Shown: positions 1 to 64,000 of the stretch, piece after piece
Position numbering within the stretch: the first letter of the stretch is position 1
How the letters are laid out: each line of letters starts with the position of its first letter
DNA from: Alphaproteobacteria bacterium
GTDB taxonomy: Bacteria > Pseudomonadota > Alphaproteobacteria > SP197
NCBI GenBank assembly: GCA_964291265.2
Contig: OZ219747.1
Location: forward strand, 352,001-416,000
Direction of reading: 5' to 3'
Length of the DNA stretch: 64,000 nucleotides
Made by a program: the position numbers and the translations under genes
The notes under the pieces: generated by a model
Database searches by the model: none
What the model was told of the DNA's origin: nothing
Seen by the model: the letters and a program-made list of their open reading frames with translations, nothing else

Positions 1-129
1 AACGAGGGGCGAATCGTCGAGTCCGGCACCCACGACACGCTGCTGGCCCAGGGCGGACTCTATGCCCAGCTGTCACGCCTGCAGCCGATCGAGGAGGAAG
101 GTGTCGACGGCCTTGCCGGGGCGTCATGA
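1..129 (+). CDS. msbA: ABC transporter ATP-binding/permease, 3' end (probably lipid A flippase MsbA)
   Basis: Frame 1 reads [24 protein letters not shown]..., a typical ABCB C-terminus; stop overlaps the waaA start (ATGA); lipid A gene context. Confidence 0.65.
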
Positions 130-1394
130 TCCAGGAGCTCTACCGCCACGCCACCGCCCTCCTCGAACCCCTTGCCCCGCTCCTCGTCGAACGGCGCCTG
201 AGGCGCGGCAGGGAGGATCCGTTGCGCCGGGAAGAGAGGCTCGGGCGAAGCACGGTTTCGCGGCCGGCAGGGCCTCTCCTGTGGATCCATGCCGCCAGCG
301 TCGGCGAGTCGCTCTCCGTGCTGCCCCTCGCGGAGAAACTGGCCGGCGCCCATGACACATGCGTTCTCTTCACCACCATGACGACCTCGGCTGCCGAGGC
401 CCTGGCGTTGCGGCAGCCGCCCGGCTCGATCCACCAGTACATCCCCTTCGACACTCCGGGAGCGGTGGGGCGCTTCTTCGACAGGTGGCGACCGAATGCA
501 GCCCTGTGGGTCGAATCGGAGCTGTGGCCCAATCTCCTCATGGAAGCGCAGCACCGGCACATCCCCACCGCGCTCGTGAACGGACGTCTCTCCGATCGCT
601 CCTTCGCCCGCTGGAGTCGGCTGCCCGCCTTCAGCCGGAGACTTCTGGGCGGTTTCACCACCGTCCTTGTCCCCGGCGACCGGCAAGGCAGGCGTTTCAC
701 CGCTCTCGGCGCAGCGCCGGTCGTGATCACCGGCGACCTCAAGGCGACGGCCGGTCCTCCCAGGGCCGATCCGGAGGCACGGGCACGCTTCAAGGATGCC
801 GTTGCCGGGCGCCGGGTCTGGCTGGCGGCCAGCACGCACGACGGGGACGAACGACTGGCCTGCGACATTCACCTTGATCTGGCCGACACGGTCGACGGGC
901 TCCTCACCGTCATCGTGCCGCGCCATCCGGCGCGGGCGGACGACATCGCCGAAGAGGCAGCCGCACGCGGTCTCACGGTGGCGCGGAGGTCACACGCGGA
1001 CATGCCGAAACCCGCCACCGACATCTTCCTCGGCGACAGCATCGGAGAGATGGGCCTCTATCTCGGTCTCGGCGATGCCGTCTTCATGGGCAAGTCGATG
1101 TTGCAGCACGGCGGCCACAATCCCCGCGAGGCGGCATGGCTGGGAAAGCCGACCGTGTTCGGACCGCACATGCAGAACTTCACCGACATCGCCCGGCGGC
1201 TCGTGGCGGCGGGCGGCGCCCTCGAGGCTTGCGATGCCGCGTCCCTTCGCCGCCACGTCGCCGGATTGCTCGGAGATGAACAGGCCTGTCGCGCCATGGG
1301 CGAACGGGCAAGGGCCCTCGTCGAAGGCGATGCCGCAGGCGTACTCGATCGGGCCTTTGCCGCCCTGCAACCGCTCTTCGGAAAAGAGCCTTGA
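126..1394 (+). CDS. waaA: 3-deoxy-D-manno-octulosonic acid transferase
   Basis: [34 protein letters not shown] and GGHNPRE motifs. Confidence 0.95.
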
Positions 1395-2368
1395 TGCGCG
1401 AGCCTGCCTTCTGGGAGAGTGACGGCCCGACGGCACGGGCCCTGCAGCCCCTTGCCGGCATGTGGACCGCGGCAACGCGCCTGCGCAGAAGGGCGGTGCG
1501 TCCCTGGCGGGCGCCTGTACCTGTGCTGTGTGTCGGCAACGTCACCGTGGGCGGCGGCGGCAAGACACCCGCGGCGCGGGCCCTTGCCGACCGGCTCTCT
1601 TCCCGCGGCTGGCAACCCCATATCCTGTCGCGCGGCTTTGGCGGCCGCCAGGCCGGGCCGGTGACCGTTGACCCCGGGCGCCACACGTCCCGCGACGTGG
1701 GGGACGAGCCCCTGCTGCTGGCGCGCCATGCGCCCGTCTGGGTGGCACGGAACAGGGCCCGGTCCGCGGCGGCCGCGGTCGATGCCGGGGCCGATATCCT
1801 TGTCATGGACGACGGTCTGCAGAACGTCCATCTTGCCCGGACCCTTTCCTTCATCGTCATCGACGGCCCCCGCGGCTTCGGCAACGCGAAGGTGCTGCCT
1901 GCCGGGCCCCTGCGCGAACCACTGGCCGACGCTCTCGGGCGCGCCGGCACAGTGGTCATCGTCGGCGACGATGACCACGGCCTGGAGCGAGCACTGGCAG
2001 GCGAGGGACTGTGCGTCCTCCATGCCCGCCTCGAGGCCGATCGCATTCCAGGTGACGGCCTGCCGCTCTTCGCCTTCGCCGGAATCGCCAGACCGGCCAA
2101 GTTCTTCGCCACTCTCGAGGAACACGGCGCCGACGTGGTGAAGACGCGGAGCTTTGCCGATCATCACCGGTACGATCCCATGACCGTGACCGCGATGTTC
2201 GAGGAAGCAAGCACCCTGGGCGCGAAGCTCGTGACGACGGAGAAGGACTGGGTGCGCCTCGATGAGGAAACGCGCCCCCTTGCCGAGCCGGTGCCGGTGA
2301 CGATGGTGTTCCGGGAAGAGGGCAGCCTCGATGCCCTGATCGATCGGGTCGGGATTGCCGCGTCATGA
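1394..2368 (+). CDS. lpxK: tetraacyldisaccharide 4'-kinase
   Basis: VGNVTVGGGGKTP, VGDEP, MDDGLQN, LPAGPLRE and TTEKD motifs. Confidence 0.95.
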   Translation: MREPAFWESDGPTARALQPLAGMWTAATRLRRRAVRPWRAPVPVLCVGNVTVGGGGKTPAARALADRLSSRGWQPHILSRGFGGRQAGPVTVDPGRHTSRDVGDEPLLLARHAPVWVARNRARSAAAAVDAGADILVMDDGLQNVHLARTLSFIVIDGPRGFGNAKVLPAGPLREPLADALGRAGTVVIVGDDDHGLERALAGEGLCVLHARLEADRIPGDGLPLFAFAGIARPAKFFATLEEHGADVVKTRSFADHHRYDPMTVTAMFEEASTLGAKLVTTEKDWVRLDEETRPLAEPVPVTMVFREEGSLDALIDRVGIAAS

Positions 2369-3234
2369 AGGCAGGTCCGCGCGATATCGTCGAAGCTGGA
2401 TTCCTGTGGCTGGGATTTGTCCTGTTCCGGACCATCGGGCTCGAGAGCGCCTCGGCTCTCGGCGGATGTCTCGGACGCCTCGCCGGACGCTTCGCCATCT
2501 CGCGCAACCGCATCGCCCGGCGCAACATCGGGCAGAGTTTCCCCGGCATCACCGCGGAGGAGGTGCAGCGCATCATCACCGGCATGTGGGACAACTTCGG
2601 GCGCCTGGTGGCCGAGTTTCCGCATCTCCATGCCATCGATGTCTATGGCGGCTCCCGGGTGACCATCACCCGTGATCCGGGCGTCGACGAGTTTGCCCAC
2701 ATGCCGTCGATCTTCATGGGCGCCCATTTCGGCTGCTTCGACCTCGGCATCCTTCTCGCCACCCAGAAGGACATCGACCTCACCATCATCTACCGCCAGG
2801 CGAACAATCCACTGGCTGAACGCCTGATCCAGTCATGGCGTCTCAAGTGCGGCGGCACATGGGCGCCGAAGGGACGCAGAGGCTCCCAGCTGGTGCTGAA
2901 GGGCCTGCGCCGCAAGGGCGCCATCGCCGTCCTCGGCGACCAGAAGTACTCGCAAGGGGTCCCGGTCCCCTTCTTCGGCCGGGACGCGATGACCGCCCCG
3001 GCCCTCGCCGAACTGGCGCTCAAGCACGACATTCCGATCATTCCCATCCGCGTCCTGCGCAAACCCCGGGCGCGCTTCCACGTGCACCTCTTCGCTCCCC
3101 TCGACATCGTCAGGACCGGAGACGCGGCCAGGGACGTGCGCACCATGCTGCGGGCCATCAACGCAACCTACGAAGACTGGATCCGGGAACACCCCGAGCA
3201 GTGGCTGTGGCTCCACCGCCGCTGGGATACCTGA
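2365..3234 (+). CDS. lpxL: lipid A lauroyl acyltransferase (HtrB/LpxL family)
   Basis: AHFG(C)FD, LGDQ, VPFFGRDA and PEQWLWLHRRW motifs; ATGA overlap with lpxK. Confidence 0.85.
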   Translation: MKAGPRDIVEAGFLWLGFVLFRTIGLESASALGGCLGRLAGRFAISRNRIARRNIGQSFPGITAEEVQRIITGMWDNFGRLVAEFPHLHAIDVYGGSRVTITRDPGVDEFAHMPSIFMGAHFGCFDLGILLATQKDIDLTIIYRQANNPLAERLIQSWRLKCGGTWAPKGRRGSQLVLKGLRRKGAIAVLGDQKYSQGVPVPFFGRDAMTAPALAELALKHDIPIIPIRVLRKPRARFHVHLFAPLDIVRTGDAARDVRTMLRAINATYEDWIREHPEQWLWLHRRWDT

Positions 3235-3474
3235 CCTCTTCGCCCCGGCTGAGATCCGTGCCGCATGCCCGAAGAGACCGCATTGTCGATGAACAGGCGC
3301 AAGCTCCCATCCACCCGAGCCGATCTCCGTGCCGCGCAGTCCGAACCGCCGCTTAGCAGCCACTGCCGGGACGGGCTGTTCCAGGCAACGCTGAGACCTC
3401 GCAGCTCGGCACCTCGCGCCCCTCGACCGCCGGCCGCTCCGCTTCGCCACCGAACTTCCGCTGCCGCCGCCGCT

Positions 3475-3590
3475 CCAGGCCCGCCGTGACAGCCGTTCAA
3501 GCTCGGCCGCAGCCCCCCTTCGGCGGCGGCGACGCCAGCAGCGGGCCAACCACCGCGAAGCGCAGCCGCGTCCAGGCGTCCCTGGCGTCC
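3475..3590 (-). pseudogene. stub resembling the N-terminus of a DDE/IS481-like integrase
   Basis: RDAWTRLRFAVVGPLLASPPPKG, then a frameshift to AAELERLSRRAW; boundaries approximate. Confidence 0.4.
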
Positions 3591-3599
3591 GTTGTTGAT

Positions 3600-3725
3600 G
3601 CAGTTGTATTGGTCGACGAAGGCGTTCCACAGCTGCCACCCCTCGGTGGCGGTGACGGGCTCGACGCGAAGCGGGCGCCGTTCCGACAGCGGCGCCACGA
3701 TCTCCGGCTGCGGGTCGGAGCCAAG
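3600..3725 (-). pseudogene. DUF4338-domain fragment
   Basis: PLRVEPVTATEGWQLWNAFVDQYN resembles the DUF4338 LWN..I.RYHYL segment; truncated. Confidence 0.45.
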
Positions 3726-3744
3726 GTCCAGATAGGGAGAGATG

Positions 3745-4183
3745 TCATGTCGCGGAGACGTTCTCCTCTTCCAGCAGGCACCGGACCTGGTCGAGACCTT
3801 CCTCGAACCGGACAACGCTCTCCTCCATGTCGATACCGAACTGCTCGTCTTCTTGATGGAGGAAGGCCAGCGCGAAGCCGACATCGAGCCGGCCGCCCGA
3901 GATGACGTCGAGCATACCGATCTCGCCAGCCAGCTTGAGCGGATTGTTGAACACCGGCAGCACCGCGCCCGTCACAATTCGCGCGGTCCTGCTGCGCTGC
4001 GAGGCGGTGGCGAGGAAGATGATAGGGTGCGGGCTGTAGCCAATGGTGCAAGTAGTGCAAATAGTGCTCGACGAACCGCACGTGGCTGTACCCCGCGGCG
4101 GTGGCAGAGCCCGACCAGATCGAGCGATTCGGCGAGATATCGTTCCGCCGGCTTTTCGGTCGGCCGGACACCGAGAACTGCAT
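3745..4183 (-). pseudogene. LLM-class flavin-dependent monooxygenase, frameshifted and truncated
   Basis: Pieces in different frames: EKPAERYLAESLDL / GYSHVRFVEHY / TGAVLPVFNNPLKLAGEIGMLDVISGGRLDVGF. Confidence 0.7.
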
Positions 4184-4399
4184 GCCGTACTGCACCGATT
4201 CCTCCTGATCCTGACTCACCCCGCCGCATGTTACCCCAACCGGGGTTGAGATAACGCGCAGGGGGGATTGACGCGGCGGACGGGCTTCGGACATATCTGC
4301 GCGCGAATGCGCCAAACTGGCTGGCCCCCCCCAACGGATCGCTACCAGACCTGCGAATCACGTCATGCGTACGCGCGCCAGAGGTTCCTCTGCAGCCCG

Positions 4400-4558
4400 C
4401 CAAAGCGCGGTCCGCTCTTCCCCTGACAGAGCGTTATTGCAAGCCGCAAGGCGTCCAGATCGATTGTTCGGACCGATGAACACCGCCGTCTCGTCCAGGT
4501 TGAGGAGGAGATGACGAATTGACCGGAAACTCCGGATCTCGATCCGCGCCAGGCGCAT
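4400..4558 (-). pseudogene. N-terminal stub of an ATP-dependent (OLD/AAA_15-like) nuclease
   Basis: MRLARIEIRSFRSIRHL...TAVFIGPNN; the GK(S/T) of Walker A is lost at a frameshift into LDALRLA. Confidence 0.6.
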
Positions 4559-4703
4559 TCCGCTGGGCGCCTCCATGATTCGGTTCCATGGGACGTCCCA
4601 TCGTCGCCGAGCAGTAGCCGCACTAGCCAGGCGAGGAGACCGCGCCAGGCTCTTCTCCGCAATTGGCACCTCTCCACGCCCTGGATGGACGGGCTTCGGT
4701 CGC

Positions 4704-5162
4704 TCACTCCCGCGCAAGCGACGACTGGATGCAGTGGAAGTCCTCGATCACGGTCGGGAGGTTGATACCGGCATGGCGCAGGTCGCCATGCGCGACGTGA
4801 TTGCGGACTTCGTAAAGCTCCAGGGTTCTCTTCCATACGTTGCTGCTCCGGTCGAGCACGAGCGTCAGACGGTTCCTGAAGCTCAGCCTGAGATTGTTCT
4901 CGTCGTAGACGCTCCACGCCCGCCGGTGCCGCCAGTCCTCATGCGATTTCCCGAGACGGATCGCGTCGCGACAGGCATCATCTATCTCCGCTTCCAACTG
5001 CCCCCAGGCCAGCACGAAATACGCCTGCTCGTTCAGTTTCTGCTGGCGTTCGACACGGTCGCGCTCATCGGCCTCGCCGGCCGCTTCATGCTGCTCACGC
5101 AAGTCTTCGAGTGAATTGTCGACCTGCTGGAACAGGGCGGCAATGGCATCCAGATCGGTCAC
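4704..5162 (-). CDS. HEPN-domain protein (putative ribonuclease)
   Basis: 152 aa from GTG 5162, helical-looking; AYFVLAWGQLE near the N-terminus and RNHVAH (Rx4H) near the C-terminus; GTGA overlap with the upstream gene. Confidence 0.7.
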   Translation of the reverse strand: MTDLDAIAALFQQVDNSLEDLREQHEAAGEADERDRVERQQKLNEQAYFVLAWGQLEAEIDDACRDAIRLGKSHEDWRHRRAWSVYDENNLRLSFRNRLTLVLDRSSNVWKRTLELYEVRNHVAHGDLRHAGINLPTVIEDFHCIQSSLARE

Positions 5163-5596
5163 CGCAGGACGCGCTTCAGCCAGTCTTCGCTGACCGTCTC
5201 GCGCGCGCACCGATGCTCGGCAGGCGCAGCCTGCCAGTCGGGCGCCTTGAAATTCTCGGACATGTCGACCATCAGATAGCGGCGCCCGCCCCGCTTCATA
5301 TCCACGCGGCCGTTGCTGCCGATGATCCACAGTCCGCGCGGAACGAGCCTGGCCTGATGGCCCGCGCGGTCCCGGAGATCAAGCGTCGGCATCCGCTTCG
5401 CAGCGACGCCGAACTTGCGCATCAGCTCCTCGTGCATGACGACCGGCGCGCCCTGACGAGCCTCCCACCCGTCCGGCAACCAGTCGCCGATTGCAGAGTA
5501 GAGCCCGTTCAGCCGCTCTTCCCAGTCATCGACGCGTCGGCGTATGTGCTGCACGTCGATGGTGTCGCTTGTAACGTCTTCGAGAACCGTGCCCAT
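5159..5596 (-). CDS. hypothetical protein coupled to the HEPN gene
   Basis: Protein-like 145-aa ORF with a PRGLWIIGSNGRVD segment; stop overlaps the HEPN start. Confidence 0.7.
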   Translation of the reverse strand: MGTVLEDVTSDTIDVQHIRRRVDDWEERLNGLYSAIGDWLPDGWEARQGAPVVMHEELMRKFGVAAKRMPTLDLRDRAGHQARLVPRGLWIIGSNGRVDMKRGGRRYLMVDMSENFKAPDWQAAPAEHRCARETVSEDWLKRVLR

Positions 5597-5844
5597 CGAA
5601 CCGTTCCGCCCTGCCGCTCGCCCGGTCAGCCCTTCATGATCCACGCTGTGGCGACTCTTGGACACTTTCTATTGAGCGGCGGAAGGCGTTTCAACCTGAA
5701 ACGGGCAGTTGGAAGGCGCGATTGCGCTCTCGGCTGGGTTCAACGATCGGTTTTCGGGGCCGGTTTCAGTACGCGGGTACGCGGACACGATCTTGGGTGG
5801 GGGTGGTTCGGTCGATGGCTTTTCGCCGGCTTGACACAACCTGG

Positions 5845-6099
5845 CCGAGAGGACCTTCCGGGGTGACCGCGAGAAAGCTGAGCTTCGGCTCCGACAGCGA
5901 GGAGGACGCCGCCTTCACCGCCATCATGGACTCGCTCATCGGCACCCTTGCCATGAACGGCATCCATGTTCGGCGCTGGCTTCATGAGTGGCTTGATGCC
6001 TGCGCGCAGAACGGCGGCAAGCCGCCGGATGACCTCGATGCGTGGCTGCCATGGTCGATGAGCCCGGAGCGCCGACGGGACCTCATGGAACCGGGGTGA
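5845..6099 (+). mobile_element. IS66 transposase C-terminal remnant
   Basis: VTARKLSFGSDSEE...WLPWSMSPERRRDLMEPG is near-identical to the C-terminus of the transposase ending at 23158. Confidence 0.85.
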
Positions 6100-6285
6100 T
6101 CGCGTACCGCTACTGGGGCCGTGACGTCACCGCGCGCGAGATGGCGCTGTTGCGCTCCCTGATCACCCAGCACCCCACCCGTGCGGCCATCGCCCGCGCC
6201 TTCTGCCGCGAGACCGGCTGGCGCAAGACCGACCGTGGCCTCAAGGACATGACGGCGAGGACCGCCTTGCTGGCCATGCACACCA
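6096..6285 (+). pseudogene. DUF4338 N-terminal fragment (IS66 passenger)
   Basis: RYWGRDVTAREMALLRSLITQHPTRAAIARAFCRETGW...LKDMTAR; paralog of 22860-23161; GTGA overlap with the transposase stop. Confidence 0.7.
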
Positions 6286-6289
6286 ATCC

Positions 6290-6500
6290 CTCAACGGATG
6301 GCCCGCCGCCGCACAGAACATCGTCCCGCGCGCCACCTCCATCGGATGGACCCCTGTCGCGCTCCTCATCGAGGACGTGCATCGTTCCACCGAGAATGGC
6401 GCAGTCCACCTGGCTGACATCGGGAAGCACACCCCCGCGGCAGATGTCGCCAGCGCTATCGTGCCATGTCACGATCCAGTCCCTTGTCGATCCCTGGGAA
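6290..6500 (-). pseudogene. possible type 1 glutamine amidotransferase fragment
   Basis: LPDVSQVDCAILGGTMHVLDEE resembles the GATase1 'lGGpm.v.de' segment; frameshifted. Confidence 0.3.
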
Positions 6501-6715
6501 ACAGATGCTGCGGTCGAGCGCCGGATCGTGCTGATCTCGCTCACCGAACATCGAAATGAACAAGAGGCTCCACGCCATCGACCCGTCTCCGTGAACGCTC
6601 GTGCCCGATGTTGCTACGCTATCTGCAGGCGCCCTCCCGCGGCAACGGGCTTTACAGCGGTCGCGCCCACTTCGTACTCTTGGTTCCTTCCGGGCGGCGA
6701 GGTGGACGAGACCAG

Positions 6716-7885
6716 GTGAATGCGAACCTTGATGCGGCCGTCGACATTCTCTCCCGCCTGGTCGCGTGCCCGAGCGTGTCGGGAAGGCCCAACCACGACA
6801 TCGTCGGCATCGTCAGGGACGTTCTGGAGACCCAGGGGATCCCCTGTTCGTTGAGTTTCGATGAGTCGGGGGAACGGGCCAACGTCTTCGCCACCATCGG
6901 GCCATCGAGGGACGGAGGTGTCGTGCTGTGCGGTCACATGGACGTGGTGCCCGTCGAAGGTCAGCAGTGGAAGACCGATCCCTTCCGGATGACGCGGGTC
7001 GACGATCGGCTCCATGGCCGCGGTACGGTCGACATGAAGGGTTTCCTTGCCTGCGTCCTGGCATCGGTTCCGGCGTGGCAGACGATGGACCTCTCGCGGC
7101 CTGTCCACGTTGCCTTCACCTACGACGAGGAGATCGGCGGGTTCGGCATGCCTGTGCTGCTGCAGGACATGGCGAGGAGGGACTTCCGCCCAGGCATCGT
7201 CATCGTCGGGGAACCGACGGGCATGAAGATTGTCTCGGGCCACAAGGGGGCCGTCGAACTCCATACCCTCGTCACGGGCCTCGAGGCCCATTCGTGCAAC
7301 CCCTGCAACGGCGTCAACGCGATCGCCTACGCCATGCGCCTCATCAGCCGCATCGAGGAGCACGCCCGCAGGTGCGCCGCCGATCCTGTCGCGGAATCGC
7401 CTTACGATCCGCCGTTTCCAACGCTCAATGTCGGCAGGATCAACGGGGGAACGGCGCGCAACATCACGTCAGGATGGTGTGAATTCGACTGGGAGGTCCG
7501 CATGCTTCCGGGAGATGACGGGATGGACTTCGTCGATGACATACGCCGCTACTGCGAACGGCAACTCGTTCCGGAAATGCGCGTTCGCTGCCCCGAGGCC
7601 GATATCGTGACCACCATCGAGGCCCGTGTTCCGGGTCTCGATGACCGCCACGCCGGCGACGCGATCGATTTCGTCCGAAGCCTGACCGGGCTCAACAGCG
7701 CAGAGGTCGTCTCCTTCGGCACGGACGCCGGGTACTTCAGCGAAGCGGCGTACTCGACCATCGTCTTCGGGCCCGGCAGCATCGAGCGCGCCCACAAGCC
7801 GGACGAGTACATCGAACTCGGTGAATTGGCCGAAGGGCTCGCATTTCTCGAGAAGGTGGGACGTCGGCTGGTGCGTTCCTTGTGA
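6716..7885 (+). CDS. argE: acetylornithine deacetylase-like M20 amidohydrolase
   Basis: GHMDVVP, GRGTVDMKG, YDEEIG, VGEPT, FGTDAG and AHKPDEYI motifs; GTG start inferred. Confidence 0.85.
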   Translation: MNANLDAAVDILSRLVACPSVSGRPNHDIVGIVRDVLETQGIPCSLSFDESGERANVFATIGPSRDGGVVLCGHMDVVPVEGQQWKTDPFRMTRVDDRLHGRGTVDMKGFLACVLASVPAWQTMDLSRPVHVAFTYDEEIGGFGMPVLLQDMARRDFRPGIVIVGEPTGMKIVSGHKGAVELHTLVTGLEAHSCNPCNGVNAIAYAMRLISRIEEHARRCAADPVAESPYDPPFPTLNVGRINGGTARNITSGWCEFDWEVRMLPGDDGMDFVDDIRRYCERQLVPEMRVRCPEADIVTTIEARVPGLDDRHAGDAIDFVRSLTGLNSAEVVSFGTDAGYFSEAAYSTIVFGPGSIERAHKPDEYIELGELAEGLAFLEKVGRRLVRSL

Positions 7886-7946
7886 GGGGAGCGGCCCCGT
7901 GCCAGAGTACCGCACGTTTCAACCGACAATGGGGAGATCCTTCATC

Positions 7947-8801
7947 ATGAGATTCATGACATGGTCGTATGCGGCGGTCGCCGCGAGCCTTGTCCTGACC
8001 CACTGGTCAACGCAGGTCCAGGCGGATGAGCATACGCTCCTCGAAAGGGCAATGGCCGGCGAAGCCGTGCGCATCGGCTTCGCCAACGAGGTCCCGTGGG
8101 CCTATCCCGGCGAGGACAACGAGCCGCTTGGTTTCGTCAATGCCATCGCCACCGGTATCCTGACCGAGATGGGAGTCACCGACATCGAACCGGTGGTCAC
8201 CGACTGGGGCGGCCTGATTCCCGGGCTCAACGCCAATCGGTTCGATATCATCACCGGCGGCATGTACATTCTCGGCAGCCGCTGCGAGAACGTGACGTTC
8301 TCCGAACCGATCGGCGTGTTCGGCGATGCCTTCATCGTCGCGGCAGGCAACCCGAAGGGGATTCAGACCTACGAGGACATCCGCGACATGGGAGCGACGA
8401 TCGTCACGGGAGCGGGCTACAACATCGTTGAAGTCGCCAAGAAACAGGGCATCGACGACTCCAGCATCATGCAGGTTCCCGGCCCCACGGAGATCCTTGC
8501 CGCGGTCCGCGCCGGCCGTGCCGACGCCGGCGGCGTGACGTTCTTCACGGCACGCACCCTCGCCGCGGAGAGCGAAGGCGAAATCGACATCACCGATCCA
8601 TCCCTCCTTCCGGAATGGACCTTCAACTGGGTCGGAATAGCGTTCCGTCACGAAGACACCGATTTCGTCGCGGCGTTCAACGATGCGCTGGCGTCCTGGG
8701 TCGGTTCGGACGAGATGATGGCCGCCGTGGCCGAGTACGGTTACACGGCATCCCAACTGCCCGGCGAAGGCAGAACGGAGTATGCCTGCGCCAACCGCTG
8801 A
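7947..8801 (+). CDS. ehuB: ectoine/hydroxyectoine-type ABC transporter substrate-binding protein
   Basis: Signal peptide; RIGFANEVPWAY and WGGLIPGLNANRFDII motifs; followed by ehuCDA. Confidence 0.8.
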   Translation: MRFMTWSYAAVAASLVLTHWSTQVQADEHTLLERAMAGEAVRIGFANEVPWAYPGEDNEPLGFVNAIATGILTEMGVTDIEPVVTDWGGLIPGLNANRFDIITGGMYILGSRCENVTFSEPIGVFGDAFIVAAGNPKGIQTYEDIRDMGATIVTGAGYNIVEVAKKQGIDDSSIMQVPGPTEILAAVRAGRADAGGVTFFTARTLAAESEGEIDITDPSLLPEWTFNWVGIAFRHEDTDFVAAFNDALASWVGSDEMMAAVAEYGYTASQLPGEGRTEYACANR

Positions 8802-8821
8802 ACGTCAGACTGCAGCATGTT

Positions 8822-8869
8822 CGATCCAGGGCCTCCCGGCCGTTGTCCCGGTCGGGAGGCCCTGGATCG
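8822..8869 (+). promoter_or_regulatory. long intercistronic stem-loop between ehuB and ehuC
   Basis: CGATCCAGGGCCTCCCGGCCG-ttgtcc-CGGTCGGGAGGCCCTGGATCG: 21-bp stem with one G-U pair and no U-tract; probably stabilises the SBP mRNA. Confidence 0.7.
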
Positions 8870-8890
8870 TGAATCCGGCGGGCACTCCTG

Positions 8891-9568
8891 ATGGAGCGCT
8901 ATCTCGATTTTCTGGTGGAGTACGGCCCGCGCTTCATCGACGGGACCATCGTCACCGTCCAGCAAACCGTGCTCGCCGCCTTGCTGGCGGTTGCCATCGC
9001 CCTCCTGATGGGGCTGATGAAGCTCTCGAAGCTGGTCCTCGTCCGCTCCGTTGCCACCACCTACATCGAGATCTTCCGGGGAACGTCCCTCCTCATCCAG
9101 CTGTTCTGGATCTTCTTCGTGCTGCCGCTGTTTGGCCTCACCCTGGACAAGTTCTCCGCGGGCTTCATCGCGGTTGGCATGAATCTCGGCGCCTACGGAG
9201 CCGAAGTCGTCCGCGGCGCCATCATCTCGGTTCCGCGCGGCCAGTACGAAGTCGCCATCGCGCTCAATCTCTCCCCCTACAAGCGCATGATCAGGATCAT
9301 CCTGCCACAGGCCCTGCTCGCCATGCTGCCACCCTGGGGCAACCTCTTCATCGAGCTTCTCAAGGGAACGGCCCTGGTGGCGCTCATCTCGGTCACCGAC
9401 CTCATGTTCGAGGCGCGCCAGATCAACGGCTCGACCTTCCTTTCCGCCGAGGCATTCGGCACGGCGCTCATCATCTACTACCTCCTGGCACGGCTGCTGA
9501 TATCGCCATCGATGCTGGCCCTCGAGAGATTCATGGCGCGCAAGATGGGCCGGAGCACCGGAGGATAG
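8891..9568 (+). CDS. ehuC: ectoine ABC transporter permease
   Basis: YIEIFRGTSLLIQLFW and GAYGAEVVRGAI motifs. Confidence 0.85.
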   Translation: MERYLDFLVEYGPRFIDGTIVTVQQTVLAALLAVAIALLMGLMKLSKLVLVRSVATTYIEIFRGTSLLIQLFWIFFVLPLFGLTLDKFSAGFIAVGMNLGAYGAEVVRGAIISVPRGQYEVAIALNLSPYKRMIRIILPQALLAMLPPWGNLFIELLKGTALVALISVTDLMFEARQINGSTFLSAEAFGTALIIYYLLARLLISPSMLALERFMARKMGRSTGG

Positions 9569-9571
9569 GCC

Positions 9572-10240
9572 ATGTTCGACTGGAAATGGGACTTCACCTT
9601 CGAAATCCTGCCGCGCCTCCTTCTGGCCACCACCAATACCCTGCTCGCCGCCGGGGTCGGCTACGCCATCGCCCTCGTGGTCGGACTGGCCCTCGCACTG
9701 GGACAGCGCACGTCCATCACACTTCTCTCGGTCGCCCTGCGCGAATGCGTCGAGTTCATCCGCTCCACTCCGCTGGTCCTGCAGATCTTCTTCGTCTTCT
9801 ACGTCGGGCCGCAGGTGGGCGTGACGCTCTCTCCCTGGACCGCCGGCATGATCGCCATCGGCCTGCACTACGCCGCGTACCTTTCCGAAGTCTACCGGGC
9901 GGGGCTCGACAGCGTTCCGAAGGGACAATGGGAAGCCTGCAAGGCTCTGAACCTGTCGACCGGGAGAAGCTATTTCAGGATCATCATTCCCCAGGCGCTG
10001 CCACCCGCGATCCCGGGCATGGGGAACTACCTTGTCGGCATCTTCAAGGATACGCCGATGCTCTCGGTGATCGGGGTGGCCGAGCTCCTTCACGCCGCCA
10101 ATGCTGTCGGCTCCGAAACCTACCGCTTCCTCGAACCCTATACCCTGGTCGGCATCATCTTCCTCGCCGTTTCCCTGCCTGCGGCATTCGGTCTAAGAAG
10201 GTTCGAGACATGGACACGGCGCATGCTCGGTGTCGATTGA
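9572..10240 (+). CDS. ehuD: ectoine ABC transporter permease
   Basis: WDFTFEILP, EFIRSTPL, YLSEVYRAG and FKDTP motifs. Confidence 0.85.
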   Translation: MFDWKWDFTFEILPRLLLATTNTLLAAGVGYAIALVVGLALALGQRTSITLLSVALRECVEFIRSTPLVLQIFFVFYVGPQVGVTLSPWTAGMIAIGLHYAAYLSEVYRAGLDSVPKGQWEACKALNLSTGRSYFRIIIPQALPPAIPGMGNYLVGIFKDTPMLSVIGVAELLHAANAVGSETYRFLEPYTLVGIIFLAVSLPAAFGLRRFETWTRRMLGVD

Positions 10241-10265
10241 CCGGCCGTCGGGACAGGACAGAGTC

Positions 10266-11078
10266 ATGGACCACAATAGCCATCCCCTCCGGCTGAAGGA
10301 AACCGATCCACCTGCGGTACGGTTCTCCAGGGTGTCCAAGCGTTACGGCGATCTCACCGTGCTCGATTCACTCGATCTCGACATCGCAGCCAACGAGATC
10401 GTCTCGATCATCGGACCGTCCGGCTCGGGCAAGACCACGGTCCTGCGCGTCCTGATGACTCTCGAACCCATCGATGACGGTGTCATCTATCTTCATGGTC
10501 GGCCGCTCACCCACATGGAAAGGGACGGAATCCTTGTCGGAGCCAGCGGCGCGCATCTCAGGAAGATGCGATCGGACATCGGCATGGTGTTCCAGCACTT
10601 CAATCTCTTTCCTCACATGACCGTGCTCGAGAACTGCATGGAGGCCCCCGTGCAGTCGCTGGGTCTCGGCAAGGACGAGGCGCGGGAGCGCTCCATGGAA
10701 CTCCTGACCATGGTGGGCATTGCCGACAAGGCGGGCCAGCATCCATCGCGCCTCTCCGGCGGTCAGCAGCAACGCGTCGCCATCGCCCGGGCGCTTGCCA
10801 TGCGGCCGAAGGTCATGCTCTTCGACGAGGTCACCTCGGCCCTCGACCCGGAGGTGATCGGCGAGGTTCTCAACGTCATTCGCCAGCTCGCTAGGGAACA
10901 TGACCTGACCATGATCATCGTGACGCACCAGATGGGATTTGCCCGCGAAATCTCTGATCGCGTATGCTTCTTCTACGAGGGCAGGATTGCCGAACAGGGA
11001 CCGCCGGACCAGCTGATCGGAAACCCGCGGAATGAACGCACAAGGATGTTTCTCAGCGCCGTGCTCGACGCGGATTGA
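10266..11078 (+). CDS. ehuA: ectoine ABC transporter ATP-binding protein
   Basis: GPSGSGKTT, LSGGQQQRVAIARALAMRPKVMLFDEVTSALDPE. Confidence 0.85.
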   Translation: MDHNSHPLRLKETDPPAVRFSRVSKRYGDLTVLDSLDLDIAANEIVSIIGPSGSGKTTVLRVLMTLEPIDDGVIYLHGRPLTHMERDGILVGASGAHLRKMRSDIGMVFQHFNLFPHMTVLENCMEAPVQSLGLGKDEARERSMELLTMVGIADKAGQHPSRLSGGQQQRVAIARALAMRPKVMLFDEVTSALDPEVIGEVLNVIRQLAREHDLTMIIVTHQMGFAREISDRVCFFYEGRIAEQGPPDQLIGNPRNERTRMFLSAVLDAD

Positions 11079-11085
11079 GGAGTTC

Positions 11086-11919
11086 ATGCCCGACTCGCCA
11101 CTGACGACCCCGGAGCAGCGCGCCGCCTACGAGGAAGACGGGGTGGTCTGCCTTCGCGAGGCTTTCGACCCTCGCTGGTTGGCCGTTGCTTCCGACGCCA
11201 TCGACCAGGGCATGACAAATCCCGGACCGATGTTCGTCGACTACTCGGCGGATACGAAACCCGGCACGTACTGCACGGATTTCTGGATCTGGCAGCGGGT
11301 GCCGGCGATGCGTGAGTTCATCTTCGAGTCACCTGCCGCCCGGATCTCCGGCGAACTCATGGACGTTGCTTCCGTGATGCTCGTGACCGACAACTGGCTC
11401 GTGCGCAGGGCCGGCGCCGTCAACCGGGCGCCCTGGCATCACGATGCACCGTACTTCGATCTCGACGGTACATGGTGCGTGCTGTGGATGGCCCTCGAGC
11501 CGATCGCCCGGGGCGAGGGCGTCACGTTTCTCAAGGGGTCCCATGCGTGGAACAGGCTCTTCATGCCGGAGAGTTTCGCGGGCACCGGACCGAAGGCCGA
11601 CCCCCACGGCATCTACGAGAGAACTCCCGACTTCTCCCGGCTGAGCGAGTGCGGCGACCGGGTCGACTACGCGCTCGAGCCCGGGGACTGCCTCGTCTTC
11701 GATTCGCACACGGTGCACGGCACGCCGGACACCGCGCCACCGCGGCACACCACGAGGCGGCTCACCATGCGCTTCGCCGACGGCAATGCCACCTATCGTC
11801 GACGGGGCCCCTGGACCCGCGACATGACGGATTTCCTGGAAGCTGAGTACGGACTCATCGAAGGCGGTCCCTTCCGATGCGAACTCCTGCCGATCCTGCG
11901 GGACCGGCGCCGTGACTGA
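11086..11919 (+). CDS. phytanoyl-CoA dioxygenase family Fe(II)/2OG enzyme
   Basis: PWHHD (HxD) ... VHG ... RR facial-triad pattern. Confidence 0.85.
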   Translation: MPDSPLTTPEQRAAYEEDGVVCLREAFDPRWLAVASDAIDQGMTNPGPMFVDYSADTKPGTYCTDFWIWQRVPAMREFIFESPAARISGELMDVASVMLVTDNWLVRRAGAVNRAPWHHDAPYFDLDGTWCVLWMALEPIARGEGVTFLKGSHAWNRLFMPESFAGTGPKADPHGIYERTPDFSRLSECGDRVDYALEPGDCLVFDSHTVHGTPDTAPPRHTTRRLTMRFADGNATYRRRGPWTRDMTDFLEAEYGLIEGGPFRCELLPILRDRRRD

Positions 11920-12727
11920 CAGGCGCCTGAACGAAGCGGCCCTCCGCTACAGGCGGGACGGCTACGCCTTTCCCTTCGATGCGATCGGCACGGCAAGGGC
12001 CAGCGAAGCGGCCACGCGCATCGAGGGGCTCCTGGAGACACCACCGGTGACCCTGCAGCACCCGTGGCGCATCAAGATGCACCTGCTCTGCGACTGGATC
12101 TTCGACCTCGCAACAGATGACGCCGTGCTCGACGGCGTCGAATCGGTCATCGGAACGGACATCCTTCTTCAGGCGGCCGATCTCTTCTGCAAGCCGCCCG
12201 GGGGACGGCAGCACATCAACTGGCACCAGGACGCCAACTACTGGAATCTCGAGCCCTTCGAGATCTGCACCGCATGGATCGCCCTCACCGACGCCCGTCC
12301 GGAGAACGGATGCATGCGTTTCATGGCGGGCAGCCACACGCGCGACAAGCTCTGTCACCGGGAAACGCTGTCCGAGGGAAGCGCCCTCACCCGCGGTCAG
12401 GAGATCGTCCTCGACATGGATGAATCGCGCGCTGTCCCGGTCATCCTCGACGCCGGAGAGATGTCGTTGCATCACTGTCTTCTTGCTCATGCATCCGGCA
12501 TCAACCGCACCGCATCGCCACGCATTGCCCTTGCGGTCCGTTACCTTCCCGCCCACGTGCGTCAGACCGCCGGACCGGCGTTGTCCACGATCCCGGTGCG
12601 CGGCCGGGACACCTGGCGGCATTTCACCCGCGATACACCGCCAGACGGCAGTTTCACGGCGCGCTCGATCGCCGCGCATGCAAGGGCCATGGCGCCCCAC
12701 GCGGCGTCGGGCTACGCCACAGCCTAG
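11912..12727 (+). CDS. phytanoyl-CoA dioxygenase family Fe(II)/2OG enzyme
   Basis: NWHQDANYW, ENGCM...GSH, LAHASGIN...PR motifs. Confidence 0.88.
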   Translation: MTDRRLNEAALRYRRDGYAFPFDAIGTARASEAATRIEGLLETPPVTLQHPWRIKMHLLCDWIFDLATDDAVLDGVESVIGTDILLQAADLFCKPPGGRQHINWHQDANYWNLEPFEICTAWIALTDARPENGCMRFMAGSHTRDKLCHRETLSEGSALTRGQEIVLDMDESRAVPVILDAGEMSLHHCLLAHASGINRTASPRIALAVRYLPAHVRQTAGPALSTIPVRGRDTWRHFTRDTPPDGSFTARSIAAHARAMAPHAASGYATA

Positions 12728-12736
12728 AAGAGCCTC

Positions 12737-13915
12737 ATGGTAGCAGCCGCTTTCGAAGAATCAGAGTACGCGCAACGCCGCGCCAGGGTCCGCCAGCGCA
12801 TGGACGAGGCCGGATTCGACCTTCTGATTTGTCAGGATCCGGCGAACATGCATTGGCTGACCGGCTTTGACGGCTGGTCGTTCTATACGCCGCAGGCCGT
12901 GCTGTTTCATCGTGATGAGCGGTTTCCGGTGTGGTTCGGCCGCGCCCAGGATGCCCTTTCCGCCGTCCTGACGACGGATCTTCCCGACGACAACATCGTG
13001 GCCTATTCCGAGCCCCTGGTTCACCATCCGGACGACCATCCCTTTGACGAGCTGTGTGAACTGATCAGGCAGCGCGGCTGGAGTTCCGCGCGCATCGGCG
13101 TCGAACTGGACGCCCACTACTACACGGCAAGAGCCCACCGGCATCTCGTCGACGGACTGGGCGGCGCCCGGATCTCCGACAACCGCGAACTGGTGAACTG
13201 GGCGCGGCTGGTCAAGTCGCCCGCGGAACTGTCGTACATGCGCGAGGCCGGCAGAATCGCGACACGGGTCATGGAAGGTGCACTGGAGCGCCTTCGACCG
13301 GGCGTGCGGCAGAAGGACATCATCGCGGACGTCTATCACGCACAGATCAGCGGTCTCGACGGGAGGCACGGCGACTACACCAGCCTCTGCCCGTTGATCC
13401 AGGTCGGGGAAGGCACGGCGACCCCGCACCTCACCTGGACATCCGATGCCCTGCCCGACGAGGGGCTTGTGGTCATGGAGCTGGCTGCGGCCCGCCGCCA
13501 CTACCATGCGCCGCTGACCCGGACGGCGCATCTCGGTACGCCGCCGCGTGACGTCGTCAGGCTCGCGGAAACGATCGTGGAGGGCGGAGATTCGGCGCTG
13601 GAGGCCGCTCGTCCCGGCGCGACATGCGCCGATGTGGAAGCCGTCTGGCAGGGCGTGCTGAACCGTCACGGCTACCGCAAGGAGAGTCGCGTGGGCTACT
13701 CGATCGGCCTTGGTTTTCCGCCCGACTGGGGAGAACGGACCGCCAGCCTGCGCCCCGGCGACGACACCGTCCTCGAGGTCGGCATGTGCTTCCACTTCCA
13801 GTCGGGCGTGTGGCTGGAGCGCTGCGGCGCCGCGATCTCCGAATCCTTCGTCGTCACCGCCGACGGGGGCGAGCGTCTCTGTGACGTCGAGCGCGCGATC
13901 CGCGTCGTTGCCTGA
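12737..13915 (+). CDS. doeA: ectoine hydrolase-like M24 protein (DoeA/EutD)
   Basis: DPANMHWLTGFDGWSFY, LVNWARLVKS, PHLTW and GYSIGLGFPPDWGERTASLRPGD motifs. Confidence 0.8.
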   Translation: MVAAAFEESEYAQRRARVRQRMDEAGFDLLICQDPANMHWLTGFDGWSFYTPQAVLFHRDERFPVWFGRAQDALSAVLTTDLPDDNIVAYSEPLVHHPDDHPFDELCELIRQRGWSSARIGVELDAHYYTARAHRHLVDGLGGARISDNRELVNWARLVKSPAELSYMREAGRIATRVMEGALERLRPGVRQKDIIADVYHAQISGLDGRHGDYTSLCPLIQVGEGTATPHLTWTSDALPDEGLVVMELAAARRHYHAPLTRTAHLGTPPRDVVRLAETIVEGGDSALEAARPGATCADVEAVWQGVLNRHGYRKESRVGYSIGLGFPPDWGERTASLRPGDDTVLEVGMCFHFQSGVWLERCGAAISESFVVTADGGERLCDVERAIRVVA

Positions 13916-13942
13916 CAGGCCAGCGACACACGGGAGACCGGC

Positions 13943-15103
13943 ATGACCGCTCACTTGCCCTTTCCACGCCAGGAACTCGATCGACGCCTTGACACGCTCC
14001 GCGGCGCGATGGCGGAGCGTGATCTGGACGGCATTCTCGTCGCCAGTCCGGAGAACATCTACTACCTCACCGGCCTCGATCACTGGGGATTCTTCGCGAC
14101 ACACGTCCTCGTCGTGCCGCGCGACGGCGGAATGCGCCTCGTCGCCCGGGCCATGGAGCGGATCACGATCACCAACCAGGTCGCCAACGCCGCCTTCCAT
14201 GGCCACTCCGATGGCGAGGAACCGGCGGACCATGTGCTCGAGGCGATGAGCCTTCTCGGAATTCGCGACGGCCGGGTCGCGCTCGAGGAGCGCTCCTTGT
14301 TTCTCACACCGCATACGGCAAGCCGCATCAAGGCCGGCGCTCCGGCGGCCGCATGGAGCGACGCCTCGGGCATCATCGACACCCTGCGGATCGTCAAGTC
14401 ACCGCTCGAAATCTCCTATACGCGCCGTGCCGCCGAAGCGGCGGATGCCGGTACGCTGGCGGCCATCGACGCCATTCACCATGGCGCCAGGGATCACGAA
14501 GTCGCTGGCGAATGCCAGCGCGCCCTGTGTCTGGCGGGCAGCGAGTATCCCGGTTTCGGACCGTTCATCAGGCCGACATCCAGGCTTGGCGAGGAGCACA
14601 CCACGTGGCGGGGCGAGACGTTTCGCAACGGCGATGCAGTGTTCCTGGAGATCGGTGCGGCCTGCCGCAAGTACCAGGCGCCCATGGGCCGGCTGGTCTA
14701 CGTGGGGAGCGCTCCTGTCGGCGTCGAACGCTCCGTCGAGATGGCCATCGACGCCATGCAGGCGATCGCCGCCGCGATCGTTCCGGGCGCGCGGGCCAGA
14801 GACGCCTATGCAGCCTGGCGGGATGTCGCAAGAAGCCGGGGGCTCGAAGGCTACGAGCGGCATCACTGCGGCTACCTGACAGGCATCGGTTTCCCACCGA
14901 GCTGGACCGGAGGCTCCATGGTCACGGGTCTTGCGCCCGATTCGGACCTGGAACTGAAGCAGGGCATGTCGTTTCACCTTCATTCGTGGTTCACCGACAC
15001 GGACTGTGTCGACTATTTCATCTCCGACTCCGCGATCCTGACGGAGAAGGGGTGCGAGATCCTCACCACGCGCTCACCCCAGACCCTCATCGTGCGCGCA
15101 TGA
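13943..15103 (+). CDS. M24 family (creatinase/Xaa-Pro-like) hydrolase
   Basis: PENIYYLTG, RIVKSPLE, GYLTGIGFPPSW motifs. Confidence 0.85.
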   Translation: MTAHLPFPRQELDRRLDTLRGAMAERDLDGILVASPENIYYLTGLDHWGFFATHVLVVPRDGGMRLVARAMERITITNQVANAAFHGHSDGEEPADHVLEAMSLLGIRDGRVALEERSLFLTPHTASRIKAGAPAAAWSDASGIIDTLRIVKSPLEISYTRRAAEAADAGTLAAIDAIHHGARDHEVAGECQRALCLAGSEYPGFGPFIRPTSRLGEEHTTWRGETFRNGDAVFLEIGAACRKYQAPMGRLVYVGSAPVGVERSVEMAIDAMQAIAAAIVPGARARDAYAAWRDVARSRGLEGYERHHCGYLTGIGFPPSWTGGSMVTGLAPDSDLELKQGMSFHLHSWFTDTDCVDYFISDSAILTEKGCEILTTRSPQTLIVRA

Positions 15104-15594
15104 GCATGACGTCACGTGAGCACCGGAGGCAACAGCCGGCACGAATGCGCCCGGCATCAAGGGGACCCTGACCGGGCAAGCGGCGCAGCGAGCGCTGCAC
15201 CAAGCGCATGCCATCGACCACGCGAATCCCTGCGGACGACTTGCTTCAGACGGACCCCCGTCGAGTCACACCACCGATCAGCCGGCACCGTCCCGGCAGG
15301 ATCGGAATTCGTTCCGCGGCCCGGGTCAGGGCATCCTTGCCACGCCGAGCCGCCTGCCTTCCACCGACGTGCACGTGTCCGCCACGGGATCGTTGCCACC
15401 ATCGAACTCGGGAGCATTGTCAGAAAATGCTGCCCGGAATTGACCCTTCTCGGGATCCGCTCCACCGGCCGCCCAGCTCATGCCGCTGCGACCCGCATGC
15501 GTGGGAAGGTCAGAGGAAGCCGCCGACATACGTGCGCGCGTGCAACCCATGGATGCCCGACGTCAGGAGGAATCATGTGGAATCAGGCGTGGGA

Positions 15595-15928
15595 CGGTCC
15601 TGACCGGGTTCCCCGGCGGTCCCTCTTGCGGCTCTGCAGCGTTCCCGCGACCCCGGACGGCCCGTCATGCCTCGCCAGTGGCGGCGTTTCCGGTATTGCC
15701 CCTGCTCCTTGGAACACAAGGCGCCGGCATCGACAGCTTTCGAGGCTCAATGGCGCTGCTTCGCCGCCCCCCTTGCGTACGCTTCACGACATGCGGTGCC
15801 GCACGCCATGCAACACTCGGTTCCGGCTGGTATTGACCCTTGCCGCGTCGGAGTTTCACCCGATGGATTACGTCGAGACGTTTCAGATTCGTCGCACCTA
15901 ACCTCCTCCAGGACTCTGTCTGGCGCAA
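15595..15928 (-). mobile_element. degenerate group II intron 5' fragment (domain I region)
   Basis: Minus strand starts TTGCGCCAG and carries GGGTGAAACTCC, CCAGCCGGAACCGAGT, GTGAAGCGTA, ATTGAGCCTCGAAA, GGGGTC and GGGAACC blocks; no D5/D6 or RT found. Confidence 0.55.
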
Positions 15929-16393
15929 GGCAGCACGCACCCGGACGGCAGGATCGGGCGCCGGATCTCTGCAGACCGGCGCGGCCTGGACCCGGCGCCT
16001 CGGCGAGCACCTGCCGGCGATCTTCCCCGGAGGGCGACTTCCAGGAGATGATCTCGCGCGCCGGTGAGACCGGGGCGGCGCTGCCGGTCCGGGCGATGTC
16101 GGGGACCGAAGCGCCAGCTGCTGTCCGGAACGCAGAAGCTCCGGGAAGGCGTCAGGTTTCTGTCTCGGGCTGCAAGCCAACCGGAAGAAGAAAAGGACAC
16201 GGACTTGAGTGTGCTGGATTGACAGGCCTCGATCCCGCCAACGACAGCGTCGACGGTGCCGGCCGCATCCGCATAGCGGCAGGGCGCGACTTCTCCGACG
16301 TCTCACCGACTGAGCGGAATTCTGCCAGGCAGGTGCCAGGCCGCCCTCGAAGTCAGGATCCGTCCCGTCCGCGCCTGACAGGGAACCGCTCTC

Positions 16394-17641
16394 CTACTCG
16401 ACCACGGCAATCCGCGCCGGGACGCGATGCAGGAAACCCGCGTCGTCGTCGGTGAACATCATCATGTCGATGAGCATGGACATGCCGGCATCCTGCGGCA
16501 GGTAGAAGTTGGCCTCGTAGTTGGACGACATCCCGGGCTCGAAAACCTCGTCTCCGGGATCGTTGTGAACGTCCCAGAACCACGGGCCCACCCAGTCCGG
16601 CGGAAAGGAAAGGCCCAGATCATAGCCGCCGATCCAGCACTGGTCCTGCCAGATGCCGGTGTCGCGGTAGTAGGCTTCGATGACCTTGAGAAGTTCGCGC
16701 ACCGGCAGACCCGGACGGAGAATCTCCGCCAGCATGGCCTTGACGCCGGTGACGGCGTCGAGATAGCGCGACACCTCGGGGTGCGGTTCACCGACGCACA
16801 CGGTACGCGCGATGTTCGAGTGGTAGCGGTGCCAGACGCCACAGATGTCGACGTTGACGACATCGCCCGGCATGATCTGCCGCCGCGTGGCCAGGGCATG
16901 CATGGCGGCGCTGCGCGCGCCCGAGGACACCGGCATGGTGATCGACGAGGGTTCACCGCCGGCGCGGGCCATGGCGCGCACCATCTCGCCCCAGACCTCC
17001 AGTTCCGTGACACCGGGGCGAATGGTCTCGATGGCCGTCTGCATGCCGATGTCGCCGATCCTGGCGGCGGTGCGGATGAAGGCAAGTTCGGCGGGCGACT
17101 TGATCCGGCGCACATCGTTGACGATGTCGCTGCCGTCGACCACCGTGGCACCGCGGGCCTCGAAACCGGCCTGCAGCCGCTCGCTTGCCGCGCGGTTCGG
17201 CCGGTAGCTGTGCATCTCCAGGCCGACCCTCCCGTCGAGCCAGTCCTCGCCGTCGAGGGTCTGGACGATGAAGCCGATCACGTCCTCGGAAGGCTGGGCG
17301 TCGCCGCCGAAGATGCGCAGGTCCCGGCTGACCGTCGTGAACCCCGCCAGAATCTGTTCGTTCTGCACCTCGATGTGAATGAAGTCGTCCGCGTCGACGT
17401 GAACGGCGATCCCGGTGACCGGCAGCCAGGCAGTCGGTCCCTGGGCCTGATACCACTCGGCACGATAGCCGGAGAGGTAGCACACCGATTCCGGTGACGC
17501 GAGATAGAGGGTGTCGATGCGGCTGGCGGCCATCGCTGTACGCACCCGGTCCAGCCGGCGGCGGTACTCGTCGAGGGAGAAGATCGTTTCGGCCTCCGGC
17601 CGCAGAAACTTCAGCGTCCGTTCCTTGTGTGTCATGCCCAT
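16394..17641 (-). CDS. M24 family peptidase/hydrolase
   Basis: PESVCYLSGY, RRIKSPAE, RYHSNIART, GYDLGLSFPPDW motifs. Confidence 0.85.
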   Translation of the reverse strand: MGMTHKERTLKFLRPEAETIFSLDEYRRRLDRVRTAMAASRIDTLYLASPESVCYLSGYRAEWYQAQGPTAWLPVTGIAVHVDADDFIHIEVQNEQILAGFTTVSRDLRIFGGDAQPSEDVIGFIVQTLDGEDWLDGRVGLEMHSYRPNRAASERLQAGFEARGATVVDGSDIVNDVRRIKSPAELAFIRTAARIGDIGMQTAIETIRPGVTELEVWGEMVRAMARAGGEPSSITMPVSSGARSAAMHALATRRQIMPGDVVNVDICGVWHRYHSNIARTVCVGEPHPEVSRYLDAVTGVKAMLAEILRPGLPVRELLKVIEAYYRDTGIWQDQCWIGGYDLGLSFPPDWVGPWFWDVHNDPGDEVFEPGMSSNYEANFYLPQDAGMSMLIDMMMFTDDDAGFLHRVPARIAVVE

Positions 17642-17734
17642 CTGATCCGTCCCCTTCAAGGTGACCGCGGCCTCTCGCTTCCGGCCGGTGTTTTGCTCAT
17701 AGTTCCGCCTGCGCACTATCCGGGAGACCACGCC

Positions 17735-19753
17735 TTGGCGCTGATGCTGGGTATCGATACCGGCGGAACCTACACCGATGCCGTATTGCTGGACACCGCC
17801 CGGGGGCCCCTCAAGACGGCAAAGTCGTTGACGACGCGGCACGACCTGACGATCGGCATCGCCGCCGCCGTCGATGCGGTGCTCGGCGAGAATGCCGCAA
17901 CGATCGCCCTCGTGTCGGTCTCGACCACGCTCGCCACCAATGCCATCGTCGAGGGACGGGGCAGTCCGTCAGCGCTCGTCCTCATCGGCCATGCACCCGA
18001 GGACGGGACCAGGCATGACATCGCGAGCGCCCTCTCCGGTGGCCCCCTGATCAGGGCCCGTGGAGGCCACGATGCCCTCGGCGAGGAAGCCGCTCCTCTC
18101 GATCTCGGTCTCGTGGAATCGGAGGCCCTCGAAGTCGCCGGCACGGTCTCGGCCTTCGCCGTCTCCTCGTTGTTCTCGGTTCGCAATCCGGCGCACGAGA
18201 TGGCGGTGCGCGACATGCTGCGGCGGTCGACCGGCCTTCCGGTCTCCTGCGGCCACAGCCTGAGCGCCGAGCTCGATGCGCCGCGCCGCGCCCTGACGGC
18301 GCTGCTCAATGCGCGGCTCATCCCCATGATCCAAGAACTCATCGTCACAGTCACGACGTTGATGGCCGAGCGCGGGATCCAGGCCCCGGTCATGGCCGTC
18401 AAGGGTGACGGATCCCTGATCGATGCCGCCACCGCGCTGGACACTCCGGTGGAGACCATCCTCTCCGGTCCCGCGGCGAGCGTCATCGGCGCACGGCACC
18501 TTTCCGGTCACGACAACGCCTTCATCTCGGACATGGGCGGGACCACCACTGACATCGCGCTGGTCGAGAACGGGCAGCCGAAACTCGACACCAGGGGTGC
18601 GCGGGTTGGCGGTTACCACACCATGGTGCGCGCGGTGACCGCCTACACAAGCGGTCTGGGCGGCGACAGCGAGATTCGCCTCGACGACAAGGGGCGGCTC
18701 GCCATCGGTCCGCGCCGCGCCGTGCCGCTGGCTCTCCTCGCCCACCGCTACCCCGACGTCATCGACATTCTCGCCGCGCAGGTGAGGCGCGCCTGGCCGC
18801 TGGAGTGGGACGGCATCTTTGCGCTTCGCCTGCTCCAGCCAGCCCGCGAACCCTCCGGTCTCTCGCGGCCACAGCGTCACCTGTGGGAGGCGCTCGCCGA
18901 CGGTCCCGTCGCCATGGAAGAACTCTATCGCGACCGCTCGCCCAAACTGTCGCTCGAGGCCCTCATGGAAAGAGGACTCGTCATCACGTCGCGTTTCACG
19001 CCGAGCGATGCCGCCCATGTCCTCGGCATCCACGACGCCTGGGAGGGTGAGGCAGGGCCATTGGCGGCGCGCCTGTGGCTGAGGTGGTGGGCCATGACAG
19101 GTCATGCCGCGCCGGATGATCCACAAGCCTTCGCGCGTCTCGTCCTGGAGGCGACGCTCCAGGCCAGCGTTCACGCGCTCATCGAAGCGGCGATGCAGGA
19201 AGAGCACGGGCTTCCACTGCCCTCCGGGCGTTCCGCCCATGCCCTGCTCCAGGCGGCGATGGAGGGCCGTGAGGGCACGCACTTCGCGCTTGACGTGCGC
19301 CTCCACCATCCCGTGGTGGGAGTCGGCGCGCCTGCCGCGACCTACTATCCGCGCCTCGCCAGCCGCCTTCACACCGAAGTCTTAGTTCCGCCCCATGCCG
19401 GCGTGTGCAACGCCGTGGGGGCCGTCGCAGGGGGCGTGGTGCAAAGGGCCGATGGACTGCTGACGTCACCCAGGAGCGGTGTCATTCGCTGTCATCTTCC
19501 CGACGAGGTGACGGACTTCGAAGACCTCGAGGAGGCAGCGCTCCATGCCAGCGGCGTTCTCGAACGCCTGGCGCATCAGGCAGCCGCGAGGATCGGCGCC
19601 GATGACATCACCGTGCGCGTGGACCGCAAGGACGAGATCGTCGCCTGCAAGGACGGCAGCTCGCTCTTCATCGAAAGCCGCCTTGCCGCCGTGGCGGCGG
19701 GCCGTCCATCACTCGGCAGTCAGGCGGGACGCGGCTCGAAGCCCTCCTCGTAG
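17735..19753 (+). CDS. hydantoinase/oxoprolinase family protein (A-subunit-like)
   Basis: GIDTGGTYTD, STTLATNA, ETILSGPAAS and SDMGGTTTD motifs; TTG start after GGGAG. Confidence 0.88.
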   Translation: MALMLGIDTGGTYTDAVLLDTARGPLKTAKSLTTRHDLTIGIAAAVDAVLGENAATIALVSVSTTLATNAIVEGRGSPSALVLIGHAPEDGTRHDIASALSGGPLIRARGGHDALGEEAAPLDLGLVESEALEVAGTVSAFAVSSLFSVRNPAHEMAVRDMLRRSTGLPVSCGHSLSAELDAPRRALTALLNARLIPMIQELIVTVTTLMAERGIQAPVMAVKGDGSLIDAATALDTPVETILSGPAASVIGARHLSGHDNAFISDMGGTTTDIALVENGQPKLDTRGARVGGYHTMVRAVTAYTSGLGGDSEIRLDDKGRLAIGPRRAVPLALLAHRYPDVIDILAAQVRRAWPLEWDGIFALRLLQPAREPSGLSRPQRHLWEALADGPVAMEELYRDRSPKLSLEALMERGLVITSRFTPSDAAHVLGIHDAWEGEAGPLAARLWLRWWAMTGHAAPDDPQAFARLVLEATLQASVHALIEAAMQEEHGLPLPSGRSAHALLQAAMEGREGTHFALDVRLHHPVVGVGAPAATYYPRLASRLHTEVLVPPHAGVCNAVGAVAGGVVQRADGLLTSPRSGVIRCHLPDEVTDFEDLEEAALHASGVLERLAHQAAARIGADDITVRVDRKDEIVACKDGSSLFIESRLAAVAAGRPSLGSQAGRGSKPSS

Positions 19754-20679
19754 AAGCTGTACCAGTTCCCTCCCATGACACCCGCGATCTCGTCCGCCGT
19801 CATGCCGACGGCACCGAGGCCCTCCTCAATGGCGTCAAAGCAGAGATTGCTGGTGAACCAGGTGGGGAAAGATGGAACGGCGGCATCGCCGCCGTCGTCC
19901 CTGGTCCAGCGTCCGGTTCGCATCCAGGCGATGACGCGATCAGGCTGATCCTGCACGAGGTCCGAGCCGATGCCGATGCGGTCCATGCCGAACCGTTCAC
20001 CGGTTTCGGCAACCATCTGGCAGAAACTCCCGAGACTGCACCCGGAGCCGTCCTTCAGATGCGGTGGATAGAGGGAAAAGCCGATCATGCCGCCATTCAC
20101 GGTCACCGCCCGAATGGCGTCGTCGGACTTGTTGCGCGGCACGGGCCACCAGCTTGCCGGATTGGCATGGGTGATGGCGATCGGCCGCTCGGACAACTCC
20201 GCCGCCTCGATGGTGGAGCGCTCGCCCGAGTGGCTCATGTCGATGACCAGCCCGACCCGATTCATCTCCCGGATCACTTCACGGCCCATCCGTGTCACAC
20301 CCGAATCGTGATGTTCCCGGAATCCCGCCGCCAGGAGAGACTGGTTGTTGTAGGAGAGCTGCATGAAACGGCCGCCCAGAGTGTGGAGAATCTCGATGAG
20401 ACCGATGTCGTCTTCCATGGGGCTGCAGTTCTGGAACCCGAAGAAGATGGCGGTCCGCCCGGTCTCGGCTGCGCGTTTCACGTCGGTGGCCCACCGTCCG
20501 TGAAAGATGAGATCCGGATACTGTCCGAACCACCGGTTCCACCGCTCGATGTTGTGCACTGTTTCGCGGAAAGTCTCGTGGTAGGCGATGGTGACATGCA
20601 CTGCATGCACCCCGCCCTCGTTCATCTGCCGAAAGATCTTCTCGGACCAGTTGGCATACTGGAGATTGTCGATCCTCAT
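19720..20679 (-). CDS. membrane (renal) dipeptidase family M19
   Basis: IDNLQYANWS, FGFQN, MQLSYNNQS, DMSHS, THAN, RNKSD and GSDL motifs. Confidence 0.9.
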   Translation of the reverse strand: MRIDNLQYANWSEKIFRQMNEGGVHAVHVTIAYHETFRETVHNIERWNRWFGQYPDLIFHGRWATDVKRAAETGRTAIFFGFQNCSPMEDDIGLIEILHTLGGRFMQLSYNNQSLLAAGFREHHDSGVTRMGREVIREMNRVGLVIDMSHSGERSTIEAAELSERPIAITHANPASWWPVPRNKSDDAIRAVTVNGGMIGFSLYPPHLKDGSGCSLGSFCQMVAETGERFGMDRIGIGSDLVQDQPDRVIAWMRTGRWTRDDGGDAAVPSFPTWFTSNLCFDAIEEGLGAVGMTADEIAGVMGGNWYSFYEEGFEPRPA

Positions 20680-20839
20680 GGCGCAAGACTGCATCCGACA
20701 GGCCTCAAGGTCCACCTCTCTCGGACCTGCTCGCATGGCATGGCGCCGCGACCGCAAGACCATGCTGATCGTCACCCGAAACGAGGCGGAGGAGGCGCCG
20801 GAGTCGGTGGTGCTGTCGCGAGCAGAACCGGGAGTTGGC

Positions 20840-20937
20840 CAGGACCATCCCTTTGTCGGGCCTGTGGATGGCCGATGTGACAGGAACCTGGCACGGTTGA
20901 GGCGCCCCGGGTTCACTGCGGGCCGGTTTCAGTGGCC
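20840..20937 (+). repeat. ~95-bp dispersed repeat, copy 1
   Basis: CAGGACCAT..CTTTGTCGGGCCTGTGGATGG..GCACGGTTGAGGC.CCCCGGGTTCACTGCGGGC.GGTTTCAGTGGCC; copy 2 at 22726-22817 resumes at 25701. Confidence 0.8.
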
Positions 20938-21039
20938 ACTGCTGGTGCATCAGGGCTCATCGGGCACGCTTTTTCGAGTGCTCGAGCGGAGTTGTCCTGT
21001 TGCGCCGTCGGGCGGCGCATTCCCGGCTTGTGGCGCCGG

Positions 21040-21450
21040 GTCAGGAGCGCAAGGTTCATGTCGACGAACGTCTCCGCGAGGAACACCTTGCGCGACCTCG
21101 ATGTCGACGGACAGCCGCCGAAGACTTGAGGCCGAACACGCTCAGACGCCGGGTTCGGCATCCCCCTCGGGACAGGAATGACGAACCGGGAACTGTTCGC
21201 GATCAGATGCAGGCGCCGGAACTGCTGCTCCGCAGTCCAGCCGATCCAGCGGTTGCGTGCAGCAAGCTTGAACTCAGCCCGGCTGGCAGCCGACCAGCGC
21301 CACCCAGGTCTCGCCCGCCAGGGCGACATGGCGCAGGCCCTTGCCGATGATGCCGTGAAACCGCAGGTAGTGATGCTCCTTCACCAGACGGTCCCAGAGC
21401 CGGTGCTCACGTGCGCCACGGGTCAGACTTGACCGCCACCTCGCGAAGGT
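21040..21450 (-). pseudogene. DUF4338-domain protein fragment, frameshifted
   Basis: RLWDRLVKEHHYLRFHGIIGKGLRHVA / RNRWIGWTAEQQFRRLHLIANSSRF / LAETFVD. Confidence 0.75.
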
Positions 21451-21652
21451 CGATGAGGGAATCCGGGGTCGCAAGTAAGCGTCGTCATGCCGGCACACTA
21501 CCACGGCGAAAACGGGATCTTTGCCCCAAGATCAGCGTGCGTCGATCGCCGGGACGACAACATGAAGAGTCCTGCGTCTGCCACACCTGGAGTTGAATTG
21601 TGCTTTCCACGCTCCCATAGTATTGTCCGTGGGGTCGCGTTGAGTGAGAGGG

Positions 21653-22021
21653 ATGTATCGAACAGTTGCGGTGGCTACCCTTGGTGTGTTCCTGTGGGCT
21701 GCGGCCCTTGCTGGAGACAGCACACCAACCACGATTCCCGAAGATGCCGAAGATCTCGTGGGACTCACAACCATGGCGAAGGTGAAGGTCCCCGTTCGCA
21801 AATCCCCACCTGAAGGTCTCCTCGCCTGGCCCGGGGCGCAGGTTGGCGAGCTCTATCCGGACATGAGCTATCGAATCGAAGATGCGGTAGTCCTTCCGTA
21901 CGTCTTCTGGACACAGACCTGGGTTCTGATCACTGATCTGGACTCGGGTGAGGAGCTCGGATGGTCCTATTTCGGCGAGGATGCCTCGCAGAGCGTCAAC
22001 TTCTATTGGCCCCATTATTGA
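21653..22021 (+). CDS. hypothetical exported protein
   Basis: Signal-peptide-like N-terminus (AAALA); aromatic beta-rich C-terminus (WVLI...GWSYFG); more AT-rich than the flanks. Confidence 0.65.
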   Translation: MYRTVAVATLGVFLWAAALAGDSTPTTIPEDAEDLVGLTTMAKVKVPVRKSPPEGLLAWPGAQVGELYPDMSYRIEDAVVLPYVFWTQTWVLITDLDSGEELGWSYFGEDASQSVNFYWPHY

Positions 22022-22030
22022 GTTATCTCG

Positions 22031-22393
22031 ATGGAACCGGCGCCCTACTGGCAGCCGATTGTTGCAATCGGCAGCCCCTTTCTATCCTTCTTCGCAGGGG
22101 TGTGGCTGACTGATCGGATTGGCCTGTACAGCCATATTCCGAGGCGCATTTTGTATCTGATAGCGATCCCCATTGGGATCGTCCTTCCCGCTCAGTTCGC
22201 TCAAAGTGCTGCTGTGACGATAGATTCGGTGATCTACTACGGATATATGCAGCAGGTATTCAAGTTCGCGATGTTCATGGGCACGGTCATGCTCTGCGGT
22301 ATGGCGGTGCCCGACTTGTTTGTCGCCATCATGAGCAGGATTCTCGGGCCCCGTGGTGGCGGGCCGGGCGGAGCGCCGACTGATCATTCCTGA
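22031..22393 (+). CDS. hypothetical membrane protein (about 3 TM)
   Basis: Three hydrophobic stretches; starts 9 nt after the previous ORF. Confidence 0.65.
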   Translation: MEPAPYWQPIVAIGSPFLSFFAGVWLTDRIGLYSHIPRRILYLIAIPIGIVLPAQFAQSAAVTIDSVIYYGYMQQVFKFAMFMGTVMLCGMAVPDLFVAIMSRILGPRGGGPGGAPTDHS

Positions 22394-22725
22394 AGTCGTG
22401 GTGCTGCTCTGACCGCCGTTCCGACACAAACCGGGGCGGGAGGTGCTGGTCGGACCGGCTGGCGGGCTTGTGACGACGCAAGGGACGCTGTCAACGCCTA
22501 GGGAACGCCGTGGAGGCGTTGTCCGGGGCCTGCGGTCCATCCACCCATCGACACGTCGTTCACCGCACTCACTGGCCCGTGCTGACGATCGATCTTGCAG
22601 TGTAGCGAGTTGGGAGCCCTCGACATTACCTCATGGCAACCTTGGCCGGCGTCTCGAGGCGCCGGCCTACCCATCGTCGTTGGCGGCGGTGATCATGCAC
22701 TCTCCGGCGCCGTGGTGGTGGCGGG

Positions 22726-22817
22726 CAGGACCATTCCTTTGTCGGGCCTGTGGATGGCTGATGTGGCAGGGACCTGCACGGTTGAGGCTCCCCGGGTTCA
22801 CTGCGGGCAGGTTTCAG
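22726..22817 (+). repeat. ~95-bp dispersed repeat, copy 2 (interrupted by IS66)
   Basis: Matches 20840-20932; continues as GGTTTCAGTGGCC at 25701. Confidence 0.8.
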
Positions 22818-22859
22818 GTAAGCGTTCGGCCACGCGGTGATTGTTGGTGATATTCACCG

Positions 22860-23161
22860 GTTGAGGATGCGTTTGGGAGGCGCACCACGTGGCGGTTCGC
22901 TGTTGGGTCCGAAGACGATGGGTCCGGGTCGGGTTGCTCGTCGTTGGGGTGGCGGCAGGGTGATGAGGCCGTCGCGGTGCATGGCCAGAAAGGCGACATT
23001 CGCCATCATGTTCTTGAGGCCCCGTCGGGCTTGTATCAGCCGGTCTCGCGGCAGAAGGCGCGGGCGATGGCCGCACGGGTGGGGTGCTGGGTGATCAGGG
23101 AGCGCAACAGCGCCATCTCGTGCGCGGTGAAGTCACGGCCGTCGTAACGGCACTCGATCAC
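22860..23161 (-). pseudogene. DUF4338 N-terminal fragment inside IS66
   Basis: RYDGRDFTAHEMALLRSL... with an in-frame TGA and a frameshift, then LAMHRDGLITLPPP. Confidence 0.7.
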
Positions 23162-25602
23162 CCCGGTTCCATGAGGTCCCTTCGACGCTCCGGGGGCATC
23201 GACCATGGCAGCCACGGGTCGAGGTCATCCGGCGGCTTGCCGCCGTTCTGCGCGCAGGCCTCAAGCCACTCATGAAGCCAGCGCCGAACATTGATGTTGT
23301 TCATGGCAAGGGTGCCGATGACCGAGTACATGATGGCGGTGAAGGCGGCGCCTTCCTCGCTGTCGGAGCCGAAGCTCAGCTTTCTCGCGGTCACCGCACC
23401 CCGGAGGGCTCTCTCGGCAAAGTTGTTGTCCATGGGCACCTGGGGATGGTCGACAAAGACGCACAGTCCCTCGCGGTGACGGATCAGGGAACGCAAGGGC
23501 TTCGCTTCGCGTGCACCCTCGGGCAAGGCGTCGAGTTCCTCCTGAGCCTGCCTGAACAGCGCCTCGACAGCCGCACGAAGGTCCTTCTGCAGGGCATTGA
23601 ACCTCGCTGACTGACGCTTGCGTGCGGGATCGTAGTGCTTCAGCCGTTGCCCATTCAGTGTGTAGATCAGCGCGATCCTGTCGAGCCACTTGTCGCACCA
23701 CTCTTCCAGCCCCTCCTGGCCTGCCGCAGCCTCGATCACATCGCGCCTGGAGTGCGCCCAGCAAAGGCAGAGGATCACCTTGCCATCAAGCTCACGCTCC
23801 AGTTTCCTGTAGACCACGTAGCGGTCGCAAACAAGGAAGACGACACCTTCGGTGGAGGCGAACAGCACCATGGCCACCCGGGCGCTGCGTGACGGGTCGA
23901 TAAGGAAGAAGACGGAGTCGGCGCTGACCGCGGTCCACAGCCAGGCCTTCTGCGAGCGCCCCGAGGCCTTGAGGGACTGGATGCGCCAGCTGGTCTCGTC
24001 GCCGTGGCGCACCGTCAGCCGGTTCTGATGATCGAGGATGGCCTGAGCGAGAGGCGCGAACATCGGCGTCATCTTCTTCATGCCGCCAGCGATCGTTCCC
24101 GGCGCCATCGGCAGTCCCTGGTCTTCCAGCCATCGCGAGACCCGGCGCAGGGGACGCAAGCAGGCGAAGCGCTCATAGAGCACGCATTCCCAGACACTGA
24201 TGCCGAAGGGGGTATTCGCAAGCAAGCGCAAAGGTGGCGGCGCGATGATCTCCGCAGGCGCCGACGAACACTGACAACCACGGCGCCAACGCCCACGTTC
24301 AATCCGCCGGATATGAGCCTTGACATGGACCTCCATGATCGAGGTCTCGTGGCTGCCGTTGGCCACATAGGGCTCGCCGCAACACGGGCACGTGCGCTGC
24401 GATGCCGGTGGATCATGGCGTTCGTGCTTCTCCTTGAGCTTCGGACGCGGAGTGCGCCCGTGGCCGCTCTTGCCGGGTTGCTGACCCCGCTTGTTCCCTG
24501 TGCCTTCCTTCTTCTTCCGCTTCTCGCTCTTCGACCCGAAGCGCGCCGTCGCGTGCTTGGCACGCGTCCCGCGGAGATTCCTCAGCTCGCTCGCCTGTTC
24601 AGCGTTCTTGAGCTTCAGAGCGTCCCTTTCCTGCTCCAGCGCCTCCGCTCGGGCCTGTCCACGCTTCACCTCCCGGCGAGCCTCCTTGAGCTGATCACGA
24701 GTGCGGTCGAGATGAAACTTGAATGTGCCCGCACGGGCACGGGCAGAATTCTTCGCACGGCGCAGGTCAGACGCGGTAGGGATGCGCATTGCTGCGCACC
24801 CCCCGCGCAGATCCGGACGTGGACGTTAATCCATCCGGCTCCTACCTCGGGTACTGGACGGCAAACCACTGGACTAGCCTGCGGCTTCCCGTATCCGATC
24901 CGCCGCCTGTGGCACGCTTGCCCGACACTGCGTTCGGTGCGTGCTTTAGCGTCCCGGATTCCCCTTGGTTGAGGCCCTTTCCTCCAGCGACTCCGCAGAA
25001 GCTAACGCTTCCTTGTTCGCCGCCTTCACAGGTACTACGGCCTCATCCGACTTCTTCAAACCGTACATCATAGGCTTCGGTTTTCTCCTTCCCCATGCGG
25101 TCCCGCCACAACCGGCGGGACGGTTTGAAGATCTCCCAGGGTCCCAACAGAAGGCGTGCGGACGTGCATGGGTTCTCTGACACCGCGGGGCTCGCCGACA
25201 TCTCACCAAATCGATGCCTGCGATGTTGCCTTCGACCAATGCGAAAGCCTCGGCACCCCGGATGATAGCTTTTTCGGTGCTCATTAGCCCTGCCCATCCG
25301 TACCGCTACCGACGCTTCGCCTGCCCCCTCGCGGGAACCGACGCACGGCTCGCGGAGAAACGTGGTTTGGTTACTCCTTCGTTCCAGGGGACTTTCACCC
25401 CCTACCTTCCGCCAGTTCGCCTGGCACACCGCATACGCGCTTCCGCCGCATCCGCACGAACCCGCTCCGCCTCATAGAGCGCACGCCAGTCAGGCGCCTC
25501 GCATGACAAGGCCACTGACGCCCGACATAGGCCGTCACCACCTCCCGTCAGCTGCTGTGTCGCTCCGCGCGTCTCGGCAAAAGTCTTCATGGCCTCGACC
25601 AT
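23158..25602 (-). CDS. IS66 transposase TnpC, intron-split: exon 1 25602(or 25590)-25430, exon 2 24769-23158
   Basis: FGSKSEK, CPCCG zinc ribbon, HGDETSW, VCDRY, LCWAHSRR and DNNFAERALR motifs; the joined exons read DAAEARMR-DLRRAKNSARARAG in frame. Confidence 0.88.
24770..25429 (-). ncRNA. group II intron (660 nt) with almost completely deleted RT ORF
   Basis: 5' GTGTG; D5 GAGCCGGATGGA-TTAACG-TCC-AC-GTCCGGATC with AGC triad and AC bulge; D6 ...GGGGGGTGCGCAGCAATGCGCATCCCTACCGCGTC; candidate EBS1 CGCAT at 25243-25239. Confidence 0.88.
24842..25071 (-). pseudogene. ltrA: group II intron RT/maturase remnant (N- and C-terminal stubs only)
   Basis: MMYGLKKSDEAVVPVKAANK...TKGNPGR*STHRTQCRASVPQAADRIREAA fused to the C-terminal-type FAVQYPR*. 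Confidence 0.8.
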
Positions 25603-25833
25603 AATCGAGACCAAACGAGTTTACCAGCACTTTCTCAGACGATAGTCAGCAAGACCCAAACCAACCAAAATCAGCCATCACCGAACGGCCGAACGCTTAC
25701 GGTTTCAGTGGCCTGACGACGGCCGTCCCGTCCCGACGTGATCGGTGGGATGCAAGGCAACACGACGGCGGCATGTGCCATCACCCCAATTGCGTGTAGT
25801 GTGCGGCCTCGCCGAAAGGAGAAGCCGTGAAGG

Positions 25834-26382
25834 ATGGCGGTGCGTCGCGTATGCGTGTTCTGCGGTTCCCTCGAGGGACGTGATTCGCGATACCTGGAGC
25901 TTGGTGACGACCTCGGACGGTTGCTGGCCGAGGCCGGACTTCAGATCGTCTACGGCGGTGGCGGCGTGGGCATCATGGGAGCGGTCGCCGACTCGGCCAT
26001 CGCTGCGGGAAGTCAAGTGACGGGGGTCATTCCGTCGTTTCTGGTCGAACGGGAACACCACCACCCCGGCGTTGCCAGGATGATCGAGACACGGGACATG
26101 CACGAAAGGCGCATGGCCATGTACGACAATGCGGACGCCTTCGTCTCTCTGCCAGGGGGTATCGGCACCCTCGAGGAGACCGTCGAGGTCCTGAGCTGGA
26201 TCACGCTGGACATCCACACCAAGCCAGTGATTCTCGTCGATTCGGTGTACTGGTCACCCTTCCTGGCCCTGCTGGACCATGTGGAAGACCACGGCTTTTC
26301 CCACCGGAGTCTGAGAGGCTGCCTGGAGGTGGTCGACAAACCCGAAGACGCGGTCGCGCGCCTTGCTGCAGGAACCTCCTGA
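25834..26382 (+). CDS. LOG family nucleotide 5'-monophosphate nucleosidase
   Basis: VCVFCGS, VYGGG..GIMGA, MHERR and LPGGIGTLEE motifs. Confidence 0.92.
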   Translation: MAVRRVCVFCGSLEGRDSRYLELGDDLGRLLAEAGLQIVYGGGGVGIMGAVADSAIAAGSQVTGVIPSFLVEREHHHPGVARMIETRDMHERRMAMYDNADAFVSLPGGIGTLEETVEVLSWITLDIHTKPVILVDSVYWSPFLALLDHVEDHGFSHRSLRGCLEVVDKPEDAVARLAAGTS

Positions 26383-26515
26383 ACGGCAGGTCGGGGCTCG
26401 CATCCCTGAGCGGAGAGACAGGAACCTGAACTTTCACCGCGGCAAGTATCGCGCCTCTGCCGCCTGCAGGGGCGACACTGCGGCGGTCCGGCATTCCGGA
26501 CCTTGGACGGTGCGG

Positions 26516-27478
26516 TCACGGGGTGTCGATGCCTGCGTGCTCGTCGAGAGCGGCAACGATGGCGGTGGCCATCGCCGGCTCGTCGGGCATGTGTCCACCA
26601 TGTTCGACGATGCGCAGGTCGGCGCGGGGCCAGGCCTTGCCGAGACGCCAGGCTTCGCGTAGCGGCGTACACATGTCGAAGCGGCCGTGGACGATCGTTG
26701 CGGGGATGTCCGCGAGGCGTTCGCAACGCGACACGATGTGATCCTCGCCATCGAGAAAGCAGCCGTTCTCGAAGTAGTGCGCCATGATCCTGCCGTAGCT
26801 TGCGCCGCCGCCTTCGGTGAGGCTGGCCTCGCGAGGATGAAAGTAGACCGCGGCGGTCTCCCAGGCCTCGAGGGCGCAGGCGATGCGGTCTGCGTCCCCG
26901 GAGTCGCTGCCACGTATGCGGCGGTAGGTCGCGGCTTCGATGTCGTCAAGGTCGCGGGGCGGGAAGTGGGCCACGAAGCGGTCCCAGGCCTCGGGATAGA
27001 CCATGTTGGCGCCGAATTCGAAGAGCCAGCGTTGCGTCGTTCGGTCGGCAAGCCATACGCTCCAGACACAAAGTGCGCTGACGCTCCCGGGATGTGACTG
27101 GGCATAGACCAGGGCCAGTGTCGATCCCCACGAACCGCCGGCGACATGCCAGCGACCGATGCCGAGATGCTCTCGAATCCTCTCGATATCGGCAACGAGA
27201 TGCCAGGTCGTGTTGTCGTCGACGAGTGCGCTTGGCGTGCTGCGGCCGGCGCCACGCTGGTCGAAGGCAACCACGCGGTAGCGCTCGGGGTCGACGAGCC
27301 GGTGATGGCGCGGCGAGATCCGGCCGCCCGGTCCACCGTGGAGGAGAACGATCGGGACGCCGTCGGGATTGCCGCTTTCCTCGACATGGAGCTCGTGGCT
27401 CGGGGACACCCTGAGACGAAAGGTGCGGCGCACCTCGCGCTCAGGATAGACGATACGGGAGGCGTCGGGGGCGGTCAC
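26516..27478 (-). CDS. pip: proline iminopeptidase
   Basis: GNPDG, HGGPG, FDQRGAGRS, GGSWGSTLAL and VHGRFD motifs. Confidence 0.9.
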   Translation of the reverse strand: MTAPDASRIVYPEREVRRTFRLRVSPSHELHVEESGNPDGVPIVLLHGGPGGRISPRHHRLVDPERYRVVAFDQRGAGRSTPSALVDDNTTWHLVADIERIREHLGIGRWHVAGGSWGSTLALVYAQSHPGSVSALCVWSVWLADRTTQRWLFEFGANMVYPEAWDRFVAHFPPRDLDDIEAATYRRIRGSDSGDADRIACALEAWETAAVYFHPREASLTEGGGASYGRIMAHYFENGCFLDGEDHIVSRCERLADIPATIVHGRFDMCTPLREAWRLGKAWPRADLRIVEHGGHMPDEPAMATAIVAALDEHAGIDTP

Positions 27479-27481
27479 GGG

Positions 27482-28444
27482 TCAATACCCCCTCTCGGGG
27501 TCGACACGATTGGCGAGTGGCTCGCCCCGCACGAAGCGGTCGAGATTGTCGAGAAAGACCCGTGTGCTCAGCCGATCGTAGTCCTGCCAGGTCAGCATGC
27601 CGCCCACGTGCGGGGTGATGTGGACGTTCTCCATGTCCCAGAGCGGGCTGTCGTGAGGCAGGGGCTCCCGATGGAAGACATCGAGAGAAGCGGCCCCCAC
27701 GTGCCCGGACCGCAGCGCCCGGATCAGTGCCTCCTCGTCGATGACCCCGCCTCTCGACATGTCGTGCACGATCACGCCAGGCTTGGCGGCAGCAAGTGCC
27801 GAGGCGCCGATCAGTCCGCGCGTCGCATCGATCAGCGGCGTCACGACGATGACGTAGTCGGAGAGCGCCAGGACGTCGTTGAGCCGGTCCGGGCCCACGA
27901 CCTCCTCGACTCCTTCAAGGGGCTGCGGTCGCGCCCGCACGCCGTAGACGGTCATGCTCAGGACGCGGCCGACCCGGGCGCAGGCCCGGCCGATCTTGCC
28001 CAGGCCGACGACGGTCAGCGTGCCGCCGGTCGAGCGGATGACGTCATGGGGTTGCCAGAGATGCGCCTTCTGCTGCTCGTGGTAGCGGAAGAAGCGGCAG
28101 TTGATCGCGATCAGGCGGCCGATGGCGAACTGCGCCATCGCCTCGTCTTGCACGCCTCCGGAGTTGCACACGTGCACCTTGTCGGGATCCCAGGGGGTCA
28201 GATGGTTGATGCCGGCCCCCGAGACATGGATGAAACGCAGCGAGGGTTGCGCCAGCAGGGCCTCGCGCGGGTAGGGCCGGCGCTCGAATCGTTCGGTGTA
28301 GGCCACGTGATGGTCGCCGCGCGCCGCGTCCGGCAGGGCATCGAAGCTCTCGCACGTCGTGATGACGGCGCCGGGGTGACGTTCGGCAACGGCGCGCGCC
28401 ACCATTCCGGGCCGCTCGGTGTGAATGAGAATACGCAAGGTCAT
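27482..28444 (-). CDS. D-2-hydroxyacid dehydrogenase family protein
   Basis: VGLGKIG, SRGGVIDE, LDVFHREPL and ITPH motifs. Confidence 0.9.
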   Translation of the reverse strand: MTLRILIHTERPGMVARAVAERHPGAVITTCESFDALPDAARGDHHVAYTERFERRPYPREALLAQPSLRFIHVSGAGINHLTPWDPDKVHVCNSGGVQDEAMAQFAIGRLIAINCRFFRYHEQQKAHLWQPHDVIRSTGGTLTVVGLGKIGRACARVGRVLSMTVYGVRARPQPLEGVEEVVGPDRLNDVLALSDYVIVVTPLIDATRGLIGASALAAAKPGVIVHDMSRGGVIDEEALIRALRSGHVGAASLDVFHREPLPHDSPLWDMENVHITPHVGGMLTWQDYDRLSTRVFLDNLDRFVRGEPLANRVDPERGY

Positions 28445-28550
28445 CCGTGTCTTACCTCCCGGGACAGGCACAACCAAACCACCGGTGCCTGTGGTGTGTG
28501 TTGTCGAGGGGCGCCCCGAGACTGTCCTGCCTGAGGCCCGAGGAGGACGC

Positions 28551-29230
28551 ATGGCACGTATCGAACTTCCCTGTCTCGACCCTCATGAGGTCGTCGATCT
28601 TCTGGCTTAACGTTCCGGTCGCCATGGAGATCGTGAAACCGGGCCTCGCGGCTCGCGGCGCTGTCCTGCTGCCGCCCGAGGCTTGACATCCATCTCGACA
28701 AGCGCGGCAACGGTCCAAGCCAACGTTACCACCCGGCTGCGCAGATTACATCGACCGCGCCTTGTGACAGTGGTTGGCGGCTGCGTCGACAAGCGGAAAC
28801 GCGGGCCTCCCCTCGGAGGTGGTGCTCCTGACGCTCTGCGAGCCCGGGACTTAGCGAGTCTCTGTGCCTGCTCGATGCCACCCTTGGCGACATGGCTGCG
28901 GACCGGGGCCGTAGCGGTGTTGGCGTCGACCACCTCGCATGAAGGGATGCGGCGATTGCTTAACGCGGCGCTCCCTTGCGGGGGCGTGCATGGCGCGCCC
29001 GCACCAGGACCTGTGAGGAGCTTGGTCAGCAGGGGCGAGGATGAGCCTTTCGCTGTGGACCTCGTCCCGTCGCCAGCGTCCACACCGCGGTCGAGGGCGT
29101 CTGGAACCAGCCGAGGCCCTCGTGCGCGACGCCCAGGCTGAGAAAGCGGATCACCTTCCGGCATCGCCGCCTTGCCGTCAGCCATGTCGTCCCCGGACAC
29201 TGGATTTGCCAGCGGGACGGTCCCGACGTT
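28551..29230 (+). pseudogene. ornithine cyclodeaminase/mu-crystallin family pseudogene
   Basis: GAGGAGG RBS plus MARIELP; fragments in several frames: VVGGCVD, PSEVVLLTL, LLDAT, WLRTGAVAVLA, RLEPAEAL, HRRLAVSH. Confidence 0.6.
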
Positions 29231-29366
29231 TGCTGCCGGAGCGAGGGAGCGTGTTGTCGGCTTGCTCCGACGATCCTGTGGCGATGACCCTTGAACGGCA
29301 AGCGCGAACCCTCACGGAGTGCGCGTGGCGTGGTAGTCTGCCGAACGGCAAGCACGAAAGCACGTC

Positions 29367-30305
29367 ATGATCAGGATGAATGACAGGATCGCTGCGGGCG
29401 ACATCATCGTCATCGACGGAGGGATGGGTACCGAGCTCGAGCGTCATGGCGTGCCCATGCATGCCCGAACATGGGCGGGCGCGGCGTTGATCGAGTACCC
29501 CGATGCCGTGGTCGACATCCATGCCGACTTCATCCGCGCCGGAGCGGAGGTCATCATCACCAACACGTTCGCAGCCTCACCCCACATGCTCGAGGCGATG
29601 GGCCATGGCGAGAATGCCGAGACGATCATCCGTGGTTCCGTCGATCTCGCCAGGCGGGCGCGCGACCGGGTCGGCCGGGACGTCGCCATCGCAGGATCGA
29701 TCTCGACCATGGCGCCCGGCGGAGATCTCGCGGACCCCGGCAACCGTCATTCCGATGGCGAAATCGCCGACAGTCTGGGCCGCATGGCACGAGCGCTTGC
29801 CGACGGCGGCTGCGACGTGATTGCTCTGGAGATGATGCAGGACACGGTTCGCGCGCCCCTTGCCATGCTCTGCGCCAAGGAAACGGGCCTGCCGGTCTGG
29901 CTGGGTCTGACGTGCGCACGGGCGCGAGACGGCGACGATCTGGTCGCATTCGACTTTCCCGGGAACCGTCTTGCCGACATCGTGGCGGCAACGGTGCCGC
30001 TGGGGCCGGATCTCGTGTGCGTCATGCACAGCGATGTCGACGTCACAGGCGATGTCATCGATGCCGTGAAGCAGCACTGGAACGGCCCGCTCGGCGTCTA
30101 TCCCGAAGCGGGCTATTTCGAGATGCCGCACTGGCACTTCGTCGACGTGATCGCGCCCGATGCGCTGGTCGAGCGGGCCCGGGCCTGGGCGGGTCAAGGC
30201 GTGACAGTCTTCGGAGGTTGCTGTGGTCTCGGCCCGGAGCACATTGCCGCCCTGGACGATGCCCGCGAGAGTCTCGAGGCATGCCGCTCCCGTCACCTCG
30301 ACTGA
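29367..30305 (+). CDS. homocysteine S-methyltransferase family protein
   Basis: IDGGMGTEL, AGAEVIITNTF and GGCCG (Zn) motifs. Confidence 0.9.
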   Translation: MIRMNDRIAAGDIIVIDGGMGTELERHGVPMHARTWAGAALIEYPDAVVDIHADFIRAGAEVIITNTFAASPHMLEAMGHGENAETIIRGSVDLARRARDRVGRDVAIAGSISTMAPGGDLADPGNRHSDGEIADSLGRMARALADGGCDVIALEMMQDTVRAPLAMLCAKETGLPVWLGLTCARARDGDDLVAFDFPGNRLADIVAATVPLGPDLVCVMHSDVDVTGDVIDAVKQHWNGPLGVYPEAGYFEMPHWHFVDVIAPDALVERARAWAGQGVTVFGGCCGLGPEHIAALDDARESLEACRSRHLD

Positions 30306-30484
30306 GCAGGGCTGATGCGGGATGCGGCCTGGAACACAAGGGCGCTGACGCCAGCGACGTGACCCTGTCGCACCAGGCCGGCCCGGACTGGCAGGTTTTC
30401 ATGGTCCGATGGTCCCGCATGGCGCAGCGCGGTGAGCCGTTGCGAGTGGTGATGCGGGTTCGCCGTGGCAAGTCCTGCTGCCGG

Positions 30485-31144
30485 CTACTCTCGCGCAATG
30501 CGGCAGGGTCTCCATCCCTTCGACCAGTGTTCATCGGACTGGACATGGCCCTCGCGAACGCTCTTGCAGACGTTGAGGTGGAATTCGTCGGCCGGAAACG
30601 CGCTCGCCAGCCTGATGACCACGCCTTCCCGCTCTCCACCGAGCACCGATGGCTCCCCGTGGGCGAAGTGGATGAAGTCCTGCACATCGTCCACTGACCC
30701 GAACACGCCCTCATGGAGGACCGGAACCAGCGGCAGCGCTCGATTGCGCGCATACTCCATCAGTGCCTGGAACGAGGAAAACCATCCGTTGGCGAAACGA
30801 AGTGCGAAGGCATGGAAGGTGCTGTCCTCCGGCACGGGGTCGTAGTCGATGCTGTGCACACCATAGATGTCCTCGCCATAGAGAAAGACGTCCCGCTCCA
30901 GCACCTTCCAGGCATGGTGCTTTCGCACCATGGCCAGCCACTTGTCGACCGAAGGAGCCGAAACGCTGCGTCCGTACACCTCTCCCATGTGCAGGAGCGT
31001 GTTGCTGCCATCGAGCTTTTCGGTGACGACGACCGGCGTTCCGACAAACCGTGATGGATCGGCAAGATCCTTCTTGCCACGGCCTCTTGCAGGCGACTGC
31101 GGCCAGTAGGGAGTCCTCGGATACCTGGGGATGCAGCGTGTCAT
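30485..31144 (-). CDS. ATP-dependent RNA ligase family protein
   Basis: YPRTPY, motif I TEKLDGSN, motif III LYGE, motif IIIa FHAF, motif IV EGVVIR, motif V-like CKSV. Confidence 0.85.
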   Translation of the reverse strand: MTRCIPRYPRTPYWPQSPARGRGKKDLADPSRFVGTPVVVTEKLDGSNTLLHMGEVYGRSVSAPSVDKWLAMVRKHHAWKVLERDVFLYGEDIYGVHSIDYDPVPEDSTFHAFALRFANGWFSSFQALMEYARNRALPLVPVLHEGVFGSVDDVQDFIHFAHGEPSVLGGEREGVVIRLASAFPADEFHLNVCKSVREGHVQSDEHWSKGWRPCRIARE

Positions 31145-31147
31145 GAT

Positions 31148-31633
31148 CTATGAATCGCCGACCCTTGCGGAATGCTGCGGACACAGCTGCCGCAGCGTCA
31201 CGGCCAATCGATCCAGCAGTGCGCACTGCTCATGCCAGTCGCTGTCCGTTGCGTTGAGGATCACGCCACCGGCGACCAGCGCTGTAGCAAGGAACTTTCG
31301 ATCGGACCTGTCCAGATCATTTGCCGGCAATTCCTCGAATCCCCGGTCGTCATCGCTGCTCGGAGCAATTGACACGCGACGCACACGGGACGTGTCGTAC
31401 TGACGGTTGAAGACATGCTTGAAGAACTTGTCGCCTACTCCCTCGGCGCCTCCACTGTTCAGGTGTCTTGCGTATTCCCCGATGATGAGGCGGCGATCAT
31501 CGACAGCAACGATGCCGCGTGCACAAATGTCCTCCAGGACCTTCACACACACGAGCTGACATGGCAGGTCCGCATGTGTACGTCTCCTGTTCGCCGCAAT
31601 GGCAACGTTCGTGTCGACGACGCATGCCGTCAT
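31148..31633 (-). CDS. PIN-domain protein
   Basis: VVDTNV, IIGEY, DRSDRKFLATA and ATDSDW acidic PIN motifs. Confidence 0.8.
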   Translation of the reverse strand: MTACVVDTNVAIAANRRRTHADLPCQLVCVKVLEDICARGIVAVDDRRLIIGEYARHLNSGGAEGVGDKFFKHVFNRQYDTSRVRRVSIAPSSDDDRGFEELPANDLDRSDRKFLATALVAGGVILNATDSDWHEQCALLDRLAVTLRQLCPQHSARVGDS

Positions 31634-32994
31634 GGCGCGGTCTCGACCTGCCGTTCGAGGGACGCCTTGGCGATCGCTGCAATCTCGGACATTTCGTCTC
31701 CGAAGAACCGGGGAGGCCAGTTCTCGATCTCACCCCACTCATTGAGCTTGAGGTCGTTCAGCTCGGCGGCGCCGCGGCGTGTCTGGATGAAATAGAGTCT
31801 CAGGTCGCAGGACGGCACGCTTGCCTCGGCCGCACGCCGCTGAAAGCGGCGAAGCAGATGTTCGCTGTGGCTTTCCACGATGATCTGCACGCGCCGATGC
31901 CGGGCGACTGCCAGCATCACGTCCGCAAGCTCGCTCTGGACGGATGGATGCAGGTGTATCTCCGGCTGTTCCATCATCACGATGGAGCCTTCTGGCACGT
32001 AGTAGAGGAGCACGAGAACCGGCAGCACCTGGGAAACGCCGAAGCCGACGTCCGTCAATGTCGTCTCGGGGCTGTTTCGATGCGTTCGCACACAGGCCTG
32101 GTAGAGATTTGTCCCCGATCCGATTTCCCTGATCTCGAACGCTTGGATCATGCCCAGCCTGACCAGCCAGTGGGCGATCATTTCCTGGAACTTCATGAGC
32201 CGCCTGCGCGGCCCCAGATTGCGCACTTCGCCTTGCGCGGTCGCCGCCAGGATGGCGTCGATGGTGTTTTCTCCGCTTGGCCCCACGTCAGCGGGACTGG
32301 CCCCTGACCAACGGTACTCGCGCCGTGGATGCTCCCGCAGCGGACCAAGATAGAAGATCCTGTCCATCAGGGCTTCGTATTCGGCCTCGAAGTCGCTCAG
32401 GAAACCGGTGTTCTGAAAGTACGTGAGAGCCTGATCGGGAAAGAGGTGTGTCTTGACCGGTCCCGGCAACGCCCAGCCCCGCCCCTGGTTGCGCACGAAC
32501 TTCAAGGCATGGGGGCCGTTGGACCTGAGTTCGAATTCACGGGAACTCCCGTCCTTGGGCTCGATGGAAAAACTGGTGTCGGCAAAGCCGTACTCCACGC
32601 GGCGCGCCGAAAGGCCCGAATCCTCCAGACCGACTCGAGCGCCCTCCCGCAACCTCTCCCCTGTGAAGAGCACATCCTTGCGGCGCCCGCTCGGGTCGTG
32701 GACCCTGAGAGGAGCAGGGAGACCCCAATCCAGCGTCCAGACGATGTCTGCCGACTGCTCGCCCCGATGCACGATGGCCTTGTAGGCCCCCAGGTTGACC
32801 AGCTGGTTCGGCCCGCCAAAGTCCAGGACGAGGCGCCGGTCCGTGGCATTCTTCGTCTGCTTCAGCAGCAGAAGGAACTGCAGAACACTGCTCTTGCCTG
32901 AGCTGTTCTCGCCGAAGAGACCGGTCACCTTGCCGAATGACACGTCCAGCTTGCGCCACGCCTTGAAGTTCGTGACTTCAAGATGGTTCAGCAT
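31630..32994 (-). CDS. ABC-type (AAA_15/AAA_21, DUF3696-like) ATPase
   Basis: NFKAW, Walker A GENSSGKSS, YLGPLR, DVGFGVSQVLP, Walker B MEQPEIHLHP, ESHSEH; no TM segments. Confidence 0.88.
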   Translation of the reverse strand: MLNHLEVTNFKAWRKLDVSFGKVTGLFGENSSGKSSVLQFLLLLKQTKNATDRRLVLDFGGPNQLVNLGAYKAIVHRGEQSADIVWTLDWGLPAPLRVHDPSGRRKDVLFTGERLREGARVGLEDSGLSARRVEYGFADTSFSIEPKDGSSREFELRSNGPHALKFVRNQGRGWALPGPVKTHLFPDQALTYFQNTGFLSDFEAEYEALMDRIFYLGPLREHPRREYRWSGASPADVGPSGENTIDAILAATAQGEVRNLGPRRRLMKFQEMIAHWLVRLGMIQAFEIREIGSGTNLYQACVRTHRNSPETTLTDVGFGVSQVLPVLVLLYYVPEGSIVMMEQPEIHLHPSVQSELADVMLAVARHRRVQIIVESHSEHLLRRFQRRAAEASVPSCDLRLYFIQTRRGAAELNDLKLNEWGEIENWPPRFFGDEMSEIAAIAKASLERQVETAP

Positions 32995-33368
32995 CGCTCG
33001 CTCTCCCTGCCTTCGCATCCTGTCGGAAACCGGACCCCGAGGACCGGCGCGTCAAGGACATCCGCCGCCAGTATCGGGCAAGGGAACCCGGCCGCCGGGT
33101 CGTCAAACGGCCTGACGCGCGCTGCAGGAGATCAGGCACACCGTGCAGGCCCGACTCTCGCTCCTGCCTGACAAGGATGCAAGATGCCTGCGGCCACCGG
33201 TTCGTCTCGCTCGAACGCCCAGGCCAGTGCGCACAGTGTCAGTCCGGCGCCATCGTGGTCAGGCAATCCGTCCTGCGGGACGTGACGTTCATCTGCCGCC
33301 GCGCGGCTCGATGACGGCGCAACGGGCGCCGGGTTTGCAGGAAACGGCTTCCCGGGACGCAAGGGGCC

Positions 33369-33414
33369 TTGACATCGGCGACTTCGCAAACCATACAGTA
33401 CCAGAATCGTCCTG
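33369..33414 (+). promoter_or_regulatory. putative suf promoter with candidate Rrf2 operator
   Basis: TTGACA at 33369, 17-nt spacer, weak -10 CATACA; imperfect inverted repeat CAGTAC-N7-GTCCTG at 33396-33414. Confidence 0.45.
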
Positions 33415-33429
33415 ATTGGGCAGGTCTCC

Positions 33430-33870
33430 ATGATCCGATTGTCCCGCATGACAGACTACGGTGTCGTCGTCATGACCTACATGGCGTGGCACGGGAACGA
33501 GACACGCTCCGCGCACCAGGTGGCCACGGCCACCGGTCTGCCGGAAGCCACGGCCGGCAAGCTCCTCAAGCTCTTCGCCCGCGCCGGCCTCCTGAAGAGC
33601 CGGCGTGGCGCCCGTGGCGGGTACATCCTGACCTCGAGCCCGGAGGAGATCTCCCTTGCCCGTGTCGTCGAGGCTGTCGAGGGTCCGATCGCACTCACCC
33701 TGTGCGTCGACGACCACCCCGGTCACTGCGATGTCGAATCGCTGTGCCCCATGCGCGGAGGCTGGAACCAGATCAACACCGCACTGCGCGACGCCTTCGA
33801 GGGCGTCTCCCTTGCCGCGATGACCGCACCCCTGATCCCCCTTGCGGGGCTTCGGCAGCTGGAGGCCTGA
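33430..33870 (+). CDS. SUF system Rrf2-family regulator
   Basis: MIRLSRMTDYG, SRRGARGGY, VEGPIALTLC; three Cys. Confidence 0.9.
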   Translation: MIRLSRMTDYGVVVMTYMAWHGNETRSAHQVATATGLPEATAGKLLKLFARAGLLKSRRGARGGYILTSSPEEISLARVVEAVEGPIALTLCVDDHPGHCDVESLCPMRGGWNQINTALRDAFEGVSLAAMTAPLIPLAGLRQLEA

Positions 33871-33873
33871 CCC

Positions 33874-35334
33874 ATGGCCATCGTTCAGGAAACCATCGAT
33901 GCCGTCCACGAGGCCACCGGCGCCTACAAGCACGGATTCGTCACCGACATCGAGACCGAAAGGGCTCCCGAGGGACTCTCGGAAGAGACCATACGCTTCA
34001 TCTCGGCCAAGAAGGAGGAGCCCGACTGGCTTCTCGCGTGGCGCCTCGAGGCCTACCGCCACTGGCTCACCATGAAGGAGCCCGTGTGGGCGAAGGTCGG
34101 CTATGCGCCGATCGACTACCAGGCGAGTTCCTACTACGCCGCGCCGAAGTCGGCCGCCGACGGGCCGACGAGCCTGGACGACGTCGACCCCGAACTCCTC
34201 GAGACCTATGCCAAGCTCGGCATCCCGCTGAAGGAGCAGGAGGTCCTGTCAGGAGTGCGCAACGTCGCCGTCGACGCCGTCTTCGACAGCGTTTCGGTGG
34301 CCACGACCTTCCGCGAGCGCCTGGAGAAGGACGGCATTCTCTTCTGTTCGATCTCGGACGCCGTGAGGGAGCATCCGGACCTGGTCCGCCAGTACCTGGG
34401 TTCCGTGGTGCCCGTCACCGACAACTTCTTTGCCACGCTCAATTCGGCGGTCTTCACCGACGGGTCGTTCTGCTACATCCCGCCCGGTACGCGCTGCCCG
34501 ATGGAGCTCTCCACCTACTTCCGCATCAACGCCTCCCAGACAGGCCAGTTCGAACGCACCCTCGTGATCGCCGACAAGGGGAGCTACGTCAGCTACCTGG
34601 AGGGCTGCACCGCGCCGCAGAGGGACGAGAACCAGCTGCACGCCGCCGTGGTCGAGCTGGTGGCCCTCGACGATGCCGAGATCAAGTACTCGACGGTGCA
34701 GAACTGGTACCCCGGCGACGCGGAGGGCCAGGGCGGCATCTACAACTTCGTCACCAAGCGGGGGCTGTGCGAGAAGCGGGCCAGGATCTCGTGGACCCAG
34801 GTGGAAACCGGATCCGCCATCACCTGGAAGTATCCCAGCTGCGTCCTCAAGGGTGATGACAGTGTCGGCGAGTTCTACTCCGTCGCCATCACCAACAATC
34901 GCCAGCAGGCCGATACCGGAACGAAGATGCTCCACGTCGGCAAGAACACCCGGAGCAGGGTGATCGCGAAGGGAGTGTCCGCCGGCCATTCGCAGAGCAC
35001 CTACCGCGGCCGCATCCGCGTCAACCCCATGGCCCACGGCGCCAGGAACTACACCCAGTGCGATTCGCTGCTGATCGGAGACGAGTGCGCCGCCCACACC
35101 GTTCCCTACATCGAGACGCGCAACCAGAGCGCCCAGGTCGAGCACGAGGCCACGACATCGAAGGTGTCGGAGGACCAGCTCTTCTACTGCCGCCAGCGCG
35201 GCATCCCGGAAGAGGAGGCCCTCACCCTGATCATCAACGGCTTCTGCCGCGAGGTACTCCAGGAACTGCCGATGGAGTTCGCCGTCGAAGCCCAGAAACT
35301 CGTCGGCATCAGCCTCGAAGGCAGCGTGGGATGA
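33874..35334 (+). CDS. sufB: Fe-S cluster assembly protein SufB
   Basis: [26 protein letters not shown] and LPMEFAVEA motifs. Confidence 0.97.
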
Positions 35335-35354
35335 CGATGGCAAAGGAAGCCGCC

Positions 35355-36107
35355 ATGACCCTGCTTTCCATCAAGGACCTCCGCGTTGCCGTGGAGGGCG
35401 AGGAGATCCTCAAGGGCATCAACCTCTCGGTCGGCATGGGCGAGGTCCATGCCATCATGGGCCCCAACGGATCGGGCAAGTCGACGCTCTCCCACGTTCT
35501 CGCCGGCCGCGGCGGCTACGAGGTGACCGCAGGCCAGGTTCTCTACAGGGGAGAGGATCTCCTGGAGATGGAGCCCGAGGAGAGGGCCCAGTCGGGGGTT
35601 TTCCTTGCCTTCCAGTATCCGGTGGAGATTCCCGGTGTGCCAACCGTCAGCTTTCTCAAGCACGCCATGAATTCGGTGCGCAAGGCGCGTGGTCAGAGCG
35701 GCCTCGACGCCTTCGAGTTCAAGAAGATCATGGATGCCCGGCTGGCGGACCTGCGGATCGACAACGCCATGGTGCGCCGGCCGCTCAACGCCGGATTTTC
35801 CGGTGGCGAGAAGAAGCGCATGGAAATTCTCCAGATGGCGTTGCTGGAACCGACGCTCACCATTCTCGACGAGACCGATTCCGGTCTCGACATCGATGCC
35901 CTCAGGGTTGTGGCCGACGGTGTCAATGCCATGCGCTCACCGGAGCGCGCCGCGCTTGTCATCACCCACTACCAGCGCCTGCTGAACCACATCATTCCGG
36001 ATCACGTGCACGTCCTTGCCGGAGGCCGGATCGTCAGGAGCGGAGATCCGTCGCTCGCCCTCGAGCTCGAGGAGAGCGGTTACGGCGATCTTGTGACGGC
36101 GGCCTGA
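35355..36107 (+). CDS. sufC: Fe-S cluster assembly ATPase SufC
   Basis: GPNGSGKST, FQYPVEIPGV, FSGGEKKR, DETDSGLDID; alternative start at 35331. Confidence 0.96.
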   Translation: MTLLSIKDLRVAVEGEEILKGINLSVGMGEVHAIMGPNGSGKSTLSHVLAGRGGYEVTAGQVLYRGEDLLEMEPEERAQSGVFLAFQYPVEIPGVPTVSFLKHAMNSVRKARGQSGLDAFEFKKIMDARLADLRIDNAMVRRPLNAGFSGGEKKRMEILQMALLEPTLTILDETDSGLDIDALRVVADGVNAMRSPERAALVITHYQRLLNHIIPDHVHVLAGGRIVRSGDPSLALELEESGYGDLVTAA

Positions 36108-36110
36108 CCC

Positions 36111-37373
36111 ATGACCGGTGAACCGACTGGCCTGCTCCATGCCGGCGATGCGGCGACCCTTCCCGGCGCCGGCAACACGTGGATCGATTCGCTGCGCCAG
36201 GCCGGCGCCCGGAGGTTCTCCGGTCTGGGCCTGCCGACGCGCAAGGTCGAGGACTGGAAGTACACCGATCTCAGGGCGCTCTCCGGATCGAGCTGGGACC
36301 GTGCCTTCGAACCCGCGGATCCGGTGGAGACCGGGGAGGACGCCTCAGCGGTTCTCGTCAACGGCTGCTGGGGGAAGGGCAACCGGGCGTTGCCGGACGG
36401 TGTCGAACTGATCTCCCTGGCCCGTGCCATCGAGGACGAGGACGATGTCGTCAGGCGCCATCTCGGCAGCGTCGCGAATCTCGCGCGCAAGCACTTCGTC
36501 GCCCTCAACACCGCCTGGCTCGCCGACGGGCTGGTCCTCAAGGCGGCCGATGGCGTCGCGGTCGACGAACCGCTCCGCATCACCCTTGCCGGGGCGCCCG
36601 GCGCCCGGCGCCTGGCATGGCATCCGCGCAACCTCATCGTGCTGGGGCGCGAGGCATCGCTCACCCTCATCGTCCGTCACGTCGGCGCCGGGGACTACCT
36701 TGCCAACCTGGTCGAGGAGATCGTGCTGGACCGCGGATCCCGGTTGCGTCACTACCGGGTGCAGAACGACTCGCCCGATGCCGTCCATGTCTCGACCACG
36801 GAAGTGAAGGTCGCCGGCGATGCCGCCTACGAGAGCTTCGTGCTGGCGACGGGAGCCGGTGTGGGGCGCAACCAGATTGCCGTCGAACTCGGCGAACCCG
36901 GCGCTTCGGTCCGCCTGGACGGCGCCTGCCTGGGCCGCCGCCGCCAGCAGCTCGACACCACCACCGTCATCGACCATGCGGCGCCACACTGCACCAGCCG
37001 CGAGGCCTACCGCTACATCCTCGACGACAGTGCGAAGGGCATATTCCAGGGGCGGGTCACCGTGCGCAAGCATGCAGGCGACACCGACAGCCACCAGTCC
37101 AGCAAGACCCTGCTTCTCTCCGGCAGGGCCGGGGTCGACGCCAAGCCGGAACTGGAAATCTATGCCGACGAGGTCAGTTGCGGGCACGGGGCGACGGTCG
37201 GCGAGATCGATCGGGACGCTTTGTTCTACCTGCGCAGCCGGGGCATCCCCCTCGACGACGCGCGCGACCTCCTTGTCGGCGCCTTCATCGAAGGAGCCCT
37301 GGAGACCATTGGATCACCGGTGGCACAGGAGCTCTTCCGTGATCACGCCATGGCCTGGAGGAAACGGGCATGA
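36111..37373 (+). CDS. sufD: Fe-S cluster assembly protein SufD
   Basis: PTRKVEDWKYT, KPELEIYAD, HGATVG and FYLRSRGI motifs. Confidence 0.95.
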   Translation: MTGEPTGLLHAGDAATLPGAGNTWIDSLRQAGARRFSGLGLPTRKVEDWKYTDLRALSGSSWDRAFEPADPVETGEDASAVLVNGCWGKGNRALPDGVELISLARAIEDEDDVVRRHLGSVANLARKHFVALNTAWLADGLVLKAADGVAVDEPLRITLAGAPGARRLAWHPRNLIVLGREASLTLIVRHVGAGDYLANLVEEIVLDRGSRLRHYRVQNDSPDAVHVSTTEVKVAGDAAYESFVLATGAGVGRNQIAVELGEPGASVRLDGACLGRRRQQLDTTTVIDHAAPHCTSREAYRYILDDSAKGIFQGRVTVRKHAGDTDSHQSSKTLLLSGRAGVDAKPELEIYADEVSCGHGATVGEIDRDALFYLRSRGIPLDDARDLLVGAFIEGALETIGSPVAQELFRDHAMAWRKRA

Positions 37374-38623
37374 CGATGGCCGCGGCCCTCGCCCCGGACG
37401 GCATCGCCTTCGACACCTCGCTGGTGCGCGCCGACTTTCCCATACTCTCGCGCCAGGTGCGCGGGCGCCCGCTGGTCTATCTCGACAGCGCCGCCAGCGC
37501 CCAGAAGCCGCGCCAGGTCATCGACGCCGAACGCCGCCTCTACGAAGAGGAGTACGCGAATGTCCATCGCGGCGTGCACTGGCTCTCCCAATCGGCGACC
37601 GAGAGGTTCGAGGAGGCGCGAACAGCGGTCCGCCGCTTCATCAATGCCGCATCGGACAGGGAAGTGGTGTTCGTGCGCGGCGGCACCGAAGGCATCAACC
37701 TGGTGGCGCAGAGCTGGGGTCGGACGAACCTCGAGGAAGGCGACAGGATCCTGGTCTCGACTCTCGAGCACCACGCGAACATCGTGCCGTGGCACCTGCT
37801 GGCCGTCGAGAGAGGACTCGAGGTCGAGGCGATTCCGATCTTCGACGACGGCCAGATCGACATGGACGCCTATCGCCGCCTGCTTGACCGTCCGGTGAAA
37901 CTGGTGGCCCTGACACAGATGTCCAACGCGCTCGGTGTCATCACGCCTGCTGCCGAGATGATCCGCCTGGCCCACGATGCCGGCGCCAGGGTCATGCTGG
38001 ACAGTTGCCAGGCGATCAGCCACGGCACGGTGGATGTCCAGGCGCTGGATTGCGATTTCATGGTCTTCTCCGGCCACAAGATCTACGGACCCACGGGCAT
38101 CGGCGTCCTCCACGGCAAGGCCGAACTTCTCGAGTCGATGCCGCCCTGGCAGGGCGGCGGCGAGATGATCGCCCGGGTCACCCTGGAGCGCTCGACCTTC
38201 AAGGGAATCCCCCACCGCTTCGAGGCCGGCACCCCGGCGATCGCCCAGGCCGTCGGGCTCAAGGCCGCCCTCGACTACGTCACCTCTCTCGGCATGGAGA
38301 GAATCGCCGAACACGAGGCCATGCTGCATGACCTCGCCGTGGAACGTCTGTCGGCCGTCGAGGGTCTCACCATGCTGGGCGCCCATCCCGCGAGGGCGGC
38401 CATCGTCTCCTTCAATCTGGATGGCATCCACCCCCACGACGTCGGCACCATCGTCGATCACGAAGGCGTGGCGGTGCGCGTCGGTCACCACTGCGCCCAA
38501 CCCCTGATGGACCGTTTCGATGTCGCCGCCACGGTCCGCGCCTCATTCGCCCTCTACAACACCGCCGACGAGGTCGACGCTCTCGTGGCCGCGCTGCAAC
38601 AGACGAGGAGCCTGTTTTCGTGA
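37370..38623 (+). CDS. sufS: cysteine desulfurase
   Basis: YLDSAASAQKP, SGHKIYGPTG and RVGHHCAQP motifs. Confidence 0.95.
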   Translation: MTMAAALAPDGIAFDTSLVRADFPILSRQVRGRPLVYLDSAASAQKPRQVIDAERRLYEEEYANVHRGVHWLSQSATERFEEARTAVRRFINAASDREVVFVRGGTEGINLVAQSWGRTNLEEGDRILVSTLEHHANIVPWHLLAVERGLEVEAIPIFDDGQIDMDAYRRLLDRPVKLVALTQMSNALGVITPAAEMIRLAHDAGARVMLDSCQAISHGTVDVQALDCDFMVFSGHKIYGPTGIGVLHGKAELLESMPPWQGGGEMIARVTLERSTFKGIPHRFEAGTPAIAQAVGLKAALDYVTSLGMERIAEHEAMLHDLAVERLSAVEGLTMLGAHPARAAIVSFNLDGIHPHDVGTIVDHEGVAVRVGHHCAQPLMDRFDVAATVRASFALYNTADEVDALVAALQQTRSLFS

Positions 38624-39072
38624 TGGACGATCTGCGCGAGCTCTACCAGGAGGTGATTCTCGATCATGGCAGGCACCCGAGGAACTGCCGTCGGGTGGAG
38701 AATCACAGCCACGAGGCGGAGGGCGACAACCCGATGTGCGGCGATCGCCTGTCGGTCTACCTCAGAATCGACGAGGACGGGACCATCCAGGACGCCGCCT
38801 TCCAGGGACGCGGCTGCGCCATTTCCATCGCCTCGGCCTCGATCATGACGGAGATGCTTCCGGGCCTGAACGAGGCCGACGCGCGACGCCTCTTCGACGA
38901 GTTCCACCTGCTCGTCACGGGCCAGGACATCAACGGAAGTGATGCAGGCCTCGACAAGCTGATCGTCATGTCGGGCGTGCGCAACTTTCCTGTGCGGGTC
39001 AAGTGCGCAACACTCGCCTGGCATGCGATGACGGCCGCCATGGACGGCGAGGCCAGGGCAACGACGGAGTAG
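38623..39072 (+). CDS. sufU: SUF system NifU-like protein
   Basis: LYQEVILDH, NPMCGD, GCAISIAS and RVKCATLAW motifs. Confidence 0.92.
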   Translation: MDDLRELYQEVILDHGRHPRNCRRVENHSHEAEGDNPMCGDRLSVYLRIDEDGTIQDAAFQGRGCAISIASASIMTEMLPGLNEADARRLFDEFHLLVTGQDINGSDAGLDKLIVMSGVRNFPVRVKCATLAWHAMTAAMDGEARATTE

Positions 39073-39075
39073 ACC

Positions 39076-39480
39076 ATGCAATCCGACAAGCCAGAGGGGG
39101 TGGCCTCCACCAGCCTCCACGAGAGTTGGACACCCGAGACGGAGATCGATCCCCGCAGCATTCCCCAGGAGGAAGGTGAACCGCTCATCGGCGACATCGT
39201 CGACTCGATACGCACGGTCTATGATCCGGAGATTCCGGTGAACATCTACGATCTGGGTCTCGTCTATGCTATCGATTCCAGACCTGACGGCTCCGTGCGC
39301 ATCGAGATGACGCTCACCACGCCGGGTTGTCCGGTAGCGGAGGACATACCCGTGTGGATACGCGATGCGGTGTCGAAGGTGGAAGGCGCGAAGGATGTCG
39401 CTGTCGACATCGTCTGGGACCCTCCCTGGGATCCGTCGATGATGTCGGACTACGCAAGGATCGAACTGGGCTTCTACTGA
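39076..39480 (+). CDS. sufT: DUF59 Fe-S assembly protein
   Basis: VYDPEIPVNIYDLGL, TLTTPGCPVA and WDPPW motifs. Confidence 0.88.
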   Translation: MQSDKPEGVASTSLHESWTPETEIDPRSIPQEEGEPLIGDIVDSIRTVYDPEIPVNIYDLGLVYAIDSRPDGSVRIEMTLTTPGCPVAEDIPVWIRDAVSKVEGAKDVAVDIVWDPPWDPSMMSDYARIELGFY

Positions 39481-39512
39481 GCCCTGACCCAAGGACTGGA
39501 GAGGAAGCAACC

Positions 39513-39857
39513 ATGTTCGCAACTCCCGGCAAGGATCTCATGACCCTGACCGACCGCGCCGCCGAGCGAGTGAAGGCGCTGATGCGCCTCAACGAGAAGG
39601 CGATCGGTCTCAAGGTCGGAATCAAGATGGCCGGATGCAGCGGCTTCTCCTACACGATGGACTATGCCGAGGAAGAAACCGGCCGGGAGGACACGATCGA
39701 ATCGAAGGGTGTCAGGCTCTTCATCGATCCTGCCGCTTCCATGTTCCTGCTCGGCACCGAGCTCGACTGGCACGAGGACCGGCTGGAAAGCCGTTTCGTC
39801 TTCAACAATCCGAACGTGAAGGGCATGTGCGGTTGCGGTGAATCGTTCACCGTGTGA
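39513..39857 (+). CDS. sufA: A-type Fe-S carrier (SufA/IscA)
   Basis: GCSGFSY, FNNPN and CGCGESF motifs. Confidence 0.88.
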   Translation: MFATPGKDLMTLTDRAAERVKALMRLNEKAIGLKVGIKMAGCSGFSYTMDYAEEETGREDTIESKGVRLFIDPAASMFLLGTELDWHEDRLESRFVFNNPNVKGMCGCGESFTV

Positions 39858-41818
39858 CGACCCCGTTAAGCGGAGTTTTCGTCGTGCGCCGTTGTTGCCT
39901 CGCCGTCCTGGCGATCGCATTCGCCCTGATCGTCCCGGCGCAAGCCGACCCTCAGCCCCTGGGCGAGGCCGATATCGCGCATTACCGCTCCGCCTTCCAC
40001 CACGCCAGGAAAAACCAGTGGCGCGATGCAGGCATCTGGGCCTCCAGGGCGTCGGATCCGGTGCTGGTCGACGTCATCCGCTGGATGAGGCTGAAGGACG
40101 ACTGGCGGGCTCCCTTCGACGACATCCGGGCCTTCATGGAGACCCGTCCCGAATGGCCATTGCAGGACATGCTGCGCCGCAACGCCGAGGACGTCATGCC
40201 GCACACTCTCGAGAGCCCCGACGTCATCGCTTACTTCACGCGCTGGGCCCCCATGACGGACGGGGGCGTCCTGCGCCACGTCGAGGCTCTCCTCGATGCC
40301 GGCCGGGAGAGCGAGGCCCGCGCGGCGGTTCTCGATGCCTGGCAGCACCACACGTTCAGGGCAGCAGGTGAACGGGCGTTTCTGAAGCAATACGGCTCCT
40401 GGTTGACACCAGAACAGCACCGGGAGCGTGTCGACCGGCTGATCTGGCAGGGCATGACGGCTGCGGCGCGGCGCACTCTCTCCCGCCTGGAAGACGACGA
40501 CCTGGCCGCTCTCGGCGAGGCGCGCATACGCCTCAAGGGTCGGGAATGGGGCGTGGATGCCGCGATCGCCAGCGTTCCGGCGCATTTGCGTGACAACGAG
40601 GCGTTGATCTTCGAGCGAGTCGACTGGCGCCTCGCGAAGGGGCGCCACGACGCTGCACTGGAACTCGTGCTCGGCCTGCCGCACGACATCAGCCAACCGG
40701 ACCGGTGGGCCCTGCAGCGACTTCGCATTGCCTTGGAACTGATGGCCCGGGGTGACATGGCAGGAGCCTATGATGTCGTTGCCGATCACAGCCGCCGCCA
40801 TGGCGCCTTTCACCATCGCGCCGAGTGGCTGGCCGGTTGGATCGCGTTACGCCATCTCGATGACCCTGCCACCGCGCTGGAGCACTTCTCCTGGTTCCAG
40901 GACCAGGTGAGACAACCGATCAGCCTGGCCCGCGGAGCCTACTGGTGCGCCAGGGCCGCTGAAGCCGATGGCATGACGGCGCTGGCGAGCGACTGGTTCG
41001 ACCGGGCGGCAGAGTACCCGCAGACCTTCTACGGACAGCTTGCCGCCATGCGCCAGGGCACGGCGCTCTCCCTGCCGGCGCCGCCTGTCCTCGCCGGCAC
41101 GGCTGGCGATGACGAGCTGTTCCTCATCGTCCGCCGGCTGATGGAGGTGGGGGAACGGCGCCTGGCCGAGACCTTCCTCCAGCACATGGCGAGATCGGCC
41201 GAAGCCGCCGAGGACCTCGAGGCCATCGCCGCCAGCGCGCTCGACCTCAACCTGCCTCACGCGGCCGTCAGGGTGGCGAAGACGGCGGCCGCCAGGGGCG
41301 TGGTGATGCCGGCGGCCGGATTTCCCGTCATCGACCTTCCCGACACGGGGGGCGTCGATGCCGACCTGGTGCTGGCCGTCATCAACCGCGAGAGCGAATT
41401 CAATCGCCGCGCCATTTCGGGCAGCGCGGCCTATGGCCTGATGCAGCTCCGCCTCGCCACTGCCCGCGCGACAGCCGCACGGCTCGGTGTCGAGACGTCC
41501 CGTGACCTGCTTCTCGGGAACTCATGGCACAATGTCCGGCTGGGCGCCGCCTACCTCGGCCGGCTGATCGGCAACTACGGCGGCTCCCTTGTCCTGGCAC
41601 TGGCCGCCTACAACGGCGGGCCGGGAAACGTCGGTGCGTGGATCAGGCGATCGGGCCGCCCCGGCGACGGCGGAGTCGATGCCATTGACTGGATCGAGAG
41701 CATTCCCTTCCGCGAAACACGAAACTACGTTCAGCGCGTGATCGAGGCCATGCAGGTCTATCGCATGCTGAGAGGCGAGAAACCCCTCGATCTCTTCCCG
41801 GCGGCGGGACGTTCCTGA
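39854..41818 (+). CDS. soluble lytic murein transglycosylase
   Basis: Signal peptide; RESEF, GLMQL, AYNGG and IPFRETRNYV motifs; start uncertain. Confidence 0.9.
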   Translation: MTTPLSGVFVVRRCCLAVLAIAFALIVPAQADPQPLGEADIAHYRSAFHHARKNQWRDAGIWASRASDPVLVDVIRWMRLKDDWRAPFDDIRAFMETRPEWPLQDMLRRNAEDVMPHTLESPDVIAYFTRWAPMTDGGVLRHVEALLDAGRESEARAAVLDAWQHHTFRAAGERAFLKQYGSWLTPEQHRERVDRLIWQGMTAAARRTLSRLEDDDLAALGEARIRLKGREWGVDAAIASVPAHLRDNEALIFERVDWRLAKGRHDAALELVLGLPHDISQPDRWALQRLRIALELMARGDMAGAYDVVADHSRRHGAFHHRAEWLAGWIALRHLDDPATALEHFSWFQDQVRQPISLARGAYWCARAAEADGMTALASDWFDRAAEYPQTFYGQLAAMRQGTALSLPAPPVLAGTAGDDELFLIVRRLMEVGERRLAETFLQHMARSAEAAEDLEAIAASALDLNLPHAAVRVAKTAAARGVVMPAAGFPVIDLPDTGGVDADLVLAVINRESEFNRRAISGSAAYGLMQLRLATARATAARLGVETSRDLLLGNSWHNVRLGAAYLGRLIGNYGGSLVLALAAYNGGPGNVGAWIRRSGRPGDGGVDAIDWIESIPFRETRNYVQRVIEAMQVYRMLRGEKPLDLFPAAGRS

Positions 41819-41851
41819 CCATGACACCCAGCGAGCCCGAGGAGGCGGCCC

Positions 41852-42457
41852 ATGACTGAAGCACCGCTGAACATCATGGACGGAACGCCTCTCGACATGC
41901 TGGCAAGCCGCCGCTCGGTCCTCGCTGCCCGGCTGGCCGAGCCGGGCCCGGACGAGGAGGAACTGCAACGCATGCTGGAGGTGGCGGTGCGGGTTCCCGA
42001 TCACGGGCGCGTCACGCCGTGGCGCCTGCAGGTCCTCTCTCGGCAGGCGCAGAAGGAGCTGGGAGACGCCTTTGCCGAGGAGTTCGCCAGGCAGAACCCC
42101 GCCGTCCCGGAGGACCGCCTGCACCTCGAGTGGATTCGCCCGCAGCGCTCTCCTGTGCTCGTCATCGTCTCCAGCCGCATCGTGCCGGACCGCGACGGCG
42201 TTCCCCCCGTCGAGCAGTTGCTGTCGTGTGGCAATGTCTGCTTCAACCTGCTGCATGCGGCGACGGCACTGGGCTACGGCGCCCAGTGGGTCACCAACTG
42301 GCCGGCCTACAACGAACGCATCAAGGCCACACTCGGCATTCCCCCGGACGACCACCTGATCGGCTTCGTCCATATCGGCACCCCGAAGGGTCCTCCCCAG
42401 GAGCGCCAGCGCCCGGTGATCTCGCAGGTGGTCTGCCGCCTCGACAGCCTTCCCTGA
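41852..42457 (+). CDS. nitroreductase (YdjA-like)
   Basis: SRRS, RVPDHG..PWR, GYGAQWVT and GFVHIGT motifs. Confidence 0.9.
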   Translation: MTEAPLNIMDGTPLDMLASRRSVLAARLAEPGPDEEELQRMLEVAVRVPDHGRVTPWRLQVLSRQAQKELGDAFAEEFARQNPAVPEDRLHLEWIRPQRSPVLVIVSSRIVPDRDGVPPVEQLLSCGNVCFNLLHAATALGYGAQWVTNWPAYNERIKATLGIPPDDHLIGFVHIGTPKGPPQERQRPVISQVVCRLDSLP

Positions 42458-42467
42458 CGAGTCTCGA

Positions 42468-44024
42468 TCAAGCCCCGGCGACGGCCGAGGAGGGCGACGT
42501 CACGAAAGCTGCACCCTGCCTCATGCCGTCCAGGTCCTGCACGACATTGGGGCAGGCATAGGACGAAATCACCGAGGGCGGCAGTTCCACCGTCGGCCAG
42601 CGCCGGGCCAGCGCCATGCGGGCCTCCTGATCGAAGCGCGTATCCACGGTCACGAGGTCGCCGCCGCTGACATCGATCCGCGGCGCATGACACGCCTCCT
42701 CCAGTGTCATGCCGAAATCCACCAGCAGCGACACCAACTGGAAGATCGCCGGCAGGATGCGGCGGCCACCGGATGCTCCGAGCGCCACGTTGCCGGCCGA
42801 TGATCCCGTCACGATGGTGGGGCACATGTTCGAGAGCGGCTGTCGTCCGGGCGCCAGGGAGTTCGGACGGGCGGGCCTCGGATCAAACCACATCACGCCG
42901 TTGTTCATGAGGAGGCCCGTGCGGGGCAGCATGACGCGGCTGCCGAAGACGGAGAGCAGGGTCTGGGTGAGGGCGACCATGTTGCCCTTGCCATCGACCA
43001 CCGAAAGATGCGTCGTCGAACCCTTGCCCGTGTCCCAGCCCATGGTGGCAAGGCGGTGACGATAGGCGCCAAGGAGCGCGTCGGCCCAGGCCCCGCAAGA
43101 CAAGGCGCCGGGAGTGAATTCCCAGCGACTCCACGAGGCGGCGAGACGGGAGAGCGCGTCGATGAGCGTCGTTCCGGCATTGAGCCCCGGCGGCACGTTG
43201 ATCCCCGCGCCTCGATAGGCGGCAGCGAGCGCCGGCGCCACCGTCGCCTCGCAACGCCTGAGGTCCTCGAGGCCGACCCGTGATCCCGCTTCCTCGAGAT
43301 CGGCGACGAGGAGACGGGCAAGGTCGCCCTGATGGAAATCCTCCACCCCGGCAACGCTGAGCCGTTCCAGCGTGGCGACAAGGGCCTCATTCTGGAGAAT
43401 CGCGAGATCGCCTTGATCGACGCTCGCCGCCGGCACGCCTCCGGGCAGGAAGTGGTCGCGGCTCGTCTTGCAGGCCGCGAGGCCTCCCGCCTCGAGGGCG
43501 ATTCTCAAGGTGGTGTGCCAGTCGACCTTGAGACCTCTCTTCGCGAGACCGATGGCGGGGGAGAGGATCTCGGAAAGCGGCATGGTGCCGAAGCGTTCCA
43601 GCGCAGCGGCCATGCCGGCCGCCTGGGTCGGCACGGCGATGGAAAGCGGTCCCTGGACGTTGCGGTCGTCCAGCACCCGGGGCCAGCCGAAGAGATCGTC
43701 GTCCGCGCCACCCTCCTCTTCGAGGGGATAGTCAGCGGGATCGAGGGCAAGGGAAGCCCGGGTATGAAAATCGACCGCGTGACAGTCGCCATTCTCGGCG
43801 TCGAGCACCATCATGTAACCGCAGCCACCGAGCCCGCTCATCCACGGCTCGACCACGCCCAGCGCGAAGCTCGTCGCCACCGCGGCATCGACCGCATTGC
43901 CTCCGGCTCTGAGGACCTCCGCGCCGACGGCCGATGCCTCGTAGTGCTGGCTGGCGACCACGCCCTCCCGGCTGGAGACGGCCGGTTTGGTGATGCGCCA
44001 GGTTTCCTTGAGTGTCCACGTCAT
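42468..44024 (-). CDS. ggt: gamma-glutamyltransferase family protein
   Basis: GGNAVDAA, EPWMSGLGG, nucleophile STTHLSVVD, NNGVMWFDP and GASGG motifs. Confidence 0.9.
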   Translation of the reverse strand: MTWTLKETWRITKPAVSSREGVVASQHYEASAVGAEVLRAGGNAVDAAVATSFALGVVEPWMSGLGGCGYMMVLDAENGDCHAVDFHTRASLALDPADYPLEEEGGADDDLFGWPRVLDDRNVQGPLSIAVPTQAAGMAAALERFGTMPLSEILSPAIGLAKRGLKVDWHTTLRIALEAGGLAACKTSRDHFLPGGVPAASVDQGDLAILQNEALVATLERLSVAGVEDFHQGDLARLLVADLEEAGSRVGLEDLRRCEATVAPALAAAYRGAGINVPPGLNAGTTLIDALSRLAASWSRWEFTPGALSCGAWADALLGAYRHRLATMGWDTGKGSTTHLSVVDGKGNMVALTQTLLSVFGSRVMLPRTGLLMNNGVMWFDPRPARPNSLAPGRQPLSNMCPTIVTGSSAGNVALGASGGRRILPAIFQLVSLLVDFGMTLEEACHAPRIDVSGGDLVTVDTRFDQEARMALARRWPTVELPPSVISSYACPNVVQDLDGMRQGAAFVTSPSSAVAGA

Positions 44025-44111
44025 GGTTGCCAAGGCTCCGCTCGGATGAATGGTGGATGCAGAATAGGTCGGGTATCGTCAAGGCGTCATCTTCCGTGAC
44101 GGGAGTCTCCG

Positions 44112-45404
44112 ATGAGTCTTTTCTCCAGCACGTTCAAGGCGGCCCCCTACTGGTGGGAGGACGCACCGCCCACACGTCACGACACACAACAACTTCCGCC
44201 GGATATCGACGTGGCAATCGTCGGCAGCGGCTACACCGGTCTCAGCGCCGCCATCGTCCTGGCGCGGGCCGGGCGCAGCGTCATCCTCCTCGAGGCCGAG
44301 GAGACCGCCTCGGGGTGCAGTTCACGCAACGGCGGCCAGATCAGCCCCGGCGTCAAGCCTGGCGTCGGCGAACTCGAACGGCGTTACGGGCGCAAGGCGG
44401 CTCACGCCATCCTCCACGAGGGCCATGCCAGTCTCGACTTCATGGCCGATTTCGTCAAGGCGGAAGGGATCGACTGCGACTACCGGCACTGCGGCCGCTT
44501 CATCGGTGTCCACCGTCGCGGCCGCTACGACGCCCTGGCCGCCCATATCAAGGAGTCGTCCAGCGTCGTCCCCTTCGAATGGCACATGGTTCCGGCTGCC
44601 GAGACGGCAGACGAGCTCGGCACCGAGGCCTATCACGGCGGCGCCGTCATGCCGGCTCACGCCAGCCTCCATCCGGCCCGCTACGCCGCAGGCCTCGCCA
44701 GCCGCGCAACGCAGGCAGGCGCCGTCATCGCCACCAACACACGGGTGGACGGCATCGCAACGGACGGCAGTCGCGTTGCGGTCCGCACCACTCGCGGCAC
44801 GATCCGGGCCCGGGACGTCATCATCGCCACCAACGGCTACACGGGCGCCGCCACACCCGGACTGAGGCGGCGCGTCATTCCCATCGGCAGCTACGTCATC
44901 GCCACCGAGCCGCTGGATCCCGTCGTCATGCAGCACATCATGCCGAAGAAGCGGGTGATCTCGGATACCCGCAAGGTGGTCTACTACTACCGGCCGTCAC
45001 CCGATCACACGAGGGTGGTGTTCGGCGGCCGCGTGGCCCTGGGCGAAACCGACCCGAAGGTGAGTGCGCCGCGTCTCCACAGTGTCATGACAGGCCTCTT
45101 CCCGGAGCTCGGGCAAACCCGGATCTCGCACAGCTGGATGGGCTTCGTTGCCTACACCTTCGATGAAATCCCGCACATCGGCACCCACGACGGCGTCTGG
45201 TTCGCGACCGGCTACTGCGGGTCCGGCGTGGCCTGGGCGAGCTATCTCGGCCACCGCCTGGGCCACAGGATTCTCGGCAACGCCGAGGGCAGGACGGTCT
45301 TCGACGACATGGCCTTTCCGACCCGTCCTCTCTATACGGGGAGACCCTGGTTCCTCGGTCCTGCCCTGGCCTGGCACAAGACGATGGACCGCTGGGGCCC
45401 CTGA
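44112..45404 (+). CDS. FAD-dependent oxidoreductase (DadA/PuuB-like)
   Basis: VGSGYTGLSAA, SSRNGG, ATNGY and GYCGSGV motifs. Confidence 0.88.
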   Translation: MSLFSSTFKAAPYWWEDAPPTRHDTQQLPPDIDVAIVGSGYTGLSAAIVLARAGRSVILLEAEETASGCSSRNGGQISPGVKPGVGELERRYGRKAAHAILHEGHASLDFMADFVKAEGIDCDYRHCGRFIGVHRRGRYDALAAHIKESSSVVPFEWHMVPAAETADELGTEAYHGGAVMPAHASLHPARYAAGLASRATQAGAVIATNTRVDGIATDGSRVAVRTTRGTIRARDVIIATNGYTGAATPGLRRRVIPIGSYVIATEPLDPVVMQHIMPKKRVISDTRKVVYYYRPSPDHTRVVFGGRVALGETDPKVSAPRLHSVMTGLFPELGQTRISHSWMGFVAYTFDEIPHIGTHDGVWFATGYCGSGVAWASYLGHRLGHRILGNAEGRTVFDDMAFPTRPLYTGRPWFLGPALAWHKTMDRWGP

Positions 45405-45446
45405 CGCAGTGGAAAGCCGCCCGCCGACCGGATAGGGTCCGCTCCC

Positions 45447-48400
45447 ATGTACTTCGACCCTCGTCTGTGGACGTTCACCGAAGGGGTGCGCGGCCGCATG
45501 GTGTTCTCCGTCATCGTCGGCCTCGTCGCGGCCTGCGTCGGCGTGGCCCGGCTTGCCCTCCTTGGCTGGCTCATCGCCCTGGTGTTCGCGGGCCGTCCCT
45601 TCGCCGACCTCGTCGCGCCGTTGGCCATCGTCGGCGGCGTGATGGTGGCCCGCGGCCTGCTCGAATACGTGCGCGTCATGGTTGCTCACGAGACGGCGGC
45701 CCGGGTCCAGATCGCCATCCGCAAGAGGATCTACGACAAGGCCGTGATCCTGGGCCCCGCCTGGTTCGGCCAGCAGCGCACCGGGGACGTGGTGCTCTCG
45801 GTGGTCGACGGCGTGGAACAGCTCGAGACCTATTTCGGCGAGTTCCTTCCCACCTTGCTCATCGCCATCGTCACGCCGATCGCCATCTTCACCTTCGTCG
45901 CCTTTCTCGACCTGCCCGTGGCCGCCGTCCTCGTTGCCGGCGCCGTCCTCGCCCTCGTCCTGCCGATGGCCTTCCACCGCCTCGACTACCAGGCGAGCAT
46001 CAACCGCTCCCGGGCCTACGGCGAATTCGGCGCCGAGTTCCTTGATGCCGTGCAGGGCCTCGCCACGCTCAAGGCCTTCGGCCAGAGCACGACACGGGCC
46101 ATCGCCCTGGCGGCAAAGGCGAAGGCCCTCGCCTTCGGCACCTTGTGGGTGACGGCCGTCAATTCCCTCGGCCGCGGCATCACCGATGCCTCGATCGCCA
46201 TCGCCGCGGCAGCAGCGCTCGGCTACGGCGCCTGGCGCGTCGAGGCCGGGCTCATGGAGCTTTCCACCCTCCTCATCGTGCTGATGATGGGCGTCGAGCT
46301 CTTCCGCCCCTTGCGCGACATGCGCACCCAGCTCCACACCGGCATGCTCGGCCAGTCGGCGACCGAGGCCATCTTCCGCATCCTCAACGCCGGCCCTCTC
46401 GTCAGCGAACCCGCCAACCCCGAACCGGCATCGACGCAAGACACCGCCGAAGGTCTCGCCTTCGAGGACGTCACGTTCACCTACCCGGGCGAGGCCGACA
46501 CCACCCACCGCGATCTCTCCTTTTCCCTCAGGAAGGGAGAGAGCGTCGGCGTTGTCGGGCCGTCAGGCGCCGGCAAGTCGTCGATCGAGCGCCTGCTGCT
46601 GCGGTTCTGGGACCCGGAACAGGGCTCCATCACGATCGGCGGCCGCGACATCCGGACCATGACGACAGACGATCTCCGCCGGCAGATCGCGGTCGTCAAC
46701 CAGGACACCTACCTCTTTCACGGCACCGTCGAGGACAACCTGAAGTTCGGCAAGCCCGACGCGACCGCAGACGAGATGGAGGAGGCCTGCCGTCTTGCCA
46801 ATGCCCACGACTTCATCTCCGCCCTGCCGTCCGGCTATCGGACCGTGGTCGGGGAACGGGGTATCAGACTCTCCGGCGGCCAGCGCCAGAGAATCGCCAT
46901 CGCCCGCGCGGTGCTGCGCGATGCGCCCATCCTCGTCCTCGACGAGGCGCTCTCGGCGGTCGATGCCGAAAACGAGGCGATCATCCAGCAGGCGCTCTTC
47001 CGCCTGATGCGGGACCGCACGACACTCATCCTCGCCCATCGCCTGTCGAGCGTCATCCGAGCCGACAGGATCCTCGTCCTCGACCAAGGCAGGATTGTCG
47101 AAGAGGGGCCCCACGATGATCTGATGGAGCATCGCGGCGTCTACTGGACGCTCATGCACGAACAGGCTTCCGCACCGACGGCGAGGCACGGCGGCTTCAT
47201 CGCGGCGGGCGACGGGGCGTCCGCCGACAGGGACCGTGAGCTTGCGGCCCGGGCTGACGCCGAGGCCGAACCGACACACGGAATCCTGCGCGCCGAGGGC
47301 CTGGGCTGGGCAGGAGCGGCGGAAGTGCTTCTCTCCTTCGTCGGCGGCGAGCGCCTGCGGCTTCTCCTCACCTTCATCTTTGGCGTGAGCCGGGTCGTCA
47401 GTTTCATCGGCGTGGGCGTGCTCTCCGCCCTCGTGGTGGCGCGCATCGCCAACGGGGAGCCCTGGACAGGCCTCCTGATCTGGCTTGCCATCACCGCACC
47501 GCTCTCCGGGATCCTGCACTGGCTCGAATCGTGGTTCGCCCACGACATGGCGTTTCGCCTTCTGGCACGCATGCGGATCAGGCTCTTCGACAAGATCGAC
47601 AGCCTGGCGCCAGCCTACCTCCTGCGCAGGCGCACCGGCGATCTCTCGGCCATGGCGACGCAGGACATCGAGACCATCGAATCCTTCTACGCCCACACCG
47701 TGGCCCCGGCCTTCGTGGCGATGCTGACGCCGGCCATCGTGATCGGTGTCCTGGTGTGGTTCGGCTGGCCCATGGCGGTGGCCCTCGTTCCCTTCCTTGC
47801 CATCGTCGCGCTCTCTCCGGTCATGCTGCGCGGCCGCCTCGACCGGCTGGGTTCACAGGCCCGCGAGGCACTGGGCGAGCTCAATGCCTTCACCGCCGAT
47901 TCGATCCAGGGACTGGGCGAGATTCTGGCCTTCCGGCAGGTCCGCGAGCGCCGTCGCCTCTTCGTTGCCATCGCCCGGACGGTCTACCGTGCGCGTCTGC
48001 CCTTCTTCCGCGACCTCACGGTCCAGATGGCCATCCTCGAGGTGGCGACGGGCCTCGGCGGCCTTGCGATCATCGTCACCGGCGCGGCGATGGTGACCTC
48101 GGGCACGCTCGATGCGAGTCTCCTCCCCTTCTTCACCCTGCTCGCCATGGCGTCCTTCCTGCCGGTGAGCGAGATCGCCCACATCGGCCGTCAGCTTTCC
48201 GATACCCTCGGGGCGGCGCGACGCCTCCACGCGGTCGACCGCGAACCCGTGACCGTCGTCGATGGTCCGGGCGTCGACGCCACACGCACCAGCGGCGGTG
48301 CGGCGATCACCCTGGAGCACGTGTCCTACACCTATCCGGGCCGCATCGAGCCCGCCGTCTCGGACATCGACCTCGCGATTCCGGCAGGCTCCACGGTGGC

Positions 48401-49040
48401 ACTCGTCGGCCCCAGCGGCGCCGGCAAGACGACCATGGCCCACCTCCTGATGCGGTTCTGGGACTGTGACGAGGGGCGCATCACCCTCGACGGCAACGAC
48501 ATCAGGGACTACCGGCTCGATGACCTGAGATCCCGTACGGCCCTGGTGGCCCAGGACACCTTCCTCTTCAACGACACCCTGAAGGCCAACATCCTGATCG
48601 CCCGCCCCGACGCCAGCGACGATGACCTCGCGCAAGCCATCGCCCACGCCTCCCTTGAGGATGTCGCGGCGAGCTTGAGAGACGGCATCGACACCCGTCT
48701 CGGAGAGCGCGGCGCCCGGCTTTCCGGCGGCCAGCGCCAGCGTGTCGCCATTGCCCGCGCTTTCCTCAAGGACGCGCCGATCCTCATTCTGGACGAGGCG
48801 ACGAGCCATCTCGATGCCGTCAACGAGATGGCAGTCCGCCGCGCCCTCAGCAGGCTCATGACCGACCGCACGACACTCGTCATCGCCCACCGCCTCTCCA
48901 CCATCCGCAGCGCCGACATCATCGTCGCCATGGAGAACGGGCGCATCGTCGAGCAGGGAAGCCACGACGAGCTCGCTTCCGGTGACGGCCTCTACTCCCG
49001 CCTCGTCCGCCACCAGATGGCCGCCGCCCGCGCCGCCTGA
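45447..49040 (+). CDS. single-chain TMD-NBD-TMD-NBD ABC exporter (CydDC-like fusion)
   Basis: Two GPSGAGK Walker A motifs, two LSGGQRQR signatures, two hydrophobic domains; 1197 aa. Confidence 0.88.
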   Translation: MYFDPRLWTFTEGVRGRMVFSVIVGLVAACVGVARLALLGWLIALVFAGRPFADLVAPLAIVGGVMVARGLLEYVRVMVAHETAARVQIAIRKRIYDKAVILGPAWFGQQRTGDVVLSVVDGVEQLETYFGEFLPTLLIAIVTPIAIFTFVAFLDLPVAAVLVAGAVLALVLPMAFHRLDYQASINRSRAYGEFGAEFLDAVQGLATLKAFGQSTTRAIALAAKAKALAFGTLWVTAVNSLGRGITDASIAIAAAAALGYGAWRVEAGLMELSTLLIVLMMGVELFRPLRDMRTQLHTGMLGQSATEAIFRILNAGPLVSEPANPEPASTQDTAEGLAFEDVTFTYPGEADTTHRDLSFSLRKGESVGVVGPSGAGKSSIERLLLRFWDPEQGSITIGGRDIRTMTTDDLRRQIAVVNQDTYLFHGTVEDNLKFGKPDATADEMEEACRLANAHDFISALPSGYRTVVGERGIRLSGGQRQRIAIARAVLRDAPILVLDEALSAVDAENEAIIQQALFRLMRDRTTLILAHRLSSVIRADRILVLDQGRIVEEGPHDDLMEHRGVYWTLMHEQASAPTARHGGFIAAGDGASADRDRELAARADAEAEPTHGILRAEGLGWAGAAEVLLSFVGGERLRLLLTFIFGVSRVVSFIGVGVLSALVVARIANGEPWTGLLIWLAITAPLSGILHWLESWFAHDMAFRLLARMRIRLFDKIDSLAPAYLLRRRTGDLSAMATQDIETIESFYAHTVAPAFVAMLTPAIVIGVLVWFGWPMAVALVPFLAIVALSPVMLRGRLDRLGSQAREALGELNAFTADSIQGLGEILAFRQVRERRRLFVAIARTVYRARLPFFRDLTVQMAILEVATGLGGLAIIVTGAAMVTSGTLDASLLPFFTLLAMASFLPVSEIAHIGRQLSDTLGAARRLHAVDREPVTVVDGPGVDATRTSGGAAITLEHVSYTYPGRIEPAVSDIDLAIPAGSTVALVGPSGAGKTTMAHLLMRFWDCDEGRITLDGNDIRDYRLDDLRSRTALVAQDTFLFNDTLKANILIARPDASDDDLAQAIAHASLEDVAASLRDGIDTRLGERGARLSGGQRQRVAIARAFLKDAPILILDEATSHLDAVNEMAVRRALSRLMTDRTTLVIAHRLSTIRSADIIVAMENGRIVEQGSHDELASGDGLYSRLVRHQMAAARAA

Positions 49041-49449
49041 CGCCAGGGGACGCACCTGCGGCGCCGAACAACCGAGCGAACGCAAACGCTTACCTGCCAC
49101 TGCAGGCGATCTCGCGAGCGGAAGCGGCCATTCCCGCAACGCGCTTTCGAGGGAGACCCCATGGCTGCAGCACATCTGAACAAGGGCCGCAACAGCTCGT
49201 CGTCCTCGCAGGACTGATCCGGGACATCCGTGACGCCCACCGCAGGGGGGTACGGCATCCGCATCCACCCATCGGGATGCTGGCGCCACGTCATCCAACA
49301 CCCGGCATGATGGACAGAGGATCTCGATCAGTCGTCGAGATCGAGTTCCGTCGACGCAAACGCTTAACGCTCATCCGGGTCTCGGCGCGGAAGTCGAGGA
49401 GGTTCCGCGCCTCGCGCCCCCAGGCCGTCCTGGCCTTCAACGCACGCGC

Positions 49450-49585
49450 CCGGTCCCCCTGGCGGCGCCGGTAAAGCTCCTGACGGCGACGGCCCGTCTT
49501 ACGGCCGTTCGGCGTGCTCTGGTAGCGACGACGCGACGCGCGGCGCCGCTCGATCCGGGACGGCTCCCTGCACTCATCGGAGCAA
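49450..49585 (-). pseudogene. possible remnant of a small IS-associated Cys/Arg-rich protein
   Basis: HCSDECREPSRIERRRASRRRYQSTPNGR...RQELYRRRQ; isolated GTAAGCG IS66-type end at 49093(-). Confidence 0.3.
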
Positions 49586-49881
49586 TGCTCACCATCCTGC
49601 GCCTGGCCAGCGGCCGCAGACACATCCTGGCTCCGGACGCCGCCCGCGTCCAGGGACGTTGGGGTCAACTGCCGCCGAACGAGACCTATGATCCCGACGC
49701 CGTTGAGCCGATCGGCGAGCCGAGCTGGGTGCTCGATCTGGACATGTTCACGTCGGAGCCGCGACCCTTTGCGAGTGAAGAGTTGCTGACAACCGCCACC
49801 GGATTCACCACATGTCTTTATTACTTCTTCCACCAGATGGTCACGGACGAGTTCCTGAGATTCTACGGAGGTGATTTATGA
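49585..49881 (+). pseudogene. TIGR04255-like protein, C-terminal part only
   Basis: RWGQLPPNETYDP...SWVLDLDMF...FFHQMVTDEFLRFYG; 5' end apparently lost; ATGA overlap with the next gene. Confidence 0.5.
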
Positions 49882-50552
49882 CAACTGCGCCAGCACTCCG
49901 AGACACGCCGGCCACGCACACGTCCGCGGTCGGCTCCATGCATCGCCCCGGCCTTGATGCCGCTTCCGCGGCCTTGCCCGTTGTCACTGGTCTGTCAGGA
50001 TCGGCGACCGCGAGCACTTACGACGTTCCCCGATTCGTCGAGCGGACGGCCGCCAGCCCCGCTGGTCAGATCGACCACGTGGCCGCGGAGTCCATGGCCG
50101 AGGCAGTCCTGGACATCCGCCGCCGATCCGGCCTTACTTGGGAGGAGCTGAGCGACCTGTTCGATGTCTCGCGCCGGAGCGTCCACCATTGGGCCAGCGG
50201 CAAGGCCGTTTCCGCCGGGCACGACCAGGCGATTCGTCGGATGCTGGACGCCATCCGCCGCCTTGACCAGGGCAACCAGGCCGGCACCCGCGCCCAACTC
50301 TTGGCCGTGGACGCCGCCACGGGCGCTTCCGCCCTCGACCACCTCAAGGAGGGCCACTTCGACGAGGCCAGGGCGCGCGCCGCGGGCATCCGGCCGCCCG
50401 GACCCCTCAGCGTCCCGCTGTCTCGGGAGGCCCGGGACGCGCACCGGCCGCAAGCGCCGACGTTTCTCCTGGAGGCCGAACAAGAGCACCCCGGGGTTCC
50501 GGCCAGGGCGCGAACCGCCCGCGCGAAGCGGGCGCCCAAGAAGAGTGGATGA
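49878..50552 (+). CDS. XRE-type helix-turn-helix protein
   Basis: IRRRSGLTWEELSDLFDVSRRSVHHWASG. Confidence 0.8.
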   Translation: MTTAPALRDTPATHTSAVGSMHRPGLDAASAALPVVTGLSGSATASTYDVPRFVERTAASPAGQIDHVAAESMAEAVLDIRRRSGLTWEELSDLFDVSRRSVHHWASGKAVSAGHDQAIRRMLDAIRRLDQGNQAGTRAQLLAVDAATGASALDHLKEGHFDEARARAAGIRPPGPLSVPLSREARDAHRPQAPTFLLEAEQEHPGVPARARTARAKRAPKKSG

Positions 50553-50558
50553 TGCTTC

Positions 50559-51293
50559 ATGCCCTTGACGGAAGAGGACGAGCGGGCGATTGACGAGGCC
50601 CTCTAGGTTGGCGCCAGGGAGACGTTTCCCTGGACGCCGGCCTGGAATTCCTTCATCTCGCCGACCTCACCCGTCCGCATAGCCCGGCATCCAACCAAGC
50701 CGCCGAGGCCATGCTCAATGACGGCGAGCCCATTGAGGACGGTCCCACGCCGGTCCTGGACCGTGGAGAAGACCCTTGTCGCCCGATGGACCCGCACGCC
50801 CGGCTGGGAGACCGACGAGGAGTTGCGGGCCATTGCCCTGGCCCTTTCTCGCAAGAGGTCCCGCTTCGCCTTTCCCGACGATTTCGTCGCCGCGGCCGAG
50901 GCCCTCCAAAGGCGCCTTGTCGACAAGCACGACAAGGAGACCGACGAGGGCGCCCATCTTCGGGCGCTGCGCGAAATCAGGGTCCGCGCGGCGCCGTCCG
51001 GAGACGACGCCGAGGTCCAGCTCAGCTGGTGGTTCATCAAGGACGCCGATCCCGCGGACACTGAGGCCGATTGGCCGACGCACATGGACCGGTGGCTTGC
51101 CCTCTTCGACCAGACCGTCCGGTTCCGTCTCGATCCGCCGACCGCCTGCCGCCTGGAGGACATGACGGCCCGTGATTACGTCGAGAGTGACCGCCTCGAC
51201 CTCGATCGCCTTTCTGACCCCGGATTGGCTGGTCGTCGAACTCACGGGTGGCGACGCCAAGATCCTGAATCGCCGGAACCGTCTGCTCGATGA
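50559..51293 (+). pseudogene. hypothetical protein of the TIGR04255/HTH module, disrupted
   Basis: MPLTEEDERAIDEAL* then frameshift WRQGD...VLDR, then a second shift to TVEK...RFAFPDDF...EIRV...DYVESDRLDLD. Confidence 0.6.
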
Positions 51294-51590
51294 TGTCCCC
51301 TTCGATCTCGCCCGGCTCGTTGTACTTCCCGTCGAAGCTCAGCCGCACCACCTGATGCGGCGCCGACCGGTCCCATTGGGAGTGGATGTCGAGTCCCCGG
51401 AACAGGGGTTCGTGGCAGGCGAACAGCGATCCCAGGGCTCTTGCCGAAGCGGCGCGGACGCGACAGGAAGTCATGGTCACCCTGCGCGACCAGGTCCACA
51501 GATGAGAGGGGTCTTGTCGACATGGCAGCTGCCGGTCTCCCGGGAGCGCCGGAAATCCTGGATCCCGACCGGAAGACGGCGGCGGCTCAT
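51285..51590 (-). pseudogene. AAA-ATPase-like (PD-(D/E)XK-associated) protein, N-terminal fragment
   Basis: MSRRRLPVGIQDF...VDKT / FLSRPRRFGKS / EPLFRGLDIH..VVRLSF in different frames. Confidence 0.75.
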
Positions 51591-51779
51591 CGGTCTCTCC
51601 CTTCGCAGCGCCGGAACCCGCAGTTGATACGGGGGCGCTCAAGCCTCCCCTGTCATGGCTCCGAAGGTTGCAACAACGGCGGCGTCGAATGCACGGCCAC
51701 GCTATCCGCCTGCCTGTCGGGGCGCCTCGACGCGATGACGGGCGGCGAGGGCGCAGGGCAGCGTGACGTTCTCGCGGTA

Positions 51780-53888
51780 TCAGGTGGAGAGACCGAGGTC
51801 GCGTTTCTTGCTTGCGGCCCAGGCCTGGATGATGCGGTCGGCGATCATGGCCATGAGAGCCATGGACCCCCCGGCGATGACACCCTGGCCGAAACGGGCG
51901 TTGGTGAGACTGTCATAGACCCACTGGCCGAGGCCCTTGGTGCCGACGAGGGCGGCGATGACGAGCATGGCGAGGGCGAACATCACCACCTGGTTGAGGC
52001 CCACCATGATCTCGGGGACGGCAAGGGGAAGCTTGACCTTCCAGAGGATCTGCCTCTCGGTGCAGCCCATCATCCGGGCCGCCTCGATGGCCACCGGGTC
52101 GACATGGCGGATGCCGTGTTCGGTGTAACGGATCGCCGGCACGATGGCGTACATGATGATGGCGAGAAGCGCCGAGAAATCACCCACCAGGAAGACCATC
52201 ACCACGGGGATGAGGAAGACGAAGAGAGGCATGGTCTGCAGGGTGTCGTTGATCGGCCGCAGGACGGCGGAGACACGGTCGTTCTGTGCCGCCCAGATGC
52301 CCAGGGCTCCGCCAGCCACGAAGCAGATGATGACCGAGGTCGCGGTGAGATAGAAGGAGAGCATGGCCCTCGGCCAGGCGCCGCTCACCAGCATGAAGAC
52401 CATGCCGAGGAAGGCGAAGAGGGCGACTTTCCAGCCCCCGACCTGGAAGGCGATGAGGGTGACGGCGGCGATGAAGACGGGCCACGGCGTTCCCGACGCT
52501 CCGTAGTAGAAGAGGATGCCGAGGAGCGCCACGCAGACGGCGGTGCGCCAGCCGCCCAGCCTGGCTGCCAGGGAGCCGATGGCCACCAGGAACATCCAGT
52601 AGGTGACGGATGCCATCGGCGTCATCTCGAAGCCCCATGAGCTGGGCCGGGCGATTCTCTCGAGACCAGCCTTCATGGGGAGCATGAAGAAATAGAGGGT
52701 GTAGGTCTTGATGGCGTCCGTGATGTCGAAGAAATTGCGGGTGAACCAGGAGACCGCCGCGTTGAGGCCCTCGGCCGGATAGATGATCCACGCATCGGGA
52801 TAGGCGTTGAACACCGGCACCGCCCATGCAAGGAGTGAGCCGACGACGACCGCCGTCGCCATGGAGGTGAGCATGGGATGGCGCACGAGGTGGTTGCCCG
52901 AACGGTGCACGTGGATCTCTCCGGTGCGTTCTGCGAAACCACGGCTGATGCGGTCCATCATCATGGCGATCAGCACGATGACCAGTCCGGCGAGGAGGCT
53001 CTGGCCGGTCTGTGCCTTGCGCATCGTGGAGAGCACTTCCCAGCCGATGTCGGCGAAGCCGCCGATGATGGCGGCGATGATCACCATGGCGAGTGCGGCC
53101 ATGATGGTCTGGTTCACGCCGATCATGATCGTGTGCATCGCTGCCGGGATGCGCACCATGAAGAGAAGCTGGAAACCGTTGCAGCCGGACATCTGGCCGC
53201 TTTCGATGACGTTGTCGGGAACTCTCTGGAGACCCAGCATGAGGTTGCGGACCATGGGCGGGCTGGCGTAGATGGCTGACGCCACCATGCCGACCACCGG
53301 TCCGATGCCGAAGAGAATCAGGATGGGAATGAGGTAAGCGAAGGTCGGCACCGTCTGCATGACGTCGAGTGTCGGCTCGATGACGCGCCGGGCCCAGCGG
53401 AACCGGAAACCGAGCAGGCCCAGGACGAAGCCGATCACGAGCGAAAGCGGCACCGACATGCAGACCAGCGCCAGGGTCGACATGCTCTCGTCCCAGTATC
53501 CGACAACCACCATGTAGAGGAGGGAAGCGATGCAGAAGAGGGCGAGACGCCAGCCCTGGGCGGCAAAGGCGATGATCGCCACGATGGCGATCGTCACCGG
53601 CCACGGCGATGTCTGCAGCACGAACTGGATACCCGTCATCGGCCATTCGAGAAGGTCGGCAAGCAGGCGGAAGATCGGCTTGAAGTGGGCCGTGAACCCG
53701 TCCATGAGAAACTCGAGGCCGGCCTCGACGGGAAGCATCCAGTCCCTGGGGTACTTGACGAGCCACTTCTCGTCGTCGCGCAACACCAGGCAGAGAGTCG
53801 CCAGGGCGCCGAAAACCATCCAGACCACGAGCCTGGGCGGGATCCGGCGCACGGTCATCGGCGCACCCGTTTCCCGTGCGGGGCTCAC
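51780..53888 (-). CDS. betaine/proline-type ABC permease with two ProW domains
   Basis: LDVMQTVPTFAYLIP and DTLQTMPLFVFLIP; two GVNQ/GLNQ..MAL motifs. Confidence 0.88.
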   Translation of the reverse strand: MSPARETGAPMTVRRIPPRLVVWMVFGALATLCLVLRDDEKWLVKYPRDWMLPVEAGLEFLMDGFTAHFKPIFRLLADLLEWPMTGIQFVLQTSPWPVTIAIVAIIAFAAQGWRLALFCIASLLYMVVVGYWDESMSTLALVCMSVPLSLVIGFVLGLLGFRFRWARRVIEPTLDVMQTVPTFAYLIPILILFGIGPVVGMVASAIYASPPMVRNLMLGLQRVPDNVIESGQMSGCNGFQLLFMVRIPAAMHTIMIGVNQTIMAALAMVIIAAIIGGFADIGWEVLSTMRKAQTGQSLLAGLVIVLIAMMMDRISRGFAERTGEIHVHRSGNHLVRHPMLTSMATAVVVGSLLAWAVPVFNAYPDAWIIYPAEGLNAAVSWFTRNFFDITDAIKTYTLYFFMLPMKAGLERIARPSSWGFEMTPMASVTYWMFLVAIGSLAARLGGWRTAVCVALLGILFYYGASGTPWPVFIAAVTLIAFQVGGWKVALFAFLGMVFMLVSGAWPRAMLSFYLTATSVIICFVAGGALGIWAAQNDRVSAVLRPINDTLQTMPLFVFLIPVVMVFLVGDFSALLAIIMYAIVPAIRYTEHGIRHVDPVAIEAARMMGCTERQILWKVKLPLAVPEIMVGLNQVVMFALAMLVIAALVGTKGLGQWVYDSLTNARFGQGVIAGGSMALMAMIADRIIQAWAASKKRDLGLST

Positions 53889-54946
53889 GCCGCGCCCTCC
53901 CCGGCATGGCTGTCGGCAAGGGTGCTCAGAACCTTCCGGGCCGTGATGCTGCCGACGATGGCGCCCTCACCGTTCCTGACGGCGATGACATCCGCACCGC
54001 CGGCAAACCGCGGCATGATCTCTTCGAGCGTGGCATGTTCATCGACCGCGTCATCCGTGGCAGGAACGTCAGCGCTAGAAATGTCGCCGGCGGTGATCAC
54101 CTTCACCCGCGGCACATCCTGGGTGAACTCGCTCACGTAATCGTCGGCCGGCTGCATCACCACCTCCGCGGGGGTGCCGATCTGCACGATGCGGCCATCC
54201 TTCATGATGGCGATCCTGTCGGCGAGGCGAAGGGCCTCGAGGAAGTCGTGGGTGATGAAGACGATGGTCTTGTGGAGCAGCTGCTGGAGACGCAGGAACT
54301 CGTCCTGCATCTGCCGGCGGATCAGCGGATCGAGAGCCGAAAAGGGCTCGTCCAGGAACCACAGCTCCGGCTCGACGGCGAGGCTCCGCGCGATCCCGAC
54401 GCGCTGCTGCTGACCGCCCGAGAGCTGGCGCGGATAGCTCGTCTCGCGCCCCGTCAGCCCGACGAGATCGATCATCTCCAGCGCCCGGGCGCGCCTCGTT
54501 TCCTTGGAGATGCCCTGGACCTGCAGGGGAAACGCGACGTTCTCGAGCACCGAGAGATGCGGCAGGAGACCGAAATTCTGGAACACCATGCCCATCTTGT
54601 GGCGGCGGATGTCGATCAGCTTGTCCCTGGAGACCTGCAGGAGGTCCTCGCCATCGAGAATCACCTCTCCCGCGGTCGGCTCGACCAGCCGGGAAAGGCA
54701 GCGCACGATGGTCGACTTGCCGGAACCGGAGAGGCCCATGATGACGAAGATCTCGCCGATGTGGACATCGAAGGTGACATCGCAGGCAGCACCGATGTGG
54801 TCCGACTCGTTGATGGTCTCGACCAGGCCCGCGGTATCGGCCACATCGCCGTTGCCGGCCGTGAAGAACCTGTCGGCCCGGGGCCCGTACACCTTCCAGA
54901 CATGCCTGCAGGTCAGCTTGACTTCCTGATCATCGGTGCCCGTCAT
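53885..54946 (-). CDS. proV: betaine/proline ABC transporter ATP-binding protein
   Basis: MGLSGSGKST, LSGGQQQRVG, DEPFSALDPLIR and FITHD motifs. Confidence 0.88.
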   Translation of the reverse strand: MTGTDDQEVKLTCRHVWKVYGPRADRFFTAGNGDVADTAGLVETINESDHIGAACDVTFDVHIGEIFVIMGLSGSGKSTIVRCLSRLVEPTAGEVILDGEDLLQVSRDKLIDIRRHKMGMVFQNFGLLPHLSVLENVAFPLQVQGISKETRRARALEMIDLVGLTGRETSYPRQLSGGQQQRVGIARSLAVEPELWFLDEPFSALDPLIRRQMQDEFLRLQQLLHKTIVFITHDFLEALRLADRIAIMKDGRIVQIGTPAEVVMQPADDYVSEFTQDVPRVKVITAGDISSADVPATDDAVDEHATLEEIMPRFAGGADVIAVRNGEGAIVGSITARKVLSTLADSHAGEGAA

Positions 54947-55121
54947 GCTCTCCTCGGAATGGGCCATGCCTCGATCCCGGACTGCCCACCCTCTCCCCCT
55001 GGGACGGGGCAATCTATCCGGTCGGACCACGAAACGCCATGATCGGAGCGAGAGGTCTCGACCGGCCGGGCGAAGAGGTGCAGTATGGTGCGCACCTTCT
55101 TGGGAGTCTGCCCTCCGGATC

Positions 55122-56255
55122 ATGCTCAGGACCGAGGACATCGAGGGGCTGCATCGCCCGACGGCGGACGCCCGCGGCCTGCCGGGGCGCGTCTATACCT
55201 GCGAGGACTTCGCCCGCGAGGAACACGCCCGCCTCTTCGCGCGGACCTGGACCCTTGCCGGGTACGCCCACGAGGTGCCGGAGACGGGATCCGTCATGCC
55301 GAGAACACTGGCCGGTGTCCCGCTCCTCTTCACGCGCACCCGCGCCGGCGAGGTCCGGTGCTTCCACAATATCTGCACTCACCGGGGTTCACTGCTTGTC
55401 GACGAGGCGGCCGGCGGGCTTGCTACCCTGCGCTGCCGCTATCACGGGTGGACCTTCGATCTCGACGGAGCCCTGCGCCTGACACCCCACTGGGGCGGTC
55501 ACAACCAGGGACAGGCTGAGACACTCGACAAGGCCTGCCATGGTCTCAAACCCGTCCGCATGGCGCGCTGGCACGACTGGCTCTTCGTCAACGTCGACGG
55601 CGAGGCCGAACCCTTTGACGACTACGCCGCTCCCTTCATGGCCCATCTTTGCGAGTACGACCTCGACCATGCCACCTGGGCGTTCACCCGCCACTACGAC
55701 ATCGCCGGCAACTGGAAGCTGGTGGCCGAGAACTACCTCGAGACACTCCATCTCGATTTCGTGCACACCGTGCTCGCCGAGGCGGCGCCCTTCGAAGAGC
55801 ACGAGGTCATCGCCGACGGCGCCTGTCTCGGAACCGTCATCGACATCGGCCTCCCCGCCGCCTGGACCGGGGACGCTGCACTGCCGCGCTGGCCGGGTAT
55901 TGACGGGGCCGACAGGAGGGCGAAGAACCTGGCGCTCTTTCCCAACTTCAAGTTCGTGGTCGGCCCCGACCATGCCTGCTCCATGGTGGAATTCCCCGAC
56001 GGGGCCGGACAGTCCCGCCAGCGCTGGGACTTCTACTTCCACGGCGAAGGCGCCACGGAGCCCGCCCATGCCGCTGCGAGGAAGGCCGTGATCGACTTCT
56101 TCGATACCACCAACGTCGAGGATTTCAACGCCGTGGAAGCGGTGCACAGGGGGCACATGTCCCCGGCCATGCAGGGTGCGCGATTCAGCGGCATATGGGA
56201 GGGGGGCGTGCACCACTTCCAGAAACTCGTTGCCCACTACATGAGCAAGCCATGA
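55122..56255 (+). CDS. Rieske non-heme iron oxygenase alpha subunit (choline monooxygenase-like)
   Basis: CTHRG...CRYHGW Rieske motif; NWKL.AENYLETLH...H and ED iron ligands. Confidence 0.88.
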   Translation: MLRTEDIEGLHRPTADARGLPGRVYTCEDFAREEHARLFARTWTLAGYAHEVPETGSVMPRTLAGVPLLFTRTRAGEVRCFHNICTHRGSLLVDEAAGGLATLRCRYHGWTFDLDGALRLTPHWGGHNQGQAETLDKACHGLKPVRMARWHDWLFVNVDGEAEPFDDYAAPFMAHLCEYDLDHATWAFTRHYDIAGNWKLVAENYLETLHLDFVHTVLAEAAPFEEHEVIADGACLGTVIDIGLPAAWTGDAALPRWPGIDGADRRAKNLALFPNFKFVVGPDHACSMVEFPDGAGQSRQRWDFYFHGEGATEPAHAAARKAVIDFFDTTNVEDFNAVEAVHRGHMSPAMQGARFSGIWEGGVHHFQKLVAHYMSKP

Positions 56256-57133
56256 ACACAGACGTCTTCATCACCTGCGCCGTGACCGGCGCCGGCGACA
56301 CCGCCGACAAGAGCCCCCACGTGCCGGTCACGCCCGAGGCCATCGCCCATGCGGCCATCGAGGCCGCCGGCGCCGGTGCGGCCATCGCCCACGTTCACGT
56401 GCGCGACGTGAAGACCGGCAAGGGCAACCGGGACAGGGATGCCTTCCGCGAGGTCGTGGCGAGGGTGCGCGACAGCGAGTGCGACGTCATCCTCAACCTG
56501 ACCACGGGCATGGGGGGCGACTACATGCCGGACGCCGACGATCCGGGGCGCGCGTCGCCTGGAAGCGACATGGCATCGCCTGAGGAACGGGTGCTCCATG
56601 TCGAGGAACTGCTTCCGGAAATCTGCAGCCTCGACGTCGCCACCATGAACTTCACCGAAGGCGCCTTCATCAACGTCCCCGATCACCTGAGGGTCATGGG
56701 CGAGCGCATTGCCAGGGCGGGCGTCAAACCGGAGCTCGAGTGCTTCGACCTGGGGCATGTCAGGCTGGCCAACCAGCTCATTTGCGAGGGGGTGATCGAG
56801 GAACCGCCGCTCTTCCAGATCTGCCTAGGCGTTCCCTGGGGGGCGCCGTCAGATCCCGAATCGCTGATCGCCATGCGCAATCTGCTTCCCGCCAATGCCC
56901 ACTGGTCGGCCTTCGGGATCAGCCGCATGCAGATCCCCATGGCGGCGCAGGCCGTGATCTCGGGAGGCAACGTGCGCGTCGGCCTCGAGGACAATCTCTA
57001 CCTCTCGCGCGGCGTGCTTGCGACCAACGGCCAGCTCGTGGAACGTGCCGTCGAGGTCGTCGAACGCCTCGGCGCGCGGATCATGGGTCCCGCCGAGACG
57101 CGCCAGAAACTGGGCTTGACGAAGCAGTTCTGA
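56252..57133 (+). CDS. beta-keto acid cleavage enzyme (BKACE/DUF849, CdhC-like)
   Basis: [32 protein letters not shown] and RVGLEDN motifs. Confidence 0.9.
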
Positions 57134-57150
57134 AGAGCGGACAACAGACC

Positions 57151-57564
57151 ATGGTGCAGAAGATCGTCAGGACCGACGAGGAGTGGCGGACCCGCCTCAC
57201 CGAAGAGCAGTTCAGGGTGACGAGGCGCGCCGGAACGGAACGACCGTTCACCGGGGCCTATCAGGGACAAGGCGAACCGGGCCTCTATCGCTGTGTGTGC
57301 TGCGGCGCGGCGCTCTTCGACTCGGTGACCAAGTATGAGTCCGGCACCGGGTGGCCGAGTTTCTGGGCCCCGATCGACGACGAGGCGGTCGAGCTGCGAG
57401 CCGACAGGAGCGTCTTCTTCATGCCCCGCACGGAAGTGGTCTGCGCCCGCTGCGACGCCCATCTCGGCCATGTCTTCCCCGACGGACCGCCCCCGACGCA
57501 CCAGCGCTACTGCATGAATTCGGCGGCCCTCACCCACGAGAAGGCGAGCGACGGCGGAACGTGA
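57151..57564 (+). CDS. msrB: peptide-methionine (R)-S-oxide reductase
   Basis: [24 protein letters not shown] and RYCMNS motifs. Confidence 0.95.
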
Positions 57565-58568
57565 AGCCCGGACCGCTCAATCTCATCACCGATGTCGATG
57601 GCGTCCTCGTCGGTCAGGCGGAGGATCACCGGGTCAGGACCGGCGTCACCGCCATCGTCCCCGAGGAACGCGTCACGGCCGCCGCCGACGTGAGGGGCGG
57701 CGCCCCGGGCACGCGCGAGACCGGTACGCTCCATGTCGCCAGCCTCGTTGACGCCGTGGATGCGGTCGTGCTCTCCGGCGGCTCGGTCTTCGGCCTCGAT
57801 GCAGCAGGCGGCGCCGTGGCATGCCTGGTCGAAGAGGATCGGGGATTTCCGACATCGGCCGGCAGGATTCCGGTGGTGCCGGCGGCCATCCTCTTCGATC
57901 TCGCAAGCGGCGGCGACAAGGCCTGGGGCCGGCATTCTCCTTACGCCGACCTGGGATACCGCGCGGTCCAGGCAGCGGCACAGCGTTTCGATCTGGGCAA
58001 CACCGGTGCGGGTCTCGGCGCCCGTGCCGGAGGCCTGAAGGGAGGAACGGGCAGCGCCTCGGCAGTGGCCGACGGCGGTCTCCAGGTGGGAGCCATCGTC
58101 GCCGTCAATGCTGTCGGATCGACGGTGATCCCCGGCACCTCGACGCTCTGGGCGGCGCTCTTCGAACAGGCCGGCGAGATGGGGATGCCGCCGCGTTCGC
58201 TCCCCGCAGGGTGCATGGACCTCGAGGACGAGTTCAGGGGCCTTGCCGGCGAGAACACCTCCATCGGCGTCGTGGCAACCAATGCGACCCTCGACAAGGG
58301 CGCCCTCAATCGCATCGCCATCATGGCCCACGATGGCCTGGCCCGCGCCATTCGTCCCGTTCACACACCTTTCGACGGCGATACCATGTTCGCACTCGCC
58401 ACGGCGAGGCACACCGACACCATCGATGCCGTCACGCTCGCGCGCCTGGGATCGATGGCGTCAGACTGCGTGACGAGAGCAACGGGAAGGGCCATGGTGG
58501 CAGCGGAGACCCTTGACGGCATGACGAGCTACAGCGACTGGAGGACCGGCAGGTGCCGACAACAGTGA
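57561..58568 (+). CDS. P1/S58 (DmpA-like) peptidase
   Basis: [26 protein letters not shown] and PFDGDT motifs. Confidence 0.88.
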
Positions 58569-59239
58569 TCACGGGGGCAGGCCGGGGGATCGGCCTCGAA
58601 CTGACGAGACAGTATCTTGCCGACGGCTGGCTGGTCCATGCCGGGGCCCGCCAGCCCAGCGCGGCCCCGGGGTTGTCGGAACTGACGTCTTCGCGACTTC
58701 ACGTTCACCGGCTCGAGGTGACGAGGAGCGAGGATGCGGCCTCACTTGCCGCATCGCTTGGCGGAGCGCCGGTCGATCTCCTCGTCAACAACGCCGGCAT
58801 CTGGTTCGGTGACGAGGAGCTCTATGGCCGGTTCGACGACGAGGCATGGATCGAACAGTTCCGGGTCCACGTGTTCGGCGTCATGACGATGGTGGCGGCG
58901 CTCGAGGACAACATCGCGGCGAGCCAGGGGCGCACCATCATCAACATCTCGAGCGGCAGCGGCAGTTTCGCCTGGAGGGCGAAGTCGCCTGATTACCCCT
59001 ACAACTCTTCGAAGGCGGCGCTCAACATGCTGGCGCGGGGGCTGGCGGTGGATCTCCGGGCACGGGGGATCATCGTCGTCAACCTGACACCGGGGTTCGT
59101 TTCCACCGACATGACAGGCCATGACGCCGATCTCGACCCCGCCACGAGCGTTGCCGGCATGCGCCAGGTCATCGCCGACCTCGACAGCTCCGCCAGCGGA
59201 TCGTTCCTGCGCTACAACGGCGAGACCGTGCCATGGTGA
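58553..59239 (+). CDS. short-chain dehydrogenase/reductase (CsgA-like)
   Basis: TGAGRGIG, NNAG, YNSSK and PGFVSTDM motifs. Confidence 0.88.
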   Translation: MPTTVITGAGRGIGLELTRQYLADGWLVHAGARQPSAAPGLSELTSSRLHVHRLEVTRSEDAASLAASLGGAPVDLLVNNAGIWFGDEELYGRFDDEAWIEQFRVHVFGVMTMVAALEDNIAASQGRTIINISSGSGSFAWRAKSPDYPYNSSKAALNMLARGLAVDLRARGIIVVNLTPGFVSTDMTGHDADLDPATSVAGMRQVIADLDSSASGSFLRYNGETVPW

Positions 59240-59907
59240 AGTCCGTTCTCATCACCGGCTCAAGCCGTGGCATCGGCTTCGAGTTCGCGGCTCAGTATGC
59301 CGCCGCCGGCTGGAAGGTCCACGCCTGCTGCCGCCGACCGGACGATGTCTCCTTCGATCCTGGCATCGATGTGCATGCGCTCGATGTCACCGACCAGGCG
59401 TCGATCGACGCCCTCGCCTCATCCCTCGATGGCGCAGCCTTGGATCTTCTCATCAACAACGCCGCGATCTTAGGTGGTTCCCGCCAGGGTGTCGGTGAAA
59501 CGCGTGACGAAGAATGGGAGCTGGTGATGCGCACCAACGTCATCGCTCCCTTCAGGGTCACCGATGCATTCAGAGGTCACCTGGGCCGTGCATCCCGGGC
59601 CATCGTCGTCCACATCTCGAGTCTCGCCGGGTCCATCGCCGACAACCGCTCCGGAGGCATTCACCTCTACCGGACCAGCAAGACGGCGCTCAACATGGTG
59701 GCGGCAAACCAGGCCCGTGACCTCGCCGGAGACGGCATCACGGTCCTCGCCCTCCATCCGGGGTGGGTCAGGACGGACATGGGTGGAGAGACTGCCCCGC
59801 TCTCTGCCCGGATGAGCGTTGCCAGCATGAGGCAGGTCATCGCGTCGGCCTCCTCGGCGATGAGCGGCGGGTTCTTCGACCGCAACGGCAAGCCTCTGCC
59901 CTGGTAG
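59233..59907 (+). CDS. short-chain dehydrogenase/reductase (CsgA-like)
   Basis: TGSSRGIG, NNAA, YRTSK and HPGWVRTDMG motifs. Confidence 0.9.
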   Translation: MVKSVLITGSSRGIGFEFAAQYAAAGWKVHACCRRPDDVSFDPGIDVHALDVTDQASIDALASSLDGAALDLLINNAAILGGSRQGVGETRDEEWELVMRTNVIAPFRVTDAFRGHLGRASRAIVVHISSLAGSIADNRSGGIHLYRTSKTALNMVAANQARDLAGDGITVLALHPGWVRTDMGGETAPLSARMSVASMRQVIASASSAMSGGFFDRNGKPLPW

Positions 59908-59920
59908 GCTGCCCGGTTGA

Positions 59921-62677
59921 TCAGGAAACCGTGGCTCCGGTCCTTTGTCCGGCGCTGGCGGAGATCCTGCCGTGGCACTGCTTGTACTTGCGCCCGGAAC
60001 CGCAGGGACAGCGTTCGTTGCGCCCTACCCTGCCCCAGGTCGAGGGATCGGCGGGATTGCGATCGCCCTGCCTGACGCGGCGCAGCGAGGCCGGCATCGG
60101 CCGCCACCCGCCACGCGCAGACAACGGCGTCTCGGGGGCGCCGCGCGAGTCCTGCATGCGCTGCCGCGCCTCCTCCTGGCGCTGCGCTTCCATCTCCGCC
60201 GACGAACGGATCTCGACGCGCATCAGAAGCTGGGTGACCGCTTCGCGCACGGAGACGAGCCAGTCGTCGAACAGGTTGAAGGCTTCCCTCTGGTATTCCC
60301 GCAGCGGATCCCTCTGCGCGTAGCTTCTCAAACCGACAGACTGCCGCAGGTGGTCGAGAGCAAGCAGGTGGTCGCGCCATTTCTGGTCGATGACCTGAAG
60401 GAGCAGGCTCTTTTCGGCGATTCTCATCACCTCCGGCGTGAACTCCTTCTCCTTGCGGTCCATGGCCGCGTCGGCAGCGACGAGAACGCGGTCGAGCACT
60501 TCCTCCTCGGCGATACCCTCCTCGGCCGCCCATGCGGTGACCGGAAGATCGAGTCCCAGAATGCGCCGGAGGTCGTTCTCGAGACCCTCGATGTCCCACT
60601 GTTCGGAGTAGGTGTCGGCGGGAATGGCGCCGTTCACGCAGTTCTCGAGGACTTCCCGGCGCATGGTCTTGATGGTTTCGGCGACCTCGGTCGCGGCCAT
60701 CAGGTCGCGGCGCTGCTCGTAGACAACCTTGCGCTGGTCGTTCATGACGTTGTCGAAGCGCAGCAGCGACTTGCGGATCTCGAAGTTGCGGGCCTCGACC
60801 TTGCCCTGCGCCCTCTCGATTGCCTTGTTGACCCAGGAATGGGCGATCGCCTCGCCTTCCTCAAGGCCCAGTTTCTGGAGCATGGAGTCGAGCTTGTCGG
60901 ACCCGAAGATGCGCATCAGGTCGTCTTCGAGGGAGAGCAGGAAGGTTGACGCTCCCGGATCACCCTGGCGGCCGGAACGACCACGTAGCTGGTTGTCGAT
61001 GCGCCGGCTCTCGTGTCGTTCCGTGCCGACGATGAAGAGGCCGCCGGCCTCGAGGACCCGGTCGCGCTCGCTGGCGACCTCGGCGCGGATCGTCTCTTCC
61101 CGGCTCTTGCGTTCCGCCTCGTCCGCGATGTCGGAAAGTTCCTGATCGATCCGCATGTCCGCATTGCCGCCAAGCTGGATGTCGGTACCCCGGCCCGCCA
61201 TGTTCGTGGCGATGGTCACCGCACCGAAGCGTCCGGCCTGGGCAATGATGGCGGCTTCCTGTTCGTGGTAACGCGCGTTCAGCACGAGGTGATCGATTTT
61301 CTTCTTCTTCAGCTGATCCGAGATCATCTCCGACTTCTCGATCGACACGGTGCCGACGAGAACCGGCTGCCCGCGCTCGTGGCAGTCCCCGATCAGGTCG
61401 AGGATCGCATCGTGCTTCTCGGCAACCGTGCGATAGACCTCGTCGTCGCTGTCGGTGCGGATCATCGGCTTGTGGGTCGGGATCTCGAGCACTTCGAGCC
61501 CGTAGATCTCGGCAAACTCCCCGGCCTCGGTCATCGCCGTGCCGGTCATGCCGGCGAGCTTGTCGTAGAGGCGGAAGTAGTTCTGGAAGGTGATGGAGGC
61601 GAGAGTCTGGTTCTCGGTCTGGATGGGCACCCGTTCCTTGGCCTCGAGGGCCTGGTGAAGGCCGTCCGAGTAGCGGCGGCCTTCCATCATGCGCCCGGTG
61701 AATTCGTCGATGATGACGACCTTGCCATCCTTGACGATGTAGTCGACGTCCCTGGTGAAGAGCTTGTGGGCGCGCAACGCCTGGTTCACGTGGTGCACGA
61801 GAGTGACGTTCTGGACGTCGTAGAGCGAGCCCTCTTCCATCAGGCCGGCGTCCTTCAACAACGTCTCGACGGAATCGGCACCGTCGTCGGTGAATGTCAC
61901 GGTGCGGCGCTTCTCGTCCTTCTCGAACGCGTTGTCGGGAAGACGGGGAATCAGGATATCCACCTTGCGGTAGACGTCGGAGGTGTCCTGGGTCGGACCG
62001 GAGATCACCAGCGGCGTTCTTGCCTCGTCCACCAGGATGCTGTCGATCTCGTCGACGATGGCAAAGTTCTGCCCTCGCTGGACCATGGTCTCCAGGGAGA
62101 ACTTCATGTTGTCGCGAAGGTAATCGAAGCCGAACTCGTTGTTGGTGCCATAGGTGACATCGCAGGCGTACTGCTCCTTGCGATCGGCATCCGACAGACC
62201 GGAAACGATGCAGCCGACACTCAGTCCGAGGAAGCGGTAGACCTCGCCCATCCAGGCGGCATCGCGACGCGCCAGGTAGTCGTTCACCGTCACCACGTGA
62301 ACACCCTTGCCGTCGAGGGCATTGAGATAGACCGGAAGTGTCGCCACGAGGGTCTTCCCCTCGCCGGTCTTCATCTCCGAAATCTTGCCCTTGTGAAGCA
62401 CCATGCCACCCTGGAGCTGAACGTCGAAATGACGCTGGCCCAGGGTTCTCTTCGCCGCCTCGCGCACGGTTGCGAAGGCCTCGACGAGGAGATCGTCTCT
62501 CGGGGTGCCGTCGGCGAGACGCTGGCGGAACTCCCCGGTGCGGGCGGCGAGTTCGGCGTCGCCGAGCGGCTCCAGTTCCGCCTCGAGTGCGTTGATACGG
62601 TCGACGGTCTTGCCGAGCTTCTTGATGACACGCGAATTGGCCGACCCGAAGAGCCGGTTCGCGAAGTTGCCGAGCAT
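59921..62677 (-). CDS. secA: preprotein translocase ATPase SecA
   Basis: [34 protein letters not shown] and C-terminal CPCGSG..YKQCH motifs. Confidence 0.98.
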
Positions 62678-62827
62678 GGAAACCGTCTTCCTTCCGCCGC
62701 GATTCCGGCGTCGTTCTTCCCTGAAACAGATAGGTCCGCAGCCAGGAGCTGTCAATGTCACGAGGCATCCACGACGGCGCTCCGCCGCGGCCTTGTGCAG
62801 GCCCGCAGGATGTGGTCTTTGCGTCTC

Positions 62828-63649
62828 ATGACGATTCTCCGTTCCGCCATCGGCTGGCTCCTCGTGAGCGTTCCCGTCTTTGCCAGCGACCCGGTTGTCC
62901 GGATCAACGGCGACGAGATCACCAGGGCCGATATCGATGCCTTCGTGGCCGGTCTTCCGCCCGAAGTGGCGGCCACGCCTCCCGCAGACCTGTGGATGCC
63001 GGTGATCGAGAGGATGATCAGCGACCGCCTGATCGTCGAGGAAGCGCGGCGTCTCGGCATCCAGGACTCGGCCGCATTCATGGCCGAGCGGGCGCGCCTC
63101 GAAGAGGACCTGCTGCGGCGTCTCTATGTCGAGTCACTCGTCCGGCAGACCGTCACGCCGGAGACCGTGGCGGCGGCCTACGACGCATGGGTCGCCGACC
63201 TGACGGCGGACGGCCTTCCCCTGGAGGTCCATGCCAGCCACATCCTCGTTGCCTCCTTCGACGAGGCACAGCAAGTCACGCTCAAGGCGCGCCAGAGCGA
63301 GGACTTCGCGGAACTGGCGCGAAGCCAATCGATCGGCCCGACAGGTCCGCAGGGCGGCGATCTCGGCTGGTTCAGGGCGGGCATGATGGTTGCCGAGTTC
63401 GAGGAGGCCGCCTGGGCACTCGCTCCGGGCGAGGTCTCCGATCCGGTCGAGACGAGATTCGGATGGCATGTCATCAAGGTCCACGGCAGGCGGACCATGG
63501 AGGTGCCCCCGCTCGGCGAGGTGGAGGCCATGCTCCGTGAGGAGCTCTCGCGCCAGACCATTGCCGACGACCTCGAGCGCCTCCTGACAGCTGCCGCCAT
63601 CGAGATCCTGACCACACAGCCGCCGGACGACTTCGGGAAGGCCGAATGA
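62828..63649 (+). CDS. parvulin/PpiC-type peptidyl-prolyl isomerase
   Basis: HASHILV, GGDLGWF, MVAEFE and ETRFGWHVI motifs; signal peptide; secA-ppiC-argJ synteny. Confidence 0.9.
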
Positions 63650-64000
63650 GCAGCCAGACGGACATCTCGCCCTTCGCACCGGAACGGTTCCCCGACATGC
63701 ACCGGGTACCGGGCGTGCGCCTCGGGGCCGGTCGCTGCGGTATCAGGCAGACGGACACCAGTCTCGACCTCATGGTGGCCGCGTTCGACCGGCCCGCCGC
63801 CGTGGCCGGCGTCTTCACGAAGTCGAGTACGGCCGGCGCCCCGGTCCAGTGGTGCCGTCGGCATCTCGCCCGCGGCACCGCAAGGGGGCTTGTCGTCAAC
63901 TCCGGCAACGCCAACGTCTTCACAGGAAAGGCCGGACGGGACGCCGTGGAAGCCATGGCCGGGCGGACGGCAGAGCTCGTCGGCGCCGAGCCCCGCGAGA
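63646..64000 (+). CDS. argJ: ornithine acetyltransferase, 5' part (runs off the window)
   Basis: AGVFTKS..AGAPVQWC and VVNSGNANVFTG motifs. Confidence 0.92.
   Translation, partial: MSSQTDISPFAPERFPDMHRVPGVRLGAGRCGIRQTDTSLDLMVAAFDRPAAVAGVFTKSSTAGAPVQWCRRHLARGTARGLVVNSGNANVFTGKAGRDAVEAMAGRTAELVGAEPRE

Follow-up and report, generated by a model that had tools for sequence, protein, structure and literature searches.

An intron in a single-ORF IS66-family element

The window, a 64,000-nt stretch of contig OZ219747.1 from an Alphaproteobacteria bacterium (assembly GCA_964291265.2), contains an IS66-family insertion sequence (IS) whose transposase gene, tnpC, is divided by a short group II intron, here called the mini-intron (Table 1). 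The terminal inverted repeat GTAAGCGTTCGGCC is present at both ends of the element, which is flanked by the 8-bp target duplication GGTTTCAG (22810..22817 and 25701..25708). Inverted repeats of IS66 elements begin with GTAAGCG, and their target duplication is 8 bp. Identical 8-bp duplications were found for 13 of 15 IS copies paired by exact inverted repeats, each duplication differing from the others. The element measures 2883 bp with its intron and 2224 bp in an intron-free copy found elsewhere in the genome. The 2224-bp form holds only a 598-aa ORF, with no accessory tnpA or tnpB upstream of tnpC, and the element fits the single-ORF IS66 subgroup, which we take to be the ISBst12-like one. 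The transposase matches Pfam DDE_Tnp_IS66 (PF03050) with E values of about 1.1e-49 to 1.8e-48, and that of the intron-free copy scores 262 bits against NCBIfam NF033517 (cut-off 180).

The first-pass annotation of the window had predicted that removal of the intron restores the tnpC frame exactly, and the predicted junction proved to be that of the natural intron-free copy at C2:927480-929703, which aligns across it. Exon 1 terminates in ...GCG CGT ATG CG, and in the intron-free copy the exons are joined exactly at the bases corresponding to 25430 and 24769, reading ...AEARMRDLRRAK.... Exon 1 is there continuous with exon 2 in an ORF (L040:567-2363) of 598 aa when counted from the TTG, and of 594 or 590 aa from the in-frame ATGs. 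About 40 nt upstream of the junction, exon 1 has a SNP that separates the window copy (GCG) from the intron-free copy (ACG). With the intron removed, a 600-codon frame is open in 8 of the 11 aligned IS copies that bear the mini-intron.

Table 1 Features of the intron-bearing IS66-family element, in positions of the window.
Feature	Position	Strand	Remarks
IS66-family insertion sequence, single tnpC ORF	22818..25700	-	Terminal inverted repeats and target duplication
tnpC exon 1	25430..25614	-	TTG start at 25614; in-frame ATGs at 25602 and 25590
tnpC exon 2	23158..24769	-	Begins T GAC CTG CGC; DDE_Tnp_IS66 domain and stop codon
ORF-deleted (non-autonomous) group II intron, 660 nt	24770..25429	-	Bounded by the empty site C2:927480-929703
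Ribozyme core	25171..25395	-	Rfam RF02005 group-II-D1D4-6, model positions 1-225, the full length
EBS1 (CGCAU, intron nt 187-191)	25239..25243	-	Hairpin loop; complementary to exon-1 end AUGCG
Putative EBS2 (AAGCU, intron nt 159-163)	25267..25271	-	Internal loop in which mini and full-length introns differ most
Putative EBS3 (A, intron nt 252)	25178..25178	-	Pairs with first exon-2 base, T/U
N-terminal RT ORF remnant (MMYGLKKSDEAVVPVKAANK...)	24878..25071	-	Premature TAA at 24948..24946
Domain 5	24810..24841	-	AGC triad, AC bulge, 4-bp upper helix, UAAC loop
Domain 6	24771..24808	-	Bulged A (branch point) at 24777, eighth base from the 3' end

The insert had been described from its letters as an ORF-deleted group II intron of 660 nt inside an IS66-family tnpC, and every feature then listed lies where it was placed, on the minus strand. 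Its 5' end, GUGUG (25429..25425, minus strand), matches GUGYG. Domains 1-4 match Rfam group-II-D1D4-6 at 25395..25171(-) with 170.2 bits (gathering score 49, E 2e-49). The RF00029 Intron_gpII model matches domains 5 and 6 at 24843..24771(-) with 33.6 bits, under its gathering threshold of 40 (E 1.2e-4 when 1 kb is searched), and both hairpins are present in the minimum free energy fold (z -5.05). D5 has a G-A opposite the AGC triad and, save for AU in place of the AC bulge, is identical to the D5 of the 13 copies of a full-length, 1919-nt relative in the same genome. Alignment with that relative bears out the reduction of the reverse transcriptase (RT) gene to N- and C-terminal stubs: a single deletion of ~1259 nt, with its junction at about 24878 and 24877, leaves ~64 N-terminal and ~11 C-terminal codons.

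The 3' end of the mini-intron, ...CGCGUC at 24770, is UC, unlike the expected AY. This ending, recorded as TC in the first-pass annotation, is correct, and the full-length relatives end in AC. UC is a derived change, yet every copy of a lineage that is evidently mobile has it. It creates an additional G-U pair, by which D6 reaches the penultimate base, and could thereby slow the second splicing step.

Two sister introns and one reverse transcriptase

A search of the genome for the mini-intron found 13 identical copies and two near-identical ones. Twelve copies occupy a sense-strand site in the IS, between IS nt 273 and 274, and about 14 IS elements bear the mini-intron. One identical copy lies outside any IS; it is inserted in sense orientation at the 3' end of a gene for an ABC-transporter ATPase, where the target shares CGGAAGCG.G.ATGCG, followed after the insertion point by T, with the IS site.

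The full-length relative, whose RNA is 94% identical to the mini-intron, has its site on the antisense strand of the same IS, between nt 1057 and 1058. An open 495-aa ORF is retained in all 13 of its copies and in two interrupted ones, and the protein is identical in 12 of the 13. It is an RT/maturase (TIGR04416, 356 bits; cut-off 300) in which Pfam detected RVT_1 and a weak GIIM match and no endonuclease domain (E ≤ 0.001). Its best plasmid-borne relatives, in Skermanella, Burkholderia, Cupriavidus and Ralstonia, are 55-59% identical. A maturase acting in trans, which had been named as one route to a full-length transposase, is thus available from 13 full-length copies with open RT ORFs.

Among 60 relatives searched with BLAST, none gave a contiguous match to nt 1-660 of the mini-intron, and three members of the same genus and one genome of another family gave matches of the full-length type (89-91%). 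The 24-nt deletion junction had no exact match in collections of genome contigs and metagenome contigs, and the 25-nt exon-1/intron junction had none in the genome-contig collection, with the window's own record possibly excluded from both searches.

Target recognition

The CGCAT loop at 25243..25239, proposed on first reading as the EBS1 that pairs with the ATGCG of IBS1, is backed by covariation in two other intron variants; at C2:1375030, for example, the variant pairs as CGUACC:GGUGCG. All five EBS2 positions pair in the full-length intron (AGUCC:GGACU), as they do in the variant at C2:1375030 (AAGCA:UGCUU), which fixes the register. The putative EBS2 of the mini-intron pairs 3/5 with its IS target, so the IS site is not an ideal one. 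The EBS3 position corresponds in the Rfam alignment to the single bulged base in a D1 stem and covaries three ways with the first base of the downstream exon (A with +1 T in the mini-intron, G with +1 C in the full-length intron and C with +1 G in the variant). Counted over EBS1, EBS2 and EBS3, the full-length intron and the variant at C2:1375030 each form 6+5+1 pairs with their targets, and the mini-intron forms 5, 3/5 and 1. Differences between the mini-intron and the full-length intron cluster at nt 160-169, with others at nt 192 and nt 252, and these positions pair with the respective targets. The two introns differ at all three exon-binding sites.

An extended EBS2 register (GCUAUC with GGAAGC at -15 to -10) yields 5/6 pairs in the mini-intron but fails in the other two variants, and for this reason is not relied on. 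We also observed that CGGAAGCG is conserved between the IS target and the ectopic target; it may reflect recognition by the protein.

Strand bias and the route of spread

The origin of replication was placed by the GC-skew minimum at 0.71 Mb and by dnaA at 0.648 Mb, and the terminus at 3.31 Mb, from GC skew and dnaA only; the replichores are unequal (2.6 and 1.8 Mb). Among 39 intron copies, fragments included, 35 have the sense strand on the lagging-strand template. The figure for complete copies is 28-30 of 32 as the origin is moved over 0.648-0.78 Mb and the terminus over 3.25-3.31 Mb. Insertions are thus biased to the lagging-strand template, as they are for endonuclease-less introns that retrohome at replication forks. 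Intron type follows the way the IS points relative to replication, with co- to anti-directional counts of 12:2 for mini-bearing and 2:11 for full-length-bearing copies (Fisher p = 4e-4), although copies are non-independent (clusters at 1.91-1.93 and 2.66-2.75 Mb; mosaic haplotypes) and p-values are therefore overstated.

This pattern bears on how the intron spread. The first-pass annotation supposed that it travels inside the IS. On such a view the mini-intron would have entered one IS copy a single time and been carried along by transposition, the transposase coming from spliced transcripts or from IS copies that lack the intron. Such carriage would agree with the separate 8-bp target duplication of each mini-bearing IS and with near-identity of exons among some of them (no differences between copies 3879564 and 1940343, and one in each of two other pairs). 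The weak pairing of EBS2 makes repeated homing seem less easy, and C2:766932 and 2579215, both mini-bearing, point the way that retrohoming should avoid. However, spread by transposition predicts random orientation rather than the mirror-image ratios of the two introns. The 13 mini-introns show 0 differences over 660 nt, whereas nt 3-2070 of 11 of their host IS copies contain 42 segregating sites, a density at which 13.4 would be expected in 660 nt; the IS alignment left out 7 of the 21 mini- or full-length-bearing IS copies, which have further insertions or rearrangements. Haplotypes of mini- and full-length-bearing IS copies interleave, and IS copies that are nearest neighbours hold different introns (2 sites separate full_1144144 from mini_2684898, and 4 separate mini_1877199 from full_1911843). 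Only 1 of 19 intron-bearing copies holds both introns, despite both target sequences being kept in 21 of 21 aligned IS copies. The ABC-transporter copy, identical and outside any IS, is likewise at odds with carriage by transposition. We therefore do not find support for travel inside the IS as the main route and regard it as quite improbable in that role, though hitch-hiking may lie behind the two mini-introns in the disfavoured orientation.

Retrohoming is the most likely main route, given that intron type is linked to strand, that identical introns sit in differing IS copies and that one copy lies in an ABC-transporter gene. We consider it likely that the RT/maturase of its 13 full-length relatives both splices the mini-intron and has copied it into IS copies already in place. 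From the identical copies at 13 sites, the one non-IS site and the strand bias, we infer that the mobility of this ORF-less intron depends on a foreign RT. Endonuclease-less introns with a lagging-strand bias, and exchange of intron-encoded proteins (IEPs) between related introns, are described in the available text of PMC5894124 and PMC4615759, and the mobilization of ORF-less introns by driver IEPs was demonstrated experimentally in Thermosynechococcus elongatus, according to the available text of PMC2882425. The complete intron-free IS copy at C2:927480 has a perfect, correctly oriented site for the mini-intron, yet the site is still empty.

Splicing or inactivation

A further reading holds that the mini-intron, with its UC end and no maturase of its own, no longer splices and simply inactivates tnpC, its identical copies having arisen by gene conversion between IS copies. 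We judge this very improbable. In its favour, besides the non-canonical 3' end, D5/D6 scores under the Rfam threshold, mosaic haplotypes show that IS copies recombine, and RmInt1 reportedly splices poorly in vivo and blocks its host IS (available text of PMC5894124 and PMC4238363). No spliced RNA was present among the contigs of RNA runs, which cover parts of the intron only. Yet gene conversion predicts neither the replication-strand bias nor the ABC-transporter copy, and D5/D6 of the mini-intron are nearly the same as in a full-length intron with 13 near-identical copies. Moreover, reverse splicing needs excised intron, so some recent splicing must have occurred if the copies arose in this way.

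The RNA runs in question are three, two labelled as sponge metatranscriptome and one coded 'organism A', each with 0.04-0.05 of the sampled words. Their contigs match the intron parts at 90-95% identity, with no exon cover and no joint of 25430 to 24769, and are uninformative on splicing or habitat. In run X4, whose kind is not on record, one contig skips exactly 24770..25429; since the genome contains intron-free DNA copies, this contig is no evidence of splicing.

Possible consequences for the host element

Under retrohoming to the lagging-strand template, an IS copy pointing one way would receive the mini-intron, whose removal from tnpC mRNA by splicing is possible in principle, and mini-bearing copies would then yield transposase only by way of splicing. 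In a copy of the opposite orientation the full-length intron would arrive in antisense, where it could not be spliced from tnpC mRNA and would inactivate the gene.

A more ambitious extension, which we hold only tentatively and think unlikely as a whole, is that the two sister introns, diverged at EBS1, EBS2 and EBS3, have split one IS66-family element between them by strand and so both brake and switch its transposition throughout the genome, in a manner coupled to replication. With both introns entering the lagging-strand template only, every new IS insertion would be colonized, whichever its orientation. The antisense full-length intron would inactivate one orientation outright and double as a source of RT, and the sense mini-intron would put the other orientation under splicing control.

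Retrohoming driven by the relatives' RT, our preferred reading, would make this genome a natural example of an ORF-less intron that uses the RT of its relatives, of EBS divergence that opens new targets and of strand-biased retrohoming. All three can be read in one complete genome, having so far been mostly experimental in Sinorhizobium and Thermosynechococcus, and IS copies with sequence-perfect empty sites provide internal controls. If the mini-intron does splice, at least 8 IS copies would need a maturase encoded elsewhere for their supply of transposase, which would tie two classes of mobile element together in a way open to testing. In annotation, the 'broken' IS66 transposase genes of this genome, some 14 in number, would be better labelled intron-containing genes than pseudogenes.

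Comparison with known systems

Parasitism of transposons by introns is already known, and the present case is a new example of it. The closest likenesses in the available text of PMC5894124, PMC4615759 and PMC4238363 are RmInt1 in ISRm2011-2 and RmInt2 in ISRm17 of Sinorhizobium meliloti, which are likewise endonuclease-less group II introns at home in an IS. They also retrohome with a bias to the lagging-strand template, reach ectopic sites that carry the IBS motifs of the home site and tolerate EBS2/IBS2 mismatches, and the idea that an intron limits the spread of its host IS was raised for them. RmInt2 uses a site on each strand of a single IS, and whichever way the IS points, one of the two lies on the lagging-strand template; two such sites exist here too, but two different introns serve the two IS strands. 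One of these is an ORF-less derivative with its own EBS1, EBS2 and EBS3 in sense orientation within tnpC, and the full-length intron is antisense, unlike the arrangement of RmInt1 and RmInt2. The host element belongs to the IS66 family rather than to IS630, as described for RmInt1 and RmInt2, and the 495-aa RT shares less than 60% identity with its Sinorhizobium plasmid matches.

In Sinorhizobium medicae, the group II intron Sr.md.I1 lies in an ORF annotated as an IS66 transposase and is mobile with a lagging-strand bias, a likeness drawn from its description in the available text of PMC4615759. The same text presents Sr.md.I1 as full-length and RT-encoding, unlike the ORF-deleted mini-intron.

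For the ORF-less state, the nearest parallel is the TeI3 family of T. elongatus, which is driven by TeI4 IEPs. As set out in the available text of PMC2882425, these introns also trace to one ancestral deletion in the ORF, of which N- and C-terminal remnants persist in a disrupted frame, and the ORF-less lineage proliferated, diverged in target specificity and depends on the RT of full-length relatives. Mobilization in trans is experimental there and deduced from the distribution of copies here. The T. elongatus introns have endonuclease-containing CL-type IEPs and are found mostly outside genes or in twintrons, whereas the ORF-less intron of the present genome is aimed at a transposase gene and inserts with a replication-strand bias.

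An ORF-less group II intron in an IS66-family transposase gene

The first-pass annotation described a 660-nt ORF-deleted group II intron (hereafter the mini-intron) within tnpC of an IS66-family element. Covariance models and the flanking coding sequence bear this out. Rfam group-II-D1D4-6 matched along the entire model and scored 170.2 bits (gathering score 49), while the general D5/D6 model, Intron_gpII, reached 33.6 bits against a gathering score of 40. D5 and D6 were delineated by eye, and folding the 660 nt to minimum free energy yields both hairpins (z = -5.05 versus 20 shuffles). Alignment with a full-length relative from the same genome leaves ~64 N-terminal and ~11 C-terminal codons of the reverse transcriptase (RT), and the remnant contains a premature TAA. 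The mini-intron ends in UC whereas the full-length intron ends in AC, indicating that UC is a derived change; by alignment and folding it lengthens D6 by one G-U pair, up to the penultimate base. The downstream part of the broken ORF matched Pfam DDE_Tnp_IS66 (1.1e-49).

Coordinates of introns and associated elements (C2, contig of the same genome; other positions refer to the window)
Feature	Position	Strand	Remarks
Mini-intron	25429..24770	minus	5' end GTGTG, 3' end ...CCCTACCGCGTC
D1-D4 match	25395..25171	minus	group-II-D1D4-6
D5/D6 match	24843..24771	minus	Intron_gpII
D5	24841..24810	minus	AGC triad and AC bulge; 4-bp upper helix, UAAC loop
D6	24808..24771	minus	bulged A at 24777, 3' end eight bases on
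Premature TAA	24948..24946	minus	in RT remnant
Host IS	22818 to 25700		terminal inverted repeats GTAAGCGTTCGGCC; 8-bp target duplication GGTTTCAG
Second D1D4 match	15640..15856	minus	group-II-D1D4-6, 93.3 bits
Intron-free IS copy	C2:927480-929703		2224 bp; exon parts joined exactly at predicted junction
IS copy with both introns	C2:2663112-2667908		mini-intron sense, full-length antisense
Full-length intron (example)	C2:1144144-1146062		1919 nt
Split full-length introns	C2:936305-953025; 2129350-2142626		inserts of 16.7 and 13.3 kb
Interrupted full-length variant	C2:1375030		outside IS
Non-IS mini-intron	C2:2219838		sense to ABC-transporter ATPase gene
Duplicate of that locus	C2:2242062-2249134		diverged ORF-less intron
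1973-bp element	C2:2668812-2670784; 2594634-2596606; 3032853-3034825		fourth copy 1.2 kb from one of these

The surrounding genome (4.83 Mb, contigs C1 and C2) appears complete, and its census contained only one complete intron-free IS copy plus one 96%-identical copy. The complete copy encodes a continuous 598-aa protein from a TTG start, containing ...AEARMRDLRRAK... and assigned to NCBIfam NF033517, IS66 family transposase (262 bits, cut-off 180). The splice junction and exact frame restoration proposed in the first-pass annotation are therefore correct to the base. Conceptual removal of the intron leaves the 600-codon frame fully open in 8 of 11 aligned mini-intron-bearing copies, so coding potential for a transposase is present. 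The 8-bp target duplications vary among IS copies, with identical sides in 13 of the 15 copies paired by exact inverted repeats.

The second D1D4 match in the window falls in the spacer separating two genes for M24-type peptidases; this stretch occurs once in the genome and lacks an RT ORF. Searching 15050..16000 for D5/D6 at E <= 10 gave no match. The stretch appears to be an isolated D1 left behind by another intron lineage.

Full-length and ORF-less copies

The full-length intron shares 94% identity with the mini-intron on either side of a single ~1259-nt deletion. Its 495-aa product matches TIGR04416, group II intron RT/maturase (356 bits, cut-off 300); a Pfam scan returned RVT_1 and a weak GIIM, and no endonuclease domain. 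Thirteen complete copies were found; each has an open RT ORF, and 12 encode an identical protein. Two more copies are divided by large insertions. Eleven complete copies and the two split ones reside in IS copies, invariably antisense to tnpC at IS nt 1057|1058 (13/13); the other two complete copies and one interrupted variant occupy non-IS sites. Both split copies break at intron nt 241-250 with a 10-nt overlap, and their inserts have only the last 2.3 kb in common (96% identical), which suggests entry of another mobile element followed by rearrangements between its copies.

The mini-intron is present as 13 exact copies, 12 in IS and one outside any IS. Two further IS-borne copies lack 5 bases or carry a 1973-bp element near the 5' end, and all 14 IS-borne copies lie on the sense strand at IS nt 273|274. 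Outside the IS, the mini-intron occupies the 3' end of a gene for an ABC-transporter ATPase with ABC_tran and oligo_HPY domains, and its target there has CGGAAGCG.G.ATGCG|T in common with that of the IS. This locus is duplicated at a second ABC-transporter 3' end with 98.8% identical flanks. The diverged intron there has the same deletion junction, 97.7% identity over nt 397-660, EBS loops CGUAAU and AAUCC, a 5' end short by 4 nt and a 5.7-kb insertion. The ORF-less lineage is therefore judged older than the 13 identical copies.

Identical 1973-bp elements lie ~9 nt inside the 5' ends of three introns (one mini, two full-length), a position that this element seems to target. Its 321-codon ORF, starting MGKVVAGIDVSK..., presumably resembles IS110-family transposases.

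Beyond this genome, BLAST detected full-length-type introns with 91% identity to mini-intron nt 1-549 at C1:2989574 and C1:549145 of G038, a genome from another family of the same class. In the window's own family, most genomes had no intron match (12/32 with any). Together these patterns hint at horizontal transfer of the lineage.

Target recognition

Differences between the mini-intron and full-length ribozymes cluster at three places: nt 160-169 within a D1 internal loop, nt 192 on the edge of the CGCAU loop, and nt 252, the sole bulged base of the D1 stem.

Exon-binding sites (EBS) and targets (IBS2-N-IBS1, then first exon-2 base)
Intron	EBS1	EBS2	EBS3	Target	Pairs
Full-length	CGCAUC	AGUCC	G	GGACU-G-GAUGCG, then C	6 + 5 + 1
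Variant C2:1375030	CGUACC	AAGCA	C	UGCUU-G-GGUGCG, then G	6 + 5 + 1
Mini-intron	CGCAU	AAGCU	A	AGCG(C/A/G)-G-(U/C)AUGCG, then U	5 + 3 of 5 + 1

Covariation across the three introns supports CGCAU as EBS1, as the first-pass annotation had it, and places EBS2 and EBS3. By these pairings the IS site is a usable, if imperfect, target for the mini-intron; RmInt2 is reported to retrohome despite weak EBS2 pairing (PMC4615759). At window position 25178 (plus-strand T), three contigs of a public sequencing run carry G. The putative EBS3 base would then be C, not A, pointing to variants with another target specificity in related populations.

Orientation to replication and route of spread

Origin and terminus were placed by cumulative GC skew on C2 (minimum 0.71 Mb, maximum 3.31 Mb) and dnaA (0.648 Mb), giving unequal replichores. 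With these landmarks shifted, 28-30 of 32 complete copies remain on the lagging-strand template.

Introns whose sense strand falls on the lagging-strand template
Class	Copies
IS-borne mini-intron	12/14
Ectopic (non-IS) mini-intron	2/2
IS-borne full-length	11/13
Ectopic full-length	3/3
Intron fragments	7/7
All copies and fragments	35/39

The IS overall is unbiased in orientation because the mini-intron is sense and the full-length intron antisense to it. IS orientation instead predicts which intron is carried: mini-bearing copies are 12 co- to 2 anti-oriented and full-length-bearing copies 2 to 11 (Fisher p = 4e-4, with copies non-independent owing to local clusters and recombination seen in mosaic haplotypes). 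When 21 IS copies were aligned without their introns, all 21 kept both target sequences, and just 1 of 19 intron-bearing copies has both introns. The left and right 8-bp flanks of that copy are unlike each other, and recombination between two IS copies may have produced it. (Two mini-bearing copies disrupted by further insertions, 766932 and 2670785, and five rearranged or truncated full-length-bearing copies lie outside this alignment.) The 11 aligned mini-bearing copies have 42 variable sites in IS nt 3-2070, yet their introns show 0 differences versus 13.4 expected in 660 nt. Nearest IS neighbours often carry different introns (pairs at 2 and 4 differences).

The first-pass annotation had the intron travelling inside the IS. 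The orientation link and the invariant introns in varied IS copies make this probably wrong as the general route, although such hitch-hiking may be the source of the two opposite-orientation mini copies and could conceivably account for near-identical IS pairs. Combined with the strand bias, kept targets and mixed neighbours, these observations favour a route in which both introns retrohome, on the lagging-strand template, into IS copies already in place; such retrohoming has been described for endonuclease-less introns (PMC5894124). For the mini-intron, it would require RT supplied in trans.

Spread by reverse splicing implies excised intron, and we infer that some splicing of the mini-intron has occurred. 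The only RNA runs sharing sequence words contained related intron fragments, with zero exon cover and no splicing seen. RmInt1 is reported to splice poorly in vivo in S. meliloti and to block its host IS (PMC5894124; PMC4238363).

Comparison with known systems

Neither the mini-intron deletion junction (genome_contigs and metagenome_contigs) nor the exon/intron junction pattern (genome_contigs) had an exact match, and BLAST recovered a contiguous mini-intron match in 0 of 60 relatives. A non-exhaustive literature search found no earlier report of the present arrangement. The mechanism is not new; the case is a tidy natural illustration of known intron behaviour, and it matters for annotation. 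It combines features that earlier reports describe separately: a group II intron that targets an insertion sequence (RmInt1 in ISRm2011-2; PMC5894124), use of the two inverted repeats as targets, which keeps one site on the lagging template at all times (RmInt2 in ISRm17; PMC4615759), residence in an ORF with an IS66 transposase annotation (Sr.md.I1; PMC4615759), and an ORF-less lineage from one deletion, mobilised by related intron-encoded proteins (T. elongatus TeI3; PMC2882425). Its own twist relative to these four lies in how the two strands of one IS are shared: a full-length intron serves one, and its ORF-less derivative, which has a different EBS set, serves the other.

Follow-up and report, generated by a model that had tools for sequence, protein, structure and literature searches.

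HEC-03 is an anti-phage system composed of an ABC ATPase and a VapC-like PIN protein; a homologue of it needed both genes to defend E. coli according to the main text of Payne et al. (bioRxiv 10.1101/2024.01.29.577857). That text ascribes a VapC-like fold to the PIN protein, likens it to VapC ribonucleases, and states that IPTG was omitted for HEC-03-expressing strains "due to apparent toxicity"; the word "ligase" has 0 occurrences there, a count that covers the main text, and the supplements might mention one. HEC-03 (Hma-embedded candidate 03) was found within Hma (helicase-methylase-ATPase) systems, an embedding that its definition does not demand, and was defined and tested as two genes, whereas the locus described here is not Hma-embedded and adds a PF09414 RNA ligase after the PIN gene.

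Several other described systems share parts of this arrangement. Matelska et al. (2017, PMC5499597) summarise work of Burroughs and Aravind (2016, NAR 44:8525) on operons of PIN_3 (COG1569), an ATPase, an "ATP-grasp" RNA ligase and HNH, and report their proposal that the ligase neutralises the PIN/HNH nucleases; in the Aravind group's usage, as explained in passages of PMC7824862, "ATP-grasp" refers to Rnl1/Rnl2-type ligases. As far as the 2017 summary permits comparison, the present locus likewise combines a PIN nuclease (of a family with weak PIN_3 matches) with an ATPase and an Rnl-type ligase in a single operon, but HNH is absent from the window and is not conserved beside related loci. 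A literature search for a described ATPase-PIN-ligase system returned nothing beyond this indirect summary, and a search for DUF3696 paired with an RNA ligase found no paper.

PARIS combines a soluble AAA_15-type ABC ATPase (AriA) with a small nuclease effector (AriB) and, according to published abstracts, cleaves tRNA; its effector is a Toprim protein and it has no ligase. In Menshen (NsnABC), NsnB carries AAA_15 and DUF3696 as the ATPase studied here does, and NsnC begins with a PIN-like domain, but the system includes a ParB-DUF262 NsnA, and its PIN-like domains lack catalytic residues and are accompanied by a separate C-terminal nuclease (PMC12065111). The window locus, in contrast, has three genes only, without NsnA, and its PIN protein keeps the acidic residues. 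ATP-dependent RNA ligation also answers RNA cutting when T4 Pnkp/Rnl1 counters the anticodon nuclease PrrC and in bacterial Pnkp1-Rnl-Hen1, where a stand-alone Rnl protein contributes to the repair of ribotoxin damage (abstract of PMC4411300). In these cases nuclease and ligase are opposing parties, or the ligase works in a repair complex with healing enzymes, whereas the operon described here encodes both nuclease and ligase and includes neither a kinase nor a phosphatase or methylase. Finally, the PIN-superfamily nuclease HARP (PIN_5) co-occurs with, and sometimes adjoins, the ATP-dependent RNA ligase Rnl3, for which sections of PMC12153264 consider both toxin-antitoxin action and a repair "safety net". 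That pairing differs in its PIN_5 nuclease, its dimeric, circularising ligase of ~380 aa, the lack of an ATPase, and a housekeeping tRNA/sRNA-processing context in extremophile hosts (same sections of PMC12153264).

The window analysed here is a stretch of 64,000 nucleotides from an alphaproteobacterium (contig OZ219747.1, positions 352,001 to 416,000), and all coordinates below are counted from its first letter. Its relevant features are the following.

29367-30305, homocysteine S-methyltransferase gene (mmuM), one flank of the trio
30306..33363, no strand, inserted islet with a GC dip, its sequence absent at the same site in two congeners
30320..30470, plus strand, left copy of an imperfect direct repeat, in which the rrf2 promoter region and initial codons recur in diverged form
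30485..31144, minus strand, predicted minimal ATP-dependent RNA ligase of 219 aa, PF09414 nucleotidyltransferase domain only
31148..31633, minus strand, predicted PIN-domain nuclease (VapC/PIN_3-like) of 161 aa, matching the HEC-03 PIN component
31630..32994, minus strand, predicted ABC ATPase of 454 aa counted from Met9 of a long ORF extending to 33018, matching the HEC-03 ATPase component
33350..33500, plus strand, right (native) copy of the direct repeat, holding the genuine promoter and 5' end of rrf2
From 33430, Rrf2 regulator with SufB, SufC and SufD, the other flank of the trio

An earlier, sequence-only reading had described three intact minus-strand genes between a homocysteine methyltransferase and the suf operon, and both the genes and the flanks are as stated there. 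The open reading frames 31630-33018 (462 aa; ATPase), 31148-31633 (161 aa; PIN) and 30485-31144 (219 aa; ligase) are uninterrupted, the ATPase stop and PIN start share 4 nt (31630-31633), and the ligase start follows the PIN stop after 3 nt. For the ATPase, the proposed start at 32994 (Met9 of the long frame) is the better one, because a ribosome-binding site (GGGAGAG, 33007-33001) lies 6 nt ahead of this ATG and the PADLOC profile begins at residue 9. The three genes form an operon-like unit. No sigma-70-like promoter was found at the trio (chance expectation 0.4), and three terminator-like hairpins were seen where 1.8 are expected by chance.

Judged by profile matches, the ATPase-PIN pair is HEC-03, an already-known anti-phage system. 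The two genes are adjacent and co-oriented as in HEC-03, and their products match the PADLOC profiles nearly end to end. The ATPase matches PDLC04148 with an E of 4.5e-208 and 689.9 bits (its residues 9-460 align to positions 1-455 of the 458 in the profile) and is the sole full match to this profile in a genome-wide search; the PIN protein matches PDLC04147 with an E of 2.4e-61 (residues 4-157 on positions 3-157 of 159), and HEC-03A is its only PADLOC match. The ligase has no PADLOC profile match, and none of the three proteins reaches the cut-off of an NCBIfam family. The earlier reading knew no named system for the trio; two of its three genes match a described system, as PADLOC assigns them to HEC-03, and the ligase is outside the HEC-03 definition.

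The ATPase shows Pfam matches to AAA_15 (92 bits), AAA_21 (74 bits) and DUF3696 (22.5 bits). It also matches the PADLOC AriA profiles (E 5.6e-29), limited to the ATPase core, and NsnB (E 1.9e-57, far below the HEC-03B score), which supports its description as a soluble ABC ATPase, here of AriA/NsnB type; neither the PIN protein nor the ligase matches AriB in PADLOC. The catalytic motifs noted from the sequence are present and invariant among relatives: G28, N30, G33, K34 and S36 of Walker A, E342-Q343-P344-E345 and H376 (numbered from Met9) are conserved in 48/48 sequences. The PIN protein scores 18.2 bits against Pfam PF01850, under the 23.6-bit cut-off, and its family shows weak PIN matches in 31 of 49 members and weak PIN_3 matches in 24 of 49. 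Its acidic motif is well kept, as had been proposed. The four acidic active-site residues (D-E-D-D) are present as D7, E53, D111 and D130; no variation is seen among 49 sequences at N9, D45, E53, D111, D130 or D132, while at least 90% of them have D7 and D108, and with distant forms added D7, D45, E53, D108, D111, D130 and D132 are kept in 59-61 of 61 sequences (at least 93%).

The three genes occupy an islet of about 3 kb that is an insertion. GC is 0.59-0.63 within the trio vs 0.65-0.68 outside, and the site is empty in two congeners, G412 and G401, where mmuM and rrf2-suf are 187 bp and 49 bp apart, respectively, as compared with ~3.08 kb in the window. The imperfect direct repeat listed above has a 45-nt core (30390-30434 vs 33419-33463) that is 78% identical and a wider alignment of ~73%; the empty sites of both congeners match the right copy and not the left. 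Horizontal acquisition best explains the three-gene islet.

The third gene encodes a small ligase that matches Pfam RNA_ligase PF09414 at 69.4 bits (cut-off 27). E42, K43, D45 and G46 (E42-K43-L-D45-G46 in the window), E91, E173-G174 and K194 are invariant in 58/58 sequences; we take these to be nucleotidyltransferase motifs I (with the KxDG lysine), III, IV and V, and the ligase motifs read earlier from the sequence are thus intact. At the level of sequence, catalytic residues are intact in all three proteins of the trio. The predicted ligase structure (pLDDT 90.1) matches NgrRnl, MthRnl, Trl1-LIG, T4 Rnl2 and REL1 with a Foldseek probability of 1.00 and a TMq of 0.5-0.6, and the solved structures matched are all 233-610 aa long, with a TMt of 0.2-0.5 and 13-18% identity. 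The 219-aa protein lacks the accessory N- or C-terminal domain of the named Rnl families (Rnl1-Rnl6), and on its model it is placed under none of them. T4 Rnl2 trimmed to its nucleotidyltransferase domain is unable to complete nick sealing; by this comparison, and because no accessory domain is present, the ligase may need a partner. It is predicted to join 3'-OH/5'-phosphate RNA ends. Across the phyla sampled the protein stays at ~215-225 aa with 63-83% identity, and a nucleotidyltransferase-only ligase that is highly conserved and has no close solved structure is of interest to RNA-ligase enzymology. Among structure entries, those of the 8uc* series are titled thermophilic RNA ligase.

The association of this ligase with ATPase-PIN homologs elsewhere, on which the earlier proposal depended, was found from both sides. 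Starting from the ligase family, 47 of 80 loci, spanning 8 phyla, have ATPase, PIN and ligase genes that are uninterrupted, co-oriented and ordered as in the window; these 80 are the best-scoring of 237 loci, a sample in which broken ligases would be under-represented. Starting from the ATPase, a PF09414 ligase directly follows the PIN gene in 15 of 29 HEC-03-like loci (9 of 14 in the phylum of the window, 6 of 15 in another one), and the other 14 have no ligase. Spacing was measured in 48 trios, the 47 plus one whose ATPase has an in-frame stop (L076): the ATPase/PIN overlap of 4 nt recurs in 34 of them, and the PIN-ligase gap ranges from -23 to +82 nt. Since the same three genes recur in the same order in 8 phyla, the arrangement is far beyond chance. 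Pairwise identities co-vary as strongly between ATPase and ligase (r 0.76, reached by 0 of 999 permutations) as between ATPase and PIN (r 0.74), and the presence or absence of the ligase is clustered on the ATPase tree, with 7 changes vs 12.7 expected and 0 of 500 shuffles as low. The ligase is therefore a conserved, co-varying third gene of HEC-03-like loci, and the window locus is a known defence system in a widespread, uncatalogued ligase-bearing variant.

A ligase that is merely a chance neighbour, functionally unlinked to ATPase and PIN, could be argued from the half of HEC-03-like loci that lack it. This explanation has practically no probability left given the shared order and tight spacing on both sides of the sampling and the clustering on the ATPase tree, and it was rejected on the synteny counts. 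The loci without a ligase do bear on its role: because they make up about half of the HEC-03-like loci, the ligase is an accessory and not a core part, and because two-gene HEC-03 defends as well, it is dispensable for defence. No fourth gene (healing enzyme, HNH or methylase) is conserved beside the trios across lineages, the shared flanks being lineage-specific metabolic genes, which upholds the earlier statement that the unit has no kinase or phosphatase healing gene. Two distant trios (L094 and L097) have a weak DNA-methylase-like gene upstream.

Intact ligases are also common where ATPase and PIN have decayed. In 33 of the best 80 of 237 ligase loci the ATPase and/or PIN gene is missing, fragmentary or interrupted, and the ligase has its full length and each of the 10 key residues checked; 16 of the 80 are ligase-only loci with intact catalytic residues, and in a thrS-adjacent lineage full, remnant and ligase-only states occur at one site. 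This decay of ATPase and PIN beside an intact ligase is an antidote-like asymmetry. A HEC-03-like ATPase is absent from 4 of 5 orphan-ligase genomes checked, the fifth holding a weak match with an in-frame stop, so the ligase must have a use independent of this PIN protein. Stand-alone relatives with 35-46% identity are found in 65 of 68 viral loci, on viral contigs of 100-500 kb, and among viral structures the closest match is that of a 204-aa phage ligase (TM 0.72-0.77). No clear RNA-repair module was seen among the neighbours of the phage ligases. In one of these loci (L119) a calcineurin-like phosphoesterase adjoins the ligase, and Hsp20 genes lie near the phage ligase in three loci.

The intact ligase-only loci, the orphan-ligase genomes without a HEC-03-like ATPase and the stand-alone viral relatives would all suit a gene of general RNA repair or immunity. 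Such a gene would accompany HEC-03 but, in the manner of an orphan immunity gene, mend damage by foreign ribotoxins (of phages, competitors or other defence systems) and not the cuts of its own PIN protein. We consider this unlikely, though worth serious weight. The ligase keeps a fixed slot after PIN, with tiny gaps, in deep branches where the ATPase is only 33-41% and the ligase 25-29% identical to those of the window, and its co-variation with the ATPase matches that of PIN; because the same slot is retained through that much divergence, a mere hitch-hiker is improbable.

The reading that we favour, and hold a little short of an even chance, is that the acquired islet joins a HEC-03 pair to an RNA ligase in a cut-and-reseal system. 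By analogy with AriA and AriB of PARIS, the ATPase would act as sensor and the PIN protein as effector, and the ATPase likely keeps the PIN RNase inactive until infection. Once released, the PIN protein would cut RNA and leave 3'-OH/5'-phosphate breaks, which the ligase is predicted to reseal; resealing would limit self-damage from a leaky nuclease and allow recovery. That RNA is the target, that the ends have this chemistry, and that the ligase acts on the products of its own PIN protein are steps that we infer. Metal-dependent PIN nucleases leave 3'-OH/5'-P ends. Passages of PMC7824862 state that Rnl-type ("ATP-grasp") ligases require 5'-phosphate ends, and that the ends made by metal-independent RNases need a kinase and a phosphoesterase; neither gene accompanies the trio. 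A literature search on the end chemistry of VapC cuts found no paper, and VapC expression induces the rtc operon, for which a tRNA fragment with a 2',3'-cyclic phosphate is the proposed ligand in the portion of PMC7790460 consulted; ligatable PIN ends are for this reason not safely assumed.

The pair could instead act on DNA, with PIN as a FEN-like DNase and the ligase sealing DNA or RNA-DNA nicks. PIN-like domains include DNA flap nucleases, and the ligase profile weakly matches chains deposited as "DNA ligase" (3qwu, 8uce). The ligase model, however, ranks Rnl5, Rnl3, Trl1 and Rnl2 ligases at the top, with true DNA ligases reaching no better than E ~1e-4, the ligase has no OB domain, and the PIN likeness to VapC ribonucleases drawn in the main text of Payne et al. 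also points to RNA, which makes action on DNA very improbable. A further alternative is that the ligase belongs to the effector, PIN cutting and the ligase joining wrong ends (excision of nucleotides from a tRNA loop, circularised or scrambled RNAs) beyond phage repair. Precedents exist in RloC, which removes the wobble base and frustrates repair (passages of PMC7824862), and in the RNA-circularising Rnl3 ligases, which are found together with the PIN-like HARP (sections of PMC12153264). Orphan ligases nonetheless persist without PIN, two-gene HEC-03 already defends according to the main text of its report, and the sequences contain no pointer to a two-cut mechanism, so we regard joining of wrong ends as improbable.

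Extended to the family, the cut-and-reseal reading would make HEC-03 at its root a three-gene module that arrests translation without cell death, the two-gene form a derived and more toxic remnant, and the orphan ligases stand-alone immunity against PIN-type ribotoxins, a scenario that we find possible but doubtful. The common view of nuclease-based abortive infection is that most such systems either sacrifice the cell or recover by slow turnover. If true, a defence operon that encodes an RNA ligase would show concretely that RNA-targeting immunity can be reversible and, under cut-and-reseal, would be the first anti-phage system to bring along an RNA-repair enzyme; the ligase could also explain the toxicity of induced two-gene HEC-03. 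For annotation, PADLOC calls these loci two-gene HEC-03, overlooking a third gene carried by about half of the 29 that were sampled. The component letters of HEC-03 are also reversed between sources, as the paper designates the ATPase A and the PIN protein B, whereas in PADLOC the ATPase is HEC-03B and the PIN protein is HEC-03A.

The RNA ligase, PIN and ABC ATPase genes of the window are arranged as the sequence-only reading had described, uninterrupted on the minus strand between a homocysteine S-methyltransferase gene (mmuM) and the suf operon:

29367-30305, homocysteine S-methyltransferase, flank of the trio
30485-31144, minus strand, RNA ligase, 219 aa, uninterrupted ORF
31148-31633, minus strand, PIN protein, 161 aa, uninterrupted ORF
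31630-33018, minus strand, ABC ATPase, uninterrupted long ORF of 462 aa, preferred start 32994
from 33430, Rrf2 regulator, then SufB, SufC and SufD, other flank of the trio

The ATPase and PIN genes overlap by four bases, stop on start, and the ligase gene begins after a further gap of 3 bases behind the PIN gene. The ATPase start first proposed, 32994, is preferable because a GGGAGAG ribosome-binding site (33007-33001) lies 6 bases ahead of its ATG and because the PADLOC ATPase profile starts at residue 9 of the 462-aa ORF. The GC fraction is 0.59-0.63 within the trio vs. 0.65-0.68 outside.

The ATPase matches AAA_15, AAA_21 and DUF3696 in Pfam and covers the full PADLOC profile PDLC04148, 'HEC-03B' (E 4.5e-208), while the PIN protein matches PDLC04147, 'HEC-03A' (E 2.4e-61), its Pfam PIN match being sub-threshold (18.2 bits vs. 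a cut-off of 23.6). The main text of the HEC-03 preprint, which uses the letters the other way round (HEC-03A for the ATPase, HEC-03B for the PIN protein), describes a pair of an ABC ATPase and a VapC-like PIN protein that was discovered within Hma systems, lowers plaquing in E. coli, needs both genes for defence, and was run without IPTG in the expressing strains owing to apparent toxicity (Payne et al., bioRxiv 10.1101/2024.01.29.577857). Based on these profile matches and the reported E. coli results, the ATPase-PIN pair is, by sequence, a member of HEC-03, and a defence system already described with experimental support accounts for two genes of the trio. The ligase matched no PADLOC profile, and an NCBIfam search with all three proteins gave no family above cut-offs. 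The earlier view, which knew no name for the combination, does not hold for the ATPase and PIN genes; the ligase lies outside the HEC-03 definition. Additionally, at least three other ATPase genes of AAA_15 type in the window's genome match part of the HEC-03B profile (E 1e-17 to 7e-23; G000:C2:2009686-2010216, C2:629312-630388 and C1:34355-34819, loci L002-L005) and could be components of further defence systems with an ABC ATPase.

PADLOC's definition of HEC-03 does not include a ligase-bearing form, nor does the preprint's main text, where the word 'ligase' is absent (bioRxiv 10.1101/2024.01.29.577857), and our literature search for the ATPase-PIN-ligase trio did not find such a form described. 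The system summarised in a passage of Matelska et al. (PMC5499597), with a PIN_3 protein, an ATPase, an 'ATP-grasp' RNA ligase and an HNH nuclease, and credited there to Burroughs and Aravind 2016 with the proposal that the ligase neutralises the nucleases, may be the same or a sister, since the Aravind group, in a passage of PMC7824862, applies 'ATP-grasp' to Rnl-type ligases. The concept is probably already in print; the ligase-bearing form is real and widespread and is not a new category. PMC12153264 discusses a parallel PIN/RNA-ligase pairing, HARP with Rnl3, and raises a toxin-antitoxin relation or a repair role for it as possibilities.

The catalytic motifs read earlier as intact are conserved among relatives of all three proteins. 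For the ATPase (numbered from Met9 of the long ORF), all 48 sequences share Walker A residues G28, N30, G33, K34 and S36, together with E342-Q343-P344-E345 and H376. Among 49 PIN sequences, N9, D45, E53, D111, D130 and D132 never vary, and D7 and D108 are each kept in at least 90%; with distant forms added, the key residues are kept in 59-61 of 61. The PIN domain looks active because these acidic residues are kept, unlike the Menshen NsnC PIN-like domains, which are stated in part of PMC12065111 to lack catalytic residues. It gives weak PIN and PIN_3 matches and one PIN_3 cluster in an Atlas look-up (score 0.93), and a sequence search among solved structures found no relative.

All 58 ligase sequences share E42-K43-x-D45-G46, E91, E173-G174 and K194, and Pfam assigns the protein to RNA_ligase (PF09414, 69 bits). 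Its sequence has only marginal matches in the PDB; the structure model (pLDDT 90.1, pTM 0.89) has Naegleria Rnl5, archaeal Rnl3, fungal Trl1-LIG, T4 Rnl2 and trypanosome REL1 as top solved matches (TMq 0.5-0.6, identity 13-18%) and a 204-aa phage 'ligase' as best viral match (TM 0.72-0.77). True DNA ligases rank below RNA ligases among the matches, and a reading in which the PIN and ligase are directed at DNA is very improbable. The protein is a bare nucleotidyltransferase domain and was assigned to no named Rnl family because the accessory domains that define them are absent.

Searching from the ligase, 1095 of 1240 candidates were relatives at E <= 0.001; the 120 listed, the window's own left aside, are 63-83% identical and ~209-297 aa long (mostly 214-240), the few named ones being 'RNA ligase family protein'. 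Among the best 80 of 237 encoding stretches (one genome per species scanned), 47 carry an uninterrupted ATPase-PIN-ligase trio in identical order and strand. Four more have all three genes with the ATPase or PIN hit by frameshift, insertion, truncation or in-frame stop (L026, L064, L075, L076), 13 retain remnants of the ATPase and/or PIN (one at a contig end), and 16 have the ligase alone (one with too short an upstream sequence to judge). By record title, the intact trios span eight phyla: Acidobacteriota (20), Binatota (8), Pseudomonadota (6), Thermodesulfobacteriota (4), Latescibacterota and Spirochaetota (3 each), Rhodothermota (2) and Gemmatimonadota (1). Spacing, measured on these 47 and L076 before its exclusion, is operon-like, with the 4-nt ATPase/PIN overlap in 34 of 48 and PIN-ligase gaps of -23 to +82 nt; that the ligase lies beside the ATPase-PIN genes by chance is scarcely credible. 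At L186:2778-3605, one stop-to-stop frame matches both the PIN (7e-20) and ligase (5e-79) profiles and may be a PIN-ligase fusion or a shortened PIN whose frame continues into the ligase.

Sampling from the ATPase (HEC-03B-like at E <= 1e-40) is unbiased as to the ligase. Within the window's phylum, 15 of 401 genomes, the window's own included, encode such an ATPase, and a PF09414 ligase (88-125 bits) directly follows a PIN-sized gene in 9 of the 14 other loci, where identity to the window is 33-41% for the ATPase and 25-29% for the ligase; PADLOC assigns both of the distant ATPase-PIN pairs tested to HEC-03. A second phylum, that of L041, gave 15 of 401 genomes, six with the ligase, for a pooled 15 of 29. 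The adjacency noticed in the window thus recurs elsewhere from either starting gene. The top scorers by PADLOC profile, L090 (819 bits) and L185 (717 bits), carry no ligase gene.

On an ATPase tree of 53 rows, where rows without the ligase are nested among ligase-bearing ones, at least 7 changes of ligase state are required, of which well-supported branches force 5, vs. 12.7 in shuffles, with 0 of 500 as low; since the tree is unrooted and 19 rows (the window and 18 trios) were picked from the ligase-side loci, it shows that the ligase was gained or lost more than once, though not in which direction. Pairwise identities co-vary (ATPase-ligase r = 0.76, reached by 0 of 999 permutations; ATPase-PIN 0.74), partly owing to shared host descent. 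Beside the trios no fourth gene is kept from lineage to lineage, and the flanks that trios share are metabolic genes particular to single lineages. On the synteny counts from both sides, the ligase forms a conserved but optional third component. Distant trios have, upstream, a gene whose product weakly resembles N6/N4 DNA methylases (two loci, perhaps an Hma context), one for a Schlafen AlbA_2/HATPase_c_4 protein, or one whose product has a CHAT protease domain (L094:2884-4359, L097:10-1488, L096:132-1403, L098:2911-4383).

The ligase is full length and stop-free with ten checked residues kept in all 80 loci, a best-scoring sample in which decayed ligases would be too few, including the 33 where ATPase and/or PIN are missing, fragmentary or interrupted. 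Within one acidobacterial lineage the site after thrS holds a decay series, from full trios (e.g., L045, L050, L053) through remnants (L062, L054) to thrS directly beside the ligase (L041, L046), in which the ligase outlives its partners. Four of five ligase-only genomes have no HEC-03-like ATPase anywhere (E <= 1e-30), and in the fifth a weak match is broken by an in-frame stop. This asymmetry recalls antitoxins, immunity genes and orphan methylases, and it shows that the ligase is of use by itself. The ligase could be a hitch-hiking general repair gene, which we consider unlikely; the three genes are tightly and anciently coupled. Viral relatives stand alone in 65 of 68 loci (the other three are whole trios on short contigs); the stand-alone ones, in viral contigs of 100-500 kb, are 35-46% identical, or 30-46% over L117-L160. 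Of five such loci looked at, three (L117, L119, L122) have an Hsp20 gene within 2 kb of the phage ligase, and in L119 a calcineurin-like phosphoesterase abuts it.

By analogy with PARIS AriA/AriB, whose AriA profile the window ATPase also matches, the ATPase would sequester or gate the PIN protein until a phage cue; the freed PIN would cut RNA, and the ligase would reseal the cuts, buffering leaky toxicity and allowing recovery. This cut-and-reseal reading, to which we give somewhat less than an even chance, is favoured indirectly, by the coupling and by the intact active sites of all three proteins. As noted earlier, no healing kinase or phosphatase lies beside the trio, which also argues for it. 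A metal-dependent PIN nuclease leaves 3'-OH/5'-P ends. Further support comes from the toxicity of the ligase-less pair reported in the preprint's main text (bioRxiv 10.1101/2024.01.29.577857) and from end requirements given in a passage of PMC7824862, whereby Rnl-type ligases require 5'-phosphate ends and metal-independent RNases yield ends needing a kinase and phosphoesterase. Against cut-and-reseal, defence does not require the ligase, half of the ATPase-side loci lack it, and the orphans show a role for it that does not depend on the PIN; moreover, part of PMC7790460 reports that VapC expression induces the rtc operon, with a tRNA fragment bearing a 2',3'-cyclic phosphate end as proposed ligand, which cautions against taking PIN-cut ends to be ligatable. 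A 'cut-and-mis-join' effector, in which the PIN cuts and the ligase joins wrong ends, is improbable.

The islet was sought in 12 congeners. Its site is empty in G412 and G401, since mmuM and rrf2-suf are only 187 and 49 bp apart, and other inserts occupy it in G411 (~0.8 kb), G404 (~2.75 kb) and G405 (~2.5 kb); the junction seems to be a hot spot for cargo of toxin or defence type. The window ATPase is closest (81%) to that of a Thermodesulfobacteriota MAG, and G402 and G409 carry the trio at another site (~65% DNA identity) with an ATPase of a different subclade, which together suggest that members of the genus gained the trio laterally on at least two occasions. An imperfect direct repeat of ~130-170 nt (45-nt core 78% identical, wider alignment ~73%), a duplication of the rrf2 promoter region and first codons, brackets the islet, as seen by alignment and from the congeners' empty sites:

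30320-30470, left repeat copy, diverged
33350-33500, right repeat copy, native

The right copy, not the left, matches the empty sites, and no recombinase gene is present in the islet. The G411 insert is locus L112, and that of G404 (L110) holds ORFs that could not be annotated and a faint IS1-like match. The G405 insert (L111, G405:C11:163000-165700) encodes a HipA-like kinase (L111:347-1690, HipA_C E 3.9e-43) with a 181-aa ORF upstream.
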